A stretch of DNA of 64,000 nt from an uncultured delta proteobacterium (GTDB lineage: Bacteria; Desulfobacterota; WTBG01; CAIYCZ01; CAIRTM01): NCBI GenBank assembly GCA_963804955.1, contig CAWDSQ010000001.1, positions 1 through 64,000 of the forward strand, given 5' to 3'. How positions within the stretch are numbered: position 1 is the first letter of the stretch; every line of letters begins with the position of its first letter. The position numbers were made by a program, and so were the translations under genes. Shown one piece after another: positions 1 through 64,000 of the stretch. Below the pieces are notes generated by a model. The model searched no databases. It saw nothing but the letters and a program-made list of their open reading frames with translations, and was not told the origin of the DNA.

Positions 1-144
1 CAGCGGCAGGCCGACGTTGCCATCAAAGCAGAAGGGGCAGGATTAGTTTAGAGGTCGATTACGGAGAATCGGTACACGTGCAAAATCAAGACTGAACCCT
101 GACGAAAAGGGTTTCTGTGGGCTTGGTGTTAAAAATTTTATATT

Positions 145-972
145 TTACTGCAGGTACTGTTCGGGATGGGCGGCTATGCGGGCCAGCGACTGGCCGAAGT
201 GATACGAATCAATGCCGTTAATGATCCGGTGGTCGGTGGTAATATGCAGATCAAGAATTTCCCTGCCCGTCAGCATGCCGTCGTCCAGAACGGGCTTTTT
301 GAAGGGGCCGCTGGCATGGATGCGCGGCGTGAAGTTCATGGTCGGGATGACATCTTTTACCATGATAAAGTTGGCCGGTGTGGCATAGGTGTGAACCGAA
401 AGAATAATGTTGGAGATGAGATCCCGCTCATAGATGGTTTTGAAGGATAGCCGCTGCCCGATAAGCCTGTAGAGGCAGTAGCGGTAGCAGAGCCTGGTAA
501 AAAAATCAACAACGGGTGGCGGCGGCGTGGCAAACCGGATCTTTGCCTGTGCGATTGCCGCAAAAAGCTCCTGCTGAATATCGGCCAGTGTTTTTTGCTG
601 CGGGTTTTTGAGTATTACATTGGTTACGATCTCCCGGTCGGGAATGTAGACCAAATTGGCGATATGGATATCCTCAATTTCATAGAGCACACCGCCAAGA
701 ATGATTTGCTTGAAACGCGGATTCTCTTCTATCGCATGAGCAATGAGCTTGATCAGAACCGGGGTCAGCAATATGTGCCGCCCCTGAGCCGATCCGATAG
801 CTTTTGCCCTCTGCCGGCAGGCTTCAATATCTATCTGATAATTCAGGGAGGCATACGGATCGGGTGCGCGTGCCAGCACATCAAGAATTTCGCTCCTGAA
901 GGGCCCGATTTCCTGCCGCGAGATTCTTCGCATTCTGAGACGGCTGGCGGGTTTTTGAACAAATGTATGCAT
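145..972 (-). CDS. Stand-alone 2-oxoacid dehydrogenase E2-type acyltransferase catalytic domain protein
   Basis: C-terminal TTDHRIING resembles the E2 DHRxxDG motif; N-terminal LIKLIAHAIEENPRF is typical of the family; no lipoyl domain. Confidence 0.75.
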   Translation of the reverse strand: MHTFVQKPASRLRMRRISRQEIGPFRSEILDVLARAPDPYASLNYQIDIEACRQRAKAIGSAQGRHILLTPVLIKLIAHAIEENPRFKQIILGGVLYEIEDIHIANLVYIPDREIVTNVILKNPQQKTLADIQQELFAAIAQAKIRFATPPPPVVDFFTRLCYRYCLYRLIGQRLSFKTIYERDLISNIILSVHTYATPANFIMVKDVIPTMNFTPRIHASGPFKKPVLDDGMLTGREILDLHITTDHRIINGIDSYHFGQSLARIAAHPEQYLQ

Positions 973-1035
973 CCGGTTTCCGGTCTCCTTCCATCACGCT
1001 GCGATGTTGTAGCGTGCAGCAGCTACTCAAGGTAC

Positions 1036-1064
1036 TATATACTTTCCGCGCAATCATTTGTCAA
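1036..1064 (-). promoter_or_regulatory. Putative sigma70 promoter for the 145..972 gene
   Basis: Minus strand TTGACA-N17-TATATA about 65 nt upstream of the start codon. Confidence 0.45.
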
Positions 1065-1106
1065 TTACCCGGGGAGTGCGGGAACGGCGCCACCGCCATG
1101 GGGATA

Positions 1107-2402
1107 TTAATCGGGCAACTCTTCCAGCAGCTGTGTAAAAAAATCTTCAATGCAGGCCGTGGCGGCAAGCGGCACTCCGGCAGAGAGCGTAAGAGAGCTT
1201 GCGTAGCCGCTGAAGCCGATATACAGAACCGGGGGATAGACTACCGGGGGCAGGATCCAGGCTTGTGCCGGCTGCCCATCAAAAAAAACACCCTCAGGCG
1301 GTATCAGGCCAAGATTTGTGAGCCCGCTGGGGTAGTTCCGGCTTGCGACCCGTTCATGCAAAAGCTTTTTGCAGGCTTTTACGAGCAGACTATAGGGCGC
1401 CAGGCCGGCAAGCGGCACTGTGCACAGCTCGCTCAGCCCGATCCAGCCGGTCTTGCTGCGCCGGGTAATCGCGCTGACCCGATCCAGGGTTGCAGCGAAG
1501 TCGCTGCCCGGCTCCCTGCCGAGGTTTATATGCTCATAGGTGCTCAAGTTGCAGATACCTTCCGCCTTGCCGGAAGGGAGGTACTTGCGCCGCAGGTCAA
1601 CCGTTGTCTGGATTCTCAGTGCGGAGAGCCCGTCCCAGGCTTCTTTTTTCAGCAGAGCCCGGTAAAAAGCCGCTATCATCAGATCGTTTATGGTCGCGTG
1701 GTGCTGCCGGCCGTATGCTTTCAGGCGATTGACATGTGCGGGTGCAAGATGCCTGATCACAAATGTAAATGGCTCGCGCGGCCCCACTGGAACCGGCAGA
1801 GCATGGGTTTTTTTCGGTATCTGAGTGGACAGGGTGGTGCGCAGAAAAAGGAAAAACAGAACCGGGTAGATATACCACGGCAGATGCCGCATGATCTGGA
1901 AGCAGTGGCGTGCGCCGTGAATGTTCGGCCTGGGACGGTAGCCGGGGTTTTTTATAAGCTGCGCATAGATGTGCGACAGCTGTGCGGCCAGATCATTTAG
2001 GCCGCCGGCATCGCATACCTGATGGGCAATCTTGAGGAGCAGCTGGTCGCCGCCTGCGGCGCGCAGCAGGCAGGCTTTGACTTGCGGCCCCCGGCGGCTG
2101 TCAATCGGCATGTTTCTGAAAGTATCAAATTCAGCCTGATTCGAGGCAAGGCAGAGCATATCCGGCCAGGGCCCGGGGAGCCGCTCCCAGTACGCCCTGT
2201 TTTTTTTCGTGACCAGCCTGCAGCCCAGAACCGGCTGGGCATCAAGCAGAAGCAGAAGTGCGGCCGCAAGCCGCTGTGCGTCAAGCCGGTGCTCAAAACG
2301 AAGCTCCATCTGCAGCATGAAATCGGCGATGCCGACATCCTGCCCGCCGGATATTATTTTATCTATTGCCGCTGCCGGGAAACGGTACGGAATTTCTGCC
2401 AT
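1107..2402 (-). CDS. Condensation-domain / CoA-dependent acyltransferase family protein
   Basis: HQVCDAGG (HxxxDG-like) motif plus ATINDLMIAA, VDLRRKY and TNLG segments typical of stand-alone condensation-fold proteins. Confidence 0.8.
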   Translation of the reverse strand: MAEIPYRFPAAAIDKIISGGQDVGIADFMLQMELRFEHRLDAQRLAAALLLLLDAQPVLGCRLVTKKNRAYWERLPGPWPDMLCLASNQAEFDTFRNMPIDSRRGPQVKACLLRAAGGDQLLLKIAHQVCDAGGLNDLAAQLSHIYAQLIKNPGYRPRPNIHGARHCFQIMRHLPWYIYPVLFFLFLRTTLSTQIPKKTHALPVPVGPREPFTFVIRHLAPAHVNRLKAYGRQHHATINDLMIAAFYRALLKKEAWDGLSALRIQTTVDLRRKYLPSGKAEGICNLSTYEHINLGREPGSDFAATLDRVSAITRRSKTGWIGLSELCTVPLAGLAPYSLLVKACKKLLHERVASRNYPSGLTNLGLIPPEGVFFDGQPAQAWILPPVVYPPVLYIGFSGYASSLTLSAGVPLAATACIEDFFTQLLEELPD

Positions 2403-2480
2403 GATTTTTTATATAAAAAACGCAGATTTTGCATTCGCAAAATGTTTTATCTATATTCTTCGTCAAAGGAATTTCAGCGA

Positions 2481-3413
2481 TCAGGGTAAAACAAGGCCGT
2501 ACTTTTCCTGCATTCGCTGCTCAATTATTTTTTTATCGTAGCTGCTTTTTCCCTCCCCCTGATCAACCCAGACAGAATGGCCTGAAAAGCCCTGCCACCC
2601 GTGAATATAATATTTTAACCTGTCTTCCCTGTCCGGGAACGGATCACCGAAAGAATATCCTAAAGCAATTGCGCGGTCAAACCAGTATGCGCCAATGTCG
2701 CCGTGATCATCATAATTTCCAAAGAACACGCGCTCTTTCCTCAAAATATCTTTGTTTGCTTCGACGGAAATCAGGCAACACCATTCGCTGATTCGGCAGG
2801 ACCTCATAACGCTGCTGGTTTTGAAATCGGTAAGCGGCCAGATGCTTGTCGGATAATCGCCATTCATAATCCTAGAGGGAGTGCACAGATACGGCTTATT
2901 GTGATACTGGCATATCCAGCACAGACCCAGATCGCCAACCACAGCAGGTTTTTGCAGCTGCTCGGCGAACGAAATATACTCTTGCAGCACATTATTTTTA
3001 AACTCCATATCATCATGCATGATGAACACGTATTTTTTGTCTGTGCTGTCCAGAGCCCACTGATAGCGGATATCTTCACGTTTACAAAATATATAGTGAT
3101 TATAATAAAGATTGCGCAGCCCCTGTCTTAAAAACGTTCTTATTTTTAAATATTTGGGCCAGTAGCCAAAGACAAATCCCTGCCACCATCCGACCCTGCG
3201 AGTGTTCTTTCTTACAAGAATTTTCCATTTGTCAAAATAGCTTCTAACGGTATCGGAGGTATATTTTTCAATGACTTCCTTTGGTGAGCAGTCATCGTTT
3301 ATGAAAACCGTGTCAATCAGGTCTTCGCTGTGCTCCTTCAAAGTCATCAGCGCATACAAAAGAGATTCTGGTTTCATGTATGATTGTATGACAACATCAA
3401 CTTTTATTTTCAT
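2481..3413 (-). CDS. Putative GT-A fold (GT2-like) glycosyltransferase
   Basis: N-terminal VDVVIQSY, INDDCS and FIMHDD (DxD-like) motifs; glycan locus context. Confidence 0.55.
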   Translation of the reverse strand: MKIKVDVVIQSYMKPESLLYALMTLKEHSEDLIDTVFINDDCSPKEVIEKYTSDTVRSYFDKWKILVRKNTRRVGWWQGFVFGYWPKYLKIRTFLRQGLRNLYYNHYIFCKREDIRYQWALDSTDKKYVFIMHDDMEFKNNVLQEYISFAEQLQKPAVVGDLGLCWICQYHNKPYLCTPSRIMNGDYPTSIWPLTDFKTSSVMRSCRISEWCCLISVEANKDILRKERVFFGNYDDHGDIGAYWFDRAIALGYSFGDPFPDREDRLKYYIHGWQGFSGHSVWVDQGEGKSSYDKKIIEQRMQEKYGLVLP

Positions 3414-3446
3414 TTTGTTCTTTCAAGAGAAAATTGTGCGGTCGCA

Positions 3447-4484
3447 TCATTGCTTGACGCTTAGCAGCCGTAACATATCCCAGCAGAGCCACCTGCAAAT
3501 GCTGCCGGAAATCAACCCCTTTGATTTTCTTTCCCTGCGATCATTCCAGATTTTTGAAAAGTTTCTAACTATCCACCACCGTGATTTAAACAGCACCCCC
3601 CAGGGGCTAAAATTCTTCGAAGGCAGAGGCCGTACTTTGTTTTGCTGCTTTGCCGGGAGAAGGTGCACAACATTTCGAGTAACCGTTCGCGTGCAGTAAT
3701 AGAGCTCACCGAGCACTATCAGCCATAAAGGAAAATTGAGCAGCTCCACTAACAGCCTGTTTTTTTCAGACTGGTAAATTTTGAAAAAAGAGCGCGTCCC
3801 GGCTGTCCTGGACTCTTTATGATAGACAACTGCGTCGGGTATGCCGACCCCCGTATATCCAAGGGCATGCAGCCTGGCCCCCAGATCGATATCTTCAAAA
3901 TATGCAAAAAAAAGCTCGTCAAAAAACTGATCGCCCCGTATCTTTACGGCCTCAAGACATTTTCTTGAAAAGATCGCAGCTGCCCCGCAGGCGCTGAAAA
4001 CAGGTTTTAATTGTCCCGGTTCCCGAAATGGCTGCAGGGGGTTTACGACATAACCGGTGCCATCGGGCAGTATGCCGTCGCCATCCGAACAAATTAAATC
4101 CGTTTCCGGGTAATACATGATTCTTGATGAACCAAAATCAGCCTGTGCCGCAGTGAGGCCTGCAATAAGATTTGCCAACCAGTCGGGCTCTACCAAACAG
4201 TCATTATTCAGCGTGATGATATATTCAAAACCGTGCATAACAGCCCAGTTAATGCCGTCGTTACAGCCCCCCGCAAACCCCCTGTTTGCAGCATTATCGA
4301 TCAGGTGTATTTCGGGAAACAATCCCCTTATTTTTTTCCCTTCACTGTTTGCTGAGCCGTTATCAACAAGGACTATCTTAAAATTATTGTACTGTACCTG
4401 CCGGAGCGAGTGAAGGCATTCTATGGTATCATCAAAACCATTCCAGTTAAGAATAATGATGGCGGCCAAAGGCTCTCGAGTCAT
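3447..4484 (-). CDS. Glycosyltransferase family 2 (rhamnosyltransferase-like)
   Basis: Starts MTREPLAAIIILNWNG; NRGFAGGCNDG, LNND and FFAYFEDIDL motifs. This is the C-terminal half of the 573-aa track ORF. Confidence 0.85.
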   Translation of the reverse strand: MTREPLAAIIILNWNGFDDTIECLHSLRQVQYNNFKIVLVDNGSANSEGKKIRGLFPEIHLIDNAANRGFAGGCNDGINWAVMHGFEYIITLNNDCLVEPDWLANLIAGLTAAQADFGSSRIMYYPETDLICSDGDGILPDGTGYVVNPLQPFREPGQLKPVFSACGAAAIFSRKCLEAVKIRGDQFFDELFFAYFEDIDLGARLHALGYTGVGIPDAVVYHKESRTAGTRSFFKIYQSEKNRLLVELLNFPLWLIVLGELYYCTRTVTRNVVHLLPAKQQNKVRPLPSKNFSPWGVLFKSRWWIVRNFSKIWNDRRERKSKGLISGSICRWLCWDMLRLLSVKQ

Positions 4485-4504
4485 GGGGTCGTTGGAATTA
4501 AAGG

Positions 4505-5316
4505 TTAATGAGGCTGTTTGAGCTGCTGCAGCCTTTTTTTCTTCTTGCGCTGCATCCACTCCGGCACAAAGCCCGAAGCGATAAGCCCATCGGGTAAAGC
4601 CGTAGAAATATTTTTTTACAAAATATGCTATCCACTGGCTGACGACAGGAGTCGCGGTGTCCCAGCATCCGCAAGAGGTGTATATTTTTCGATAGTTATT
4701 TTTATATCGTTCCAGCACTTTTTTTAAAGCCCTGAAATATGAAGCATTCAGACTGCCTTTTGACCCATGATGCAGCGAAACGGGCAGAACATACACCCCC
4801 AGCCCAAGCGCTGCTATCCGCAGGCAGTATTCAACCACGTAGAGGTGCCAGTTGTCGCATACGGTTTCATCAAACTGATGCTTCTGAAATACTTCACGGG
4901 GCACTATGGCACAGCACTCATCAACGGTCATGGCGCTTGCCGGTTCCTGCAGGCTGTAGCCATCATGTCGGGGGGGCATGCCGTGCGTGATATTTGAAAT
5001 AAGCCTGTTTTCCTTTTCACTGTTGCCTGCAACACCGGCAACGCCAAGGTTCGGCAGCGCCATGCAGCATCGATTCAACGTCTTCAAGCCATGTGCTTGA
5101 GCCCAGGCTGATATCCTGATGCGCAAACATAATATATGCGCTGTCGGCCCGCAGGTTCCTCGCGCCATGGTTTAATGCCTGCGCGGCCGAGTTGAAAGCC
5201 CCGGTGCTGTTATCAAGCGCAATGAGTTCAAACTTTGAGCTTTGATGCCCAAGGCTTGTTAATAGATGGCGGGAATAACTTTCTTTATTGTTATAGACGC
5301 AGACAATCGAAATCAT
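4505..5316 (-). CDS. Glycosyltransferase family 2-like protein, two apparent frameshifts
   Basis: MISIVCVYNN...FAHQDI...TVDECC...WHLY; end-to-end paralog of 15901..16719; indels near 5070 and 4590. Confidence 0.75.
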
Positions 5317-6410
5317 GGCAAAAACCATTTTCTTACTACATCATCAGAGACGTTCTGCGATGATCGTATTTTCCACCTTTTTAAAAACATTTGGGGGATA
5401 TGACAGATCCCGGCCATATTGCCCAATAAAAAAGCCGTCAGGTGCTGCAGTTGGCCGGTCTTTATAAAATAAAAAAATGTTTTGAAAAAAACAACGGGCC
5501 TGGTTTTAAAAACATGAAGTAAAATATCGCAGGGAACATTTTTGATGAGATAGTAATACCGGTTGCGCTCCAGCAGATAGGTCTTTAAAGGGGAGTCCTT
5601 TCCCAGGGTTGAGGAATGGCCATGATAGACAATCGCTTCCGGCACATAGAGTGCTTTCCATCCTGCCATGCATGAGCGCAAAGCCAGGTCTACATCTTCA
5701 TAATAGGCAAAAAAAGCCTTGTCGAATAATCCGATCTGATCCAGCATGCTTCTCCTGTACAATGCCGCTCCTGCGCAGACGCCGAATATTTCCTGCCGGA
5801 CGTGGAAACGGTCCTTCTCCAAAAGCCCATGGCCAAGCGAAACCGCACCTCCGTCGGAATTCAGCATGGATATGCCCATAGTATCAATTAGCTCAGGCGT
5901 ATCCATTAAAAGCATTTTGGGCTGGCAGGATCCAATGCCGGCATCATTTTCCGCGCCTATGACGAGTTCTCTCAAGCACTGTGGATGAAGGACGATGTCG
6001 TTATTGAGCAGAGCAACATACCGGACATTAAACGATGCGACAGCATATTTAATTCCTATATTATTACCCTCGGCAAAACCGAAATTTTTATCATTTGCTA
6101 TAATAGTCAGCTGACACGTCATCGATTGCTTGTGCCCACCGCTTGTGTCCTCAGTTCCCGGACCCGGTATCAATTTAAGCTCTATTGGTTTATTGTCTTG
6201 ATTGTAAGCAAAAAATTCCGAATTAACTGTAACGGAGCCTGCCGCCCAGCCCTTTATTTTTTCAAGAGACCCGTCAGTCGAACCGTTGTCGATGAGAATA
6301 ATAAAAAAGTTTTTGAACGTTGATTGATAAATCGACTCAAGGCACCTGATGGTATCCCGCCATCTGTTCCAGTTAAGTATAATGATGGCAACTGAAGGAT
6401 CGCTTTCCAT
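5313..6410 (-). CDS. Glycosyltransferase family 2
   Basis: IIILNWN, IDNGSTDGS, NFGFAEGNNIG, LLNND and FFAYYEDVDL motifs. Confidence 0.9.
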   Translation of the reverse strand: MESDPSVAIIILNWNRWRDTIRCLESIYQSTFKNFFIILIDNGSTDGSLEKIKGWAAGSVTVNSEFFAYNQDNKPIELKLIPGPGTEDTSGGHKQSMTCQLTIIANDKNFGFAEGNNIGIKYAVASFNVRYVALLNNDIVLHPQCLRELVIGAENDAGIGSCQPKMLLMDTPELIDTMGISMLNSDGGAVSLGHGLLEKDRFHVRQEIFGVCAGAALYRRSMLDQIGLFDKAFFAYYEDVDLALRSCMAGWKALYVPEAIVYHGHSSTLGKDSPLKTYLLERNRYYYLIKNVPCDILLHVFKTRPVVFFKTFFYFIKTGQLQHLTAFLLGNMAGICHIPQMFLKRWKIRSSQNVSDDVVRKWFLP

Positions 6411-6560
6411 TTTCCCTCTGCGCAGAAATAATGAGAACGAGTTAAGCTTATTTTTTTAGTTCCTGAGGTGATTATTTTTACTAAAAATAAACGATTCAGG
6501 GAATCAGGCAAAGTATGGATAACGGTTACGGGCCCGGCTCTCCTGCCGCCTCATGCGCGA

Positions 6561-7415
6561 TTACCTGAAAAATTTTTCCTTGATTGCCTCTTCAGCCTGA
6601 AGAAAGTATTTAAATATATGCCGGTAAAGAAAAGATCTTTTAATTGCATCGATGGTCATTGTCAGTCTGGCATTTTCATCCTGCAATCTCTCCAGGGTCT
6701 GAAATAAAAATTCTGCGTTATCTAAATAGAGCCTGGCATGGTTCCGCGCCACGCGGGCATACAGTTTTGCTCTCATACTATAGGTCTTTTTCGTCATGGA
6801 TACATGGCCCTGCCGGTAGTAGAACAAAACCTCCGGTATTTTATGGATATCTCTGCCCATTTCAATAATCGACAGCCAGAAATCATAATCCTCAAGGCCG
6901 TCCTTCATCTGCTCATTATAGCCGCCACAGGCAGCCCAGTCTTCTTTGCGGAAAAAGGCGGTTGCGAAAATCCTGTTGAAGAGCAATATTTCAGGAAATG
7001 AATAAGGGGGCAGGTCGAACCTTTTGTCTGTTGAACCGAAAAACCGGGCATCGCAGTACACTATACCGATATTGGGATTCTCCTCAAGGACGGCTAACGC
7101 TCTGCGCGCATACTCAGCGGCTATTTTGTCGTCGGCATCAAGCGGTAAAATATACTTGCCGGCTGCGCGGGCGATACCGGTATTTCTTGCCGCGGCCAAG
7201 CCCTGATTGTCTTGTCGAATATACTGTATGCGGCTGTCCGTCCCCGCGTATTTGCCTGCCACTTCTTCCGTAGTATCTGTAGACCCGTCATTCACAATAA
7301 TACACTCAAGGTTCTGGTAGCTTTGGCTGAGAACACTCTCAATCGCTTCGGGGAGAAAATGAGCGTAATTGTAGCAGGGGATCACAATTGAAATCAGCGG
7401 CAGGGTGTTTTCCAT
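6561..7415 (-). CDS. Glycosyltransferase family 2
   Basis: ISIVIPCYN, VNDGSTD, NQGLAAARNTG, LDADD and EDYDFWL motifs; start taken at MENTL. Confidence 0.9.
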   Translation of the reverse strand: MENTLPLISIVIPCYNYAHFLPEAIESVLSQSYQNLECIIVNDGSTDTTEEVAGKYAGTDSRIQYIRQDNQGLAAARNTGIARAAGKYILPLDADDKIAAEYARRALAVLEENPNIGIVYCDARFFGSTDKRFDLPPYSFPEILLFNRIFATAFFRKEDWAACGGYNEQMKDGLEDYDFWLSIIEMGRDIHKIPEVLFYYRQGHVSMTKKTYSMRAKLYARVARNHARLYLDNAEFLFQTLERLQDENARLTMTIDAIKRSFLYRHIFKYFLQAEEAIKEKFFR

Positions 7416-7658
7416 TGTTTTCTCTTTCATTCGTTTGCCTGGAAGGGCGGCTATTGCCCGCACTGCGAAAGTTCTATCTTACCAGGCGAATCATTTCCCG
7501 TACAATTTTTGTAACTGGCGCCATAGCGCCTCCATCGTCGACGATGCTGTGGACCCAATCATGGAAACATTGAATTCATCCCGCATGCATGCAGCGGCGC
7601 TGCAAACAGGGCTGTTTATAGTTTGTGCGCTTCGTGCCTGCCTGGAAGCATGTATATG

Positions 7659-8882
7659 TTACATGCCGTCAGCCGTCAGCCGTTCACCCTTCTTTTTTTG
7701 TACAACCTCGTCATAGATTGCAATAAGAGCACGGACGGTTTTTTCAGGGCTCAATAAAGCAATGCGCTGTTTGGCTTTTTCCTGCATGCGGGCTTTTTCT
7801 CTTTCCGGCAGGGACAAAGCCCGTTCAATGGCCTGCAAAAGGCTTGTGCCGTCATCGATTGCGCAGAGAAATCCGCTTTCTCCATCATCGATTAACTGCT
7901 CAAAGCTTGCGCCGCGAGTGCCGACAACAATTTTGCCCCTTGCCATTGCCTCTATACAGGTATTGGGGAAATTATCAATTCTTGAGGGCAGCACGACGGC
8001 ATTGGCATTTTCAATAACAGGAAAAAGTTGAGAATGGGGCAAAATGCCCAGATAGACAACCCGATGACAGTGCGGGCCTGCCTGAGATCGGACATAATCC
8101 ATCATTGGACCAGTCGAGCAGCCGATATCTTTGCCTGCAAATGCAAAAAAAAGATCAGGGTGTTTTTCAAGCAGGGGCGACATGATGTCCCCGAGGGTTC
8201 TGATCCCTTTCAAAATCCCGACGGTGCCAAAAAAAAGTAAATATTTTTTCCCTTTTAAGATAGTTTCGTAGGGCACTGTGTCCGAAGAGCAGGGGGTTTT
8301 GACATAGGGGCTTTCAATGAGATACACTTTTTTGCCGGTTATCCGCTCCACCGCGTCTGCTATGGGTTTGCCGGGGCAAATTACCCTGTCCGCTCTTTTT
8401 ATCGCAGCCATTTCTAAATATTGTATGAGCCTGTTCGGCAACGTTATAAAATTTTCATAGGCGGCAAACCACAACGGCTGAAAGCTGGAAAGGCGAACCA
8501 CAGAGGCAATACCGCGGGGCCGAAACAGGCCAGTGGCCATATAGCTGGCAAATTGTACAATATCGATTTTTTTTTCACGATGAAGCCGTCGCAAGGCCCT
8601 GTTGAGCACCCAGCTTTGCCATGCCCATGAAAGTGCTGGAAAAAAGCCCCCCTTTCTAAAAAACCCGATCAAATCGGCAAATTGAGTGCGCGGGTTAACG
8701 CGGACAACTGATACGCCTTCATGTTCAAAAACAGCATCAGCATTAGAGGCAACAATCACGATTGGCTCATGGCCTAAACCGGCAAGGGCTGTGCATACCC
8801 TGTGGAGATAATTTGCAAGCCCGCCGTCAAAGCCTACTTCAGTAATATATTCTGGCGTTACGAATGCGATTCTCATAAGCAA
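7659..8882 (-). CDS. Glycosyltransferase family 4 (GT-B)
   Basis: GGLANY near the N-terminus; FGTVGILKG and VLPSRIDNFPNTCIEAMARG (ExFxxxxxE-like) motifs. Confidence 0.9.
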   Translation of the reverse strand: MLMRIAFVTPEYITEVGFDGGLANYLHRVCTALAGLGHEPIVIVASNADAVFEHEGVSVVRVNPRTQFADLIGFFRKGGFFPALSWAWQSWVLNRALRRLHREKKIDIVQFASYMATGLFRPRGIASVVRLSSFQPLWFAAYENFITLPNRLIQYLEMAAIKRADRVICPGKPIADAVERITGKKVYLIESPYVKTPCSSDTVPYETILKGKKYLLFFGTVGILKGIRTLGDIMSPLLEKHPDLFFAFAGKDIGCSTGPMMDYVRSQAGPHCHRVVYLGILPHSQLFPVIENANAVVLPSRIDNFPNTCIEAMARGKIVVGTRGASFEQLIDDGESGFLCAIDDGTSLLQAIERALSLPEREKARMQEKAKQRIALLSPEKTVRALIAIYDEVVQKKKGERLTADGM

Positions 8883-10333
8883 GTTGATTTTAACTTACAA
8901 TTACAAAAATTTTGTATGCGGCGTCGCAATTCTTCCTTGCAAATATCCCTGAAATATAGGGGGCTTTCGCTTGGTAGAATATTGAAATGCCGACGTGTTA
9001 GCTCCAGCGAGCAAAGTTTCATCACATTTTCGAAATGTCCGTTACTGGATATTAAAAAAGCATTCCATAGGCGCTTTAGCTCTTGAGTATGAAATATGTT
9101 CAACTCACAAAGTCCTGGAGAAAAAAATAAAGGTTCAATCCGCTCGCGCAGATTTTTTCTCAGCCATTCTGAGCATTCATGATAATTTTTTTTCAGCGAC
9201 TGATTCTTGTCCGGTGTTCCATCAGGGGCGATACCGGACCGTGCCCAGGGTAACGAATAGAGTCTGCCATCTACCTGCCTGAAGAGTTGACAATAAATTT
9301 CATCGGTTCTGGTTTCGGGAGAAAGAGACCACATATAGGAGACGAGACGATCACTCGTAAAGGCTTGATGAACCCTGCAAAACTGCCGGATATAATCCAT
9401 GGCATGACAAATCATTCTGCGCATATAGTTTTCCTGCATATCATGCTCTACGCGAATCCATGAATCAGGTGCTTTCTCCATTTCCCAGGCGGTTGCACGA
9501 TCCCTTTCTGCGGCTGCTAGCATATCGGGCGCTAAAGTGGGATGAATTAAAAGCCTGCTGTTTTTAATGGGAGTTAACGTGCAGGCCAGCAGATGATGAG
9601 AGCTGTACTCCGCCCTCCCGATGCTGTCGCCGAAACTTGCTGCAATGACAAGATCATCCGGACGGGCATTTCTGAACCAGTCCATGGCGTGAAGATGAAG
9701 CCCGGCAACCTCAGATCCTCCCCAGACAGCAGCTCGGAACATATTTGACCAGACAAGTTCGCTGTCATACGGGACATGAATAAATTCCCAATCGTACCAG
9801 GCTGCAATCCGGCGTGCATAGGCAACATCGCGGCTTTCCGGAATGCCCCATGTGACGCATTTAATTTCAGCAGCTATACCGGGCTCAATTTTTTTTAGCA
9901 CGCCGGCGATTACCCTGCTGTCAAGCCCGCCGGTAAGCAGTAAAAAAATTCGCCCTGCCTGTTGCGCGGCAATGTGGAGTTCTTCCTCCAACAGCTCTCT
10001 CAGCGTTTGTGCGGATTCCGGGGCGGCTACCTGGCGCGTTCCATGCTCTATCGGAGGCCTTCTTTCAAGAGTTCCATCCCCCCTGAGCGTGGATCGCCAC
10101 GGCATTCGGCTAACCCCCTGCAGGATAGTACGATTGCCGAGTATATAATTAAACTCGAGAAGCTCAAAAAAGGCAACTGGATCAACCCGGCGCTTTTCAA
10201 AGGGCACGGCAGAAAAAATCTCTTCCGCCGTATCAGCCACGACAACCTGCCCGTCTATGAGCGTCCAGTAGGGGCAAAAATCCCCGAAATTCCGGGTCTC
10301 GATGCAGTCAGAGCTGTTTATTTTTTTCAGCAT
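8873..10333 (-). CDS. Asparagine synthetase-like ATP pyrophosphatase (probable sugar amidation enzyme)
   Basis: PP-loop LLTGGLDSR and TWGIPESRDVAYARRIA; no N-terminal Cys/Ntn glutaminase domain. Confidence 0.75.
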   Translation of the reverse strand: MLKKINSSDCIETRNFGDFCPYWTLIDGQVVVADTAEEIFSAVPFEKRRVDPVAFFELLEFNYILGNRTILQGVSRMPWRSTLRGDGTLERRPPIEHGTRQVAAPESAQTLRELLEEELHIAAQQAGRIFLLLTGGLDSRVIAGVLKKIEPGIAAEIKCVTWGIPESRDVAYARRIAAWYDWEFIHVPYDSELVWSNMFRAAVWGGSEVAGLHLHAMDWFRNARPDDLVIAASFGDSIGRAEYSSHHLLACTLTPIKNSRLLIHPTLAPDMLAAAERDRATAWEMEKAPDSWIRVEHDMQENYMRRMICHAMDYIRQFCRVHQAFTSDRLVSYMWSLSPETRTDEIYCQLFRQVDGRLYSLPWARSGIAPDGTPDKNQSLKKNYHECSEWLRKNLRERIEPLFFSPGLCELNIFHTQELKRLWNAFLISSNGHFENVMKLCSLELTRRHFNILPSESPLYFRDICKEELRRRIQNFCNCKLKSTCL

Positions 10334-10397
10334 GATGATTTTTAAAACTATCGTCAGATGTTATTGAAAAAACGCTTTAAGTCATAAAGTGCTGTGC

Positions 10398-12224
10398 TCA
10401 GGGAGACTTCCTTTGTTCACATACGGCAATCAACGGCGTTAAAGTGCTGTTTATATCGATCTGCTCCAAAATGGGAGCATACACATTGGGCATTGCATAC
10501 AGAATAACACTATCCCAGAAGGCTTTAAGCGTATAATAGAATTCACCCGCCGACCATTCTCTGACATGCTGTTTATAGTCCGGCTTGAGCTTCGGCGAAA
10601 CCTCCCTAAAACGATTAGGGGTAGTAAGGATAGCTTTTCTGGCAAGCCTTTTACACTGCAGTAGAAAGGCATTGTATTCTTTAATATGTTCCACAACATC
10701 TACAGAAACCAATAAATCAAAATCGGGGCTGAGGTTTTCCAGCGACCGACTGTCATAAGTTATATTGGGTAAACTGCGATGTTTGATCGCCCAGGCCCTG
10801 GCCGCAGAGTCGTCCTCTAAGCATAAAACCGTTCGGAGGGGATCCTGGGCCGCCTCGAAGGCAAAGCAGCCTGTCCCGCCGCCAATTTCAACGATGCGCC
10901 GGGCATCTCCTACAAGGGTTGCGACTGCCCAATTCAAAGCAACCATATTGGGCCACTCAAAAAATCCGGCATTCATTTGCCGGTTTACCTTTTCCGCAAA
11001 ATTGACAGGACCAACGGGGGGGTTTTCCACATAGGGAAGAAAAGGAGCAGTTTCAATCTGGCTATATAAGGGGTTATTATAATTAGTTGCCGGCAGCTCA
11101 TTTGCATCGTCGCCGGTAATTGTCTGTGATATGGATCTGGCCAATCGCCGGGTTTTTTGTAAGGACTGTTTTGCCAATTTTACAGGTGTAACGAGTTTTT
11201 CTTTTTTCTCCCGAACATAGGGGGCAGGAGCGGCCAGCTTTTCATCCTTTTTAGCTTGAAGCCATTCATGAATTTGATTTCTGTACCTGTTCCATAAAGG
11301 GATCGGAGCATAATCCTTTTCATAGCGCACATAACCCTTCCAGGCGATTTCAGCACGTTCTTCCTCGTGGTCCAAATAGTAGCGCACTAACTCAACGCCC
11401 TCTTTAACAGTATCAAAGCCAATAACTTCTTCTCTTAAATTGAACACATGACCCAAACGGCATTTGTTATCGCAGACTTGCATGACGCCAAATGCAGGAA
11501 GTGTAAAAAGCCGTATGTTGATGGGGCCGATGGAATTATGGATATTGATGCCAATGCGCATTTTACGATATAAAGAGTTGCGCTCCTCTCTTGAACAAAA
11601 GCCATTGGGCCAGCCCCTGCCGTAATAAAGACCTTGCGGAATTGACTGCTGAACATAGTCCAACCGCGTTTTTCGCCAAGGGCTTTGACGCTCCCCCAAA
11701 AAAGCAAAATCAACGGGACGACGAGACGCTTCCACATCTTCCCGGAAAAGCTTCGGGGGGTTTTCTTCCAGAAAAATCGGCCCCCATGCTACCTGTTTAC
11801 ACCCCCAACCCTGGTAGAGGGGCAAAGCGGCAATGTTGCCAACGAATACTGAATCAAAGTAACCGGCGACAGGCTGTGACAAGGTATGAGAGGATTCCGG
11901 GTCGTCAAAACAACCATAGATTTTTAAAACATTCCGGGGAAACTCTGCCAGCCATTCAGGATGAATATTTGCACCATTATAAAGCCAGAACACATCGACA
12001 TTATCGACGGCCTTTAGCAGAGAATCCTTCATGCGACACAATGCGCGGTCCCGCTTGCTCCAGGCTCTATCCAGTTGCGGCCAGGAATAACGAACGCTCG
12101 GAGGATTAGGGGTTGCAACAAAAGTGGAAACGTCAAGCCCGGCAGCGCGGCCGTTGCGCGCAATATTTTCATGGTAAGTTTTGGCGTCGTCGGACCAACA
12201 ATTGTAAGCAAACAGAATTTTCAT
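10398..12224 (-). CDS. CgeB/Glyco_trans_1_2-type glycosyltransferase fused to a class I SAM methyltransferase
   Basis: N-half has IGINIH, NIRLF and YYLDHEEERAEIA; C-half has VEIGGGTG, FDLLVSVDVVEHI and LTTPN. Confidence 0.8.
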   Translation of the reverse strand: MKILFAYNCWSDDAKTYHENIARNGRAAGLDVSTFVATPNPPSVRYSWPQLDRAWSKRDRALCRMKDSLLKAVDNVDVFWLYNGANIHPEWLAEFPRNVLKIYGCFDDPESSHTLSQPVAGYFDSVFVGNIAALPLYQGWGCKQVAWGPIFLEENPPKLFREDVEASRRPVDFAFLGERQSPWRKTRLDYVQQSIPQGLYYGRGWPNGFCSREERNSLYRKMRIGINIHNSIGPINIRLFTLPAFGVMQVCDNKCRLGHVFNLREEVIGFDTVKEGVELVRYYLDHEEERAEIAWKGYVRYEKDYAPIPLWNRYRNQIHEWLQAKKDEKLAAPAPYVREKKEKLVTPVKLAKQSLQKTRRLARSISQTITGDDANELPATNYNNPLYSQIETAPFLPYVENPPVGPVNFAEKVNRQMNAGFFEWPNMVALNWAVATLVGDARRIVEIGGGTGCFAFEAAQDPLRTVLCLEDDSAARAWAIKHRSLPNITYDSRSLENLSPDFDLLVSVDVVEHIKEYNAFLLQCKRLARKAILTTPNRFREVSPKLKPDYKQHVREWSAGEFYYTLKAFWDSVILYAMPNVYAPILEQIDINSTLTPLIAVCEQRKSP

Positions 12225-12278
12225 GTTTTCTACCTTGGGGGCGGCCTTAAATGGTGTTATTTCGGAATCGTTGAAAGA

Positions 12279-12976
12279 TCATGCTTCTTTTTTAAATATG
12301 CCGATCCAGGAGTTTCTGACATTGAGTATGTTGCCGGCGATGATATTCTCCTTTAGCAGCATCTCAATGCCCTGCATCACCTCATCGATCCAATCAAAAT
12401 GCCGCCGGTAGATCGGTGAGCAGTCATGCCAGAGAATAAAACCTCCGGGCCGGACCCGGTCAATAATGAGCTTTGTGTCTGAATAGACAAATGCTTTATC
12501 ATGGCATCCGTCAACATAGACGAGCGCCAAATCATCGATATAATCAGGAACCTTCCAGGTTTTTGTGTTGGCGTATATTTGCTGTATGTTTTTCAAGTTT
12601 TTACTCCGGTAAAAAGATCCGATTTCATCTTTGCTCAGGCATTGGGTCTTCAGGCAGCCTCCCGCCCCATAGTCTTCCGGTGGGATATTTACGGTGTACA
12701 CCATTGACTGCGGTGAATTAACAGCCATCCGCGCCGCGCTTCTGCCGTGATGTGTTCCGATATCAAGCATATTCCCGGGTGCGATATTTGCCGCAACAAG
12801 CGACAAGACTTCGGCATCACGCAGCTTTCGGGAATTGATGTCAGTGATATAGTTGATATTGTCAAGGTCACCTTCGGTCAGCACCGGTTGCTTTTGAAAA
12901 CCTAAAAACCGTGACAGCTCCGCAAGGGTATCGATAATAAAAAAATTTTTCTCAAAAAGTTTTTTTTAAAAAACAT
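12279..12976 (-). CDS. Class I SAM-dependent methyltransferase (Methyltransf_24-like)
   Basis: LDIGTHHGRS, LVYVDGCH and RPGGFILWHD motifs; probable ATG at 12976 with a homopolymer indel (track ORF starts at 12884). Confidence 0.8.
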
Positions 12977-12987
12977 GCAGCCTTCTT

Positions 12988-14275
12988 TCATGCAATGCGA
13001 TCAGTTGTCCAAGCTAACAGCGGCGCGAGTTTGCCCCGGATGGGCTCCGTTAAATAAGCTTTGTTTGCCAACCCTGCTCTTGCCACAGACAGCTTGATGC
13101 GAATCCCCTCCCGGGGCTCAAATGTTCTTACATTATGTATCGTTGCCCGAATGCGCAGTTCATAATGGGCCGGTGCAAGAAAATTTTCCGGTATTGTGCT
13201 GCAGGAAACATAACTGGCCCGGCTCAACGGTCGGTATGCCTTCGCTTGCTTCATCATGAAAACTGCGGAACAGGATTGTGTCATCCATATCGCACAAATC
13301 AAAATAGACCCGCAGCCCCTGTGTTTTTTCAAAAACCCTGTACTCAATCCTGATGTGCAGCGGTTTGCTGTTATCGACCAGCTCAGCCGCAGCATCATCC
13401 TGCGTAATGGCAATGCTCTCGTATTTAAAAACAGGGTCTAGCGGCAGATGTGCAATCACGGCATCAATACCATCCAGCATGGTACTTTCTGTGCCGCTCT
13501 GCAAGTACCGCTCTACAGCCTCGGAAGCTGAACCTTCAAATACTCCGCAGCCGCCACTGAGCACAAAACCCCTTGTGCAAAGCTGCCGGACTGCCTGCAT
13601 ATTGTGGCTTACAAACAGCACGGTTCGGCCTGCTCTGCCAACGTCCTGCATCTTGCCCAGGCATTTTTTTTGAAACTCCGCATCGCCGACCGCCAGCACT
13701 TCGTCGATGATCAAAATTTCAGGCTCCAGATGTGCCGCAACCGCGAAGGCCAGCCGGACATACATGCCGCTGGAGTACCGCTTAACGGGGGTATCGATAA
13801 ATTTCTCAACACCTGAAAAATCAACTATTTCATCAAATTTGCGCTGAATCTCCTGTCTGCGCATGCCCAGTATGGTGCCGTTCATAAAAATATTTTCGCG
13901 GCCGGTCAGCTCCGGATGAAACCCTGTCCCCACCTCAAGCAAGCTGGCAATCCGCCCCTTTATTTTTACCTCACCGGATGTCGGCGCGGTGACGCGCGAC
14001 AGTATTTTTAAAAGCGTGCTTTTGCCCGCTCCATTGCGGCCTATGATGCCGACCGCCTCGCCCTGCTGTATGCTGAGAGTTATATCTTTCAGCGCCCAGA
14101 GGGTATCTCCTGTTCGGTTGCCATGATCAATTTCTCCGATTTTGCTGTACGGGTCAGGCCTGCCCCGCCGTTGTGCCCACCAGCGCTTTACATCACCATA
14201 GAAGGTGCCGGTGCCGATCACCCCCAGGCGGTATGATTTGGAAAGATTTTCAATAGAAATCACCGGGGCTGCCAT
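12988..14275 (-). CDS. wzt: Polysaccharide ABC exporter ATP-binding subunit with C-terminal Wzt-C domain (frameshift near 13210)
   Basis: GRNGAGKSTLLK, YSSGMYVRLAF and DEVLAVGD motifs; C-terminus continues in the 12988..13413 frame (IPENFLAPAHY). Confidence 0.9.
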
Positions 14276-15128
14276 TTACACGGTATCCATGAAAGTGTTT
14301 TCTACATGATTAAAGGCGAGCATGCCGATCAGGAGCATGAAGGCGGTAAAGCCCGCGCTGTACAGCAGGAAAATCGGGTCAATAGAGCTGCTGCCTAAGA
14401 AGCCAAGGCGGAACACTTCAACAACCGGGGTAATGGGATTTGCCAGCAGCAGCCATCTCCATTTTTCCGGCACGCTTGAAAGCGGGTATATTACCGGAGT
14501 GGCGTACATGAACAGCTGCATGCCGAAAGTGACCAGCTGCTGCAGATCGCGGTATTTTGTAGTGAGAGCGGATACAATTATTCCAATGCCTAAGCCGAGG
14601 AGCGCCATAATCAGCACCAATACCGGCAGGGCAAAAATCCATACGGTGGGTTTTATTTTTGAGCCGGTGAGTAAAAAATACAGCAGGAAAAGAATAAACA
14701 CGCCGAACCGAATGCCAAAAGAAATGAGGTTGGAAATGACCACGGAAACAGGCACGCTCAGGCGCGGAAAATAGACTTTACCGAAAATGCCTGCATTGGC
14801 GATGAATGTATTTGAGGTGCTGACCAGACAGGTAGAAAAATACACCCAGACAGTATTGCCCGCCATATAAAAAAGAAACGGCGGCAGATCATCTGTGGAA
14901 AGCCTGGCAATGTTGCCGAATATTATCGTGAACACGATCGTTGTCATAATCGGCTGAATTAAATGCCACAGGGGTCCCAAAATGGTTTGCTTATATACAG
15001 CGACAAAATCCCGCCAGACCATAAGCCGGATAAGATCGCGATAGCGCCAGAGATCCCCCAGCCGCAAATCCCACCAGGGCGCGCTGAGGGCGTAAAACGG
15101 TATCCCAGGTGTTTTGTGAATCAGTCAT
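14276..15128 (-). CDS. wzm: Polysaccharide ABC exporter permease
   Basis: LWRYRDL...YKQTILGPLW, KVYFPR and YATPVIYP motifs; likely ATG at 15128 with one indel. Confidence 0.9.
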
Positions 15129-15155
15129 GTATGTATGCATAAAAAATGTTAATTT

Positions 15156-15725
15156 TTACGCTGCGGGGCTGCCTAATCTGTATTTTTTTGACTCCCAGAT
15201 GAGCAGATGGGGCCGCTGCTTGAGCTTTTTTTCAAACTGACGATACTCGTCGAAGCTCATCACCAGTGAACGGATCTTGCGCTTGATGTATTTTTCGGTC
15301 TTCTGCGAGAGGTCGGCCAGCTGCCCCATATTGATGCTGCCGACAAGCAGAAGATCGACAATGCCCGTATCTTTGCCCTCGGCATAATCGTCTATAAGAT
15401 AAGCCCGCTCCAGGTCCCCAAGGCGAATGACGATACCGTCGATCACCTGGTCAATGCCCATTACTTTTGCAACCATGGATTTAAGCTCGGGGAAAAGAGG
15501 ATGCTGCTCATTGGCCAGATAATTAACCTGCCTGCCGTTTTTTTTTGTATGGAGAAAACCGGCGCTTGTGAGCTGCGCAAGCTCTTCGCGGACAGCATTG
15601 GTCGATACATCGAAATCCTTTGCAAGCTCGCGCAAATAGGAGCTCGTGCCCGGGTTGCAAAAAAAACGCATCAACAGTTTTATGCGTGTCTTAGAAGATA
15701 TGAGGCCGTTGAATAGACCAACCAT
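15156..15725 (-). CDS. ArsR-like winged-helix regulator with a degenerate C-terminal nucleotidyltransferase-like domain
   Basis: SKTRIKLL...YLRELA...NAVREEL wHTH; C-terminal IDDYAEGKDTGIVDLLLVG. Confidence 0.8.
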   Translation of the reverse strand: MVGLFNGLISSKTRIKLLMRFFCNPGTSSYLRELAKDFDVSTNAVREELAQLTSAGFLHTKKNGRQVNYLANEQHPLFPELKSMVAKVMGIDQVIDGIVIRLGDLERAYLIDDYAEGKDTGIVDLLLVGSINMGQLADLSQKTEKYIKRKIRSLVMSFDEYRQFEKKLKQRPHLLIWESKKYRLGSPAA

Positions 15726-15734
15726 TTTTATCCT

Positions 15735-15787
15735 TTAATGAGTAGTTTTTCTACTCTTAATATAGCAATAAATTTTGACGATTGCAA
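15735..15787 (-). promoter_or_regulatory. Sigma70 promoter with palindromic operator
   Basis: Minus strand TTGCAA-N17-TATATT, followed by the inverted repeat GAGTAG-N5-CTACTC (15740-15756) just before the RBS AAGGA. Confidence 0.65.
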
Positions 15788-15900
15788 AATTTTTTTAAGC
15801 TATCTGACGAAAAATCGTCAGCAGGAGCTTGTATCATCAAAGCTCTTCCTGACTAGCATGCTTGAAGGCTCTTTTTACCTGCTCGTACAGCCCAGGGGGG

Positions 15901-16719
15901 CTAATGAACCTTTTCGCCGTATTCTTTAAGGTGGCGTCGAATTATTTTTCGTATCCACGCAGGAACAGGGCCTCGCTCGACAAGCGCATTGATCGCAGCG
16001 AAAAGCAAGCATCGCATATAAAACCACCACCTCTGGAGCAGAACAGGAATTCCGGTATGCCAGCGGCCGCAGGTGGTATGGATTTTTTTATATGACCGGG
16101 CATGTCTGCGCAGCACTTTTTTGAGTGTTTTAAAATACGCCGGCACATCCAGCATTTCACCCTTGGAGGCATGATATATGGCAGAGGGCAGCACATAAAT
16201 GCCAAGCCCATCTTCCTGCATTCTCAGGCAATACTCCACCATATAGAGATGCCAGCCATCACAGACTGCGGCATCAAGCTGATGCTTTTTGAATACCTGC
16301 CGCGGAATAACAACACAGCATTCGTCAACGGTCATGACCCTTGCCGGTGTATCTGTTTTTCGTCCTGCCGCCACAGGCGGTATGCCATGCAAGCTGTTTG
16401 AAATCACCCGTTTTTCTTCAGCATTGACGCCGGCAACACCGGCAATACCGAGGTCCGGCAGTTCCGCAAGCATAGTTTCTGTCTCTTCAAGAAAGGCCGG
16501 AGAGCAAAAATCGATGTCCTGATGTGCAAACAGGATATAGGCGCTATCGGACTGCAACTGTGAAGCGCCATAGTTTAAAGCCTGCGCGGCAGACCTGAAG
16601 GCGCCCGAGCTGTTATCAAGCGCTATAAGTTCATAGTGTACGGTTTGAGCCCGCAGGCTTTTTTGGAGGAAATCATCCAGGATATTTTTATTATTATAGA
16701 CACAGACAATGGAAAGCAT
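15901..16719 (-). CDS. Glycosyltransferase family 2-like protein
   Basis: MLSIVCVYNN, FAHQDI, TVDECC and GWHLY motifs. Confidence 0.8.
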   Translation of the reverse strand: MLSIVCVYNNKNILDDFLQKSLRAQTVHYELIALDNSSGAFRSAAQALNYGASQLQSDSAYILFAHQDIDFCSPAFLEETETMLAELPDLGIAGVAGVNAEEKRVISNSLHGIPPVAAGRKTDTPARVMTVDECCVVIPRQVFKKHQLDAAVCDGWHLYMVEYCLRMQEDGLGIYVLPSAIYHASKGEMLDVPAYFKTLKKVLRRHARSYKKIHTTCGRWHTGIPVLLQRWWFYMRCLLFAAINALVERGPVPAWIRKIIRRHLKEYGEKVH

Positions 16720-16819
16720 GCTGAACCGTTTATTCTATTTCAGCGATTAAGTTGAAGGGGTCTTTCATAAGAAAAGCCGGTTTGTTTTAATCGTGACTGC
16801 TCCGGAAGGAGCCAGAAGG

Positions 16820-17701
16820 TTATTTGATAACTTTATCCATGATCCCTGCTCTTTCTGCTGCTTTGCGAATAAGGGCCTTTGTGCATTTTTCAAACTGGAA
16901 AAAATGCTTAAAAAAATACCGGTAGGCCAGGGTCTTTTCAATTTCCTCAAAGGCCTCTCTGCCGGCCCTGTTTTCCAGGAGCTGCTCAAACAAGAACGAG
17001 ATATTATTCAAATATAATGCGGTATGATTTTGTACGATTTGAGCATGTAACTGCGCCTGGTATTTATTGGTTACATCTCTCATTGAAGTATGCCCCTGGC
17101 GATAATAATACAACATTTCCGGAATTCTATAAACCTCTCTGCCCAATTCGATAATAGACAGCCAGAAATCATAATCCTCCCAGCCTAATTTCATGTTTAC
17201 ATTATAGCCTCCGCCGGCGACCCAGTCATCTTTTCTAAAAAAAGCAGCGTGAGGAATCAAATTACAAATTAAAATTTCAGGCAATGAATAGGGCTTCAAA
17301 TTAAATTTTCTGGTCATTGAGCCGAAAAATTTAGTCTCACAATAAACAATGCCCATATTGGGGTTGCTCTCAAGCACTTTGACCGCTTTGCTCGCATAGT
17401 CCGGAGCTATTTTGTCATCGGAATCAAGAGGCAAAATATATTTACCCTTCGCCATGCTGATGCCCGTGTTTCTTGCTGACGGCAATCCCTGATTTTCCTG
17501 CTTGACATATTTAACCCGGGCATCAAGCTGACAATATTTCTGCGCAATCTCTTCTGTGTTGTCAGATGATCCATCGTTTACAATAATGCATTCAAGGTGA
17601 GAATATTTTTGTTGAAGTACGCTGTCTATCGTTTCCGGCAGGAAATGAGCGTAATTGTAGCAGGGGGTAATTATGGAGATTAATGGCAGTTCATTTTTCA
17701 T
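16820..17701 (-). CDS. Glycosyltransferase family 2
   Basis: ISIITPCYN, VNDGSSD, LDSDD and WEDYDFWL motifs; paralog of 6561..7415. Confidence 0.9.
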   Translation of the reverse strand: MKNELPLISIITPCYNYAHFLPETIDSVLQQKYSHLECIIVNDGSSDNTEEIAQKYCQLDARVKYVKQENQGLPSARNTGISMAKGKYILPLDSDDKIAPDYASKAVKVLESNPNMGIVYCETKFFGSMTRKFNLKPYSLPEILICNLIPHAAFFRKDDWVAGGGYNVNMKLGWEDYDFWLSIIELGREVYRIPEMLYYYRQGHTSMRDVTNKYQAQLHAQIVQNHTALYLNNISFLFEQLLENRAGREAFEEIEKTLAYRYFFKHFFQFEKCTKALIRKAAERAGIMDKVIK

Positions 17702-17791
17702 GACATTGACCCGGTTTAGAGAAAAAATTTATTAACGGTTTGCAAGCAGCTCTTATCAGTTGAAATCCTTCCTCAGCGGAGGAGATGCTTA

Positions 17792-19805
17792 TTATGACTG
17801 CTTTGGCTCACAGAGCAGTTGAACATATTCCCGGCAAAAATCGCTATTGCGGGCTGCCTGCTGCAGCGCAGTGTTATAGGCATTACGTGACATCCGGTGA
17901 AACTCCTCACGGTCGCCAAGAATATGATGGATTGTTTCCACAAATGCATCAACAAGCAGATTTTCATCCTGCTCATCTATCAGAAACCCGGAGGTGCCAT
18001 TGTGCACATGCTCATCAATAGCTCCAACATGTGTTGTTATCGGAACAACGCCACAGGCCATTGCCTCCATCAGCACAAGTGGAAATCCCTCGAATTCTGA
18101 AGTTATGAGGATTATATGAGCAGCCGAATAAAAATTATTCAGGCTGGCATCATCGAAAATTTCGCCTTCAAAAACGCAATGCTGCCGATCCTCGGGTGAG
18201 ACGCTCTGTGCGACATCGCCAATAAGCGAAAAAACCACATCTGGATTTATAGCTGCAAACCTGGCGGCGATTTTGCCGACCAGATGCACCCGTTTTTCCT
18301 TTGTCCCTCTTCCCACATACAGAACACGCATTTTTTCAAAAGATTTTTCTTGATAGTGGCCTGGAACAGGCACTTTATTTTCAATAATTTTTATTCTGTT
18401 TACATAGGCGGGGCTCACGCCGTTTGCGGCGTATAATTGCGAAAAATCATCCAGGATTTTTCTGCTTATCACAACCCGGTGGTCCAGCAGGGGGACAAGC
18501 GGCAGCGAATACATTTCCAGTATGCCGGTGAAGGAATGGATTATATCAATTTTTTTTATTTGCTCGGCAAAATACGGCAAACAGTGATAGAAGAGAAACG
18601 AATTGCAGCCGAACACCACTGCATTGCCGGCTCTGTTGATAATTTCCGTTAAACATCCGATAACAACAGGGCTCCAAACGGGGCTCTCGGAAAAAAAAGA
18701 AATGTCAAGCAGGCGTGATCCCCGGGAAAAAGCTTTTTTAAAGGCCTTGTTGTTGGATTTGCAGCAGATGATAACTCTTGGTTTATAGGCTTGCAGGCAG
18801 GAAATAATGTCGGCATGAACCCGTTCCGCACCGCCGGTATGGTAGTAGGGGCATAATAAGAATATCGCAGGGTCCAGAGAAACCTGTTTTTTCATAAAAA
18901 AACTGCAGAGCCTGCCGATACGCCTGCCGCATGCCAGGAGACCTGTTTTGATATGCTTTTTGAAGGCTTTTCGTGCCGGGAAAAATCTTCGCAACAGTTC
19001 CTGGCGCCTTAATCGGACCAGCTGCTTACGGCACAACAATGCAAACTGCCTGTTTTCCGGATAGGTCAAAGGGCTTGGCGTTGTTCGGCTGCCGAGGAGC
19101 GCAGCAGAAAAAATGAAGACAAGTTTTTTATAGAGAATTCGCGGCGTCCAGCCCTCTCTAATGCTGGCGTGCGGCGCATCCCGATATACCGCCAGCGCTT
19201 TATCTAAAATCCATACTTCTCCGAGAGGCGCGATTCGCAGCCATAGTTCGTAATCTTCACCAGAAGCAAGCTCAACTGCTTCGTTCAGCATGCCGGATCG
19301 GGATAAAATTGATCGACGTATGATGGCCGTGGAATTGATTATGGAGTTGGTTGCCACAAGCGATGCAAAGGTGATTTTTCTGGTGGGCGGCATCTGTAAA
19401 AAAAAAGGAGCGCCGGTGTCTATGGGGTTCTCGCCATTCCATCTGTAGGCATTAGCGCCGAGAAGGGCGCATGCCGGATGTTGGTCCATAAAAGAAAGCT
19501 GAGTTTCAAGTTTTTCAGGCAGCCAGAGATCGTCATCGTCAAGGAAAGCAATGAGCGGGGCGCTGCCCTGCCGTATTGCCCGGTTGCGGGGGGCTGCGGG
19601 TGTTCCGGCATGCAGTGCCGGGCAGATACACAAAGCGGCCGTCTTTAAGAAAAGGCGCAACAGCCGCAAGGGTTTCCGGCGTTTCTCCATCCTCAGCTAT
19701 AAAACAGCGCCAGTCGGAAAAAGTCTGCTGCTGGACGCTCTTGAGCGTTTCCGGCAGGACCTCTGCCCTGTTGTATGTGGGCACTATAATGTCAACAAGT
19801 GCCAT
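17792..19805 (-). CDS. Bifunctional GT2-GT4 glycosyltransferase (frameshift near 19610)
   Basis: MALVDIIVPTYNR N-terminus joins PRNRAI...FLDDDDLWLPEKL (GT2); C-half has GGAERV and EGFPLVLMEAMACG (GT4). Confidence 0.85.
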
Positions 19806-20535
19806 AGCGTTCTTAATTCTCCGGCTGTTTTTTTGACTTGTTCATGCGGCACATAAGAAGTTAAACAGCTTTTTGATGTTGCCGGCGGACTTGCAGGGGC
19901 AAGCCGCGAAAAAAATCGCTGATGCACTATGGCAGCTGAAGCCGCATCTGAATGAGACCCCTGCCACAATCAAGCGCCATACTGTTCCAGTACAGGACGG
20001 CCCGAGATGTGTAATTCGTCTGGCCGGCTCGCGCCGACACAAGCACGCTGTCGGGTTGATATGTTTTGCTGAAAAAACGATGGTGCTATAAGATTCAATT
20101 ATTTTTTTACTATTTTGAGTAGTATTCTGGTAGAATATCATATGTTGTTTAAACATGCAAATACACTGTTTCCGTGTTTTGCTCAGCCGGGCTGTTTTAA
20201 AATACATTTAACCAGCACTCACCATAAGCAGGTGAAGTTTTGTTTTTTGCAACGAGACAGAGTACTAAAACGTATGAGGGTGAAGCGGCTTCGATGGTAT
20301 TATTGACGCGACTGCAGAGTAACACGTGCGGACAGTAAAGAAGCAAAACGGCTGGATGCGCATATCTTTTGCGGTCATGATGACACCGATATGCAGCCTG
20401 GCATCATACAAGCGGTTAACGAGTGTGGCGGTCCTGCAAAGCTGTGCGGATCAGTAGGGGCTTTTTGAAAATGTTAAAGATGCTAAAACCAGATAGAATA
20501 AGACTGTGCCGGTGAGCACGATCAAAAAGACCATT

Positions 20536-21366
20536 ATGATCAATCAGACAAAACTTATTATTGAGCCCGGCCGGGCTGAGAAAAATTATTTTGCAGACCT
20601 GTGGAGGTATCGGGAGCTTTTCTACATTCTCAGCTGGCGCGATATCAGTACGCGCTACAAGCAGACGTTTATCGGCATTCTCTGGGCTTTGATACGGCCT
20701 TTTCTAACCATGGTCGTTTTTACCGTGGTTTTCGGCAAACTGGCAAAGCTGCCGGCAGAGGGCGGAGCCCCGTATGCAATCATGGTATATGCCGCCCTGC
20801 TTCCCTGGCAGTTTTTCGCCTCTTCGCTGACAGAGGCAAGCAACAGTCTTATCGGCAATGCCCAGCTGATTACCAAGGTCTATTTCCCGCGAATGATAAT
20901 ACCCTCAAGCTCCATCATAACCTGCTTTGTCGACTTTCTCATCTCGTTTGCCATCCTTATTATGGTCATGATATATTATCGGTTTATGCCCACGTTGAAC
21001 ATTCTATTACTGCCGGTCTTTTTAGTGATGGCCTTTACCGCAGCGCTTGGCCTGGGGCTTTACATTACGGCCCTGAATGTCAAGTACCGGGATTTCAGAT
21101 ATGTCGTTCCTTTTATTGTGCAGCTGGGACTTTATATTTCGCCAGTCGGCTTCAGCAGTTCCATTATACCGGAACAGTACAGGCTTCTGTACTGCCTGAA
21201 TCCCATGGTTGCGGTGATCGACGGATTTCGGTGGGCAATTATAGGCACGGGCATGTTCATGTACTGGCCCGGGTTTTTTCTTTCGCTTGCCGTTACGATT
21301 TTTTTTCTGATACTGGGGATTAGAAAATTTCGTTCCATGGAAAAAAGCTTTGCGGATATGATTTAG
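20536..21366 (+). CDS. wzm: Polysaccharide ABC exporter permease (second copy)
   Basis: LWRYRELFYILSWRD...YKQT, KVYFPR, YRDFRY and FADMI motifs. Confidence 0.92.
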   Translation: MINQTKLIIEPGRAEKNYFADLWRYRELFYILSWRDISTRYKQTFIGILWALIRPFLTMVVFTVVFGKLAKLPAEGGAPYAIMVYAALLPWQFFASSLTEASNSLIGNAQLITKVYFPRMIIPSSSIITCFVDFLISFAILIMVMIYYRFMPTLNILLLPVFLVMAFTAALGLGLYITALNVKYRDFRYVVPFIVQLGLYISPVGFSSSIIPEQYRLLYCLNPMVAVIDGFRWAIIGTGMFMYWPGFFLSLAVTIFFLILGIRKFRSMEKSFADMI

Positions 21367-21439
21367 CGGGCCGGGAGGGCCCGCGCAACCAGTGTCCTTT
21401 TCAACACTATCTCAGCAATAGCAGAAGGATATTTCGAGC

Positions 21440-22711
21440 ATGTCAGATGTAGTGATACAATCCGAAGGGCTGGGCAAGTCATATACAATAAGCCATCAGC
21501 ACCGGGAACGATATACGGCACTGCGCGACGTACTGACCAACAGGGTGAAAAATGCCTGGGGCCGCATCCGTAATTCGCACTATTATGATCATGACACTGT
21601 TGAGGAGTTTTGGGCCCTTAAAAACGCATCCTTTGAAGTCAAGCAGGGGGACCGCATCGGCATTATAGGGCGCAATGGCGCCGGCAAATCGACGCTTTTA
21701 AAAATTCTCAGCCGCATCACAGAGCCCACGACAGGCAGAGTTGAAATCACCGGCCGCGTGGCAAGCCTGCTTGAGGTGGGCACCGGCTTTCATCCGGAAC
21801 TGACCGGCAGGGAAAATATTTTTCTCAATGGCGCCATTCTTGGCATGAGCCAGGCGGAGATTAAAAAAAAGTTCGATGAGATTGTTGCTTTTGCCGAGGT
21901 TGAACAGTTTCTGGATACCCCCGTCAAGAGGTACTCAAGCGGCATGTATGTCCGTCTTGCTTTTGCTGTTGCAGCGCACCTTGAATCAGAGATTCTGCTT
22001 GTTGATGAAGTGCTGGCTGTGGGGGATGCAGCATTTCAGAAAAAATGCCTGGGGAAAATGCAGGATGTTTCCACTCAAAGCGACCGGACCATATTGTTTG
22101 TCAGTCATAATATGACGGCGATACAAAGCCTTTGCAGCAAGGGGATACTTTTGACAAAGGGCGGCATTCAAAAAATGGGTGCAATTGACAGTGTGACAAA
22201 TGAATATTTTTCAAATTTTTCCCACTGCCAGTTGCTCAACGAATGGGACTTCGATACTGCGCCCGGCAATGATGCTGTCCGGGTTAAAAAAGTGCATATA
22301 CTGCCCAAGTCAGATGAGCCGGTAATAAATGTAACAACGCCTTTAGAGGTTGTTACGGAATTTTTTATCTGTCAGGAGAGCGTCACCGTAAAGAGTGTTT
22401 CTATGGCACTAAAAAATATTAAGGGTGATTATATTTTTGCTTCCGTTACAGAATGCAACTTCACAAAAGGACTCAATAGGGCGGCTGTGCAGATACCGGG
22501 AAATTTTTTAAATGATGATACGTACACAATCGATTTTTACTTTGTTAAGGATACCACTGTTTTTTTTCTTCATCAGGATTGCCTGGTCTTTCAGGTGAAC
22601 GATATTCCAAGAGCAAGTACGGCGTATTTAGGTAAATGGGTAGGCGCCGTAAGGCCCACTTTGCATTGGAACTGCAGCCGCCTGGCTGATTATGTAGCGA
22701 CCGACATTTAA
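21440..22711 (+). CDS. wzt: Polysaccharide ABC exporter ATP-binding subunit with Wzt-C domain (second copy)
   Basis: [23 protein letters not shown] and DEVLAVGD motifs; C-terminal [11 protein letters not shown]. Confidence 0.92.
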   Translation: [423 protein letters not shown]

Positions 22712-22872
22712 AGTTCATAGATTCCGAAACCGTGCATGAACGGTGCATCGACTCGGAAAAAAAACTCGGTTGTTACCGGTCTCCTTGTTTCAGATTTTTT
22801 ACCAGTACAACCGATCGTTTTCACATATAGGGTCAAAAACTTTCTACACCCCAGCTTTTAAGACAACCGGAT

Positions 22873-23709
22873 ATGAAAATTATGGATCATATTTTTAAAA
22901 TCATGAAAATTATACTCCCTGCATATATTAAAAGATTTTTAGTAAAAACAATATTACCCTATCTTAACAGGGGAAATCAGAAAAAATATGGCTGCCCGGT
23001 TTGTGGAGCTAAGGTAGCAGATTTTAAATTATTATATGATGGTCACCTGAATGGTTTTGCAAAATATGGTTATATATATCCCTTATATTACTGGGAGACA
23101 TTTAATTATGTGAAGTACCGATGCCCTGAATGTGATGCAAGTGATCGCGACAGATTATACGCCCTGTTTTTAGTAAAAAAATTTGATTCTCTTGATAAAT
23201 TTAAAAAATACAAATTTATTGATTTTGCACCGGCACCGGCACTTTCGAAAATGATTTCCGGCTTTGATTTTATTGAATACCGCAGCGCAGATCTCATGAT
23301 GGAGCATGTCGATGACCGTGTTGATATTACCAACATGCAAATCTACAGCGACAACTCTTTTGATTTCCTCTTATGCTCCCATGTGCTGGAACATGTTGAG
23401 AATGATATTCTGGCCATGCAAGAACTTTACAGGATATTAAAACCGGGGGGGTGGGGAATTATTATGGTCCCCATATTGGTTACACTTGAAAAGTCTCATG
23501 AAGATCCTTCCCTTGTCAGTGAGGCCGACAGGTGGAAGTATTTTGGTCAGCATGACCATGTAAGAATGTATGCAAAAGGGGATTTTATTGACAGGCTCTC
23601 TGCCGCGGGTTTCAAGGTTCAGCTCTATGATGTGAATTATTTTTCCGAAAAAATTTTTGAATATAACGGTATTCTTTCAGGTTCAGTGCTTTATGTTGTC
23701 GAGAAATGA
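22873..23709 (+). CDS. Class I SAM-dependent methyltransferase with N-terminal CxxC pairs
   Basis: CPVC...CPEC, DFAP, FDFLLCSHVLEHV, RILKPGG and FGQHDHVRMY motifs. Confidence 0.85.
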   Translation: MKIMDHIFKIMKIILPAYIKRFLVKTILPYLNRGNQKKYGCPVCGAKVADFKLLYDGHLNGFAKYGYIYPLYYWETFNYVKYRCPECDASDRDRLYALFLVKKFDSLDKFKKYKFIDFAPAPALSKMISGFDFIEYRSADLMMEHVDDRVDITNMQIYSDNSFDFLLCSHVLEHVENDILAMQELYRILKPGGWGIIMVPILVTLEKSHEDPSLVSEADRWKYFGQHDHVRMYAKGDFIDRLSAAGFKVQLYDVNYFSEKIFEYNGILSGSVLYVVEK

Positions 23710-23746
23710 TACCTTCTGCTAATTATATTGCATTAAGGAAATTATA

Positions 23747-24613
23747 ATGAAGGATTCTGTCCTTGTGCTGGTTGCTAATGAAAAATATTTGCCATTTGCA
23801 AAAAAACTTTTTGGCAATGCCATAGCGGCCGGTAACTGGAAAGAAGATTTGCTTTTAATAACAAATGATGAAAATGTTAAGCCCTTTAAAATAGGCTCCC
23901 GGGATGTGCAGGTAAAACATGTCAGACCAATTGAGGAGAGCGATTTTTCATGGTCCGTGTACAACCAGATTGTTTGGAATAAACTCAATCTTTTTGAAGA
24001 GGATATGAAGCAGTGGGCACATATAGTCTATTTAGATTGTGATATAACCATTCAGGGAGATATTAATGAACTGAGAAGGGTTAAAGCTTTTTCTGCAGTG
24101 CCATATAAAGCATATAGATTAAATGCGCTTTTTCTCAATAGAGAAAGTCCAACTTATAAAGAACTTTTAAAAAATTTTGATTTGAACGCTTTACCCCTTA
24201 ATTCGGGAGTAATGGCATTTCCTTCCAGCATAATAAGCAATAAAACGTATAATGAAATGATTGAATTATATAAAAAATATAAATATATTATGTATAGTGA
24301 CGATGAGGTTTTAAACCTTTTTTACTATAAAAGATGGAAAAAGCTTAAAATAACATATAGCTACGATTTAGAACATTATAAGGAATATTTAATAAATAGA
24401 AAACCGCCAAGAATAATACATTATGTTCATGACAAATCATGGCAAAGTGTTATTGATCACGGGTATGGGATTCCAACAATATGGCAGGACAACATGTATG
24501 AGTTGTTACATATTCGAGTTTACCTTAAATTTCTTTTTAGAAGATTAAAAAGAATAGTCTTTAAACTTGTTTCTAAATTTTTATCTTTTTCTGGCTATAA
24601 AAAAACAGGATAA
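23747..24613 (+). CDS. Glycosyltransferase family 8
   Basis: IVYLDCD, LNSGVM, DDEVLN and IIHY motifs. Confidence 0.8.
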   Translation: MKDSVLVLVANEKYLPFAKKLFGNAIAAGNWKEDLLLITNDENVKPFKIGSRDVQVKHVRPIEESDFSWSVYNQIVWNKLNLFEEDMKQWAHIVYLDCDITIQGDINELRRVKAFSAVPYKAYRLNALFLNRESPTYKELLKNFDLNALPLNSGVMAFPSSIISNKTYNEMIELYKKYKYIMYSDDEVLNLFYYKRWKKLKITYSYDLEHYKEYLINRKPPRIIHYVHDKSWQSVIDHGYGIPTIWQDNMYELLHIRVYLKFLFRRLKRIVFKLVSKFLSFSGYKKTG

Positions 24614-24652
24614 ATTTATTTTTTATTTGCTATAGGAGTCTGTTTTTATTTA

Positions 24653-25444
24653 TTATTTTTTTTGAAAAATACCAATAATCATATGACTAAAAAAAGCACT
24701 GTTGATATTAAGAAATATTTTTGATATAAAATCGAATTTTTCTAATAATTTTTGTATTTTAAAAAGGGGGTATAATGAATATTTTTTATTATGAACGTCT
24801 CGCATATGATAATTTCCCAGAATAAATAAAGGATCAAATCCGCCAACATAATTTACATATATTAAATCCAAATTAAAATTTTTTCCAATTGTATTTAAGT
24901 AGTGTTTGCTCGATATTTTTAAGTTATGATGGCTCAGAAAGGATGTCATTTTGTAATATTTAAACAACATTTTATTAATCATTCCCGCCGTATTGGGGAT
25001 GACGAGCAAAAGATACCCTTTATTTTTCAACAATCTCAAATGTTTTTCAATAATTTCAGTCGGGTCCTCATAATGTTCTATAAAACCTATTGAATAAACA
25101 ATATCAAAATAATTTTCTGGCAATTCATCACTTAATATTTCGGTATTATAAATCCTTCCATTTATTCCAAAATGTTTTAGATTTTCAATTGTAAGTTGAT
25201 ATCCTATGGGCGCCGTATCACATCCTGAAACATTATAAGATAAATATTTGTTGAACCAAGCCAGCCACCTGCCCGGGGCGCAACCCACTTCAAATATTTT
25301 TATATCAGCATCATTAGGCAGATATTTTTGAAAAACATCAAGTAGTGCCTGATTCCAGCGAATTGCCTTATCGGCAATGACTGGAATTTTTATTCCATCC
25401 CAATATTTGTCCCAAAAATTTTTATCTGCTAATTCATTTTGCAT
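24653..25444 (-). CDS. Class I SAM-dependent methyltransferase
   Basis: FEVGCAPGRW, FDIVYSIGFIEHY and LKNKGYLLLVIPN motifs. Confidence 0.85.
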   Translation of the reverse strand: MQNELADKNFWDKYWDGIKIPVIADKAIRWNQALLDVFQKYLPNDADIKIFEVGCAPGRWLAWFNKYLSYNVSGCDTAPIGYQLTIENLKHFGINGRIYNTEILSDELPENYFDIVYSIGFIEHYEDPTEIIEKHLRLLKNKGYLLLVIPNTAGMINKMLFKYYKMTSFLSHHNLKISSKHYLNTIGKNFNLDLIYVNYVGGFDPLFILGNYHMRDVHNKKYSLYPLFKIQKLLEKFDFISKIFLNINSAFFSHMIIGIFQKK

Positions 25445-25584
25445 AAAATGACGCCAAAATATTTTTATTCTGTTTTAGTAGTGTTACAATGTTTTGTAAA
25501 GAAAACAAGCTGCAAAGATTTGAGCCCTGGTTATGCTGGAAATTTTAAGCGCTGACAGTTCGCTCGCGTCCTAAAACATACTTC

Positions 25585-26283
25585 TTACCCCTGCTCCCAA
25601 TCACGGCCGACTTTCAGTTCTCGCAAATAAAGCTTCAAAAACTCAAGACCTGTTTTTGTGCTCGGGGATCCTTCTCTTCCATCGATACGGGAATCCTCGT
25701 GAGTAGGGAATTCCGCAACTTTCAGCCCTTTTTTAAAACAACGTATCGAACTCTGATATTCAATCGTGTACCCCGGTCCATCGAGGGCCAGAATGTTCCA
25801 GGCGGATTTGGTGATAGCGCGGAACCCGTTGATCGTATCCGTCACAAAACCTGTCCGGTTCCAGGTAAGATTTGCCATGAGGTTGAATATATTATTCGCC
25901 CATTTCCGCCACTTGAAAAAAAGATCATCTTCCTCATTGTGAGCACCTTTTATCATTCGGGTCCCCACCACCATGTCATACCCCTGTTCGAGGAAGGGGC
26001 GGAATTTTGGAATATCCAGAGGATCTTCGTTGCCATCCGGGCTGAAAAACAAAAGCGCATCTCCCCGGGCTTTCTGAAAAGCGACTCGAAATGCCTCGCC
26101 CCTGCCTTTTACCGTCTGGCCATGAACCGTTATCCCGCGTTCCCGAAGGAATTCCGCCGTCCCGTCAGTGCTGCCGCCGTCAACGGCAAAAATCTCATCG
26201 ACCGCATCCTGCGGGATTCTGTCGAAAACAGCCTTCAGCCCTACAATTTCATTGTAGGTGAGGATCACCAGAGAAATTTTCAC
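25585..26283 (-). CDS. Polyprenyl-phosphate glycosyltransferase-like GT2 (DPM synthase family)
   Basis: LTYNE, VDGGSTDGT, FSPDGNEDP, DMVVGTR and TDTINGFRA motifs. Confidence 0.85.
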   Translation of the reverse strand: MKISLVILTYNEIVGLKAVFDRIPQDAVDEIFAVDGGSTDGTAEFLRERGITVHGQTVKGRGEAFRVAFQKARGDALLFFSPDGNEDPLDIPKFRPFLEQGYDMVVGTRMIKGAHNEEDDLFFKWRKWANNIFNLMANLTWNRTGFVTDTINGFRAITKSAWNILALDGPGYTIEYQSSIRCFKKGLKVAEFPTHEDSRIDGREGSPSTKTGLEFLKLYLRELKVGRDWEQG

Positions 26284-27206
26284 AGGTTCCTCAAAAACGA
26301 CGCATACGTGATTTTTACGCCCTGTTCCAGCGTGACGCGTGAAGTCCAGCCGAGGGCTTTCATCCGGCTCACATCGAGGAGTTTGCGATACATGCCATCG
26401 GGCTTGGTTGGGTCGAGTTTTATTTTTACGTCCAGGCCCACCACTCTTGCGATGGTTTCAGCAATTTCAACAATGCTCAGATCTTCCCCGATTCCCACAT
26501 TGACAGGGGCTTCGTCAGAATAATGCAACATGAGGTGAAGCAGCCCGTCGGCGCAGTCATCGCTGAGCATGAATTCGCGCCGGGGCTTCCCGGATCCCCA
26601 TACTTCGAGCTCATGGTTGCCCTCCTGCTTCAGGCGGTGCAGTTTGAGAATTATGGCCGGCACGAGGTGCGAACGCTCAAGATCGTAATGATCCCCGGGC
26701 CCATAGAGATTGGTCGGAATGGCGGAAATAAAATCACAGCCGTATTGTCTGCGATAGAACTGGCACATCCGCACTCCGGCAATTTTCGCAATGGCATACC
26801 CCTCATTCGTGGGTTCAAGCGGTCCGGTGAGTAGATCCTCTTCCCGGATGAACGTAGTGATGTTTGTCGGATAGATGCAGGAACTGCCAACAAAGAGCAG
26901 CTTTTTTACACCGTGGATACGGGCGGCTTCGATGACATTGCTCTGCATCTGGATGTTCTCGTAGAGAAAAGAGCCGGGCTCCTGCATGTTCGCCTTGATG
27001 CCACCGACTTTTGCAGCCGCAAGAAAAACAAATTCCGGTTTCTCCTTTTCAAAAAACCGGAAGGTCTGCTCCTGACTCATCAGATCGAGCTCCTGATGGG
27101 TTTTGAGAATCAGATTCTCGAACCCGCCTTTTTGCAACTGTCTGACACAAGCGGAACCGAGCAAGCCGCGGTGGCCGGCGACATAAATTTTTGCAGTAGG
27201 CTTCAT
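26280..27206 (-). CDS. fcl: GDP-L-fucose synthase family epimerase/reductase (Fcl/ColC-like)
   Basis: VAGHRGLLGS, AAAKVGGI, GSSCIYP, YAIAK, NLYGP and SHLVPA motifs; ATG overlaps the upstream TAA. Confidence 0.9.
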   Translation of the reverse strand: MKPTAKIYVAGHRGLLGSACVRQLQKGGFENLILKTHQELDLMSQEQTFRFFEKEKPEFVFLAAAKVGGIKANMQEPGSFLYENIQMQSNVIEAARIHGVKKLLFVGSSCIYPTNITTFIREEDLLTGPLEPTNEGYAIAKIAGVRMCQFYRRQYGCDFISAIPTNLYGPGDHYDLERSHLVPAIILKLHRLKQEGNHELEVWGSGKPRREFMLSDDCADGLLHLMLHYSDEAPVNVGIGEDLSIVEIAETIARVVGLDVKIKLDPTKPDGMYRKLLDVSRMKALGWTSRVTLEQGVKITYASFLRNL

Positions 27207-29071
27207 TATGATTGCACCGCTTTGGATTTGAAAAGCTGTTTGAACAAAATCCAACAGAAAAGCACCGCACTTAAAATCCGGTTCCGCTCATAATGCCCGG
27301 GGAATCCCTCCCGCTCAATCGTCGGGTATTCATCGATTATAAGTCCATGTTGGATCGCAAGAAGGGTCATCTCGAAAAACACGCTCTCCCCCCGCTCTGA
27401 AAGACGAAGACTGAGAAATGCGCTTTTCTTGAAAGCCCGGAAGAGGTTATTGCAGTCGGAAATATTGGAGTTAAACCCTATGTTCAGCAGAAAACTGAAA
27501 AACCGATTCCCGATAGAGCGAAAAAATGAGGCCCGTTGGGTCTGGCGTCCGCCGCCCGGCAGAAACCGGCTGGCAATCACAAGGTCAGCACCCTGATCGA
27601 GCTTGATGAGAAGGTTGTTCACGTCTTTCGGATCATCAGCTCCATCCGCACCCAGGATAACGATGTTCTCACAGGAGGAAGCCGTTACGGCCATTTTCAG
27701 AAGCTCGCCCTTGCCGCCTTTGGATTGAATAATTTTGAATCCATACCGGGCGAAATATTTTTCCACCTCTGAATCCATCTCTGATACGGCCAGGATGTAT
27801 TCATCAAACCGCTGCTCCTTCAGGCTTTCGGCAAACACCTTCGAGGATTCCTTAATCTGCAGGGAAAGCAAAATCAACGACCGTTTCTCATTGCGCGTGT
27901 GTTTGCTGCTGAAATAGTTCGTCATCACGTCAACGATGTGAGCCTTCTCCAGTTCGGACAATCCCTGGTGGGAAGCGATGTAAAAACCGTTATTGTTGAT
28001 CCACTTAGCCACCGGATAATCATCTTCGTTGATCGCCAGAGCTTCCTTGTAATACGGCTGGTTTGTCAGCGGCAGCATGTCGCGCGTTTCAACGCCGTTG
28101 GCTTCCAGGTAGTTCACGAGTTCGTTTTTGTTTTCATGGCGCAAGACGATCGGAAACATCATGAAAGCATGACCCGCACCGGGCCTGAGTGAGGGAAGCT
28201 GCATGTGCCCGGTAAGAGGTTTGAGCTTTTCGATGAGATACTGGCCGTTCTGCCAGCGTTTTTTCATCATGCCTTCATGGTCTTCCAGTTCAGCCAGTCC
28301 GAGCGCACCTTCCAGTTCGGTGACCCTCAGGCTGTACCCCATCTGAACGAATGAAAACCTCCGCTGGATTATCATCTGGAGCTCTTCCGGGCTCTTGTCC
28401 TTGTCATCGTCAATATTGAGGTAGATGGAATCCCGACCGTGATTCATCAGCGACCGAAGTGCGATTGCCAAATCCGGCTGGTTGGTGGTGCAAAGCCCGC
28501 CTACCCCGGTTGTTAAAATATGGGCGACATAGGTGGAGAAGCACCCTACATCCCCGAACGATCCAACAGACTTCCCGTTGAGGCGGGTGAACATCGTCTC
28601 GCACGAATCCTCGATCACGCGGAGCTTGTGCTCTTTCGCGATCGCCATGATGCGATCCATGTCGCACGGATGGCCGAAAAGATGCACCGGAATGATGCAG
28701 CGGGTGCGCTCGGTTATTGCGGCTTCGATTTTGTCAGGGTCGATCTCGTAATACACCGAATCCACATCCACGAACACAGGCTTCATGTTCAACTGCAGAA
28801 CTATGTTGGAAGTGGCGATGAACGTACAGGCAGGAACAATGACCTCGTCGCCGTCTGCCCAGCCAGATTTGTTTTTCAATGCTGCCAGCGCTATCATCAG
28901 CGCGCAGGTTCCGCTGGCGGTCATCACGGCGAATTTGCAATCATGAAAAGCTGCGAAGCGGGATTCAAATTTCTGGGTGTACGGGCCATAGGTAAGCCGC
29001 TCTGAGGTCAGAACATCATTAATGTAACGCCGTGCGCGCTCTGTGGTTTTAAAGGTTCCTACACCGATCAT
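27206..29071 (-). CDS. DegT-family PLP enzyme with His in place of the Schiff-base Lys (ColD/E1-like 3-dehydratase), fused to a C-terminal DPM-like GT2 domain
   Basis: TFIAT, IEDSCE and FSTYVAHILTTGVGG motifs; C-terminal GADGADDP, DLVIASRF and SDCNNLFRAF. Confidence 0.8.
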   Translation of the reverse strand: MIGVGTFKTTERARRYINDVLTSERLTYGPYTQKFESRFAAFHDCKFAVMTASGTCALMIALAALKNKSGWADGDEVIVPACTFIATSNIVLQLNMKPVFVDVDSVYYEIDPDKIEAAITERTRCIIPVHLFGHPCDMDRIMAIAKEHKLRVIEDSCETMFTRLNGKSVGSFGDVGCFSTYVAHILTTGVGGLCTTNQPDLAIALRSLMNHGRDSIYLNIDDDKDKSPEELQMIIQRRFSFVQMGYSLRVTELEGALGLAELEDHEGMMKKRWQNGQYLIEKLKPLTGHMQLPSLRPGAGHAFMMFPIVLRHENKNELVNYLEANGVETRDMLPLTNQPYYKEALAINEDDYPVAKWINNNGFYIASHQGLSELEKAHIVDVMTNYFSSKHTRNEKRSLILLSLQIKESSKVFAESLKEQRFDEYILAVSEMDSEVEKYFARYGFKIIQSKGGKGELLKMAVTASSCENIVILGADGADDPKDVNNLLIKLDQGADLVIASRFLPGGGRQTQRASFFRSIGNRFFSFLLNIGFNSNISDCNNLFRAFKKSAFLSLRLSERGESVFFEMTLLAIQHGLIIDEYPTIEREGFPGHYERNRILSAVLFCWILFKQLFKSKAVQS

Positions 29072-29191
29072 ACCTTAAGTCCCCGGGATTTTATGGAGGA
29101 TGTGGGGCATCCTGCTTATCGCTTAGTGGATACCAGATAGTTGTTTAAAATGTTTCTGAAATTAGCTTTGTTTCCGTCCGTAAGCCAAGAG

Positions 29192-31375
29192 TTACGGATG
29201 AACTGAAAACCCGACCTTTTTTTTGATCAGTATTTCTTTTATATACAGTTGCCGGTTAGGCTTATTCTCGTTATTCGAAAAATATATGTTAAAGCTTATA
29301 ATGTCGCCCTTTTGACAATTGAACACACCACTTCTAAGCACCTTTTCTTTTTCAACCGTCCACTCGCCTATAATTTTATCTTCCCCCCTCAGCCCATCTT
29401 TCCACTTTACTGATTCCAGCTTCATTAAAGGGAAAACACCCGCGCCGGGAGAACCGTATGCCGTAATCTCTACCTCATATTCCCCCTCTTCAAAAACAAC
29501 CGTTGGCGAGCAAAAAGGGGTGGTGATTTCCCAAGACATTTGATTTGACGTTGCAATCAATGGAGTTTTTTTTCTATAATTGCTGCCTTTAAAGTCGTTC
29601 AGTTTAAATTCAAAAAAATCCCTGCTGGTGTCCCAGGTTGCAGAATCGCAAAAATTTGCATCCACTTTTAATATATCAACCATTGGCGACATGGGAAACC
29701 AATCCAAAGGAAGACTGCCCTCACCAAAAGACTTAACAGCGGCAATATTTAAAAAAGACTTATTGTATTTTAACAAAATCGGGAGTTTTATATTATTCGT
29801 ATAATTTCTGCCCACTACAATATAGTCAAAACCTTCATTCCAGAACCAAACGGGATCTTTTTCAAGTTGCCCGATAAGAACGTACTTAAAACCAAGCTTA
29901 TCAAGATCTGGTTTGTACCATCTTAATTCATTTACTAAAGCAGCTTTTTGCGTCTGTTCGACATTCTTCTTCATCCATTCAACTGCCAAAACCCTTGAGT
30001 CTTTTGTATTATATGCTTCAAGAGACCAGTTTATTGCTTTGTATAAAGGGTTTGATAATACAAGAATAATTGCCAAGACAAAACAGGTTTTCCTGTATAC
30101 AGCAGGCGTTTTTATTTTTTTTAGAATTTCAGACGCAAAATTTAAAACCTGACAGATAAAGAGACCAGCAAAAATGCAAAGAAAAGCATTTACTGCCGTC
30201 ATATTGCGCATGAAATTTCCCTGCATAGTTGACATGTACAACACAAAAACTATGGGGTAGGCCAGCAGTATAAGGTGTACTCTCCAGTTGACAAAAAAGC
30301 CGGAAATCATCCCTAGAAAGGCAGAATAAAGAATAAAAATTCCTACCCCGCCACCACCACCCATGGCCCATCGGTCTTGGCAAAATGCGTGATAATAGTA
30401 AAGCAACTGTGTCCATATCGTATATTGTCCGGTTGGAATTTTCCCCGAGGCAATATCAGGATTACTGCTGAATACATTCCATCCTGGTGTGTGGCCGTAA
30501 TGCCAAATAGCCCATCCTGCGCCATTTTCAAAAAAACCGGGCAAATCACCAATAGAGTAAGGGCATCCGATAAGAAATCCTAAAGGAACAGTAACTAATA
30601 TAATCAAAATATCGGGATTAAATAATCTGCTCTTGTGCTTATTTAAAACATGAGCCAATAATGGCAAAATTACGACCGGCCAGGAATTATATTTAGCCGC
30701 TATGGATAATCCGGCCAGAAGGCCGGAAATCAGATACAGCTTTTTTTCTCCCCTGAGCATTAATAGAATAGAAGAAAATGCTGTTGCCAGAATAAAAAAT
30801 GCAGTTGGTACATCAACCGTAATCCAGATCGATAAACTAAGGTGCCCAAGGCAGCAGGCCAAAAATAATGAAGACAGCAATGCTGCGAGCAATGAGGAGT
30901 AATATCTGCTGCAAAGTAAATAGACAATGCCGACCGACAAAGTTCCGAAAAGGACTGTTAAACGCCTGCCCCATACATAGAAAACAGGGTGGCTTATCGT
31001 CCAGTACCATTCTGGTGTATCTGCATTTGTTAATATGTCCTTCAAAGGTAAGAATGTGGTGGTTAGTGGATCAGTAAGAATAGAAATGTAACAAAGAATT
31101 GCATTTATGGCGTGAATATATACTGTTAAATTCGGATATGTAGAATCATGTGGATTGAAATCCCCCGTTTTTAAAATCCTCAAGGCGGTGTGCATCAAGT
31201 GGGGTTCATCACAGTGCCAGGGATAGGGCAGCCCTGTTTGTATACCAAAGATCCTTAGATAATAAGCCAAACAGAGAACAAGGCCCAGCAAGAGCCATTC
31301 TTTGTTATCGTAGAGTATTTTAAAAATTCGCCTCATATAAACACATGATTTTCTTATTTTAAAAGGCACAATCAC
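29192..31375 (-). CDS. GT-C fold membrane glycosyltransferase (PMT/ArnT-like)
   Basis: LRIFGI...WHCDEP acidic loop, GLSIAAKYN, many TM segments and a soluble C-terminal domain; start may be slightly downstream. Confidence 0.8.
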   Translation of the reverse strand: MIVPFKIRKSCVYMRRIFKILYDNKEWLLLGLVLCLAYYLRIFGIQTGLPYPWHCDEPHLMHTALRILKTGDFNPHDSTYPNLTVYIHAINAILCYISILTDPLTTTFLPLKDILTNADTPEWYWTISHPVFYVWGRRLTVLFGTLSVGIVYLLCSRYYSSLLAALLSSLFLACCLGHLSLSIWITVDVPTAFFILATAFSSILLMLRGEKKLYLISGLLAGLSIAAKYNSWPVVILPLLAHVLNKHKSRLFNPDILIILVTVPLGFLIGCPYSIGDLPGFFENGAGWAIWHYGHTPGWNVFSSNPDIASGKIPTGQYTIWTQLLYYYHAFCQDRWAMGGGGGVGIFILYSAFLGMISGFFVNWRVHLILLAYPIVFVLYMSTMQGNFMRNMTAVNAFLCIFAGLFICQVLNFASEILKKIKTPAVYRKTCFVLAIILVLSNPLYKAINWSLEAYNTKDSRVLAVEWMKKNVEQTQKAALVNELRWYKPDLDKLGFKYVLIGQLEKDPVWFWNEGFDYIVVGRNYTNNIKLPILLKYNKSFLNIAAVKSFGEGSLPLDWFPMSPMVDILKVDANFCDSATWDTSRDFFEFKLNDFKGSNYRKKTPLIATSNQMSWEITTPFCSPTVVFEEGEYEVEITAYGSPGAGVFPLMKLESVKWKDGLRGEDKIIGEWTVEKEKVLRSGVFNCQKGDIISFNIYFSNNENKPNRQLYIKEILIKKKVGFSVHP

Positions 31376-31500
31376 ACATTTGCGTCACAGTATGCGATTT
31401 TTTTCGAAGCAAATGCGCCGCTGTCCAGACACATAGCGACGGCACCGGAATTAGTGCATCCGGCAAAAGTTTAAACAATAGGCTCGTATTTTCAATGTGT

Positions 31501-31536
31501 TCTATATCTCGAAGGATGGCTGTGAGTCAAGGCAAA
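31501..31536 (-). promoter_or_regulatory. Putative promoter, shares a 17-mer with 48973..48989
   Basis: Minus strand TTGACT-N18-TATAGA; CTGTGAGTCAAGGCAAA is identical in both copies. Confidence 0.5.
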
Positions 31537-31772
31537 AGCCAGCGCAAGCGGGTTGGAAAACCGCTTTAATGGCAATGTGGCGTTGGGTATAAACATCTTG
31601 TCGCGCGTTGTTCTGAGTGATATGTTGGAATATATAATTCGCATGGGTTTTATGGCACGAACCCTTCCCGTTTGTCCGGGCGTCACCATGTCAAACAGGG
31701 GTTTCTGTTTCAAAAAAAGCGCTGATTCAGGTATAATTAATTTTAAGAAACTAAAAAGGAGATGTTAAAGCG

Positions 31773-32803
31773 ATGAGTTTTCAATATATTCAGGAAATTC
31801 CTTCGGCAGAGTCGATACGTGAAGCTTTGCCTGTGCCGGAAAACCTTAAAAAAGTAAAACTGGCGCGTGACAAGGAAATACGGAACGCCCTGGACCGTAC
31901 AAGCGATACATTTCTGCTGATCATCGGCCCCTGCTCAGCTCATCACGAAGACGCTGTATGCGAATATATCTCGCGGCTGGCAAAATTGCAGGAGCAGGTT
32001 GCCGGGAAATATCGTTATCATTCCCCGCATCTACACCAACAAGCCCCGCACAACGGGCGTAGGCTACAAGGGCATGGTGCACCAGCCTGACCCGCAGAAG
32101 GAGCCCAATATCGCCGAGGGCATCAAGGCGATACGACAGATGCATCTGCGGGCGCTGCGCGAATCGCACCTGACATCGGCCGATGAGATGCTGTATCCCG
32201 ACAATACGCCGTATCTTGAAGATCTGTTGAGCTATGTGGCCATCGGCGCACGATCGGTTGAAAATCAGCAGCACCGCCTCACGGCCAGCGGCATGGATAT
32301 TCCCATCGGCATGAAGAACCCCACCAGCGGCGATGTCGGAGGTGATGCTGAACTCAATTTACGCTGCCCAGCGCTCCCATGTCTTCGTTTATCCCCATTG
32401 GGAGGTCCGCACGTCCGGCAATCCCTATGCCCATGCCATTCTGCGTGGAGCGGTTGATTTTTACGGCCACAGTATACCCAACTATCACTATGAGAATCTC
32501 ATGCGCGTTGCTGAGAACTATATTGAACGCAACCTTGCAAACCCGACAATTATCATTGATACGAATCATGCAAACTCCGACAAGCACTACCAGGAGCAGC
32601 CCCGCATCGGCATGGAAGTTATGCAAAGCAGGCAGCATTCGCCGCTGCTGAAGGATATCGTCAGGGGGCTTATGGTGGAAAGCTATCTGGTGGACGGAGC
32701 GCAGAAGGTCTATGAAAATGTGTATGGCAAGTCGATCACCGATCCGTGCATGGGATGGGATGCCACGGAGGCGTTTGTGAAGAATCTGGCCGATGTGGTG
32801 TAA
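31773..32803 (+). CDS. 3-deoxy-7-phosphoheptulonate (DAHP) synthase, class I-alpha (two frameshifts)
   Basis: IIGPCSAH, KPRTTGVGYKG, AIGARS, GMKNPTSG, DTNHANS and YGKSITDPCMGW motifs spread across three frames. Confidence 0.9.
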
Positions 32804-32839
32804 AGCACGCGTTCAACTATAAACTGGACTTCGTCCTTT

Positions 32840-33897
32840 TCAAGGAATAAGTTTGTTGTCCACAAGATATCTGTAAAGCTGTTGGGCAATAACCATATAT
32901 CCTTGAGGAGTACAATGTCCATCCTTCTCATAATACAAAGTCTTATTTCCCGAGGCTTCCATCATTCCAGGTAATATATCAAAAAACCCCGCATCATGTT
33001 CCATTGCAAATGAAGATAGTCTTTGAGCAGGATAAAAATGAGTTTTATCCCATGGCCCTTTTTGGGGAATATGAATAAACACAATTCGCGGGCTTTGAGC
33101 TCAGCCGCTATTTTAACCATTTTTTGATATTCTAATTCTACAGTCTGCCAATCCTTTTCATAAAATCCATTTGGTTTATATATTTCGTTCCAGTCTCCAC
33201 GAGGTCTGTTTTGCTTCAATGCTCGATATGAGATATATTTTTTCAATGCATATCGACATACATAAGAATTGCTATAAAGAAAAACCCCTATCCTTCCAAG
33301 AGATTTAGCCTCACGAGAGGTGAGAAATCCTGATGGGTCTACGGCCACGGCATCAATTCCTTCATGGGTGTCTGAAACATCATTTGGCAGAAACCCAACC
33401 AAAATAAGATCCGGGTTATATTTTTTTCCATAATGCTGCAGGAGAAGACGTTCTGTTTCCGGGAAATATCGTGGAACCCCCGCTTTGATAATTTCCACCT
33501 TTTTCTGCTTTTCAACACGTTGATTTAACATCGTTTCTAACGTATAGAGAAACGTCTCTTCTAGTTGCGCCCCTGCTCCAAAGGTGAAACTGTCACCCAA
33601 TCCAAGAATCCGAAAAACGTTGCCATTTTTTTCTTCAGTATGCTCAACATCGCGAAAACCAAAACTATTGGTTTCAATATCGTAAACAAATTCACCTGTT
33701 TCTGAACGCTGATGCAGTTTCAGAAACGGGTTCGTTTTATAGGGCAAGACAGGGTCTGATATAAAAATTTTATATAGATTAGTTATTGGCGGCACTAGAT
33801 GAAATACGCGCATTCCTATCTCACCGATGGAGAGTATGATGGTAAAAGTAAAAAAAAGCATGGCAGTGAAAAAAATAAACTTTTTAGATGATTTCAT
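32840..33897 (-). CDS. SGNH/GDSL hydrolase-like protein (AlgX/AlgJ-like), frameshift near 33085
   Basis: N-terminal TM anchor; NSFGFRD, LGDSFTFG and FLPND; C-terminal DGHCT in the next frame. Confidence 0.8.
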
Positions 33898-34374
33898 GTA
33901 ATGTCTTCTGCCTAACGATTAAGCTAAAAGGGTTCCATACTGCGGCTGTTTCAGAAGCCAATATACTTAATCAATTGAACGCCGTAAATGATAATATGGG
34001 TGATTAGACAATGGCGCAGATAGCTGGCCTGTTTATTCCGTGAATACCCCAGCATTTTCCTACTGGGGCGATGGAAGAAAGCGGACTATACAGATCCGAA
34101 CTATTCATTTGAAACCCGGATTTACTATGGCCGCGAACAATGATAAACGAACGTGGGCGGCGCTGTGCAACACCGCGGTTGGCTGATATATACCTCACCT
34201 GTCGGCCATAAAAGATATTTTTTTGTAAGCGGCTTGAGAGCGGCCGCACAACCGGTTCAAGTCATCTTGCCACAAGATGTTAGAGCTCTGACAGATTATC
34301 CTTAACAAAATGGCAATAGATGTTATTTCTTATCAATATTCTTTTGAAGATTAAAATTTGGACATTTAGTATGA

Positions 34375-35813
34375 ATGCTGAAAAGAAGGATTTTTAAAAT
34401 GTTTATATGCATTTTGTGTGGAACAGGTTTGTTGAAATTTTTATTTTTTTGCGGATTGTCATTCACGCTCTTGTCTTTAAATTTTTACACAAACTTTCTG
34501 CGCAGTGCAGAACAAAGCTGGTTTGCATTATTCGACAGGAGTTCCGACGCAGTATCATTGGGACGGCTCGTCAAATCAAAGCAGGATGGCATCTTTTCTT
34601 TTGGGGGGTTGTGCCTTGTTTGGCGTAACCGATGAAGCTACCTGAAAAGATTTGTTATGGTTTTTTAATGACAAATTTGATAACTATGATGCCTATATTA
34701 ACAGCAAAAGAGTAGAGTGTTTTATTCCACCCTATTATTCGCAGATTTGCGGCCAGGGGATTTTTTTCAGCATTTTGGAGAAAATCATTCCTTGTTCTCC
34801 TTCCATTTAACTTTGTATCGTTCATTGCACTGCGGCTGTCTGACGGCCTTAGTTGTTATGGTAATCATAGCTTGGTTCTATGTCGAATTTGGTCTTTTTG
34901 CCGGATTAACAGTCCTTGTTTTTTCGCTCCTCTCGCAATGGCTGACTGTTTTTGCCCGAAACTTATGGTGGTCTACATGGGCTTTTTATATACCCATGGC
35001 TATGGTAATGCTTTACTTCCTGCGCAGAACAAAAAACAGACATACACAGTATTTCAAGCTGGGGCGCGTAGTTTTTTTTTCAGTTCTCATAAAAACGATA
35101 TTTAATGGCTATGAATACATCACAACTACGCTGATTATGATGGTTGTGCCTTTTGTTTACTACAGCGTTTTCAATAAAGAGAGTTTTTCCTCATTTCTCA
35201 ATGGTTTGATAAAAATAACAATGGGCGCGTGTCTTGCCATTGCAGTAAGTATGTGCATTTTGAGTTTGCAAATCGCTTCTATTTCCGGAAATTTTTTAGA
35301 TGGTTACCGCCATTTGACATATACCTTCCAAAAAAGGACCCATGAAAATCTTGCATCTCCCCAAAACCAGTTTCTAGCTTCAAATATCGAAGGGATGCAG
35401 GCATCTACGATGTCTGTGGTTCGTAAATACCTGCATCAGGGGTTTTGCGGTTTTGATTTGAACACATTCAATTCCAGCTCTGGGGCTACTCATACCAGAT
35501 ATTACGTGAGTTATGCGCGTCTGATAGCGCTTTTTGTTTTGATGACATGCTTTTTGTACCTGTTCGCCAAACGAGGTGCAGCCCCGCATATCGCAGCGTT
35601 CCAGCATTAATTATTGCCACCTGGTTTTCCATTTTGGCGCCGCTCTCCTGGTTTGTTGTTTTTAAAGCGCATTCATATTCGCATCCTCAGCTGAATGCTA
35701 TCGTTTGGCAGATGCCGTTCACGTTTTTTGGTGCGGCCATTACGGGCCTTGCGGTAAGAAACGTCTTTTCATGGCTGTGGTCATCTATACGGGAAGCGCT
35801 GCCAACCGGGTGA
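34375..35813 (+). CDS. Multi-pass membrane protein, possible GT-C glycosyltransferase, several frameshifts
   Basis: Three consecutive hydrophobic ORF pieces; FARNLWW, GYEYITT and APLSWFVVFKAHSYSH segments. Confidence 0.55.
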
Positions 35814-35982
35814 TTGCAGACAGGCTCAATTTATTGTTTTCAAATAACCATCGCATCTACGGCCATGGTGGCTGAAAAAGGGAACATACACATACCGTCT
35901 TTTTAATTGCGCCCTTGCAGGATGAAATTCAGGCTGCCCACGTTGGGGGGCTGTTGAAACACCATTAACCAGCAGAGTTCAC

Positions 35983-37091
35983 ATGAAAACGCTATCGCTG
36001 AGAAGCATGAGCAGGCACTTCATCATACTGCTGACATATGCACTGACGGCTTTTTGCGTGCTGCACATTTTTATGCTCAATAATGGCTGGTTTCGCGAGC
36101 TGAAAGATTGGAGCTTCAGCTTTGATAGGATGGTATCATTTACTGCGGACAGGCCTTTTGCCTATCGTGTGCTGATGCCGGCGCTTGTGAATGCCGGCGC
36201 TTGTGTCTTCCCGAAAGACTTTCTCCGTGAGCACAGGCAGTGGCTGATCGAAGGTTCCCCGCTTGTGCGATATTCAAAAAATACATTATTCAGGTATGAA
36301 AGCCTTGCTTTAAAAGTCCATCTGCAATATTTTTACCTCTACCTGTCGCTCGTTTTTTTGTTGTATACCGTCAGATCCATTACAAAATATTTATACACCT
36401 TCCCGGCGGTTTTTGCTGACGCTGCCCCTGCACTTGCTTTATTGTTCCTGCCGCTGACTTTTGCATGGGGGGGCCATATCTACGACTTCCCCGAGTTGTT
36501 GCTTGCAGCGCTTTGCCTGCTGTGCATCATCAAAAAAAAATGGCTGTTTTATTACCCTGTGTTTGTTCTCGCCATCCTGAACAAGGAGGTTAATGTATTG
36601 CTGGTTCTGTTTTTTATTGCTTTTTGCAGGGACACCATGGCAAAAAAAGACCTGCTCAAACACGCTGCGGCACAGGTTTTGATCGGGGCTTTCCTGGTGC
36701 TCTGGATACGGTTTCTTTTTGCCGAAAACCCCGAGATTTTTAATTTAGGAAATTATTGGAAGCACAATATCAGGTATTGGCTGAACCCGAGATCATATGT
36801 TCTTTTTTGGGACGCTTATCACGTGGGGCTGCCGATTTTCCCTCGCGGCTCAAATTTTTTATTAATTGCCCTTACCGCTTTTTTTGTTTTTTATAAATGG
36901 AAAGACAAGCCCGCGCAGGTTAAGCGGCTGTTTATCTATACTTCAACCTTTATGATACCCCTTTTTTTTATGCCGGCTGGGCTGATGAATTAAGGGCGCT
37001 TTCATTAATGTTTCCTGCCATATACTTGCTCGCCGTGTATTCGGTTTATTGCCTGATGTATGCTTCCTATCCTGTCAAAAGGAAGTTTTAA
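35983..37091 (+). CDS. Multi-pass membrane protein, possible GT-C glycosyltransferase (poly-T indel near 36965)
   Basis: RPFAYRVLMP, YDFP and LAILNKE segments; continues ...WADELRALSLMFP...KF* in the next frame. Confidence 0.65.
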
Positions 37092-37114
37092 GCAGCAGGA
37101 AAAAGCGACCTAGT

Positions 37115-37329
37115 AGGCTGTTGAAAAACTCTTTGTTTGCACCAAACACTGCTCATATATTGGGAATGTGCAACAGTGAAAAATTTCATATGATAGACCA
37201 TAAGGACAGCTAAGATTTTCAAGGGGGCACTATGCTTATGCGGGGCAGAGAAAAAACGCAACAGGGTTTTTTAGCTATATATCTCATGAACAAAGCGTAC
37301 CGAAGGGTCATCCCCTCAGACCTATGCTG
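37115..37329 (+). mobile_element. Truncated IS remnant (IS5/IS1182-like left end and transposase N-terminus)
   Basis: IR-like AGGCTGTTGAAAAACT; ATG at 37238 reads MRGREKTQQGF(F)SYISHEQSVPKGHPLRPM with one indel, resembling MRG..Q..FSY..E..VP..HPLR transposase N-termini. Confidence 0.65.
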
Positions 37330-37528
37330 GGGCGTTTAACTCAATTTTGTAACCGAAAATCAGAAAACAGTTGAATGCGATAGCTGTATGACTTCATCGC
37401 TTGTCATTCCCGCTTGACGGGAATCCCTTTTGGTGTGCGGAAAAATGATTCCGGGCAAGCCGGAATGATCAAGGTCTGTGTTGCTCGTAAAAACATAAAT
37501 AATGGGTAAAGTAATTTGTTAAATGCTC
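37330..37528. repeat. MITE-like element containing a REP-like double hairpin
   Basis: Ends GGGCGTTTAAC / GTTAAATGCTC (9/11 inverted match); internal GTCATTCCCG-CTTGA-CGGGAATC...GATTCCGG-GCAAG-CCGGAATGA (37403-37468). Confidence 0.6.
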
Positions 37529-37768
37529 AAGCGCACTGCATTCTTTACTGCTGCTGGCAGGAGTAAAAGCAGGGGCCGGTGGTTTTAGATTTAGAGGGGG
37601 CTAAACAAAGAGAGATACGGACTTGATGGCCAGAAAGGACGTCATCGGAAAAAAGCGGAACGATTCAAAAGCCCAATGGCAGGTAAAAAGGTCAGGGCGC
37701 CCAATAATTGCCTTTATCAGGAGCCTGCATCCAATGCCGCCCGGTGATGTATTTTTCTGCGCAACCAT

Positions 37769-38498
37769 TCAATGCTCAAGCTGATAGCCCGCCTTTCGGG
37801 CATCATCCCTGAACATTTTTACCGTTTCCAGAGAGAACTCGTTCAGATCTTTTCCTACGAGATGAAGCTTTCTGAGAATATCCATGGTGACGGTAATAAT
37901 ATGGCAGCCAATTTCGTCGGCTTGAAAAACGTTGAGAAGTTCACGCGGGCTGGCCCAGATCAGTTCCTGGCCGGGATGTTGCCGCAACAGTTCAGCGGCA
38001 GAACTCATGATCGGAACCGGATCACGGCCCGTATCGGCAACCCGCCCTGCAAACAGCGACAGAAAGGCAGGCGCCCCTCCCTGCAGGGATTTGCTCATTT
38101 CCGCAATCTGCTCAAAGGTCGTCATCGCGGTGATATTTAATTGAACTCCCGCCACGGGAGAGCTCGCGAACCAGTTCCGTTGTTGATTCCTTGCGCGTGT
38201 TCGTGACGGGAATCTTAACATACACATTCTTTCCCCAATCCCGGATCAAAAGGGCCTGGCGCTTCATTTCTTCAAGCTCATCGGAAAAAACCTCGAATGA
38301 AATGGGGCGGTCGCAAATAACCTGGAGCACATCAAGCGCAAAAGCCTTATAGTCGTTGATGCCGGCCTTGCCCATCAGGGTCGGATTTGTCGTAAACCCT
38401 TTGATCAGAGGGTTGCGGTACATTTCCACCATTTCGGATTTTACCGCTCCGTCGGCAAAGATTTTTACGCTCAACACTGAAAGTGGTTTCACTGACAT
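37769..38498 (-). CDS. tal: Transaldolase (small subfamily), frameshift near 38155
   Basis: IFADGA, GFTTNPTL, ISFEV, VYVKIP, NITA, SLFAGR and WASPRE motifs. Confidence 0.85.
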
Positions 38499-39049
38499 GA
38501 TAGCCTCCCTAAATTTTCCTCAGCAGTTTCAAGAATAATGGAAGCGGCCTCCGCAAACGACCAGACTCGAAAATCAGACGATTCTGGTTGGCGCTCCGCA
38601 TACCCGTTGTCGATAAATATTGTCCGACAGCCGGCGTGCTGCCCGGCCTCGATATCCTTCCAGCGGTCGCCCACCATGTAACTTGAAGCAAGGTCAATAT
38701 CAAACTCCTGCGCCCCGGCAAGCAACATACCGGGACTGGGCTTCCGGCAGTCACAGCCATCACCGCTGTCGTGATAGCACATAATAAAACGATCTATGGG
38801 CATACGTTTTGCCAAATAACCGTTTATCTCCTCAACGACTGCTTGGGGCGTAGCGCCTCGTGCCACATCAGGCTGATTAGATACAACGATTAACACAAAG
38901 CCTGCATCTTTCAATCGCTGCACTGCTTCAACCACGCCCGGCGGAATTTCTACTTCATCAACGCATGAAGGCGGATAGGGTTTCCCTTCTTTTACTACCG
39001 CCCGATTGAGCACGCCGTCCCGGTCAATAAAAACCGCCCGTCTCTTCAT
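38489..39049 (-). CDS. gmhB: D-glycero-D-manno-heptose 1,7-bisphosphate phosphatase (HAD IIIA)
   Basis: FIDRDGVLN, VSNQ, CDCRKPSPGM and MVGDRWKD motifs. Confidence 0.88.
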   Translation of the reverse strand: MKRRAVFIDRDGVLNRAVVKEGKPYPPSCVDEVEIPPGVVEAVQRLKDAGFVLIVVSNQPDVARGATPQAVVEEINGYLAKRMPIDRFIMCYHDSGDGCDCRKPSPGMLLAGAQEFDIDLASSYMVGDRWKDIEAGQHAGCRTIFIDNGYAERQPESSDFRVWSFAEAASIILETAEENLGRLSCQ

Positions 39050-39646
39050 GGAACAGCCGACTCCCACTTGGTCTGATGTGCTTTCAGCTTCGGGTGCGAC
39101 ACTAGCAAATGCCAAATGACAGCTTGAAACGCCTCGGCATGGGGTGTGATGGATTCCGTATTAACCGTCGGCACGATGACACAGGCATCGGCCACCTGCG
39201 CCGTATAGCCGCCATCCCGACCAACGACACCGGCAATTTTGGCGCCAACCGTCTGGGCATACTGCAGCGCCATAACCAGGTTCGGACTGATGTTTTTTTC
39301 GAGGTTGCCGCCGCCAACGGAAAAAATGAACAGTGCATCCCTGGCAGCCAGCTTGCTGGTCTTCAGCCATTCGACAAAAATAGTTGCCCAGCCTTCGTCA
39401 TTGGTTCGCGCGGTCAATTCCGAAACATTGTCCGTCGGAGCATAACGATTCAATGCCGACGATCTTGCGAAAGTCATTCACAGCATGGGAGCAATTACCC
39501 GCGCTGCCGCCAACTCCCAAAAAGAAAATCCTGCCGCCATCGAGCTTTACCGTCGCCAGGATATCTGCCATTTTTTCAATGGCGGCCACGTCTATTTTCC
39601 CGATGATTTCAACAGCCTCATTCAAATGCTGCTGCGCATAACTCAT
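39046..39646 (-). CDS. gmhA: Sedoheptulose-7-phosphate isomerase-like SIS protein, frameshift near 39445
   Basis: GVGGSAGNCSHAVND, TARTNDEG and HAEAFQ motifs. Confidence 0.8.
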
Positions 39647-40347
39647 GCTTTCCCCCTTTTTCTAAAATAATCAATGGTTTCTTCCAGCCCCTTATGCGAG
39701 CCGATTTCATAAAACCGTTCAAACACCTCATAGCCCGCCAAAGCGCCCTGAACCGAAAGCTTGTGGTACATGTCCGCCAGATCAAAAGGATCATTGGCGG
39801 GCGCATCTTTCAGCACCGCAGCAGACAGAACCCCAAGCCCGTAATCAATGTGCGCCATTTCGGGCCGGGGCGTCTGTTTATTGTATTCTATAATGCATCT
39901 ATCACGAAACAGCACATTGCTCTTATCCCACTGATCATCATTTTTCATCACGGTCATCAACGCCGGCTTTCCGCTTATCAGGAAATCCCGCTCCACGGCC
40001 TGAAAATCGATGGGCAGATAAGAATCGCCGTAAAACACAAAAAATTGCTCACCCAGCAGAGGCAGGGCCTGCCGCAGGGCGCCGCCTGTTCCCAGCAGGC
40101 GCGGGCCATCCCATGAATAACGGACCTGCAATCCAAAGGCGGCACCATCACCCACCACCGCTTCAACTTGTTCACCCAGATAGCTGATACACAGCACCAC
40201 ATGTGTGACACCCTGCTGCTGCAGGTACTCCAGCTGGCGAACGACAAAAGGCTTGCCCGCCACATCGACCAGAGACTTGGGTGTTTTTTCAGTAACAGGG
40301 CGCAGTCTGGTAGCCAGCCCTCCAGCCAAAATGGCAACAGGAAACAT
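39643..40347 (-). CDS. hddC: Sugar-1-phosphate nucleotidyltransferase (HddC-like)
   Basis: LAGGLATRL, PKSL, LGTGGAL, YGDSY and FYEIGS motifs. Confidence 0.8.
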   Translation of the reverse strand: MFPVAILAGGLATRLRPVTEKTPKSLVDVAGKPFVVRQLEYLQQQGVTHVVLCISYLGEQVEAVVGDGAAFGLQVRYSWDGPRLLGTGGALRQALPLLGEQFFVFYGDSYLPIDFQAVERDFLISGKPALMTVMKNDDQWDKSNVLFRDRCIIEYNKQTPRPEMAHIDYGLGVLSAAVLKDAPANDPFDLADMYHKLSVQGALAGYEVFERFYEIGSHKGLEETIDYFRKRGKA

Positions 40348-41327
40348 TAGTTTAATACCACCTTCGTGCCTTCAAAGTCAAAGCGGAAGCGCACTTCTTC
40401 CAGCCCAGCTTTGCTCATGGCATGGCGCAGTTTGTTGCGGTCAGCCGCACAAAACATCAGGAAGCCGCCACCGCCGGCGCCCACCAGCTTACCGCCGACG
40501 GCACCGTTCTTTATGCCAAGTTCGTACCACTCGTCAATCGTAGGATTGCTCATGCTGCCGGAGCGCCGCCTCTTTTGTTCCCAGTGCTCGTGCATCAACT
40601 CACCAAACTGAGCCACTTGGCCGTCCTCCAGAGCTTGCCTGCTGCGATAGCCGAGCTCTTTCACAAAATGAAGATTTTCCAGCATTTCTTTATCGCTGCT
40701 CTGCGTTCTGTTTTTTTGATCTTTAAGAATATCGCTCGCGCTGCGGGAGTATCCCGTAAAAAACAAAAGGATATTGTCCTCAAGGTCAAACAGCGTGTCC
40801 ATGGATATTTTTAGAGGAACGGCGGTCACGCTGTCATCTTTATGGAAAGTAAAACAGGTCAAGCCGCCATAGGCTGAAATGTACTGGTCCTGTTTGCCGA
40901 TCGGCTCGCCCAGCCGGTCGATCTCGATGTGGCATGCCAGTTCGGCCAGTTCCTGGGGATGAATCAACCTGTGCCGATGAGCGTGCAAGGCCTCCAGCAG
41001 TGCCGTCGTAAAGCTTCCTGATGAGCCCAGGCCCGTCCCTGCGGGGATATCGGCCAAAGTTGTAATCTCAATCTGCGGGGTTCGCAGCTCCTGCATTCTG
41101 AAGGCTTCACGAATGATGCGGTGCCGTACTTCATCCACCGAAGTCACATGCTCAAGCTCTGAATACTTAAGATAGACACCTTCCGTGAACGGACGCGTCA
41201 CCGTCACATAGACATATTTATCAATGGCGCCAGCGATCAAAAACCCTTCATGTTCCCGGTAATAGGAGGGCAAATCGGTCCCGCCGCCGCCCAGAGTGAT
41301 CCGCAACGGACTACGCGCTATGATCAT
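40347..41327 (-). CDS. hddA: GHMP sugar kinase (D-glycero-alpha-D-manno-heptose-7-phosphate kinase-like)
   Basis: PLRITLGGGGTD, PAGTGLGSS, GKQDQY and GGKLVGAGGGG motifs. Confidence 0.85.
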   Translation of the reverse strand: MIIARSPLRITLGGGGTDLPSYYREHEGFLIAGAIDKYVYVTVTRPFTEGVYLKYSELEHVTSVDEVRHRIIREAFRMQELRTPQIEITTLADIPAGTGLGSSGSFTTALLEALHAHRHRLIHPQELAELACHIEIDRLGEPIGKQDQYISAYGGLTCFTFHKDDSVTAVPLKISMDTLFDLEDNILLFFTGYSRSASDILKDQKNRTQSSDKEMLENLHFVKELGYRSRQALEDGQVAQFGELMHEHWEQKRRRSGSMSNPTIDEWYELGIKNGAVGGKLVGAGGGGFLMFCAADRNKLRHAMSKAGLEEVRFRFDFEGTKVVLN

Positions 41328-42323
41328 AGCCGGACTCCCTGTAAATTTTCTCCACCACTTTTAATGCTTCGTATGCATCATGCAACCCTGCCGCAGGGTG
41401 TTCTGTTTAACCTGATATCATCGTAGAACTCAGCGATCTCCACCTGCCAGGAATCATCCGCAGTCGGGTATTCCCAGATCGTCGTCTCCGGCGGCCCCAT
41501 CTGGGGCAGCATTTTATAATGCGTTAGCCGCTCTATACCGTAGCTCCCGCCCAAACCGGAAATTTCCAGCTTCCCGTCGCGGCCGTATATCTCCATGGAA
41601 AACAAATTTTTCCATTCCGTGCAGCTTGCATGCAAAAACGCAACCTGCTGTTTAGCTGTTTTTAGCAGCATGAAGCCGTTATCATCGACCGGCATGTCCC
41701 AATAGTATGTATGGGCAAAGCCGTGCACTTCCTCAAACTCTCCCAAAAACCAGCGCGAAAGATCAATCAGATGCGGGCCCTGGTCCATCAACTCGCCGCC
41801 GCCGGAAAGATCCGGGTTGGCCCGCCATTCTTTGTCATACCCGATGCGCCCCCCGTGGCCATAGCGCGCCCGGATGAACATCAGCTCACCTAATTGTCCG
41901 GTTTCAAACAGCTCCCGGGCTTTACGAAAAGCACGGTGATACCGGTGATTGAATCCCACATGCACCTTCACCCCGCTCCGCTCGGCCGCCGCCATGACAG
42001 GTTCAAGCTCCGCAAGACTGTCGCGCGGCCGGTTTTTCAACCAGCACATGCTTTCCTGCTTCAATCGCGGCCCGTGTGATTTCCGCCAGCGAATCATGCA
42101 GGGTGGCGACAAAAACAATTTCAACTTCCGGCACTGCCAAAAGCTCTCGCCAATCGCGCAACACCCTGGCCCCCGAAGCTTTTGCCACATTCCCGGCACG
42201 GACGGCATCAATATCGGCGCAAGCCACCAACCGCCCGCCAGGGTGAAGCGCCCATGCCCGTTTTTGCCCGATCAGGCCACAACCGACAATCCCGACTCCA
42301 AATGGTCTATCAGCAGTGATCAT
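41311..42323 (-). CDS. Gfo/Idh/MocA family oxidoreductase (two frameshifts)
   Basis: GIVGCGLIG, HVLVEKP, GFNHRY and GGGELMDQGPHLIDL motifs. Confidence 0.85.
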
Positions 42324-43205
42324 TTGTCACCCCAGGTACAACCCCGGTCCCTGCCGGCAATGCGGCGAAGGGTATACATGTCGCTCGATGACAACTCCTC
42401 CAGATGTTCCGGCCAATGCTCCCAGTCGTCCCAAACCGCGCTGATGAGCTTGCCGGTAATCCCCTTGCTTGCATCGGTAGCAAGGAATAGTGCCAGATCC
42501 GCCACTCTGTCCATTGAGGCGCCGCCTTCCGCAAATACTTTTTTGGCAATGGCAAACTCACGTTCACCTGCTGCGTCAGCACCTTTTTTAATACTTCGCC
42601 CAACATTTCCGTCTTCATCGCCCCCGGCGCAATGCAGTTAACGCGAATCCCTAAAGGCCTGGTTTCCTCGGCAAGCGTCTCGCTGAAACGGATCAGTCCC
42701 GTCTTCGCCGTAGCATAGGCACTGAAATTGGCCCTTGGGCCGGTCGCACCACCACCGGAAAGATTGATGATTGACCCACCTCCGGTATCTCTCATCCACG
42801 AAACAAATGCACGGCACAAGGCAACCGGAGCAAGCAAATCAACCTGTATCACCTGCTGCCACAGCGAAAAATCGTTTTCCCACAAAGGGCCCATTGGGCC
42901 CTGAATTGAGGCGTTGTTCAACAGTACATCCAGACGAGGCAAACATGCCCTGACCTTGGCAGCCAATTCCACGACCAATTCGGGATTAGCCAGATCACAA
43001 ACAAAACATATAATCTGCTGCCCTTTCCTATCAGGAAGTGCATGCGCGATTGTATCCAGTCCAACCTTACTACGCGCAATGAGACAAAGATTAAACCCGG
43101 CATCCCAAAAACGGCGGGCCAGAAATTCGCCCAACCCCCTGGAAGCACCGGTAATAAAACATAGGATTTCAATGAGCAAACTGGGCAGCTGTGTTCGTTA
43201 GTCAC
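42320..43205 (-). CDS. Short-chain dehydrogenase/reductase (frameshifted, start uncertain)
   Basis: ITGASRGLG, LNNAS, SGGGA, YATAK and NCIAPG motifs; C-terminus ITGKLISAVWD in the next frame. Confidence 0.8.
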
Positions 43206-44159
43206 TCTCGTCGCCTCAAACACCCATTCATTGGCCCGCAGATACTCCACCGTTTTGATCACCCCATCGCGGATACTGCATTTTGGCTTCCATCCCAGGG
43301 ATTGAATTTTTTTCGTCTCCAGATAAATGAACGGATTGTCACCGATCCAGCCCCGGTCACTGCCCGAGTATTCCAGTTTCGGCTTGACGCCCAGCTCTTC
43401 GCAAATCCAGCCGATGGAGTCATTGACTTCACAGTATCCGTCAACTCCCAGGTTGAAGATATTGACCTTATCGCCCGCCTTGTCCATGGCCAGGAGGATC
43501 GCATCGATGCAGTCCTGAACATACAGATAAGATTTCCGCTGCTTGCCGTTGCCCAGCACCGGCAAGCGCGAGGGATCTGCCTTCAGTTTCTGGTAGAAGT
43601 CGAAAACATGACCGTGGGTATAGCGTTCACCAAGGATGGAAACGAAGCGGAAAATCCAGGACTGAAAGCCAAAACCCTCGCAGTAAGCCGCAATAAAGCC
43701 TTCGCACGCCGCCTTCGAAGCTCCGTAAAGCGAGGTCTGGATGGGGAATGGGCCGTCTTCAGGCGTCGGGACAACGGCTGCCTCGCCATAAACCGAGCCG
43801 GTCGATGAAAAGACGATTTTCCTTATGCTGTTGGCCCGCATGGCTTCCAGGACATTATAGGTAGCGATCGTGTTCTGTTCCAGATCCTTGCGCGGATGTT
43901 CAGTGCCGAAACGAACATCGGCATTGGCCGCAAGATGAAAAACCGCCTGACCACCGGCAAATGACTGCTTCAATGTATCCGGATCAAGCAGATCAATTTC
44001 GCAAAGTCGGAAATTCGATTGCGCCAGCGCCCCTTCCAGAAATCGGCGCTGGCCTGTGGAGAAATTGTCGATACCAACCACTTCATGCCCGCAGGCCAAT
44101 AACCGGTCAGTCAGGTTGCTGCCAATAAACCCCGCTACGCCAGTAACAATATATTTCAT
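43200..44159 (-). CDS. NAD-dependent nucleotide-sugar epimerase/dehydratase (3' end approximate)
   Basis: VTGVAGFIGS, HLAANADVR, SSTGSVYG and YGASK motifs. Confidence 0.88.
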
Positions 44160-44271
44160 AAAAGCAGCCCCTTTGTTGGAATCCGCATCGTCCTTTAAAG
44201 GCACTTCGGCATAAACGGAGGTTTACTGAACCTCCCAATTTTCAGCCGAAGCAGTACCCGAGCCGCCTTTG

Positions 44272-45674
44272 TCATGGAAGCCGCAAGAGCCTGGGATTTT
44301 CCAATGGCTCAGCAACCAACTGAATATCTTTTAGCATCCAAGTCATTCCATCCTTAAAAACAGAAACCTTCTTCCCCTCGGAGAAGGATCTGGCCTGATA
44401 GTTAACAGGAATTTCGGTGGGATGAAACCCCTTGCGGTATAACTTTATAACCAGCTCGTGGTCAAAATCAAAACGATTATATCGAAAATTCAGTCCATAA
44501 ACACAGTCTCGGTAAAAAACCTTGTACATTGTAAAGGGGTCTTTCATGTTTGACCCTAGTAAAAAGTTTATAATTCCAACAAAAAAGATATGCCCACAAT
44601 TAAAAAAACTAGCAATGATTGGCATATCGTTGAACTTGCGCATCTTCCAATCACCCACATGGCGAGAGCCCAGAACGAACGAGGCACGCCATGAGATCAG
44701 CTCATCAATGAGTACGTCATAGTCGTTAACATCGTATTCGAGATCCGCATCTTGAATAAGAATAATGTCCCCTGTAGCCGCAGCAAAACCCTCGCGGACC
44801 GCATGTCCCTTGCCCTTGGGCTTTTCCTGCCAAATAATGTCAATTTTTTCATGGCCTTCGTATTTTGCCACGAGTTCCCTCGTGCCATCAGTAGAGTTGC
44901 TTTCTACAATTATGACCTGAATATCAACTCCGGTAATATCCTTTGCCAGAACACGATTAATTGCTTCATTAAAGGTGCTAAACTCATTGAACACCGGCAT
45001 GATTACAGAAACCATAGGTCGCTCACGCTTCGCGCCAATCCGTGCGGAAACCACAGCAAGCTGCGATCCATTCTGGTCGGTCTCCGGGTTGCTCAGCCAG
45101 ATTTGATTAAAATTTGAAGCCAGGAGCAATTTGTGAAATGCGCACCAGTCCGGCCAAAATCTTGCAGGCGTTTCACGCATTAAGAGCGATTTACGAAGCC
45201 ACCTGTGATTCCCACCCACCAGCTCAACCAAAAATACTATAGGCTGAGATTCACTCAGTCGCTCTCGCAGCAAGCGCAGTGCTGCAAGGGGATCAACCTG
45301 ATCCAGTAGGTGATCATCCACAATGAAACTGCCACTGCCCCCGGGATACGCAGCAAGCGATCCGAAATCGACAACCTTTAGGCGATCTTCACCGCATACT
45401 TTCTCAAGCAATGCCTGCAATGACTTATTACCGCCCTTAGTGGTAACAAGAGTAACCATATCCTTTGATTGGTTTAGAAGGTTATTTACAAGCGATATGG
45501 ATTTTTTCAAATAGTTCCTGAGCCTGCTTATGCTGCGGAATAAAGTCAATATCTTCTAGTAATCCACAATTCAGTGCAGTGAACAACACGGGTATTATTC
45601 TTTGAAAAAACATACGCTCGATGCTCGCATCTGCACAATGGGCATGGGGCAATATTTTTGGTTTCAGGTATCAT
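44272..45674 (-). CDS. DPM-synthase-like GT2 with N-terminal Zn-ribbon / degenerate methyltransferase-like region (frameshifted 5' end)
   Basis: C-half has MPVFNE, GKGHAVREG, IQDADLEY, GSR and YKVF; ATG at 45674 reads MIPETKNIAPCPLC...HCTE-CGL. Confidence 0.75.
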
Positions 45675-46158
45675 CCCTTAACTCCCTGCTCGCCAGGAGC
45701 ATACGTTGTTCGCGCAATTGTAAAAAGATCGCGAAATATTGATATATATCGGCGCAGCCAGCTTCTCTTGTGTCCGATCTTTACACCATTTGAAGAGAAA
45801 ATTATATAAAAAACCGGGGCAAAGATAGCCAATGCACTGAGCTGGTAATTTTGATTGTATGTCTGATAACGATTGCATTGCATTTTCCAATATGTTGGAC
45901 GTAAAAACAAATGCTATTTTTCCGTGAAAGCACGCCTGCTGTTTTTGGTATACCCCCTCGCCCTGTTGTTTTATTCCGACATTTTTATATTGAAGGTACA
46001 TGCCTCTTTTGTTTTTAGAGACCCGGGTTTTTATTGGCGCTGGTACCCAACAAATGCAACTTTCGTTTTTGCTATAATCATAAAATGTATTATGCCTATA
46101 GAGGCGAGGAATTTATAAATCCCAATATGCAATTTGCATGGAACAAGTTTTTTGAAAC

Positions 46159-46354
46159 TTTTATTTTTTAGAAACGGAAAGACATGCCATTGCGGGTTCA
46201 GCAGGAGCTGCTCTCTTCCTCACGATACCTCTTTTTTTATGGCGGCATGGCTGATGAGATGCGGGCTCTGTCATTACTGTTTCCTGCCATAGACCTGCTT
46301 GGCGTCTATTCGCTCTATCCTGTGAGAGCGACCCTGCGGGTTATCAGGAAAAAA
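46159..46354 (+). pseudogene. Diverged duplicate of the 3' end of the 35983..37091 membrane gene
   Basis: LFFYGGMADEMRALSLLFPAIDLLGVYS vs YAGWADELRALSLMFPAIYLLAVYS; DNA-level similarity to about 36882-37104. Confidence 0.75.
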
Positions 46355-46439
46355 ATAAACCGGGGCCAAAAGCGGCCGGCTGGTTCACAAGTGCAAAGTG
46401 GTTTTGAAAATCGGCTTGGAGATGGTCATCGTTTGCTGT

Positions 46440-48465
46440 TCATTCCGAAAAGATTTCTTTAATGCTGTCACCTTGCGCTATAAAATACCGGTACCCTGGA
46501 TAGAGCGCCATCATTTCTTTGTTGCGGTCTCCGGAATCCACCACGTAGAGGACCTCGTTGTCCAGAAAAGGAGAATTGGCCATCAAAAGGCAGCCAAAGA
46601 TATGACGTGTAAAAATAATTGCTTTTCCAACCTTCTGATGTTCGACCTCGCGGAGCAGTGGCGGGTTGACTCCCCAATAGTTGCTGCTGTAGACCTTGTA
46701 GAGGGCCGGTACGTTTGACGCCAGGGCGTACAGCGTGCAGAAAACCAGTACGGCCGTTGTGAGCCCATACAGGCGCCTGACAGATACTGCTCTTTTTAGC
46801 ACCATTCTGGTGAGGTGCGGCAGGTTATGAATGCCGCGGGCGGTGAGCAGAATCATGATGCCCGCGGCTTCATACAAAAAGCGGGGGCCGAAGCACCAAT
46901 CTTGAAACCAGTAAAACAGGTAGCCGCCGGCAAGGCAGAGGAAAGAGAAAAACAGCAGACGGTCCCAGCGATTTGTTTTCCCTGATGCAAACAGGATAAA
47001 AACGAATATGAGCGAAGGTATCGGCCACTCGAACAGATACTTGTTCAAACCAACGAAATTGTTCAGGGTATTGCGTATGCCGCGCCCCAGCGTATGGGCC
47101 TCCCCCCAGCCTGCGTGACCAAAACCCGGCAGGTGACCATCGCCGTGGAGCATCTGATACCCGAAAATCAGGGGGCTGCCGTTGGTGAGATAATTAAAGG
47201 CCAGCAACAGAGCTACGAACACCGATGCCGCAAGCGACAGCGCGAGAAACGGCTTTCTGTAGTGCTTGAACTGCCGCCATAAAAGACAGCTGGCGTGGAG
47301 GGCAAACGGCAGCGCAAGAGCCGCCGCCGTCAAGGGACGTATATTGACGATCCAGCCAAGGCAGGCTCCTGCAAGAATTGCAGACAGCGTACTTTTCAGG
47401 CGCACTGTCCGGGCATAAAAAAGCAGGAATACTGTGAACAGGAACAGAGTGGTCACGTGGTTCATGAATTCCGATGACATAAAAAGAATGAACGGAGAGA
47501 AAAGGCTGAGCAACGCAGCCAGTCGCCCGATGGCTTCGCCATAGAACTCCCTGCCCAAAAAGTACAGAAGAACGATTGTAGCAGACCCCAGCAGCGGATT
47601 GATGAACCATGGCGCGCCCGCCAGAACCCCTAGCATCATCAGGAATGAGTGCCCCGGCGGATATTGAGAGTACCATCGGCCATTGTTGATGATATTATCG
47701 TAGTAGAAAAAATCTGAGAGCGGCGGAGACGGGGCTGTCAGGTGACCTGCGGCGAAATATTTTTCCGTGGAACACCTGTGCGACGCTGTCCTGAATATGG
47801 GGGATATGGTCAAAGGCAAACAAGGATACCATGTTTGTCAAAATGAACTCTGTCAGAAAAACAGCCATCAGAAACCACGGCAGCGGTGAGGCGAAAACGA
47901 AATCCCGCAGGCGACGCCAAACGTTCAGATCGATGATATAGGCCGAGATGCCGATAAAGAAAAAGACGATGCCGTAGAGGCCAAGAGTCAGGTAGAGCGC
48001 TGCAGAGCGAACAAACAGCGGCGCGGGGTATCGTTTTTCCTCGAGAAAAAACCCCGAGAAAAAGCTGATCAGGAAGCATAACAGTGTCAGCGATGCAGCC
48101 CACAACGCGGGTTTGTTTTTAAAGAGAGCAGCAACCGCTTCTCTTGCGCCCCGAAACAGGCATGCCACCGCCGGAAGCACCACGAGCGAGAGGACGATAA
48201 AATATTCCCAGGGTATGCGCAGGTGGCCCGTGAAAAGAACATGACGGAATTCAACAAAACTTTCAGGGCCGGAATGCAGGGGGATATAACACATGTGCCA
48301 TGGCTCGCAGCGCCTGAACATCGCCGCCAGAACCAATGCTCCCAGCACTCCCAGGATGCTTTTTAAGGGGAACTTAAAAGGTCGGGTACAACTAAACACG
48401 TGATTGATTCCAAATAGTGATAAACCTGTTAGAATTAATTTTACTGCATTAATACAACTTTTCAA
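46440..48465 (-). CDS. GT-C fold membrane glycosyltransferase (ArnT-like), frameshift near 47760
   Basis: PHIQDSVAQ...GRWYSQYPPG, SPFILFMS, NIRPLTA and FGPRFLYE segments; many TM helices; start uncertain. Confidence 0.8.
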
Positions 48466-48722
48466 TAGAAGTGGGCGGCAGAGGCCGGATACACATAATC
48501 ATTTCATGAAACCCATTTACCTGAGTCTGTAGACCCTTACAACGAGAGATGTTTGGCTCAAGGGTAACATGTATCGAATTTTTCGTCCATTGTCTGATCA
48601 GCCACAAGCGCGACGGATCCCGCAGCCACTGATTTGGGACAGCTGCGGCACCGGCTTATTTATGCCGCACATTGCAAGTGCGGCGGCCGCGACAGTATGC
48701 GGAGTTTTGTATATTTACTCCT

Positions 48723-48893
48723 TTAGAGCTCAGCCATGAGCCGATGCAGCAACTTCAGGTACAGGCGGAGACCGACCGGCTGATACAGATCCACCGTGTG
48801 TCCCCGCTCGGCAATTACACCGAACAGGCAGGCAATTCCATAGTTGATCCCTCGTTCAAGATTGACGGTCGGATAGATAAAAAATATGTCCAT
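48723..48893 (-). pseudogene. 56-aa ORF resembling the N-terminus of a B12-binding radical SAM protein (deletion remnant)
   Basis: MDIFFIYPTVNLERGINYGIACLFGVIAERGHTVDLY...; lies 62 nt downstream of a consensus promoter. Confidence 0.5.
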
Positions 48894-48954
48894 GTGACGC
48901 GGCGGCTCTCTGAACCGGGCACGGCATTAACAAGATGCATTTTTGGATGGGCTG

Positions 48955-48983
48955 ACTATAAAACGAAGGCGACTGTGAGTCAA
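48955..48983 (-). promoter_or_regulatory. Sigma70 promoter
   Basis: Minus strand TTGACT-N17-TATAGT. Confidence 0.6.
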
Positions 48984-49212
48984 GGCAAATGCAGGTATAC
49001 GAGGTGCAGCAGCTGTTTTGAGGGCAGTCTGAGCGGAGGCTAAAGGAGGTTATCTGCACCGAGCGGGTTGTTTCGTTGTACCCCTTTCACCCTAAAGCTC
49101 GCATTAAATACTATTTATCAAGGGAGTAGTTCAGATCATGTGGCGGCACGGCATGCTGTGTTCCGGTTGTCACAAAGTGCGGGAAGTTTTTATCGCAAGC
49201 GAAAATAAGTAA

Positions 49213-49241
49213 TTGACATGAAATATTAAAACATATACGTT
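49213..49241 (+). promoter_or_regulatory. Putative sigma70 promoter of the por operon
   Basis: TTGACA-N17-TACGTT, 36 nt before the ATG at 49277. Confidence 0.55.
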
Positions 49242-49276
49242 GCAAGAAAAATCTGCTAAAACCGGGGGCATATTTC

Positions 49277-49825
49277 ATGATTGAAATAAGATTGCACGGG
49301 CGGGGCGGGGCAGGCGCGGTGACATCGGCGGAGCTGATGGCCATTACAGCCATTAATCTGGGAAAATATGCCCAGGCATTTCCGAGCTTCGGCCCCGAGC
49401 GCCGGGGCGCGCCGGTCGTGGCCTTCTGCCGCATCGATGACAAGCAGATAAAACTGCGCACCAATATCAATAAGCCAAATATCGTTCTGGTTCTTGATCC
49501 CTCCCTTCTTACTATCGTCAATGTAGTGGCAGGACTCAGGCAGGGGGGCATGCTGGTCATAAACAGCCGGCACTCCTGTGAGGACATACGCAAAGAGTTC
49601 GGCTTCACGTGCAGCATTGCCGCGGTGGACGCCACAAAAATCGCCCGCGAGGCAACGGGCCTTCCCATCACCAATGTCGCCATGCTGGGCGCGCTGCTGA
49701 AAGCCCGTGAAATTTTTGCGCCCGACGCCCTGACCGGCCCGGTCAACAAGCGGTTCGGCCGTATTGCCGAAAAAAATCTCATAGCCTTTCATCGCGCTTT
49801 TGCAGAAACCAGCGTCTTAACTTAA
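49277..49825 (+). CDS. porC: Pyruvate/2-oxoacid:ferredoxin oxidoreductase gamma subunit
   Basis: EIRLHGRGGAGAVT, FPSFGPERRGAPV and NVAMLGA motifs. Confidence 0.92.
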   Translation: MIEIRLHGRGGAGAVTSAELMAITAINLGKYAQAFPSFGPERRGAPVVAFCRIDDKQIKLRTNINKPNIVLVLDPSLLTIVNVVAGLRQGGMLVINSRHSCEDIRKEFGFTCSIAAVDATKIAREATGLPITNVAMLGALLKAREIFAPDALTGPVNKRFGRIAEKNLIAFHRAFAETSVLT

Positions 49826-49848
49826 TAGACAGCAGGAAGGAGACAGCT

Positions 49849-50151
49849 TTGGCAAAAACACCAAAGTCTGAACTGGAACTTACCTGGAAAGACCTTGAAG
49901 TGGGTTGCGTGATCAGCAATCCCGGCAATGCCTGCCAGTATAAAACCGGCGATTGGCGCTCAATGAAGCCGGTAGTCGACAAAACACACTGCATCCGCTG
50001 CGGCGTATGCTATATCTTCTGCCCCGACATGGCGGTTCACAAGACCGATGACGGGTATTTTGAGGCTGACCTCTACTATTGCAAGGGATGCGGCATCTGC
50101 GCCCGCGAGTGTTTTACCGGCTGCATAACCATGATACCGGAGGTGGAATAA
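49849..50151 (+). CDS. porD: Pyruvate/2-oxoacid:ferredoxin oxidoreductase delta subunit (2x4Fe-4S)
   Basis: KTGDWRSMKPV, CIRCGVCYIFCP and YCKGCGICAREC motifs. Confidence 0.92.
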   Translation: MAKTPKSELELTWKDLEVGCVISNPGNACQYKTGDWRSMKPVVDKTHCIRCGVCYIFCPDMAVHKTDDGYFEADLYYCKGCGICARECFTGCITMIPEVE

Positions 50152-51329
50152 TGGGGGAGAGAGTAGGCATTGAAGTTTCGATTGCCGCAGCCGAAGCCGT
50201 GAAGATGGCCAATGTTGATGTGATTGCAGCCTACCCCATAACTCCGCAGACCCACATCGTGGAGCACCTGGCGGAGGTCGTGGCCGATGGCGAACTGGAT
50301 GCCGAGTTCATTCCTGTCGAGAGCGAGCATTCTGCCATGAGCGTGTGCTGCGGCTCATCGGCAGTGGGCGCCAGGACATTTACCTGCACAAGCTCCCAGG
50401 GCCTTGCCCTGATGAACGAGATAGTTTTTATCACGGCCTCGATGCGGCTGCCGGTGGTCATGGTGCTTGCCAACCGGTCGCTCTCGGGCCCCTTAAGCAT
50501 CTGGAACGATCACTCCGATGTCATGTCCATCCGCGATTGCGGCTGGGTTCAGGTTTTTGTGGAAAACGGCCAGGAGGTGTTCGACCATATCATGTTCGCT
50601 TTCCGCGTTGCCGAAAGCCAGAATGTTTCCCTGCCCGTAATCGTCAATCTCGACGGGTTCATCCTCACCCATGTGATTGAGCCTGTTGAGTTCTGGGACA
50701 GTGAAACCGTCAAGAAATACCTTCCCCCTTTCAAGCCCGTAAACCGCCTGCACCCGGACAACCCGGTCACCATGGGCGCCTTCGGCATGCCCGGCATTTA
50801 TACCGAAACCCGAAAGGCGCAGGACAGCGCCCTCATAGAGGCAAAGCCGGAAATTCTGAAAGCCTGGCAGGAGATGGCGGATCTCACGGGCAGGCACTAC
50901 AAGCCTGTTGAGTCCTATCACGCCGAAGGGGCAGAAACCCTGTTTCTTACCATGGGCAGCATCGGCGAAACCGTGTCCGTTGCCGTTGACGAGCTGCGGG
51001 CCGAAGGTAAATCAGTCGGCCAGCTGAGCCTGCGGCTGTGGCGGCCCTTTCCCTTTGAAGAGTTCCGGCAGGCGGCAGCCGGCGCTAAAAGAATCATTGT
51101 TCTTGACCGCGCGGTTTCCATGGGCGGCCAGGGCGGCCCCGTGGCAACGGAAATACGCTCGGTGCTGTACAAGGAGAAGAACATGCCCGTGGTCACCAAT
51201 TTCCTGTGCGGTTTTGCCGGCCGGGATGTCACGGTTGAGGATTACAAGGCCATGTTTGAAAAGGCGACAAAGATGTCAAAGCGCAGGGTGCGCGAAGAAG
51301 ACTATATCATATACGGGGTGAGAGAATAG
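50151..51329 (+). CDS. porA: Pyruvate/2-oxoacid:ferredoxin oxidoreductase alpha subunit
   Basis: AYPITPQT, VESEHSAMS, TSSQGL and DGFILTH motifs. Confidence 0.93.
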   Translation: MGERVGIEVSIAAAEAVKMANVDVIAAYPITPQTHIVEHLAEVVADGELDAEFIPVESEHSAMSVCCGSSAVGARTFTCTSSQGLALMNEIVFITASMRLPVVMVLANRSLSGPLSIWNDHSDVMSIRDCGWVQVFVENGQEVFDHIMFAFRVAESQNVSLPVIVNLDGFILTHVIEPVEFWDSETVKKYLPPFKPVNRLHPDNPVTMGAFGMPGIYTETRKAQDSALIEAKPEILKAWQEMADLTGRHYKPVESYHAEGAETLFLTMGSIGETVSVAVDELRAEGKSVGQLSLRLWRPFPFEEFRQAAAGAKRIIVLDRAVSMGGQGGPVATEIRSVLYKEKNMPVVTNFLCGFAGRDVTVEDYKAMFEKATKMSKRRVREEDYIIYGVRE

Positions 51330-52267
51330 TGGAACAGCTCAATGTCTACGCGTCACGCCTGATTTCCAAAAAAGAATACTTTTGCGCCGGGCCACCGGGC
51401 CTGCCAGGGATGCGCCGAGGCCCTTGCCGTGCGCAATGTGGCAAAGGCCCTGGGCAGCAATGTGGTTGTTGCAAGCGCTACAGGCTGCATGGAGATCATC
51501 TCCTCGCCCCTGCCGTTTACCAACTGGCGGGTTCCCTGGATACATGTGGCCTTTGAAAATGCCGCCGCGGTAATATCCGGGGCCGAGGCAGGCACCAAGG
51601 CGCTGGTGCGCAAGGGAATGCTTCCCGATATCAAAACGGTATTTCTCGGCATGGGCGGCGACGGCGCCACCAGCGATATCGGGCTGCAGGCCCTGTCGGG
51701 CGCTTTTGAGCGGCGGCATAATTTCGTCTATGTCTGCTATGACAATGAAGCATACATGAACACGGGCATTCAGCGCTCATCGGCCACGCCCTTCGGCGCG
51801 TCAACCACCACGTCGCCGGCGGGCAAGGTCAAGAAGGGCCAGTTTACCTGGAAAAAGAACATGCCCGAAATCGCCGTCGCCCACAATGTTCCCTATGTGG
51901 CCACGGCCTGCTCAAGCTACCCTTTTGATCTTATCGAAAAAGTGCAGAAGGCGCGCAAGAATGGAAGGGCCCGGCCTATGTGCATATTCTTTCCATTTGC
52001 CCCACAGGCTGGCGCATCCCGCCGGACCGCGCCATCTGGATCGGCCGGCTTGCCGTTGAGACCGGGGTGTTCCCCCTGTATGAAGTGGTCAACGGCAAAT
52101 ACCGCATAACACATGAACTGCCCGAGCGCCGGCCCGTTGAGGAATATCTCAAGGCCCAGGGAAGATTCCGGCACCTGACCCCTGATATGATAGAACGGAT
52201 TCAAAAGCGGGTAGACAAAGAATACAAAAGGCTCAAAACAAAAGAAATCCTTGAAGAAATATGGTGA
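51329..52267 (+). CDS. porB: Pyruvate/2-oxoacid:ferredoxin oxidoreductase beta subunit (two frameshifts)
   Basis: [19 protein letters not shown]...[14 protein letters not shown] (ThDP motif), CPTGW and [11 protein letters not shown]. Confidence 0.9.
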
Positions 52268-52753
52268 GGCAGAGCATGCAGGCAAAGATACTGGAGATCA
52301 TTTCCCGCTACGGCTCGGACAAAGGCTTCCTGGTTCCCATACTGCAGGATGTGCAGAAGGAGTTGAATTACCTGCCCGAAGACGCGCTGGTCATGGTGAG
52401 CACGCTTCTGGAGATTCCCGTCAGCCGCATCTTCGAGGTTGCGACCTTTTACAAGGCCTTCAGCCTTACCCCGCGAGGCCGTCATCAGCTGAGCCTGTGT
52501 CTGGGCACGGCCTGCCATGTGCGCGGCGCGCCCCTTATTTCGGGCCATATCGAGCGGGCGCTGGGCATCAGCGCAGGAGAGACATCACCCGATCTTGAGT
52601 TCACTTTTGAGACGGTCAACTGCCTCGGGGCCTGCGCCCTCGGGCCCGGTTATGGTGGTTGACGGCGACTATCACGGCCAGCTCACCATAGCAAAAACCA
52701 ATGCGATCCTGCGGGATCTTGGCAGGAAGGTGCCCTCTGATGAAGAAGCTTAA
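52261..52753 (+). CDS. NuoE/HydC-like 2Fe-2S subunit (frameshift near 52645)
   Basis: VATFYKAF, CLGTACHVRG and VNCLGACALGPV motifs. Confidence 0.9.
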
Positions 52754-54607
52754 ATCACCCGGTGAGCTTGCAGCCCTGCAGGAGGAAATCCGCAAGGGGC
52801 GCGACCCGAACAAACCCTGCATCACCATCTGCGCGGGCACGGGCTGCCTTGCCTACGGCACGCAGAAGATTATCGAATGCTTCAGGCAGGAGATTGAAAA
52901 GCAGCAGCTGCAGGACAAGGTGCAGCTGCGCACCAGCGGCTGTCACGGTTTCTGCGAGCGCGGACCCATGGTGGTCATCCACCCGCAGAAGATTTTCTAC
53001 CAGCGAATCAAAGCCGAGGATGTTCCCGATATTATCACAAAGACCGTTCTTGCCGGCGAGATCATCGACCGCCTGGCCTATGTCGACCCCGCCACAAAGC
53101 AGAAGATCGTCTATGAGCATGACGTGCCTTTCTATAAGCTCCAGACGCGCTATGTGCTGGGCATGAACGGCGATATCGACCCGGCAAGCTCTTGACGACT
53201 ACCTTGCCATCGGCGGGTACAGCGGCCTTGCCAAGGCCCTCTCCGGCATGAAGCCCGAGGCCGTTATCGAGGAGGTGAAAAAGGCCAATCTTCGCGGCCG
53301 CGGCGGCGGCGGTTTTCCGGCCGGCTGGAAGTGGGACTCCACCCGCAAGGCGGCGGGTGAGCCCAAGTACGTTATCTGTAATGCCGATGAGGGCGACCCC
53401 GGCGCCTATATGGACAGAAGCCTGCTTGAGGGCAATCCGCATCTGGTGCTTGAGGGCATGATTATCGGCGCCTATGCCATCGGCTCAAGCAGGGCTACAT
53501 CTACGTGCGCAATGAATATCCCGCTGGCCGTGCACAATGTCACCCTTGCGATTGAAAAGGCGCGGGAGGCCGGGCTTCTGGGTGAAAATATTCTGGGCTC
53601 CGGGTTCAGCTTCGATATCAAGATCAACCGCGGCGGCGGGGCTTTTGTGTGCGGCGAATCATCGGCCCTGTTTGCCTCCATCGAAGGCCGCAGCGGCGAG
53701 CCCCGGGCAAAATATGTGCATGCAACCGACCAGGGCCTTTACAACAAGCCCACCAACCTCAACAATGTTGAGACCTGGGGCAATGTGCCCCTCATCATCA
53801 ACCGGGGCGCAGACTGGTACGCAAGCATCGGCACCGCAGAACAGCACGGGAACGAAAATATTTTCGCTGGTCGGCAAGATCAACAATACGGGCCTGGTGG
53901 AAGTGCCCATGGGCATTACGCTGCGGGAGATCGTCTATGACATCGGCGGCGGCATCCCCAAAGGCCGCAAATTCAAGGCCGTGCAGACCGGCGGCCCTTC
54001 GGGCGGCTGCATCCCCGAGCAGTTTCTCGACATGCCCGTTGATTTCGACGAGCTGACCAAGATCGGCTCCATGATGGGCTCGGGCGGCATGATCGTCATG
54101 GATGACCGCACCTGCATGGTCGACGTGGCAAAGTATTTTCTGAAATTTCTCGAGGAAGAGTCCTGCGGCAAGTGCACGCCCTGCCGCGAAGGCGTCCTGC
54201 AGATGCGCCTTATACTTGACCGCATCTGCGAGGGCCAGGGAAAGGAAGAAGACATCGACACCCTTGAGTGGATGGGCCAGGCGATCAATGACGGCTCCCT
54301 GTGCGCCCTGGGCGGCTCAGCGCCCAATCCCGTGCTCACCACCATCAAGTATTTCCGCAATGAGTACGAGGCGCATATAAAAGATAAAAAGTGCCCGGCA
54401 GGCGTGTGCAAGGCCCTCATCACCTACAGCGTGGATCCGGTAACATGCACGGGCTGTCATGCCTGCGCCCGGGTGTGCCCCACGCAGGCGGCAACAGGCG
54501 AGAAAAAGCAGACCCACACGATCAGCCTTGAAAAGTGCATTAAGTGCGGCGCCTGCTATGAGGCCTGCAAGTTTGATGCGATAGTGGTACAGTTAGGGCA
54601 GGGTTAA
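52740..54607 (+). CDS. NuoF/HydB-like NADH-binding flavoprotein with N-terminal 2Fe-2S and C-terminal 2x4Fe-4S (several frameshifts)
   Basis: [62 protein letters not shown]...CPAGVC and two CxxCxxCxxxC motifs. Confidence 0.92.
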
Positions 54608-54685
54608 AGTTCAGTGTTAGGTTGCAAGGTTTAAAGTTTGAAGTTAAAGTCCAAGGTTAAGAGTTCAGGGTTCGGGGTTCAGTTT
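54598..54685 (+). repeat. Degenerate heptamer tandem repeat (about RRGTTYR)
   Basis: AAGGTTT AAAGTTT GAAGTTA AAGTCCA AGGTTAA GAGTTCA GGGTTCG GGGTTCA immediately after the flavoprotein gene. Confidence 0.6.
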
Positions 54686-54743
54686 TTGTGGGTTGGGTTA
54701 AGCCCGGATAAAACCTTTGTTTTTGAATAAGTTCATAAAAAGC

Positions 54744-54830
54744 CGTCACCCCGGTGAAAACCGGGGTCCAGAATAAATGCCTGATTCGTTAAAGGCTCTG
54801 GATACGCGAAGCATGTCCGCCGGTATGACG
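54744..54830. repeat. REP-like palindromic element
   Basis: CGTCACCCCGGT-GAAA-ACCGGGGTCCAG...CTGGATA...CCGGTATGACG; same architecture as 37403-37468. Confidence 0.65.
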
Positions 54831-54862
54831 AAAACGACACAACGACTGAAAAGGATGCTGCG

Positions 54863-55581
54863 ATGTCTGACACAGTCACACTGACAATAGACGGCAGAAA
54901 AATAAGCGTTCACGCGGGAACGACGATCATGGAGGCTGCGCGGAGCGTCAATATCGACATTCCCAATCTCTGCAGCAATGAAGAGCTTGCGCCCTACGGC
55001 GCCTGCAGGCTCTGCATGGTTGAAATAGTCCATGGCAAAAGGACCCGCACTGGTGACCTCCTGCATCTATGAGGTGGCAGAGGGCCTTGAGGTGACAGAC
55101 CGTTACCGAGCGCGTGCTCAATGTGCGCAAACTGGTCATCGAGCTGCTGCTTGCCCGCAACCCCTATCATCCCCGGCTGCTCGACATTGCCGGCGGAGAT
55201 CGGCGTGGCGGGCTCGCGCTTTAAGGAGGATGTACAAGGGCTGCATCCTGTGCGGCCAGTGCGTGCGCACCTGCCGCGAGGTGGTGGGCGTTGCCGCCAT
55301 CGGCTTTAAAGGCCGCGGCAGCACCCGCATGGTTGTTACGCCTTTTGACAAGGCGCCGCCCGACTGCATCGCCTGCGGCTCCTGCTCCTATATTTGCCCG
55401 GTCAACGTCATTCCGCTGGAAGATAAGCCAGCCGTGCGCACGATCTGGAAGACCGAGTTTCCCATGGCAGTCGTGCAAAAAGTGCGGCCGCCCCTTTGCT
55501 CCGGAAAAGCAGCTGGCCTACTTCCGTAAAATCGCCAACCTGCCCGAGAATCATTTCGATACCTGTATTCAGTGCAGGTAA
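54863..55581 (+). CDS. Short NuoG/HydA-N-terminal-like Fe-S subunit with no catalytic domain (several frameshifts)
   Basis: IPNLC...GACRLCMVE...LVTSC (2Fe-2S), CILCGQCVRTC, CIACGSCSYICP and terminal CKKC...CIQC. Confidence 0.85.
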
Positions 55582-55934
55582 GCGCCGGAATGGCCGACCT
55601 GCAGCAGCCAACCGCAGGTTGCTTGCGTGGGCCTGCTTTGCGCCTCCTGCGCTCAAGGGATAGGTGCAAAACCTGTTTCCTTGTGCTATCCTTAACCCTG
55701 TTTGGGTCTTTTGACAGCGCTCCCTATCGCCTTTTTATGCTGAAAATTTTTCCGGATGGAACCCTGCATGAGCATATCCGGGCGTTGACTCCCGGCAAAG
55801 GATCCGTGCCTTCAGAGTATCTACACGCAACACATGCCTGCGAAGAAGCACAGGCATCCGGGCTAACCCAACAGATGATTGGTTCCGGGGTTTTCGTTGA
55901 CTCACCAAACAGACTTTGCGGGGGTATACATTCC

Positions 55935-57413
55935 ATGAGTGCGGTCGACACGGATGTCGTCATCATCGGCTCGGGTTTGGGCGGCCTTACCAGCGCAATT
56001 CTTTTGGGAGAGATGGGGCTCAGGGCGATGATCATTGAACGCAACCCCCTTCCCGGCGGGTTGTTGCGCAGTTATACGCGGCAGGGCATTGACTGCGCCG
56101 TCGGGCTCCATTATTTCGGCCCTGCAGGTGAGGGCGAGCTGCTGAGGCAGATGTTTGATGTTCTTGGCGTAACCGACAAGCTGAAGCTGCGGCGTCTGGG
56201 CACAGGCGGAATTCTTGAGCGCTATATTTTTGATGATCTGACCTTTGATCTCCCCCCAACTTTCACGGGTTTTGATCAGGCTCTTCGCAGCATGTGCCCC
56301 AATGAGAGCGATGCAATTGACACTATTGTTTCCGTTGTGCGCTCACTTGCTCATGGCCTGCACTTCGACGCCACAGGCCGGCTGCAGTCAAACCTCTTTT
56401 CCTTTGTGGGCTTCAACCAGAGCATGGAGGATTTTCTGCAAGCCGCGGGATGTTCAAAAAAGCTTCACGATATTCTCACGGTGCACGGGTTCTGGACCGG
56501 GCTGCCCATGGATACATGTCCCGCCTATCTTCTTCTCTACACGCTGGGAGCGCTGCTCCGGTCGGCATGGGAGCTTGGCTGTACCGGCGCGCAGATGGTG
56601 GAGGCCTATGTCGAGCGCAGCCGTGCAACAGGGGCGGACCTGCTGCTGGGCGATCCTGTTGAGCATATTTTTGTTCGCGATGGCCGCGCATGCGGCGTCG
56701 GGCTGAAGTCAGGCCGCACCATGTCATGCCGGAAAATTATCGCGGGCATTCATCCCAAGCTCGTGCTGCCCATGCTTCCCGACGGCGCTATCCCTGCAGA
56801 GTATCGCCAGGGGCTTATGAATCTTGAGGAAACGCCGGGCGCGGTCTGCGTTCGTCTGCTGGTGAGTCAGAAACAGCATGAAGCCCCCGGCTATAACCTG
56901 TTTCGCATTCATAAGGTGGACAGGGTCACTATAGACGGAACTTTTTTTCAGCTGCGGCAGAGTGAACGTGCCGGATGGAATGTGCTCACCATGATCCGGG
57001 GGTCGGACTGCGCGGACTGGAAAAAGTGGCAGGACACGCATACCGGCAGCCGGGGCCCGGACTATGAGCAGGCGAAGATGCGCGCTGCCGAGTCGATGAT
57101 CAAGACGGCCCGCACCGTGCTGGGAACCCTTGAGGATTACCTGATTCTTGATATTTCAACACCCCTTACAACTCGCGACCGGGTTGCAAGTCCCGAGGGC
57201 TCCATGTACGGGCTTCTGCATTCAGTAAAAAACGCTCTGCAATATGCTGTGCTGACACGCCTGCCGGTCCGCTCCCTCTACCTCGTGGGCCAGAGCGCAA
57301 TAGCGCCGGGGCTGCTGGGCGTAACCCTGAGCGTTCTGCGCGGTGTGGGCGAAGTGGCCGGCCGTGCAAATTTTCAGAAATTTCTTGCCGGCAGGCTGGC
57401 GGGGCAGGAGTAG
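55935..57413 (+). CDS. Phytoene dehydrogenase-like FAD-dependent oxidoreductase
   Basis: IIGSGLGGL, ERNPLPGG, GLHY, STPLT, GSMYG and LYLVGQS motifs; start taken at MSAVD. Confidence 0.85.
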   Translation: MSAVDTDVVIIGSGLGGLTSAILLGEMGLRAMIIERNPLPGGLLRSYTRQGIDCAVGLHYFGPAGEGELLRQMFDVLGVTDKLKLRRLGTGGILERYIFDDLTFDLPPTFTGFDQALRSMCPNESDAIDTIVSVVRSLAHGLHFDATGRLQSNLFSFVGFNQSMEDFLQAAGCSKKLHDILTVHGFWTGLPMDTCPAYLLLYTLGALLRSAWELGCTGAQMVEAYVERSRATGADLLLGDPVEHIFVRDGRACGVGLKSGRTMSCRKIIAGIHPKLVLPMLPDGAIPAEYRQGLMNLEETPGAVCVRLLVSQKQHEAPGYNLFRIHKVDRVTIDGTFFQLRQSERAGWNVLTMIRGSDCADWKKWQDTHTGSRGPDYEQAKMRAAESMIKTARTVLGTLEDYLILDISTPLTTRDRVASPEGSMYGLLHSVKNALQYAVLTRLPVRSLYLVGQSAIAPGLLGVTLSVLRGVGEVAGRANFQKFLAGRLAGQE

Positions 57414-57467
57414 CTGCCGGCGTCTACAGATGGAATTAGCTTGGTCCTCACCGGGCACCGATAATAA

Positions 57468-57863
57468 CTACCAGACAATCTCTAGTCCTGGAACGGCATG
57501 CAGGCGTTTATCGCTGGTCACCAGTTTTGCTTTGTAATGCAATGCCGCTGCCGCGATAATACGGTCGGCAGGGTCAAAATGGGCGAAGCCCGCATGGGAT
57601 ACCGAGATTGATGCTATTTCAGATGTGATGGGCAGTACCGTTATTTTGCGGGCGTCAAGGATGAGTTGAAGAAATGTTTGGCCGTCGGTTCCCGGATTGA
57701 TGCGATTTTTTTGTACAAGCATAGCAATTTCCCACAGCGAAATATCGCTGCAGGCAAGTTGCCCCGCATCCTCGGCTTGCTTAATCGCCCGGGCGGCCCG
57801 AGCAGTCAGCTTTTCCGGCTGCAGGGCATCAAAAATCAGGGCGCAGGTATCAAGAACCAGCAT
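57468..57863 (-). CDS. vapC: PIN-domain toxin (VapC family)
   Basis: LVLDTCALI, ISLWEI, DPADRII and LVTSD motifs. Confidence 0.9.
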   Translation of the reverse strand: MLVLDTCALIFDALQPEKLTARAARAIKQAEDAGQLACSDISLWEIAMLVQKNRINPGTDGQTFLQLILDARKITVLPITSEIASISVSHAGFAHFDPADRIIAAAALHYKAKLVTSDKRLHAVPGLEIVW

Positions 57864-58089
57864 TATCGGCTTCCCAGTTTTCACCAATCGGGGAGACAAC
57901 ATCCCCAACCGTGCAGCAGGCGCGAAGCTCGGCCAAGCGCTTGCGCGCGGCCTCACGCTCGTCGCGCACCGGCACGAGGCTTGCCACCACTTTGCCGCGT
58001 GATGTCACCAAAAGCTGTTCTCCTTTTTTTACCTTGCCGATATAGGCGGGCAGATGGCTTCGCAATTCGGTAATATTTATCTGACGCAT
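57850..58089 (-). CDS. Phd/YefM family antitoxin
   Basis: INITELRSHL...GEQLLVTSRGKVVASLVP; overlaps the toxin start. Confidence 0.9.
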   Translation of the reverse strand: MRQINITELRSHLPAYIGKVKKGEQLLVTSRGKVVASLVPVRDEREAARKRLAELRACCTVGDVVSPIGENWEADNAGS

Positions 58090-58098
58090 AAGACCTCT

Positions 58099-58133
58099 CC
58101 TTTAACCGTACACTTACAATGTACAGTTAAAGG
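58099..58133. promoter_or_regulatory. Inverted-repeat operator upstream of the TA operon
   Basis: CCTTTAACCGTACA-N7-TGTACAGTTAAAGG (13/14 match) adjacent to the RBS. Confidence 0.7.
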
Positions 58134-59602
58134 TTCAATAAGTCAATTCTTTTGCCGCTGGGAATCCGGGGTTTTATCCGGCTCAAAATGCTGTTTGGCC
58201 GCAAGAAAAGACGGCAGATGCCGCAGGAGATGGAACATGCTCCACCGGTGCTGCCAGATGCGCCGGGCGAATGTGCGGCGCCAGGTGGGGTCGGTAGTAG
58301 AAGCGCTTGACATGGCTGTTGTACAGGTAAGTCGAGCTTTTCTTTTGATTCAATGGCCTTCGGGACGAACACGAAATTCAGGCAGTTCATCAGCTTCCAG
58401 TTTTCCTCAAAGGTCCCTTCATCGCGCAGCTCCTGCCAGACAGGCGCGCCCGGGAAGGGCGTAAATTTCGACATGTTCATGTCATCCAGCCCCAGGGACA
58501 TCACAAAGTCGCTCGTTGCCTGAATCGATGCTTCCGTCTCGCCCGGCAGGCCCATCATGAAAAGCCCCTTTGCCCTGAGGCCGCAGGCTTTGATCCGGGC
58601 AACGGTGTCGCGGACCTCATCAAGCGTTACCCCTGCCTTATGGCGCTCAAGCATCGCCGGATCTGCCGATTCGATACCAACCGATACCATGAGGCAGCCT
58701 GCTGCTTTGAGCGTTTTCAGAAGATCATTGTCTGCATGCCCGACCCGCACAGCGCAGTTGAACTGTATGCCCGAGAGGCTTTGCGGTCAAAAGGCGGCAC
58801 AGCTCGAAAATGCGGGGCCTGTTCAGGGTAAATAAATCATCATAAATATTTATATGCCGCACGCCGAAGCGCTGGCGCAGGTGCTTCATATGCTCATAGA
58901 TGTATTCAGGCGAGTTGTACCGGTACGAGCGCTTAAAGACAGAGCGGTCGCAGTATGAGCACTCATAGGGGCAGCCGCGGCTGGTTGACATGGTTGCGCC
59001 GGGAATTTCGATGAAGCTGAACAGGGGCAGGTTGTATGAACGGGGAAAACCTTTCAGGCCTTCATAGTCAGGAAAAGGCAGCTGGTCCAGATCCGGCAGG
59101 GGCGCGCGGGGAGCATTGGTAACAATCTTTTCACCATCGCGCCAGATGAGGCCGTTGATATGCTGCGGGGTTTGACCTGATGCAAGCTCTGAAAGGGTTG
59201 CCTCTCCTTCTCCGGGAGATCAGATAATCAATGCCGGGAAAGTCCTGCAGCAGAGTCGCACCAAGGGCTGACACATGCACGCCGCCAAAGACGGTTTTGA
59301 CCTGCGGGCGGGCTTGTTTGATCATGTCTGCCATATCATTGCCGTCGAGAAAACTTGACGTGGTCGTTGAAAAGCCGACCAGATCGGGAGTCTGCGGCAA
59401 GCACGGCCTGTACATTTTCTGCAATGCTCTGAGGCGCTTCCGGGCCGAGGCAGTCATGAATGAAAACCTGATGACCGTTGCGCTTCAGATAGGCGGATAT
59501 TGACAGCAGTCCCAGAGGCGCCATCCTGTTTGCCGTGGCGGTAATATCCTTTTTACCGGGGACCCAGTTTGATCCGGCCGGATGGACAAGCATGATGCGC
59601 AT
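58127..59602 (-). CDS. B12-binding radical SAM protein (multiple frameshifts; 3' end approximate)
   Basis: APLGLLSISAYL, FGGVHVS, TSRGCPYECSYC, YDDLFT, GIESA, GLPGET and FTPFPG motifs. Confidence 0.85.
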
Positions 59603-59629
59603 GGCAATTTAAAGATGAAGGATTTAAAA

Positions 59630-59770
59630 AGAAGTCAGAATTCAGTAGCCGGAATTCAGAATAGAAGATTCACAGCAAACCTAAGCATCGGGAACCGTGC
59701 ACCTGCATGAATTTTTCGAATCTTGAATTGTTTTCCTTCTGACTTCTGGATTCTGAATTCTGGCTACTTC
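59630..59770 (-). repeat. Heptamer-array inverted-repeat element, copy 1
   Basis: Arms of CAGAATT/CAGTAGC units facing TTCTG(A/G)N units. Confidence 0.75.
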
Positions 59771-61113
59771 CCGCTGCCTATCGAAAAACTTTTCAATCCT
59801 TTCCCGGTCATGTTTCCCTGTTGGAAGCACGGGAATGGAATCAACGATTTTGATATGGCGGGGGATGGCATAGGGTTCGCATAGTTTTTGACAAGCCCGG
59901 CCCTTATTGCTGGTGCATCGCATGCTGCCTACAACAAGGGCAGCAATATCGCTGCCCCTGCCGGTGCGGGCTGCATTGCAAAGACCGACGGCATCACAAA
60001 CGCCCGAGAGCGTTTTTAATTTATCGCACACTTCAGCAAGATCTACCCGCCTGCCGCCGACTTTTACAATATTGTCGGCCCGGCCATGAAGGGTAAAGCT
60101 GTCGGCCCCGCATGGGTTCTGCGCGGTCGGCAGTGGTAAAAAAGCCATCCTGATCGCGGGGCAGCTCGGGCGAGAGAAAATCCGAGCGCACCAGCAGCTG
60201 CCCATTGAGTATCTTCCAGTCAATGCCTTGAAACGCGCGGCATACATGCCTGTCGGCCGGGGAAGCTGTCCATGCAATGCCTCCTGTTTCCGTGGAGCCG
60301 TAAATTTCGGTGACGGCAATACCGGTTTTTTCATAAAAATACTCGGCATCAGGCCGTGGAGCATGCCGGCAGATGAAAAAGCCAGCCTGAGGGTATAGCG
60401 CTGCAGGTTTTCGGTTTTCAGCACATGATACTGCGACGGGAACGCTTACTAAAATTGTAGCCTCCGAATCTCTGGCTGCGGCAAGAATTTCTTGCGGAAA
60501 TGAATACACGGGCTCAAGCACGGTGCAGCCCGACATGAGCGGCACCAGAACGGAAAAAAGCAGCCCGTAAATGTGCTGTGGCGGCACGGTTGAAAGAATA
60601 CAATCATCGGGGGCCTATGCCAAATGTTTCTGCAAGAAGCTGCGCTTCGCCAAAAAGGTTCCGTGCGGTTTTAGACCACAGCTTTGGTTTGCCGGTTGAG
60701 CCGCCGGTAAAGAGCATGACTCGCGGCGCATCGGCATCACCTGCAGTATACACAAGAGGCGCAGGCAGAATGCCACGCTCTCTGGCGTGATAACCGTGTA
60801 GCCTGTGGGCGGGCATCTTTGCTGCTGGAGAGGATTTTTGAAAAAGGGATGCTTGACTCGCGCATCGTCGAGAGCCTGCTGGAAAAGGCATAGGGAATAA
60901 TGATGCGCGGCCCGCCGCACGCAGCGGCAAGCAGGGCAGCGGCCATACGGGTTTTGTCCTGCGTCCAGAGGCAGAGGGGCTCATCCGGTGAACTAAGGCT
61001 GCACAGGCCTGCAGCTAAAGGCCACATCAGCCCGGTTTGGCCACCGGCAATGAACGGGCTTGAAGGCGGCTGCCGGTACTACGATTAAGGCAATCAGTCA
61101 GTTTGTCTTTCAT
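59681..61113 (-). CDS. AMP-dependent acyl-CoA/acyl-ACP ligase (multiple frameshifts)
   Basis: LFTGGSTGKPK, VPPQHIYGL, EIYGSTETGGIA, TADR, GRADNIVKVGG and LPTGK motifs. Confidence 0.8.
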
Positions 61114-61264
61114 GGTTTTAAAAAAGCAATTTCTGGATAGGCCCGTAGAGCAGGGGGTATTTCTTGACTTTTCGGGCTGTTTATATTCTATTCACATAAT
61201 CCTGCTGCTATCAGCACATGCTTTAAGTAGCATGATTTTGTCCAATTGCCAATTACAGTGTTCT

Positions 61265-61686
61265 ATGCCCGACAGAGCTATTGATGATTTGATACCGCAT
61301 CGCGGCCGAATGAAGCTGATCGGGTCGATTGTGCAGGTCAGCAATGATATCGCCGTTACCTCGGCAGTTGTGGCCGATACCTGGCCCCTGTGTGCACGGG
61401 GCTTCAGTGAACCCGATCGTGCTCATAGAGGTAGCTGCGCAGACGGCGGGCGTGCTCTCCTGCTGGAAAAAGGGCGAGAGCAGATCGGCCTTCACAGCCG
61501 GAATGCTTACGGGCATCAAAAGCGCTGAATTTTTTGTCGACCAGGTGCCTCTGCACGCAGAGCTGATCACCACGGCCACGATCATGTACAGCCTTGATGA
61601 TTATGAGGCAATTGAGGCAACGGTCATGCTGGGACGAGCAGTGCCTCTGCAAAGTGCAGCTGCAGATATTCGGGGTGCGGGGATAA
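61265..61686 (+). CDS. Hotdog-fold 3-hydroxyacyl-ACP dehydratase (ApeP/FabZ-like; frameshifts)
   Basis: LIPHRGRMKLI, LIEVAAQTAG and GMLTGIK motifs. Confidence 0.75.
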
Positions 61687-61689
61687 AAA

Positions 61690-61871
61690 CAGGATTCAGA
61701 AGCCAGAATCCAGAGTCCAGGAATTCAGAAGAAAAAAATTCAAACTGCAGGGCAGGATCCTGGCCTGCATGGGTTCGGAGTTCGTAGTATGGGCATCCGC
61801 CGTGGCGAATCCTTGCCCAAGTGTGCTTTGTATCTTCTATTCTGAATTCTGACTACTGGATTCTGGATTCT
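61690..61871 (+). repeat. Heptamer-array inverted-repeat element, copy 2
   Basis: CAGGATT CAGAAGC CAGAATC CAGAGTC ... TTCTGAA TTCTGAC TACTGGA TTCTGGA. Confidence 0.75.
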
Positions 61872-61907
61872 AAAGATTATTGCTAAACTTTACAGACCGG
61901 GAGCTGT

Positions 61908-62636
61908 ATGGACAATCAGAAGATCGCCATCGTCACCGGCGGCAGCCGCGGCATAGGCCGTGCTATTGCCTGTGAGCTTGCCGCTGCGGGCTATTATGTC
62001 ATCATAACCTACAAGACAAATGACGCGCAGGCGCAGGAGACGGTTGCAGGCATTCAGGCACAGGGCGGCGCAGCAGAGGCTGTGAAGTTTGACGTGGCTG
62101 ATGCTGCAGAGGCCGCCCTGCAGATGAATGCCATCTGCAGCCGGTTTCAAAACATACAGGTGCTGGTCAATAATGCCGGCATTACCGCAGACGGCTTGTT
62201 CATGCTCATGACCGAGACAGAGTGGAACTCGGTGATCGATACATCGCTCAAAGGCTTTTACAATGTCACGCAGCCGGTGCTGAAAAAAATGGCCGTGAAT
62301 CACAGCGGGTCGATTGTGGCTATTTCCTCTGTGTCGGCGCTTATGGGCAATCGCGGCCAGTCAAATTATGCAGCTGCCAAGGCGGGCATAATTGCCGCAT
62401 CCAAAGCCCTTGCCTGCGAAGTGGCGCGCACGGGCATCAGGGTCAATGTCGTGGCGCCGGGGCTCATCGATACGGAAATGATCAAGGATGTTCCCGTGCT
62501 GAAAATCAAAGAGATAATACCCATGGCGCGCATTGGCAAACCGGAGGAGGTGGCAAAGGTTGTGCGCTTTCTCTGCTCCGATGATGCCTCCTATGTTACC
62601 GGCCAGGTCATCTCGGTCAATGGGGGCATGTTTTAG
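61908..62636 (+). CDS. fabG: 3-oxoacyl-ACP reductase
   Basis: TGGSRGIG, NNAGI, GQSNYAAAK, APGLIDT and YVTGQVISVNGGM motifs. Confidence 0.92.
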   Translation: MDNQKIAIVTGGSRGIGRAIACELAAAGYYVIITYKTNDAQAQETVAGIQAQGGAAEAVKFDVADAAEAALQMNAICSRFQNIQVLVNNAGITADGLFMLMTETEWNSVIDTSLKGFYNVTQPVLKKMAVNHSGSIVAISSVSALMGNRGQSNYAAAKAGIIAASKALACEVARTGIRVNVVAPGLIDTEMIKDVPVLKIKEIIPMARIGKPEEVAKVVRFLCSDDASYVTGQVISVNGGMF

Positions 62637-62637
62637 G

Positions 62638-63261
62638 ATGAAAAGGGCAAAGCCGATGCGCCGGCTGCTTTCTCTTGGCTGTATGCGCGACTGCTGCTGT
62701 CCGGCTGGTCAGGCTCATGGGAAACCCTACAGAAGGAGTCTGAAAAGATTACCTCCGTGAGCGCCCGTTTCACGCAGTCAAAAAATATGCGCATACTTTC
62801 TAAACCCCTCGTTTCGACCGGCAGCTTTTATTTTAAAGCGCCGGACTCCGTGCGCTGGGAATATGAAGCGCCGGTGAAGAGCATTCTGCTGATGCATGAG
62901 GGTTCAGTCAAGCGGTATACGCAGGGAGCCAGGGGACTTACCGAGGATGCAGGGGCGGCTCTGCAGTCGATGAATGTGATGCTGCAGGAAATAGCCCTGT
63001 GGAGCAAGGGGCGGTTTACTGAAAGCCCGGGCTTTGCAGCCGTGCTGAAAGCGGGCGACGGGCCGGCAATTCTGCTGACGCCCCGGGACGAAGGGCTTGG
63101 CAAAAATTATAACCGGTATCGAAATTGCGCTTGCACCGGACAGGCCCGGCGTGATTTCAACTATCACCATTCGCGAGGGCGAAGGGGGCACAACGGTCTT
63201 GCAGTTCAGCGATGTGCAGATCAATGCAGCGCTGAGCGACAGCGTGTTTCGGAGCCCGTGA
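62638..63261 (+). CDS. LolA-family outer-membrane lipoprotein carrier-like protein (frameshifts)
   Basis: SARFTQSK...LSKPLVSTGSFYFKAPDSVRWEY...TVLQFSDVQINAALSDSVF, translated manually. Confidence 0.75.
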
Positions 63262-63930
63262 TGAAAAAATGCAGGTCCATTATTCTTTTGTGCGCGCTGG
63301 CTGCGGCGCTGCTGCCGGCATGCGCAGGCCCCCGGCATATACGGCCCGAGCCGGTAAATCCTGCGCTGTGCAGGCTGCCTTTCACCAGCACGAGCTGCCG
63401 CTATATTCACGCTCTTGATGCCGAACTGCCCGGCGGCACGCGCATGACGGTTATGGGCATTTCGGTTATTGATCCTGGGGCTGATACGATACAGGCCGCC
63501 ATTATGACGCTGGAAGGGCTGCTGCTTTTTGATGCCACGGCATCGGCCGGCAGCATGCAGGTGCATCGCGCTTTGCCGCCTTTTGACGGGCCGCAGTTTG
63601 CCGAAGGGCTTATGCGGGATGTGCGGTTTATTTTTATGTTTCCTGCCGGTGCGCCTGCAATGACCGGCAGGCTTGATGACGGTTCATCCGTCTGCCGGTA
63701 TCAGGACACATTCGGTATGACGGTTGATGTGATCGTTCATCCTGGCCGGGGCTGGGAGGTTGAGCAGTATTCAACCTTCGGTAAAAAGCTGCGCAGCTTA
63801 AAAATTGATGCACTGCAGAACGGCATTCCCGGCATGCTGGAGTTTGAGGCCTTCAGCCCGAAGCCCTATGCCCTGCACCTGAAGCTGATCAGCGCCGAGC
63901 CGGTCACGCCGGATGACAAAAGTAAAATTG
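63261..63930 (+). CDS. Putative lipoprotein (3' end uncertain)
   Basis: MKK + hydrophobic stretch + LPAC lipobox; reading frame stays open to the window end, so it is absent from the ORF track. Confidence 0.65.
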
Positions 63931-63944
63931 CTGGCGTGCACTGT

Positions 63945-64000
63945 ATGAAATTCAAACTCATCTACCCGCAATGGAAAAAGCTTGAACGGCAGACCGAATT
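63945..64000 (+). CDS. 5' end of a probable B12-binding radical SAM protein (truncated by the window)
   Basis: MKFKLIYPQWKKLERQTE resembles the N-terminus of radical SAMs found in such lipid clusters; only 18 residues are visible. Confidence 0.45.
   Translation, partial: MKFKLIYPQWKKLERQTE

What the first reader, a model, noticed from the sequence alone, without database searches (positions are those of the whole stretch)
49277..55581. 2-oxoacid:ferredoxin oxidoreductase operon coupled to a hydrogenase-less bifurcating-type NuoEFG/HydCBA module
Seen: porC-D-A-B is followed by a nuoE-like gene overlapping the porB stop (52261 vs 52267), an overlapping nuoF-like gene, and a roughly 240-aa Fe-S-only nuoG-like gene with no H-cluster, NiFe or Mo/W domain. 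The flavoprotein has an N-terminal thioredoxin-like 2Fe-2S domain, [20 protein letters not shown], the TCMVD/EAHI/CPAGVC ligand set and two C-terminal 4Fe-4S motifs. Established: these features mark HydB/BfuB-type electron-bifurcating subunits, and a short A subunit of this kind resembles BamI. Inference: a Por-Bfu complex that splits electrons from 2-oxoacid oxidation between NAD+ and ferredoxin, or drives reductive carboxylation with NADH plus reduced ferredoxin. I am not aware of a biochemically characterised example.
Basis: partly seen in the sequence, partly recalled or inferred. Interest (0 to 1): 0.75.

Follow-up and report, generated by a model that had tools for sequence, protein, structure and literature searches.

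The report
Pyruvate oxidoreductase joined to bifurcating module
This is a real seven-gene operon that joins a pyruvate:ferredoxin oxidoreductase to a hydrogenase-less NADH/ferredoxin flavoprotein module, but the arrangement was already described in 2022 as the predicted, still unpurified "Por-Bfu" enzyme, so this copy is one more member of it.

Summary
Window 49277-55581 (+) carries porC-porD-porA-porB-bfuC(nuoE)-bfuB(nuoF/hydB)-bfuA(short nuoG). The copy has 13 frame-breaking single-base indels. These are most likely assembly errors: same-genus genomes and public contigs lack the extra bases, and dN/dS is 0.03-0.19.

Schut et al. 2022 (PMC9304861) defined "Por-Bfu" as an uncharacterised Type 2 member of the BfuABC family, found in Dehalococcoidia and syntrophic Proteobacteria. 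This scan has reached the same verdict before on other genomes.

Added here:
- Fifty of 57 informative loci keep all seven genes.
- Four loci place porC after bfuA.
- The por-linked BfuA keeps 16 cysteines, including the zinc-finger set seen in WorA (PDB 9mqx).
- The genome's two [FeFe] hydrogenases and its formate dehydrogenase each have their own bfuCB genes.

Coupled NAD+/ferredoxin reduction by pyruvate, or the reverse pyruvate synthesis, remains an inference. I found no paper that characterises the enzyme.

Verdict: a new member of a known, predicted kind, of modest interest.

The parts
49277..49825 (+). porC, gamma subunit of a four-subunit 2-oxoacid:ferredoxin oxidoreductase (182 aa, intact)
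   Evidence: Pfam POR, E 9.8e-36. The orthologue L004 scores 223.3 bits on NF006321 (pyruvate Fd oxidoreductase gamma), against a cut-off of 225.
49849..50151 (+). porD, delta subunit with two [4Fe-4S] motifs (100 aa, intact)
   Evidence: Pfam Fer4_21 and Fer4. All 8 cluster cysteines are invariant in 52 sequences.
50151..51329 (+). porA, alpha subunit (392 aa from the ATG at 50151; the listed ORF starts at TTG 50079)
   Evidence: Pfam POR_N 1.1e-70 and PFOR_II 1.2e-25. It is 84% identical to the L004 PorA.
51329..52267 (+). porB, TPP- and [4Fe-4S]-binding beta subunit, read over three frames because of 3 inserted bases (about 51380, 51953 and 51970)
   Evidence: Pfam TPP_enzyme_C; frames; indels. 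The intact orthologue passes the PorB equivalog NF008819 (424 bits against a cut-off of 405).
52261..52753 (+). bfuC (nuoE/hydC-like), [2Fe-2S] C1 subunit, with one inserted base near 52646
   Evidence: Pfam 2Fe-2S_thioredx 6.2e-40. The motifs CLGTACHVRG and CLGACALGP are present. Its start overlaps the porB stop.
52740..54607 (+). bfuB (nuoF/hydB-like) flavoprotein. It has an N-terminal [2Fe-2S] domain, the FMN/NADH core, the B1 [4Fe-4S], the Cys/His/Cys/Cys B2 site and two C-terminal [4Fe-4S]. It carries 4 indels (about 53191, 53490, 53523 and 53835).
   Evidence: Pfam hits; motifs. The ligand residues are 97-100% conserved in 58 por-linked BfuB sequences. The best solved relatives of the orthologue are 7t2r_B (794 bits) and 9mqx_B (790 bits).
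54608..54862 (+). 255-nt spacer between bfuB and bfuA. In same-genus genomes the spacer is about 40 nt. It holds a 30-nt hairpin repeat at 54744-54773.
   Evidence: The alignment to same-genus L002 breaks here; sequence. The 30-mer or close copies occur at 6 other places in the genome. A contig of X1 replaces this stretch with 177 other letters (table 5).
54863..55581 (+). bfuA, a short NuoG/HydA N-terminal-like subunit of about 239 aa. It has a [2Fe-2S] (A1), two [4Fe-4S] (A2, A4) and a C-terminal 4-Cys zinc-finger motif, and no His-ligated cluster. It is read over six frame segments because of 5 inserted bases.
   Evidence: Pfam Fer2_4 and Fer4_7; frames. All 16 cysteines are present here and invariant or nearly so in 51 orthologues. 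The orthologue matches WorA 9mqx_A at E 5.9e-49 over residues 3-218.

Best explanation
The seven genes encode one enzyme of the predicted Por-Bfu class. A four-subunit, TPP-dependent pyruvate:ferredoxin oxidoreductase (PorABCD) is wired through the short iron-sulfur subunit BfuA to the BfuBC flavin/iron-sulfur core.

Shown:
- the gene set
- its tight, widely conserved linkage
- the full set of cofactor ligands
- purifying selection on the genes

Inferred mechanism: pyruvate and CoA are split at the TPP site. Single electrons then pass along PorB [4Fe-4S], the two PorD [4Fe-4S] clusters, BfuA A4, A2 and A1, to the B1-FMN-C1 site of BfuBC. After four electrons (two pyruvates), a hydride reduces NAD+ at the FMN. 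Two low-potential electrons leave by C1 and the C-terminal B3/B4 clusters to ferredoxin. Neither acceptor is reduced without the other.

The reaction should be reversible. In this organism, which has acetyl-CoA synthase and a second, free-standing porCDAB, it may run as a pyruvate synthase that draws half of its electrons from NADH and so saves reduced ferredoxin.

The 13 indels in this copy are taken as assembly errors, not as gene decay.
For: Domains and motifs.

Overlapping or closely spaced genes from porC to bfuB.

Intact orthologous clusters: found in 14 of 30 related genomes examined.

Wider synteny: among the 80 best BfuA relatives in GTDB species genomes, 57 have at least 5.7 kb upstream, and 50 of those carry all seven genes on one strand. 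They come from Thermodesulfobacteriota and Dehalococcoidia.

Gene order: in 4 loci (L023-L026) porC lies after bfuA, so por genes flank the bfu genes.

BfuB ligands: the B1, B2-site and B3/B4 ligands are 100% conserved in 58 por-linked BfuB sequences, and two of the B5 ligands 97%.

BfuA: it has the A1, A2 and A4 ligands and the zinc-finger cysteines, and lacks the A3 region. This matches what PMC12318220 says of Por-Bfu.

Tree: 50 of 58 por-linked BfuB sequences fall in one clade (SH-aLRT 97). This clade includes the same-genus copy and the Dehalococcoidia.

Other partners: the genome's two [FeFe] hydrogenase genes and its Sec-containing formate dehydrogenase each sit beside their own bfuC-bfuB pair.

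Indels as errors: the extra bases are absent in the same-genus L002 and L003. Public contigs leave out one base at 8 of the 13 sites. dN/dS is 0.03-0.19 in the 8 indel-free blocks of 285 nt or more, and 0 in a ninth block of 171 nt.

Published hypothesis: PMC9304861.

Mechanism of the core: PMC11829005.
Against: No biochemical, structural or transcript evidence exists for this or any other Por-Bfu in what I searched.

The pyruvate/acetyl-CoA couple (about -500 mV; table in PMC9304861) is not a mid-potential donor. Both acceptor reductions are exergonic, so bifurcation is not thermodynamically required.

In three related genomes of one family (L013, L017, L018), bfuA is not next to por-bfuCB.

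Two BfuB sequences from other contexts nest inside the por-linked clade, and 8 por-linked ones form a second clade. The link has therefore been made or broken more than once.

Of the four POR subunits, only PorB passes its NCBIfam pyruvate-specific cut-off. PorA scores 474.6 against 550, PorC 223.3 against 225 and PorD 110.8 against 120.

A 255-nt spacer with a hairpin separates bfuA from bfuB in this genome.
Confidence: 0.65

Rival explanations
1. There are two separate enzymes that are only co-transcribed. An ordinary PorABCD reduces free ferredoxin, and a free-standing BfuABC re-oxidises that ferredoxin to make NADH, or does the reverse. The two form no physical complex.
For: No physical link has been shown. 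bfuA is missing beside por-bfuCB in L013, L017 and L018. bfuCBA occurs without por in L060. A 255-nt spacer with a hairpin lies before bfuA in the window.
Against: The genes overlap from porA to bfuB. All seven genes are kept together in 50 of 57 informative loci across two phyla. porC lies after bfuA in 4 loci. A BfuABC with a short A subunit has no third-substrate site of its own. In the one solved case (WorABCSL, 9mqx) the short A subunit is the docking subunit.
Confidence: 0.12
2. It is a non-bifurcating, NAD+-linked pyruvate oxidoreductase. All electrons from pyruvate go to NAD+, and ferredoxin is not an obligatory co-substrate. This would be analogous to NADH-dependent phenylglyoxylate dehydrogenase.
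For: This POR lineage is repeatedly tied to pyridine-nucleotide modules. PorB-GltD fusions of about 754-808 aa, 63-68% identical to this PorB, make up 29 of the 120 listed hits (P0006-P0034). Loci L068, L070, L099 and L100 have about 2 kb, too short for bfuC plus bfuB, between porB and bfuA. In L070, the one I read, that space holds a 642-aa gene with NuoF-C-terminal and GltD-like domains. Pyruvate oxidation by NAD+ alone is strongly exergonic.
Against: BfuB keeps the B2-site, B3/B4 and B5 ligands. PMC9304861 reports these as absent from all characterised non-bifurcating homologues. For Wor-Bfu, whose third substrate is also of low potential, tight coupling to both acceptors was measured, as cited in PMC9304861.
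Confidence: 0.12
3. The oxidoreductase acts on another 2-oxoacid, such as 2-oxoisovalerate or an aryl-2-oxoacid, and not on pyruvate. This rival does not exclude the Bfu coupling.
For: On the intact orthologue, PorA, PorC and PorD fall below their pyruvate-specific NCBIfam cut-offs, and the Vor, oxalate and phenylglyoxylate models also score. The genome has a second porCDAB at C35:58232-61170 that could be the housekeeping POR.
Against: The pyruvate models are the best hit for all four subunits, and PorB passes its equivalog cut-off.
Confidence: 0.15
4. The cluster in this genome is a decaying pseudogene array, and the 13 indels are real.
For: There are thirteen frame-breaking indels in 4.3 kb. 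The runs laid were relatives, not proven to be the same strain.
Against: There are no in-frame stops or large deletions once the frames are followed. dN/dS is 0.03-0.19. Twelve of the 13 indels are 1-base insertions. Neighbouring genes at 57-64 kb are fragmented in the same way.
Confidence: 0.05

Closest known systems
Por-Bfu, a predicted Type 2 member of the BfuABC family (Schut et al. 2022, Front Microbiol 13:946711, PMC9304861; example Dehalococcoides mccartyi 195)
   Same: It has the same seven components: four POR subunits plus BfuC, BfuB and a short BfuA with only the A1, A2 and A4 clusters. It is found in the same lineages (Dehalococcoidia and syntrophic 'Proteobacteria'). Like this cluster, it is uncharacterised.
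   Different: Nothing essential differs. This copy comes from an uncultured Thermodesulfobacteriota-type genome, has a 255-nt spacer with a repeat before bfuA, and carries assembly indels. I could not see the paper's species table (Supplementary Table 1), so I cannot say whether this lineage was among its 12 sequences.
WorABCSL of Acetomicrobium mobile (PDB 9mqx; PMC12318220)
   Same: It is the closest solved relative of both BfuA (WorA, 247 aa, E 5.9e-49) and BfuB (790 bits). Its A subunit is also short, lacks A3 and has a C-terminal zinc finger. Bifurcation with a low-potential third substrate has been shown for it.
   Different: Its third module is a tungsten aldehyde oxidoreductase with a WorS polyferredoxin wire, recruited by a C-terminal helix of WorA. 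The BfuA here ends at the zinc finger without that helix, as the paper itself notes for Por-Bfu.
HydABC electron-bifurcating [FeFe] hydrogenases (T. maritima 7p5h, A. woodii 7q4v, T. kivui 8a6t)
   Same: The BfuBC core and ligand set are the same (698-766 bits to BfuB).
   Different: HydA carries the H-cluster domain and the A3 and A5 clusters. Here the A subunit stops after A4 and the zinc finger, and the catalytic module is a POR.
BamBCDEFGHI class II benzoyl-CoA reductase (BamGHI is its BfuCBA module)
   Same: It is a Type 2 Bfu with a short BfuA-like BamI carrying A1, A2 and A4, according to PMC9304861.
   Different: Its partner modules are HdrA-like and tungsten BamBC. I did not compare the sequences directly here.
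NADH-dependent phenylglyoxylate dehydrogenase PadEFGHI
   Same: It is a POR-family 2-oxoacid oxidoreductase that reduces NAD+. Its NCBIfam models hit PorC, PorD, PorA and PorB at 76-310 bits, all below their cut-offs.
   Different: Its NAD+ module is a single FAD subunit (PadH), not a NuoEF-type BfuBC core. That it works without bifurcation is recalled, not taken from a call.
Free-standing four-subunit PorABCD (archaeal and Thermotoga type)
   Same: The subunit set, TPP motif and cluster ligands are the same. The archaeal PorA and PorD models are the best hits for those subunits, and PorB passes NF008819.
   Different: It is not followed by bfu genes, and ferredoxin is its only acceptor.

Membership tests
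BfuABC family (BfuBC core, Schut et al. 2022) | BfuB has a NuoF-type FMN/NADH core with the B1 [4Fe-4S] cluster | tested here: met
   Pfam finds Complex1_51K, SLBB and NADH_4Fe-4S. The motifs [12 protein letters not shown]...SLCALG are in the window. The four cysteines are 100% conserved in 58 por-linked BfuB sequences.
BfuABC family (BfuBC core, Schut et al. 2022) | The extra BfuB sites that non-bifurcating homologues lack: the B2 site (Cys/His/Cys/Cys), the C-terminal B3/B4 2x[4Fe-4S], and the N-terminal thioredoxin-like B5 [2Fe-2S] | tested here: met
   TCMVD, EAHI and [18 protein letters not shown] and [17 protein letters not shown]...CHGFC. There is a Pfam 2Fe-2S_thioredx hit on the N-terminal piece. 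Conservation is 97-100% for the ligands scored. The first B5 cysteine pair fell below 90%; I did not check why, though many rows are tblastn matches that may start after it.
BfuABC family (BfuBC core, Schut et al. 2022) | BfuC carries the C1 [2Fe-2S] cluster | tested here: met
   Pfam 2Fe-2S_thioredx 6.2e-40. CLGTACHVRG and CLGACALGP are present.
BfuABC family (BfuBC core, Schut et al. 2022) | Tightly coupled reduction of NAD+ and ferredoxin by the third substrate | not testable with these tools
   This needs an enzyme assay. No characterised Por-Bfu turned up in the literature searches.
Type 2 BfuA (clade-45 kind: Wor, Bam, Por, Mbh) | A1 [2Fe-2S], A2 and A4 [4Fe-4S] are present, and the His-ligated A3 is absent | tested here: met
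   The 4+4+4 cysteines are present in the window and conserved in 51 orthologues: ten are invariant and two nearly so. In the alignment to HydA 8a6t_A, the orthologue lacks the stretch between the [2Fe-2S] domain and the ferredoxin-like domain. That this stretch holds the A3 ligands in HydA is recalled, not taken from a call.
Type 2 BfuA (clade-45 kind: Wor, Bam, Por, Mbh) | A C-terminal four-Cys zinc-finger motif. For Por-Bfu, no C-terminal adaptor helix (PMC12318220). | tested here: met
   The window has CKKC...CIQCR at the very C-terminus. C203, C206, C233 and C236 are invariant in 51 sequences. The paper's statement was read. Metal content was not tested.
Por-Bfu | Four POR subunit genes lie in one same-strand cluster with bfuC, bfuB and bfuA | tested here: met
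   Shown for the window. Conserved in 50 of 57 informative loci and in 14 of 30 related genomes.
Por-Bfu | BfuB belongs to a por-associated clade | tested here: met
   The same-genus orthologue (L011) lies in a clade that holds 50 of the 58 por-linked BfuB sequences, with SH-aLRT 97. Two non-por rows nest inside it, and 8 por-linked rows form a second clade. The window's own BfuB was not in the tree because its frames are broken. Its pieces are 54-83% identical to the L004 BfuB.
Por-Bfu | One physical complex of seven subunits | not testable with these tools
   This needs co-purification or a structure. The gene-order evidence (porC after bfuA in 4 loci) is indirect.
Four-subunit pyruvate:ferredoxin oxidoreductase (PorABCD) | A TPP-binding GDG...NE...N motif and the [4Fe-4S] ligands in PorB, and two [4Fe-4S] clusters in PorD | tested here: met
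   The window's PorB reads [12 protein letters not shown] and [10 protein letters not shown]. G110, D111, G112, C25, C28, C53 and C223 are invariant in 51 orthologues. The 8 PorD cysteines are invariant.
Four-subunit pyruvate:ferredoxin oxidoreductase (PorABCD) | Pyruvate specificity, judged by the NCBIfam equivalog cut-offs | tested here: inconclusive
   On the intact orthologue: PorB 424 against a cut-off of 405 (pass); PorA 474.6 against 550; PorC 223.3 against 225; PorD 110.8 against 120.

The most novel reading that the evidence does not exclude
The PorB-PorD pair may be the generic docking wire for short BfuA subunits, and it may have been reused without catalysis.

The same genome has four further clusters: C7:379.8-384.1 kb, C22:76.5-80.7 kb, C24:198.9-202.2 kb and C25:16.8-21.2 kb. 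In each, a PorD-like ferredoxin and a PorB homologue precede bfuC-bfuB (and bfuA in three of them). No PorA or PorC is present. In the two I aligned (C7 and C22), the PorB homologue has lost the GDG thiamine motif. In the two clusters I scanned most fully (C7 and C22), geranylgeranyl-reductase-family or related FAD-binding flavoproteins lie beside them.

If so, Por-Bfu would be the catalytic ancestor of a larger, undescribed set of Bfu enzymes whose third substrates are handled by these flavoenzymes.
Probability: 0.3. Interest if true: 0.6.

Novelty: new member of a known kind. Interest (0 to 1): 0.3.

Why it matters
Por-Bfu would tie the central acetyl-CoA/pyruvate node of strict anaerobes directly to both the NADH and the ferredoxin pools. 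Running in reverse, it could make pyruvate while spending less reduced ferredoxin. That matters for organisms living near the thermodynamic limit, such as syntrophs and organohalide respirers.

The enzyme has been predicted since 2022 but has never been purified. This window adds one more natural copy. The comparative survey here gives stronger genetic grounds to treat it as one enzyme: 50 of 57 loci keep all seven genes, and por genes flank the bfu genes in four loci. It does not open a new question.

Tried and rejected
- Complex prediction. I folded PorA, PorB, PorD and BfuA residues 100-237 of the G025 orthologues, each with an alignment. The verdict was 'no answer', because a control with PorA replaced scored as high. 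I do not use this for or against binding.
- Sequencing runs. No RNA holder was listed, so nothing can be said on transcription. The best DNA holders held only 0.16-0.26 of the sampled words.
- Rfam scan of 48300-55700 at E up to 0.1: no match.
- Promoter and terminator scans: 7 promoter-like sites against 5.4 +/- 2.1 in shuffles, and 16 terminator-like sites against 10.3 +/- 3.4. This shows no usable signal for or against internal transcript ends.
- Search for longer proteins holding PorB. The best 120 of 933 listed were intein-bearing PorB and PorB-GltD fusions. None of the 120 carried a Fer2_4 (BfuA-like) domain.
- dN/dS for porA. I dropped this block because a compensating gap pair at 50633/50638 shifted my codon reading and gave false stops.
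- Supplementary Table 1 of PMC9304861, the species list, is not held as text. I could not check which 'syntrophic Proteobacteria' the authors counted.
- The CrtD/amine-oxidase-like ORF downstream (55572-57413). I considered it as an eighth gene and rejected it. It is not found after bfuA in the related loci examined.
- Two papers that held NuoEF and pyruvate terms (PMC6129605, PMC5736913; passages only) say nothing on a por-nuoEF link.

Full report
**What is in the window**

Between 49277 and 55581 on the + strand lie seven genes in the order porC, porD, porA, porB, nuoE-like (bfuC), nuoF/hydB-like (bfuB) and a short nuoG-like gene (bfuA).

Pfam assigns the following:
- POR to porC
- a 2x[4Fe-4S] domain to porD
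- POR_N and PFOR_II to porA
- TPP_enzyme_C to porB
- 2Fe-2S_thioredx to bfuC
- 2Fe-2S_thioredx, Complex1_51K, SLBB, NADH_4Fe-4S and two Fer4 motifs to the pieces of bfuB
- Fer2_4 plus a 4Fe-4S dicluster domain to the pieces of bfuA

The spacing is tight as far as bfuB:
- porC to porD: 23 nt apart.
- porD to porA: the ATG at 50151 overlaps the porD stop.
- porA to porB: the GTG at 51329 overlaps the porA stop.
- porB to bfuC: 7 nt of overlap (ATG 52261; the stop ends at 52267).
- bfuC to bfuB: 14 nt of overlap (ATG 52740; stop at 52751-52753).

**The broken frames**

porB, bfuC, bfuB and bfuA are each spread over several frames. Following the frames and aligning to two same-genus genomes at 91% nucleotide identity (L002 and L003) gives 13 frame-breaking one-base indels: porB 3, bfuC 1, bfuB 4 and bfuA 5. 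Twelve are insertions in the window and one is a deletion.

Three results argue that these are assembly errors and not decay.
- Once the frames are followed there are no in-frame stops, and all cofactor ligands are in place.
- dN/dS against the same-genus copy is 0.03-0.19 in the eight indel-free blocks of 285 nt or more, and 0 in a ninth block of 171 nt. I dropped the porA block because a compensating gap pair spoiled my codon reading.
- Contigs of four public runs, laid at 92% likeness or more, leave out one base at or within five bases of eight of the 13 sites: 51380, 52641/52645, 53190, 53839, 55050, 55096/55098, 55192 and 55232.

Those runs held only 0.16-0.26 of the sampled words. They are close relatives, not proven to be the same strain.

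Genes at 57-64 kb are fragmented in the same way.

**Related sequences**

A DNA search of 30 related genomes found contiguous por-bfu matches. ORF maps of the fetched loci show a por-bfuCB linkage in 14 of the 30 genomes: G002, G004, G012, G017-G021, G023 and G025-G029.

Intact genes in these loci have the following sizes (ORF lengths from the first possible start codon run a little longer in some loci):
- PorC: 182-188 aa
- PorD: 97-100 aa
- PorA: about 392 aa
- PorB: 307-308 aa
- BfuC: 148-160 aa
- BfuB: 617-619 aa
- BfuA: 236-237 aa

In three genomes of one family (L013, L017, L018) no bfuA follows bfuB. In a fourth (L014) the contig ends 385 nt after bfuB.

A scan of one genome per GTDB species with an alignment of BfuA returned 80 loci. 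They come from Thermodesulfobacteriota-type MAGs (Desulfobacteraceae, Desulfatiglandales, Syntrophales, Desulfobaccales, Syntrophorhabdus and others) and from many Dehalococcoidia.

Of the 57 loci with at least 5.7 kb upstream of the match, 50 carry all seven genes on one strand. The seven exceptions are:
- L022 and L093: bfuA only.
- L060: bfuCBA only.
- L061: no porC upstream, and the contig ends in bfuA.
- L068, L070 and L100: another gene in place of bfuCB.

In four loci (L023-L026) porC lies after bfuA, so por genes flank the bfu genes. Schut et al. used this kind of gene-order argument for Codh-Bfu.

**Cofactor sites**

In 58 por-linked BfuB sequences:
- the four B1 cysteines are 100% conserved
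- the Cys/His/Cys/Cys set of the B2 site is 100% conserved
- the eight cysteines of the C-terminal B3/B4 clusters are 100% conserved
- two of the N-terminal [2Fe-2S] cysteines are 97% conserved

The other N-terminal pair fell under 90%. I did not check why, though many rows were tblastn matches that may start after it.

In 51 por-linked BfuA sequences, the four [2Fe-2S] cysteines, the eight cysteines of two [4Fe-4S] motifs and four C-terminal cysteines (CxxC...CxxC) are invariant or nearly so. All 16 are present in the window.

The best solved relatives of the intact orthologue are as follows.
- For BfuB: A. mobile NiFe-HydB (7t2r_B, 794 bits), WorB (9mqx_B, 790 bits) and the HydB subunits of T. 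kivui, A. woodii and T. maritima.
- For BfuA: WorA (9mqx_A, 247 aa, E 5.9e-49, residues 3-218).

Against HydA, the orthologue lacks the stretch between the [2Fe-2S] domain and the ferredoxin-like domain. That this stretch holds the His-ligated A3 cluster in HydA is recalled, not taken from a call.

**What is known**

Schut et al. 2022 (PMC9304861; passages and section 5 read) define the BfuABC family by an invariant BfuBC core with six clusters. They state that non-bifurcating homologues lack B2-B5. They also describe 'Por-Bfu (A-G)':
- It is an uncharacterised Type 2 enzyme with four POR subunits.
- They counted 12 sequences.
- They propose that it makes pyruvate from NADH and ferredoxin under energy limitation, or oxidises pyruvate only when NAD+ and ferredoxin are reduced together.

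The WorABCSL structure paper (PMC12318220; passages read) states that the WorA homologue of Por-Bfu has the zinc-finger motif but lacks the C-terminal helix. That is what I see here.

The term 'Por-Bfu' occurs in only these two papers of the library. Two further searches found no characterised example.

The scan itself has reported this arrangement before in other genomes, with the same verdict (for example e1-974606).

**Tree**

I built a quick maximum-likelihood tree of 58 por-linked BfuB sequences and 13 BfuB paralogues from other contexts.
- It puts 50 por-linked rows in one clade (SH-aLRT 97). This clade includes the same-genus copy L011 and all 15 Dehalococcoidia rows in the tree. Two non-por rows (L122, L131) nest inside it.
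- Eight por-linked rows (Desulfobaccales and Syntrophobacterales type) form a second clade, next to hydrogenase-linked BfuB sequences.

This agrees with the paper's statement that Por-Bfu occurs in several BfuB clades (35, 44 and 45). The window's own BfuB could not be put in the tree because its frames are broken.

**Genome context**

The genome is 4.26 Mb in 36 contigs and 87% complete. It also holds:
- two [FeFe] hydrogenase genes, each beside its own bfuC-bfuB pair (C24:12825-16705 and C9:23187-28697)
- a formate dehydrogenase with an in-frame TGA, beside another bfuC-bfuB pair (C7:184087-189233)
- a free-standing porCDAB (C35:58232-61170)
- an acetyl-CoA synthase gene (CdhC domain, C32)

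I found no [NiFe] hydrogenase, no dsrA and no single-chain PFOR. In an 87%-complete genome this is 'not found', not 'absent'.

It is answered as follows: such enzymes exist, but each already has its own flavoprotein genes next to it.

**How it most likely works**

The gene set, the ligands, the linkage and the selection are shown. The rest is inferred.

1. TPP-dependent cleavage of pyruvate and CoA takes place at PorAB.
2. Single electrons move through the PorB cluster and the two PorD clusters to BfuA A4, then A2 and A1.
3. Four electrons collect at the B1-FMN-C1 site. PMC11829005 names this site the minimal bifurcation site (passages read).
4. A hydride goes to NAD+.
5. Two low-potential electrons go by way of C1 and B3/B4 to ferredoxin.

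The direction in vivo is open. With acetyl-CoA synthase and a second POR present, a biosynthetic pyruvate-synthase role is plausible. I give the whole statement 0.65.

**Rivals**

- Two co-transcribed but separate enzymes: 0.12.
- A non-bifurcating NAD+-linked POR: 0.12. Two findings support this one. There are PorB-GltD fusions 63-68% identical to this PorB. There are also loci in which a gene with NuoF-C-terminal and GltD-like domains replaces bfuCB.
- A different 2-oxoacid as substrate: 0.15, and compatible with the Bfu coupling. Only PorB passes its pyruvate equivalog cut-off.
- A real pseudogene: 0.05.

**Verdict**

The thing is a new member of a kind already in print as a prediction. Interest is 0.3.

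The most novel reading my evidence leaves open concerns the side finding below, the TPP-less PorB/PorD-like pairs in front of other bfu modules in this genome. An earlier scan note already flagged this on another genome.

Noticed in passing
G000 C7:379816-384146 (L101), C22:76512-80728 (L102), C24:198866-202249 (L104), C25:16836-21183 (L105): There are four further clusters in this genome. Each has a PorD-like 2x[4Fe-4S] ferredoxin and a PorB homologue directly upstream of bfuC-bfuB (and bfuA in three of them). None has a PorA or PorC.

In the two PorB homologues I aligned (C7 and C22), the GDG thiamine motif is lost (for example to IDR). The CxxC and PCPTG cysteines are kept.

Geranylgeranyl-reductase-family or related FAD-binding proteins lie beside the C7 and C22 clusters.

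Full-length homologues, 39-99% identical, occur in at least 11 of the 30 related genomes. By coordinates, several sit next to a nuoF paralogue.

An earlier scan note (e1-5041044) read the same thing as an iron-sulfur adaptor. One literature search found nothing on it.
   Followed up: partly
L070:6030-7958 (also L068, L099, L100); proteins P0006-P0034: This is a variant POR cluster. In L070 a 642-aa protein lies between porB and the short bfuA, in place of bfuC and bfuB. It has a NuoF-C-terminal 4Fe-4S domain, Fer4_20 and Pyr_redox_2, so it is GltD/NfnB-like. L068, L099 and L100 have a gap of the same size, which I did not read.

Separately, 29 protein clusters of about 754-808 aa fuse a PorB, 63-68% identical to this lineage, to a GltD-like NAD(P)H module.

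Both point to repeated coupling of this POR lineage to pyridine nucleotides.
   Followed up: partly
L023, L024, L025, L026 (MAG loci): This is a gene-order variant, porD-porA-porB-bfuC-bfuB-bfuA-porC. The gamma subunit gene follows bfuA, so por genes flank the bfu genes. Three of these loci (L023, L024, L026) form one small clade in the BfuB tree together with L061.
   Followed up: partly
L013 (G019), L017 (G020), L018 (G018): In one related family the cluster is porCDAB-bfuC-bfuB without an adjacent bfuA. Two unrelated ORFs of about 315-359 aa follow instead. I did not check whether bfuA lies elsewhere in those genomes.
   Followed up: no
window 54608-54862, core 54744-54773: The bfuB-bfuA spacer is 255 nt here, against about 40 nt in a same-genus genome. 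It contains a 30-nt hairpin-forming repeat (CCCCGG-loop-CCGGGG core). The exact 30-mer occurs at two other places in the genome, and close copies (91-97% over 27-38 nt) at four more. Summed contig depth rises over 54625-54841 in two of the four runs, X3 and X4.
   Followed up: partly
window 55572-57413 (+), probable true start near 55950: This is an FAD-dependent oxidoreductase of the amine-oxidase/phytoene-desaturase (CrtD-like) family. As an ORF it overlaps the bfuA stop. It is not conserved after bfuA in the related loci.
   Followed up: partly
G000 C24:12825-16705, C9:23187-28697, C7:184087-189233: The genome carries at least eight further bfuCB-type flavoprotein modules. They include two beside [FeFe] hydrogenase genes and one beside a formate dehydrogenase with in-frame TGA. 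I found no [NiFe] hydrogenase and no dsrA in this 87%-complete genome.
   Followed up: partly
proteins P0001-P0005 and P0035 onward: Many PorB homologues of about 640-870 aa carry intein domains (PF14890, PF14528). The two that bear an organism name are from Methanophagales-type archaea.
   Followed up: no
window 50001-58000: G+C is 0.56-0.59 across the operon, against 0.33-0.54 in most of the rest of the window and 0.526 for the contig. Within the window's own family, por-bfu was seen only in its genus and one other genus, so the distribution is patchy.
   Followed up: no
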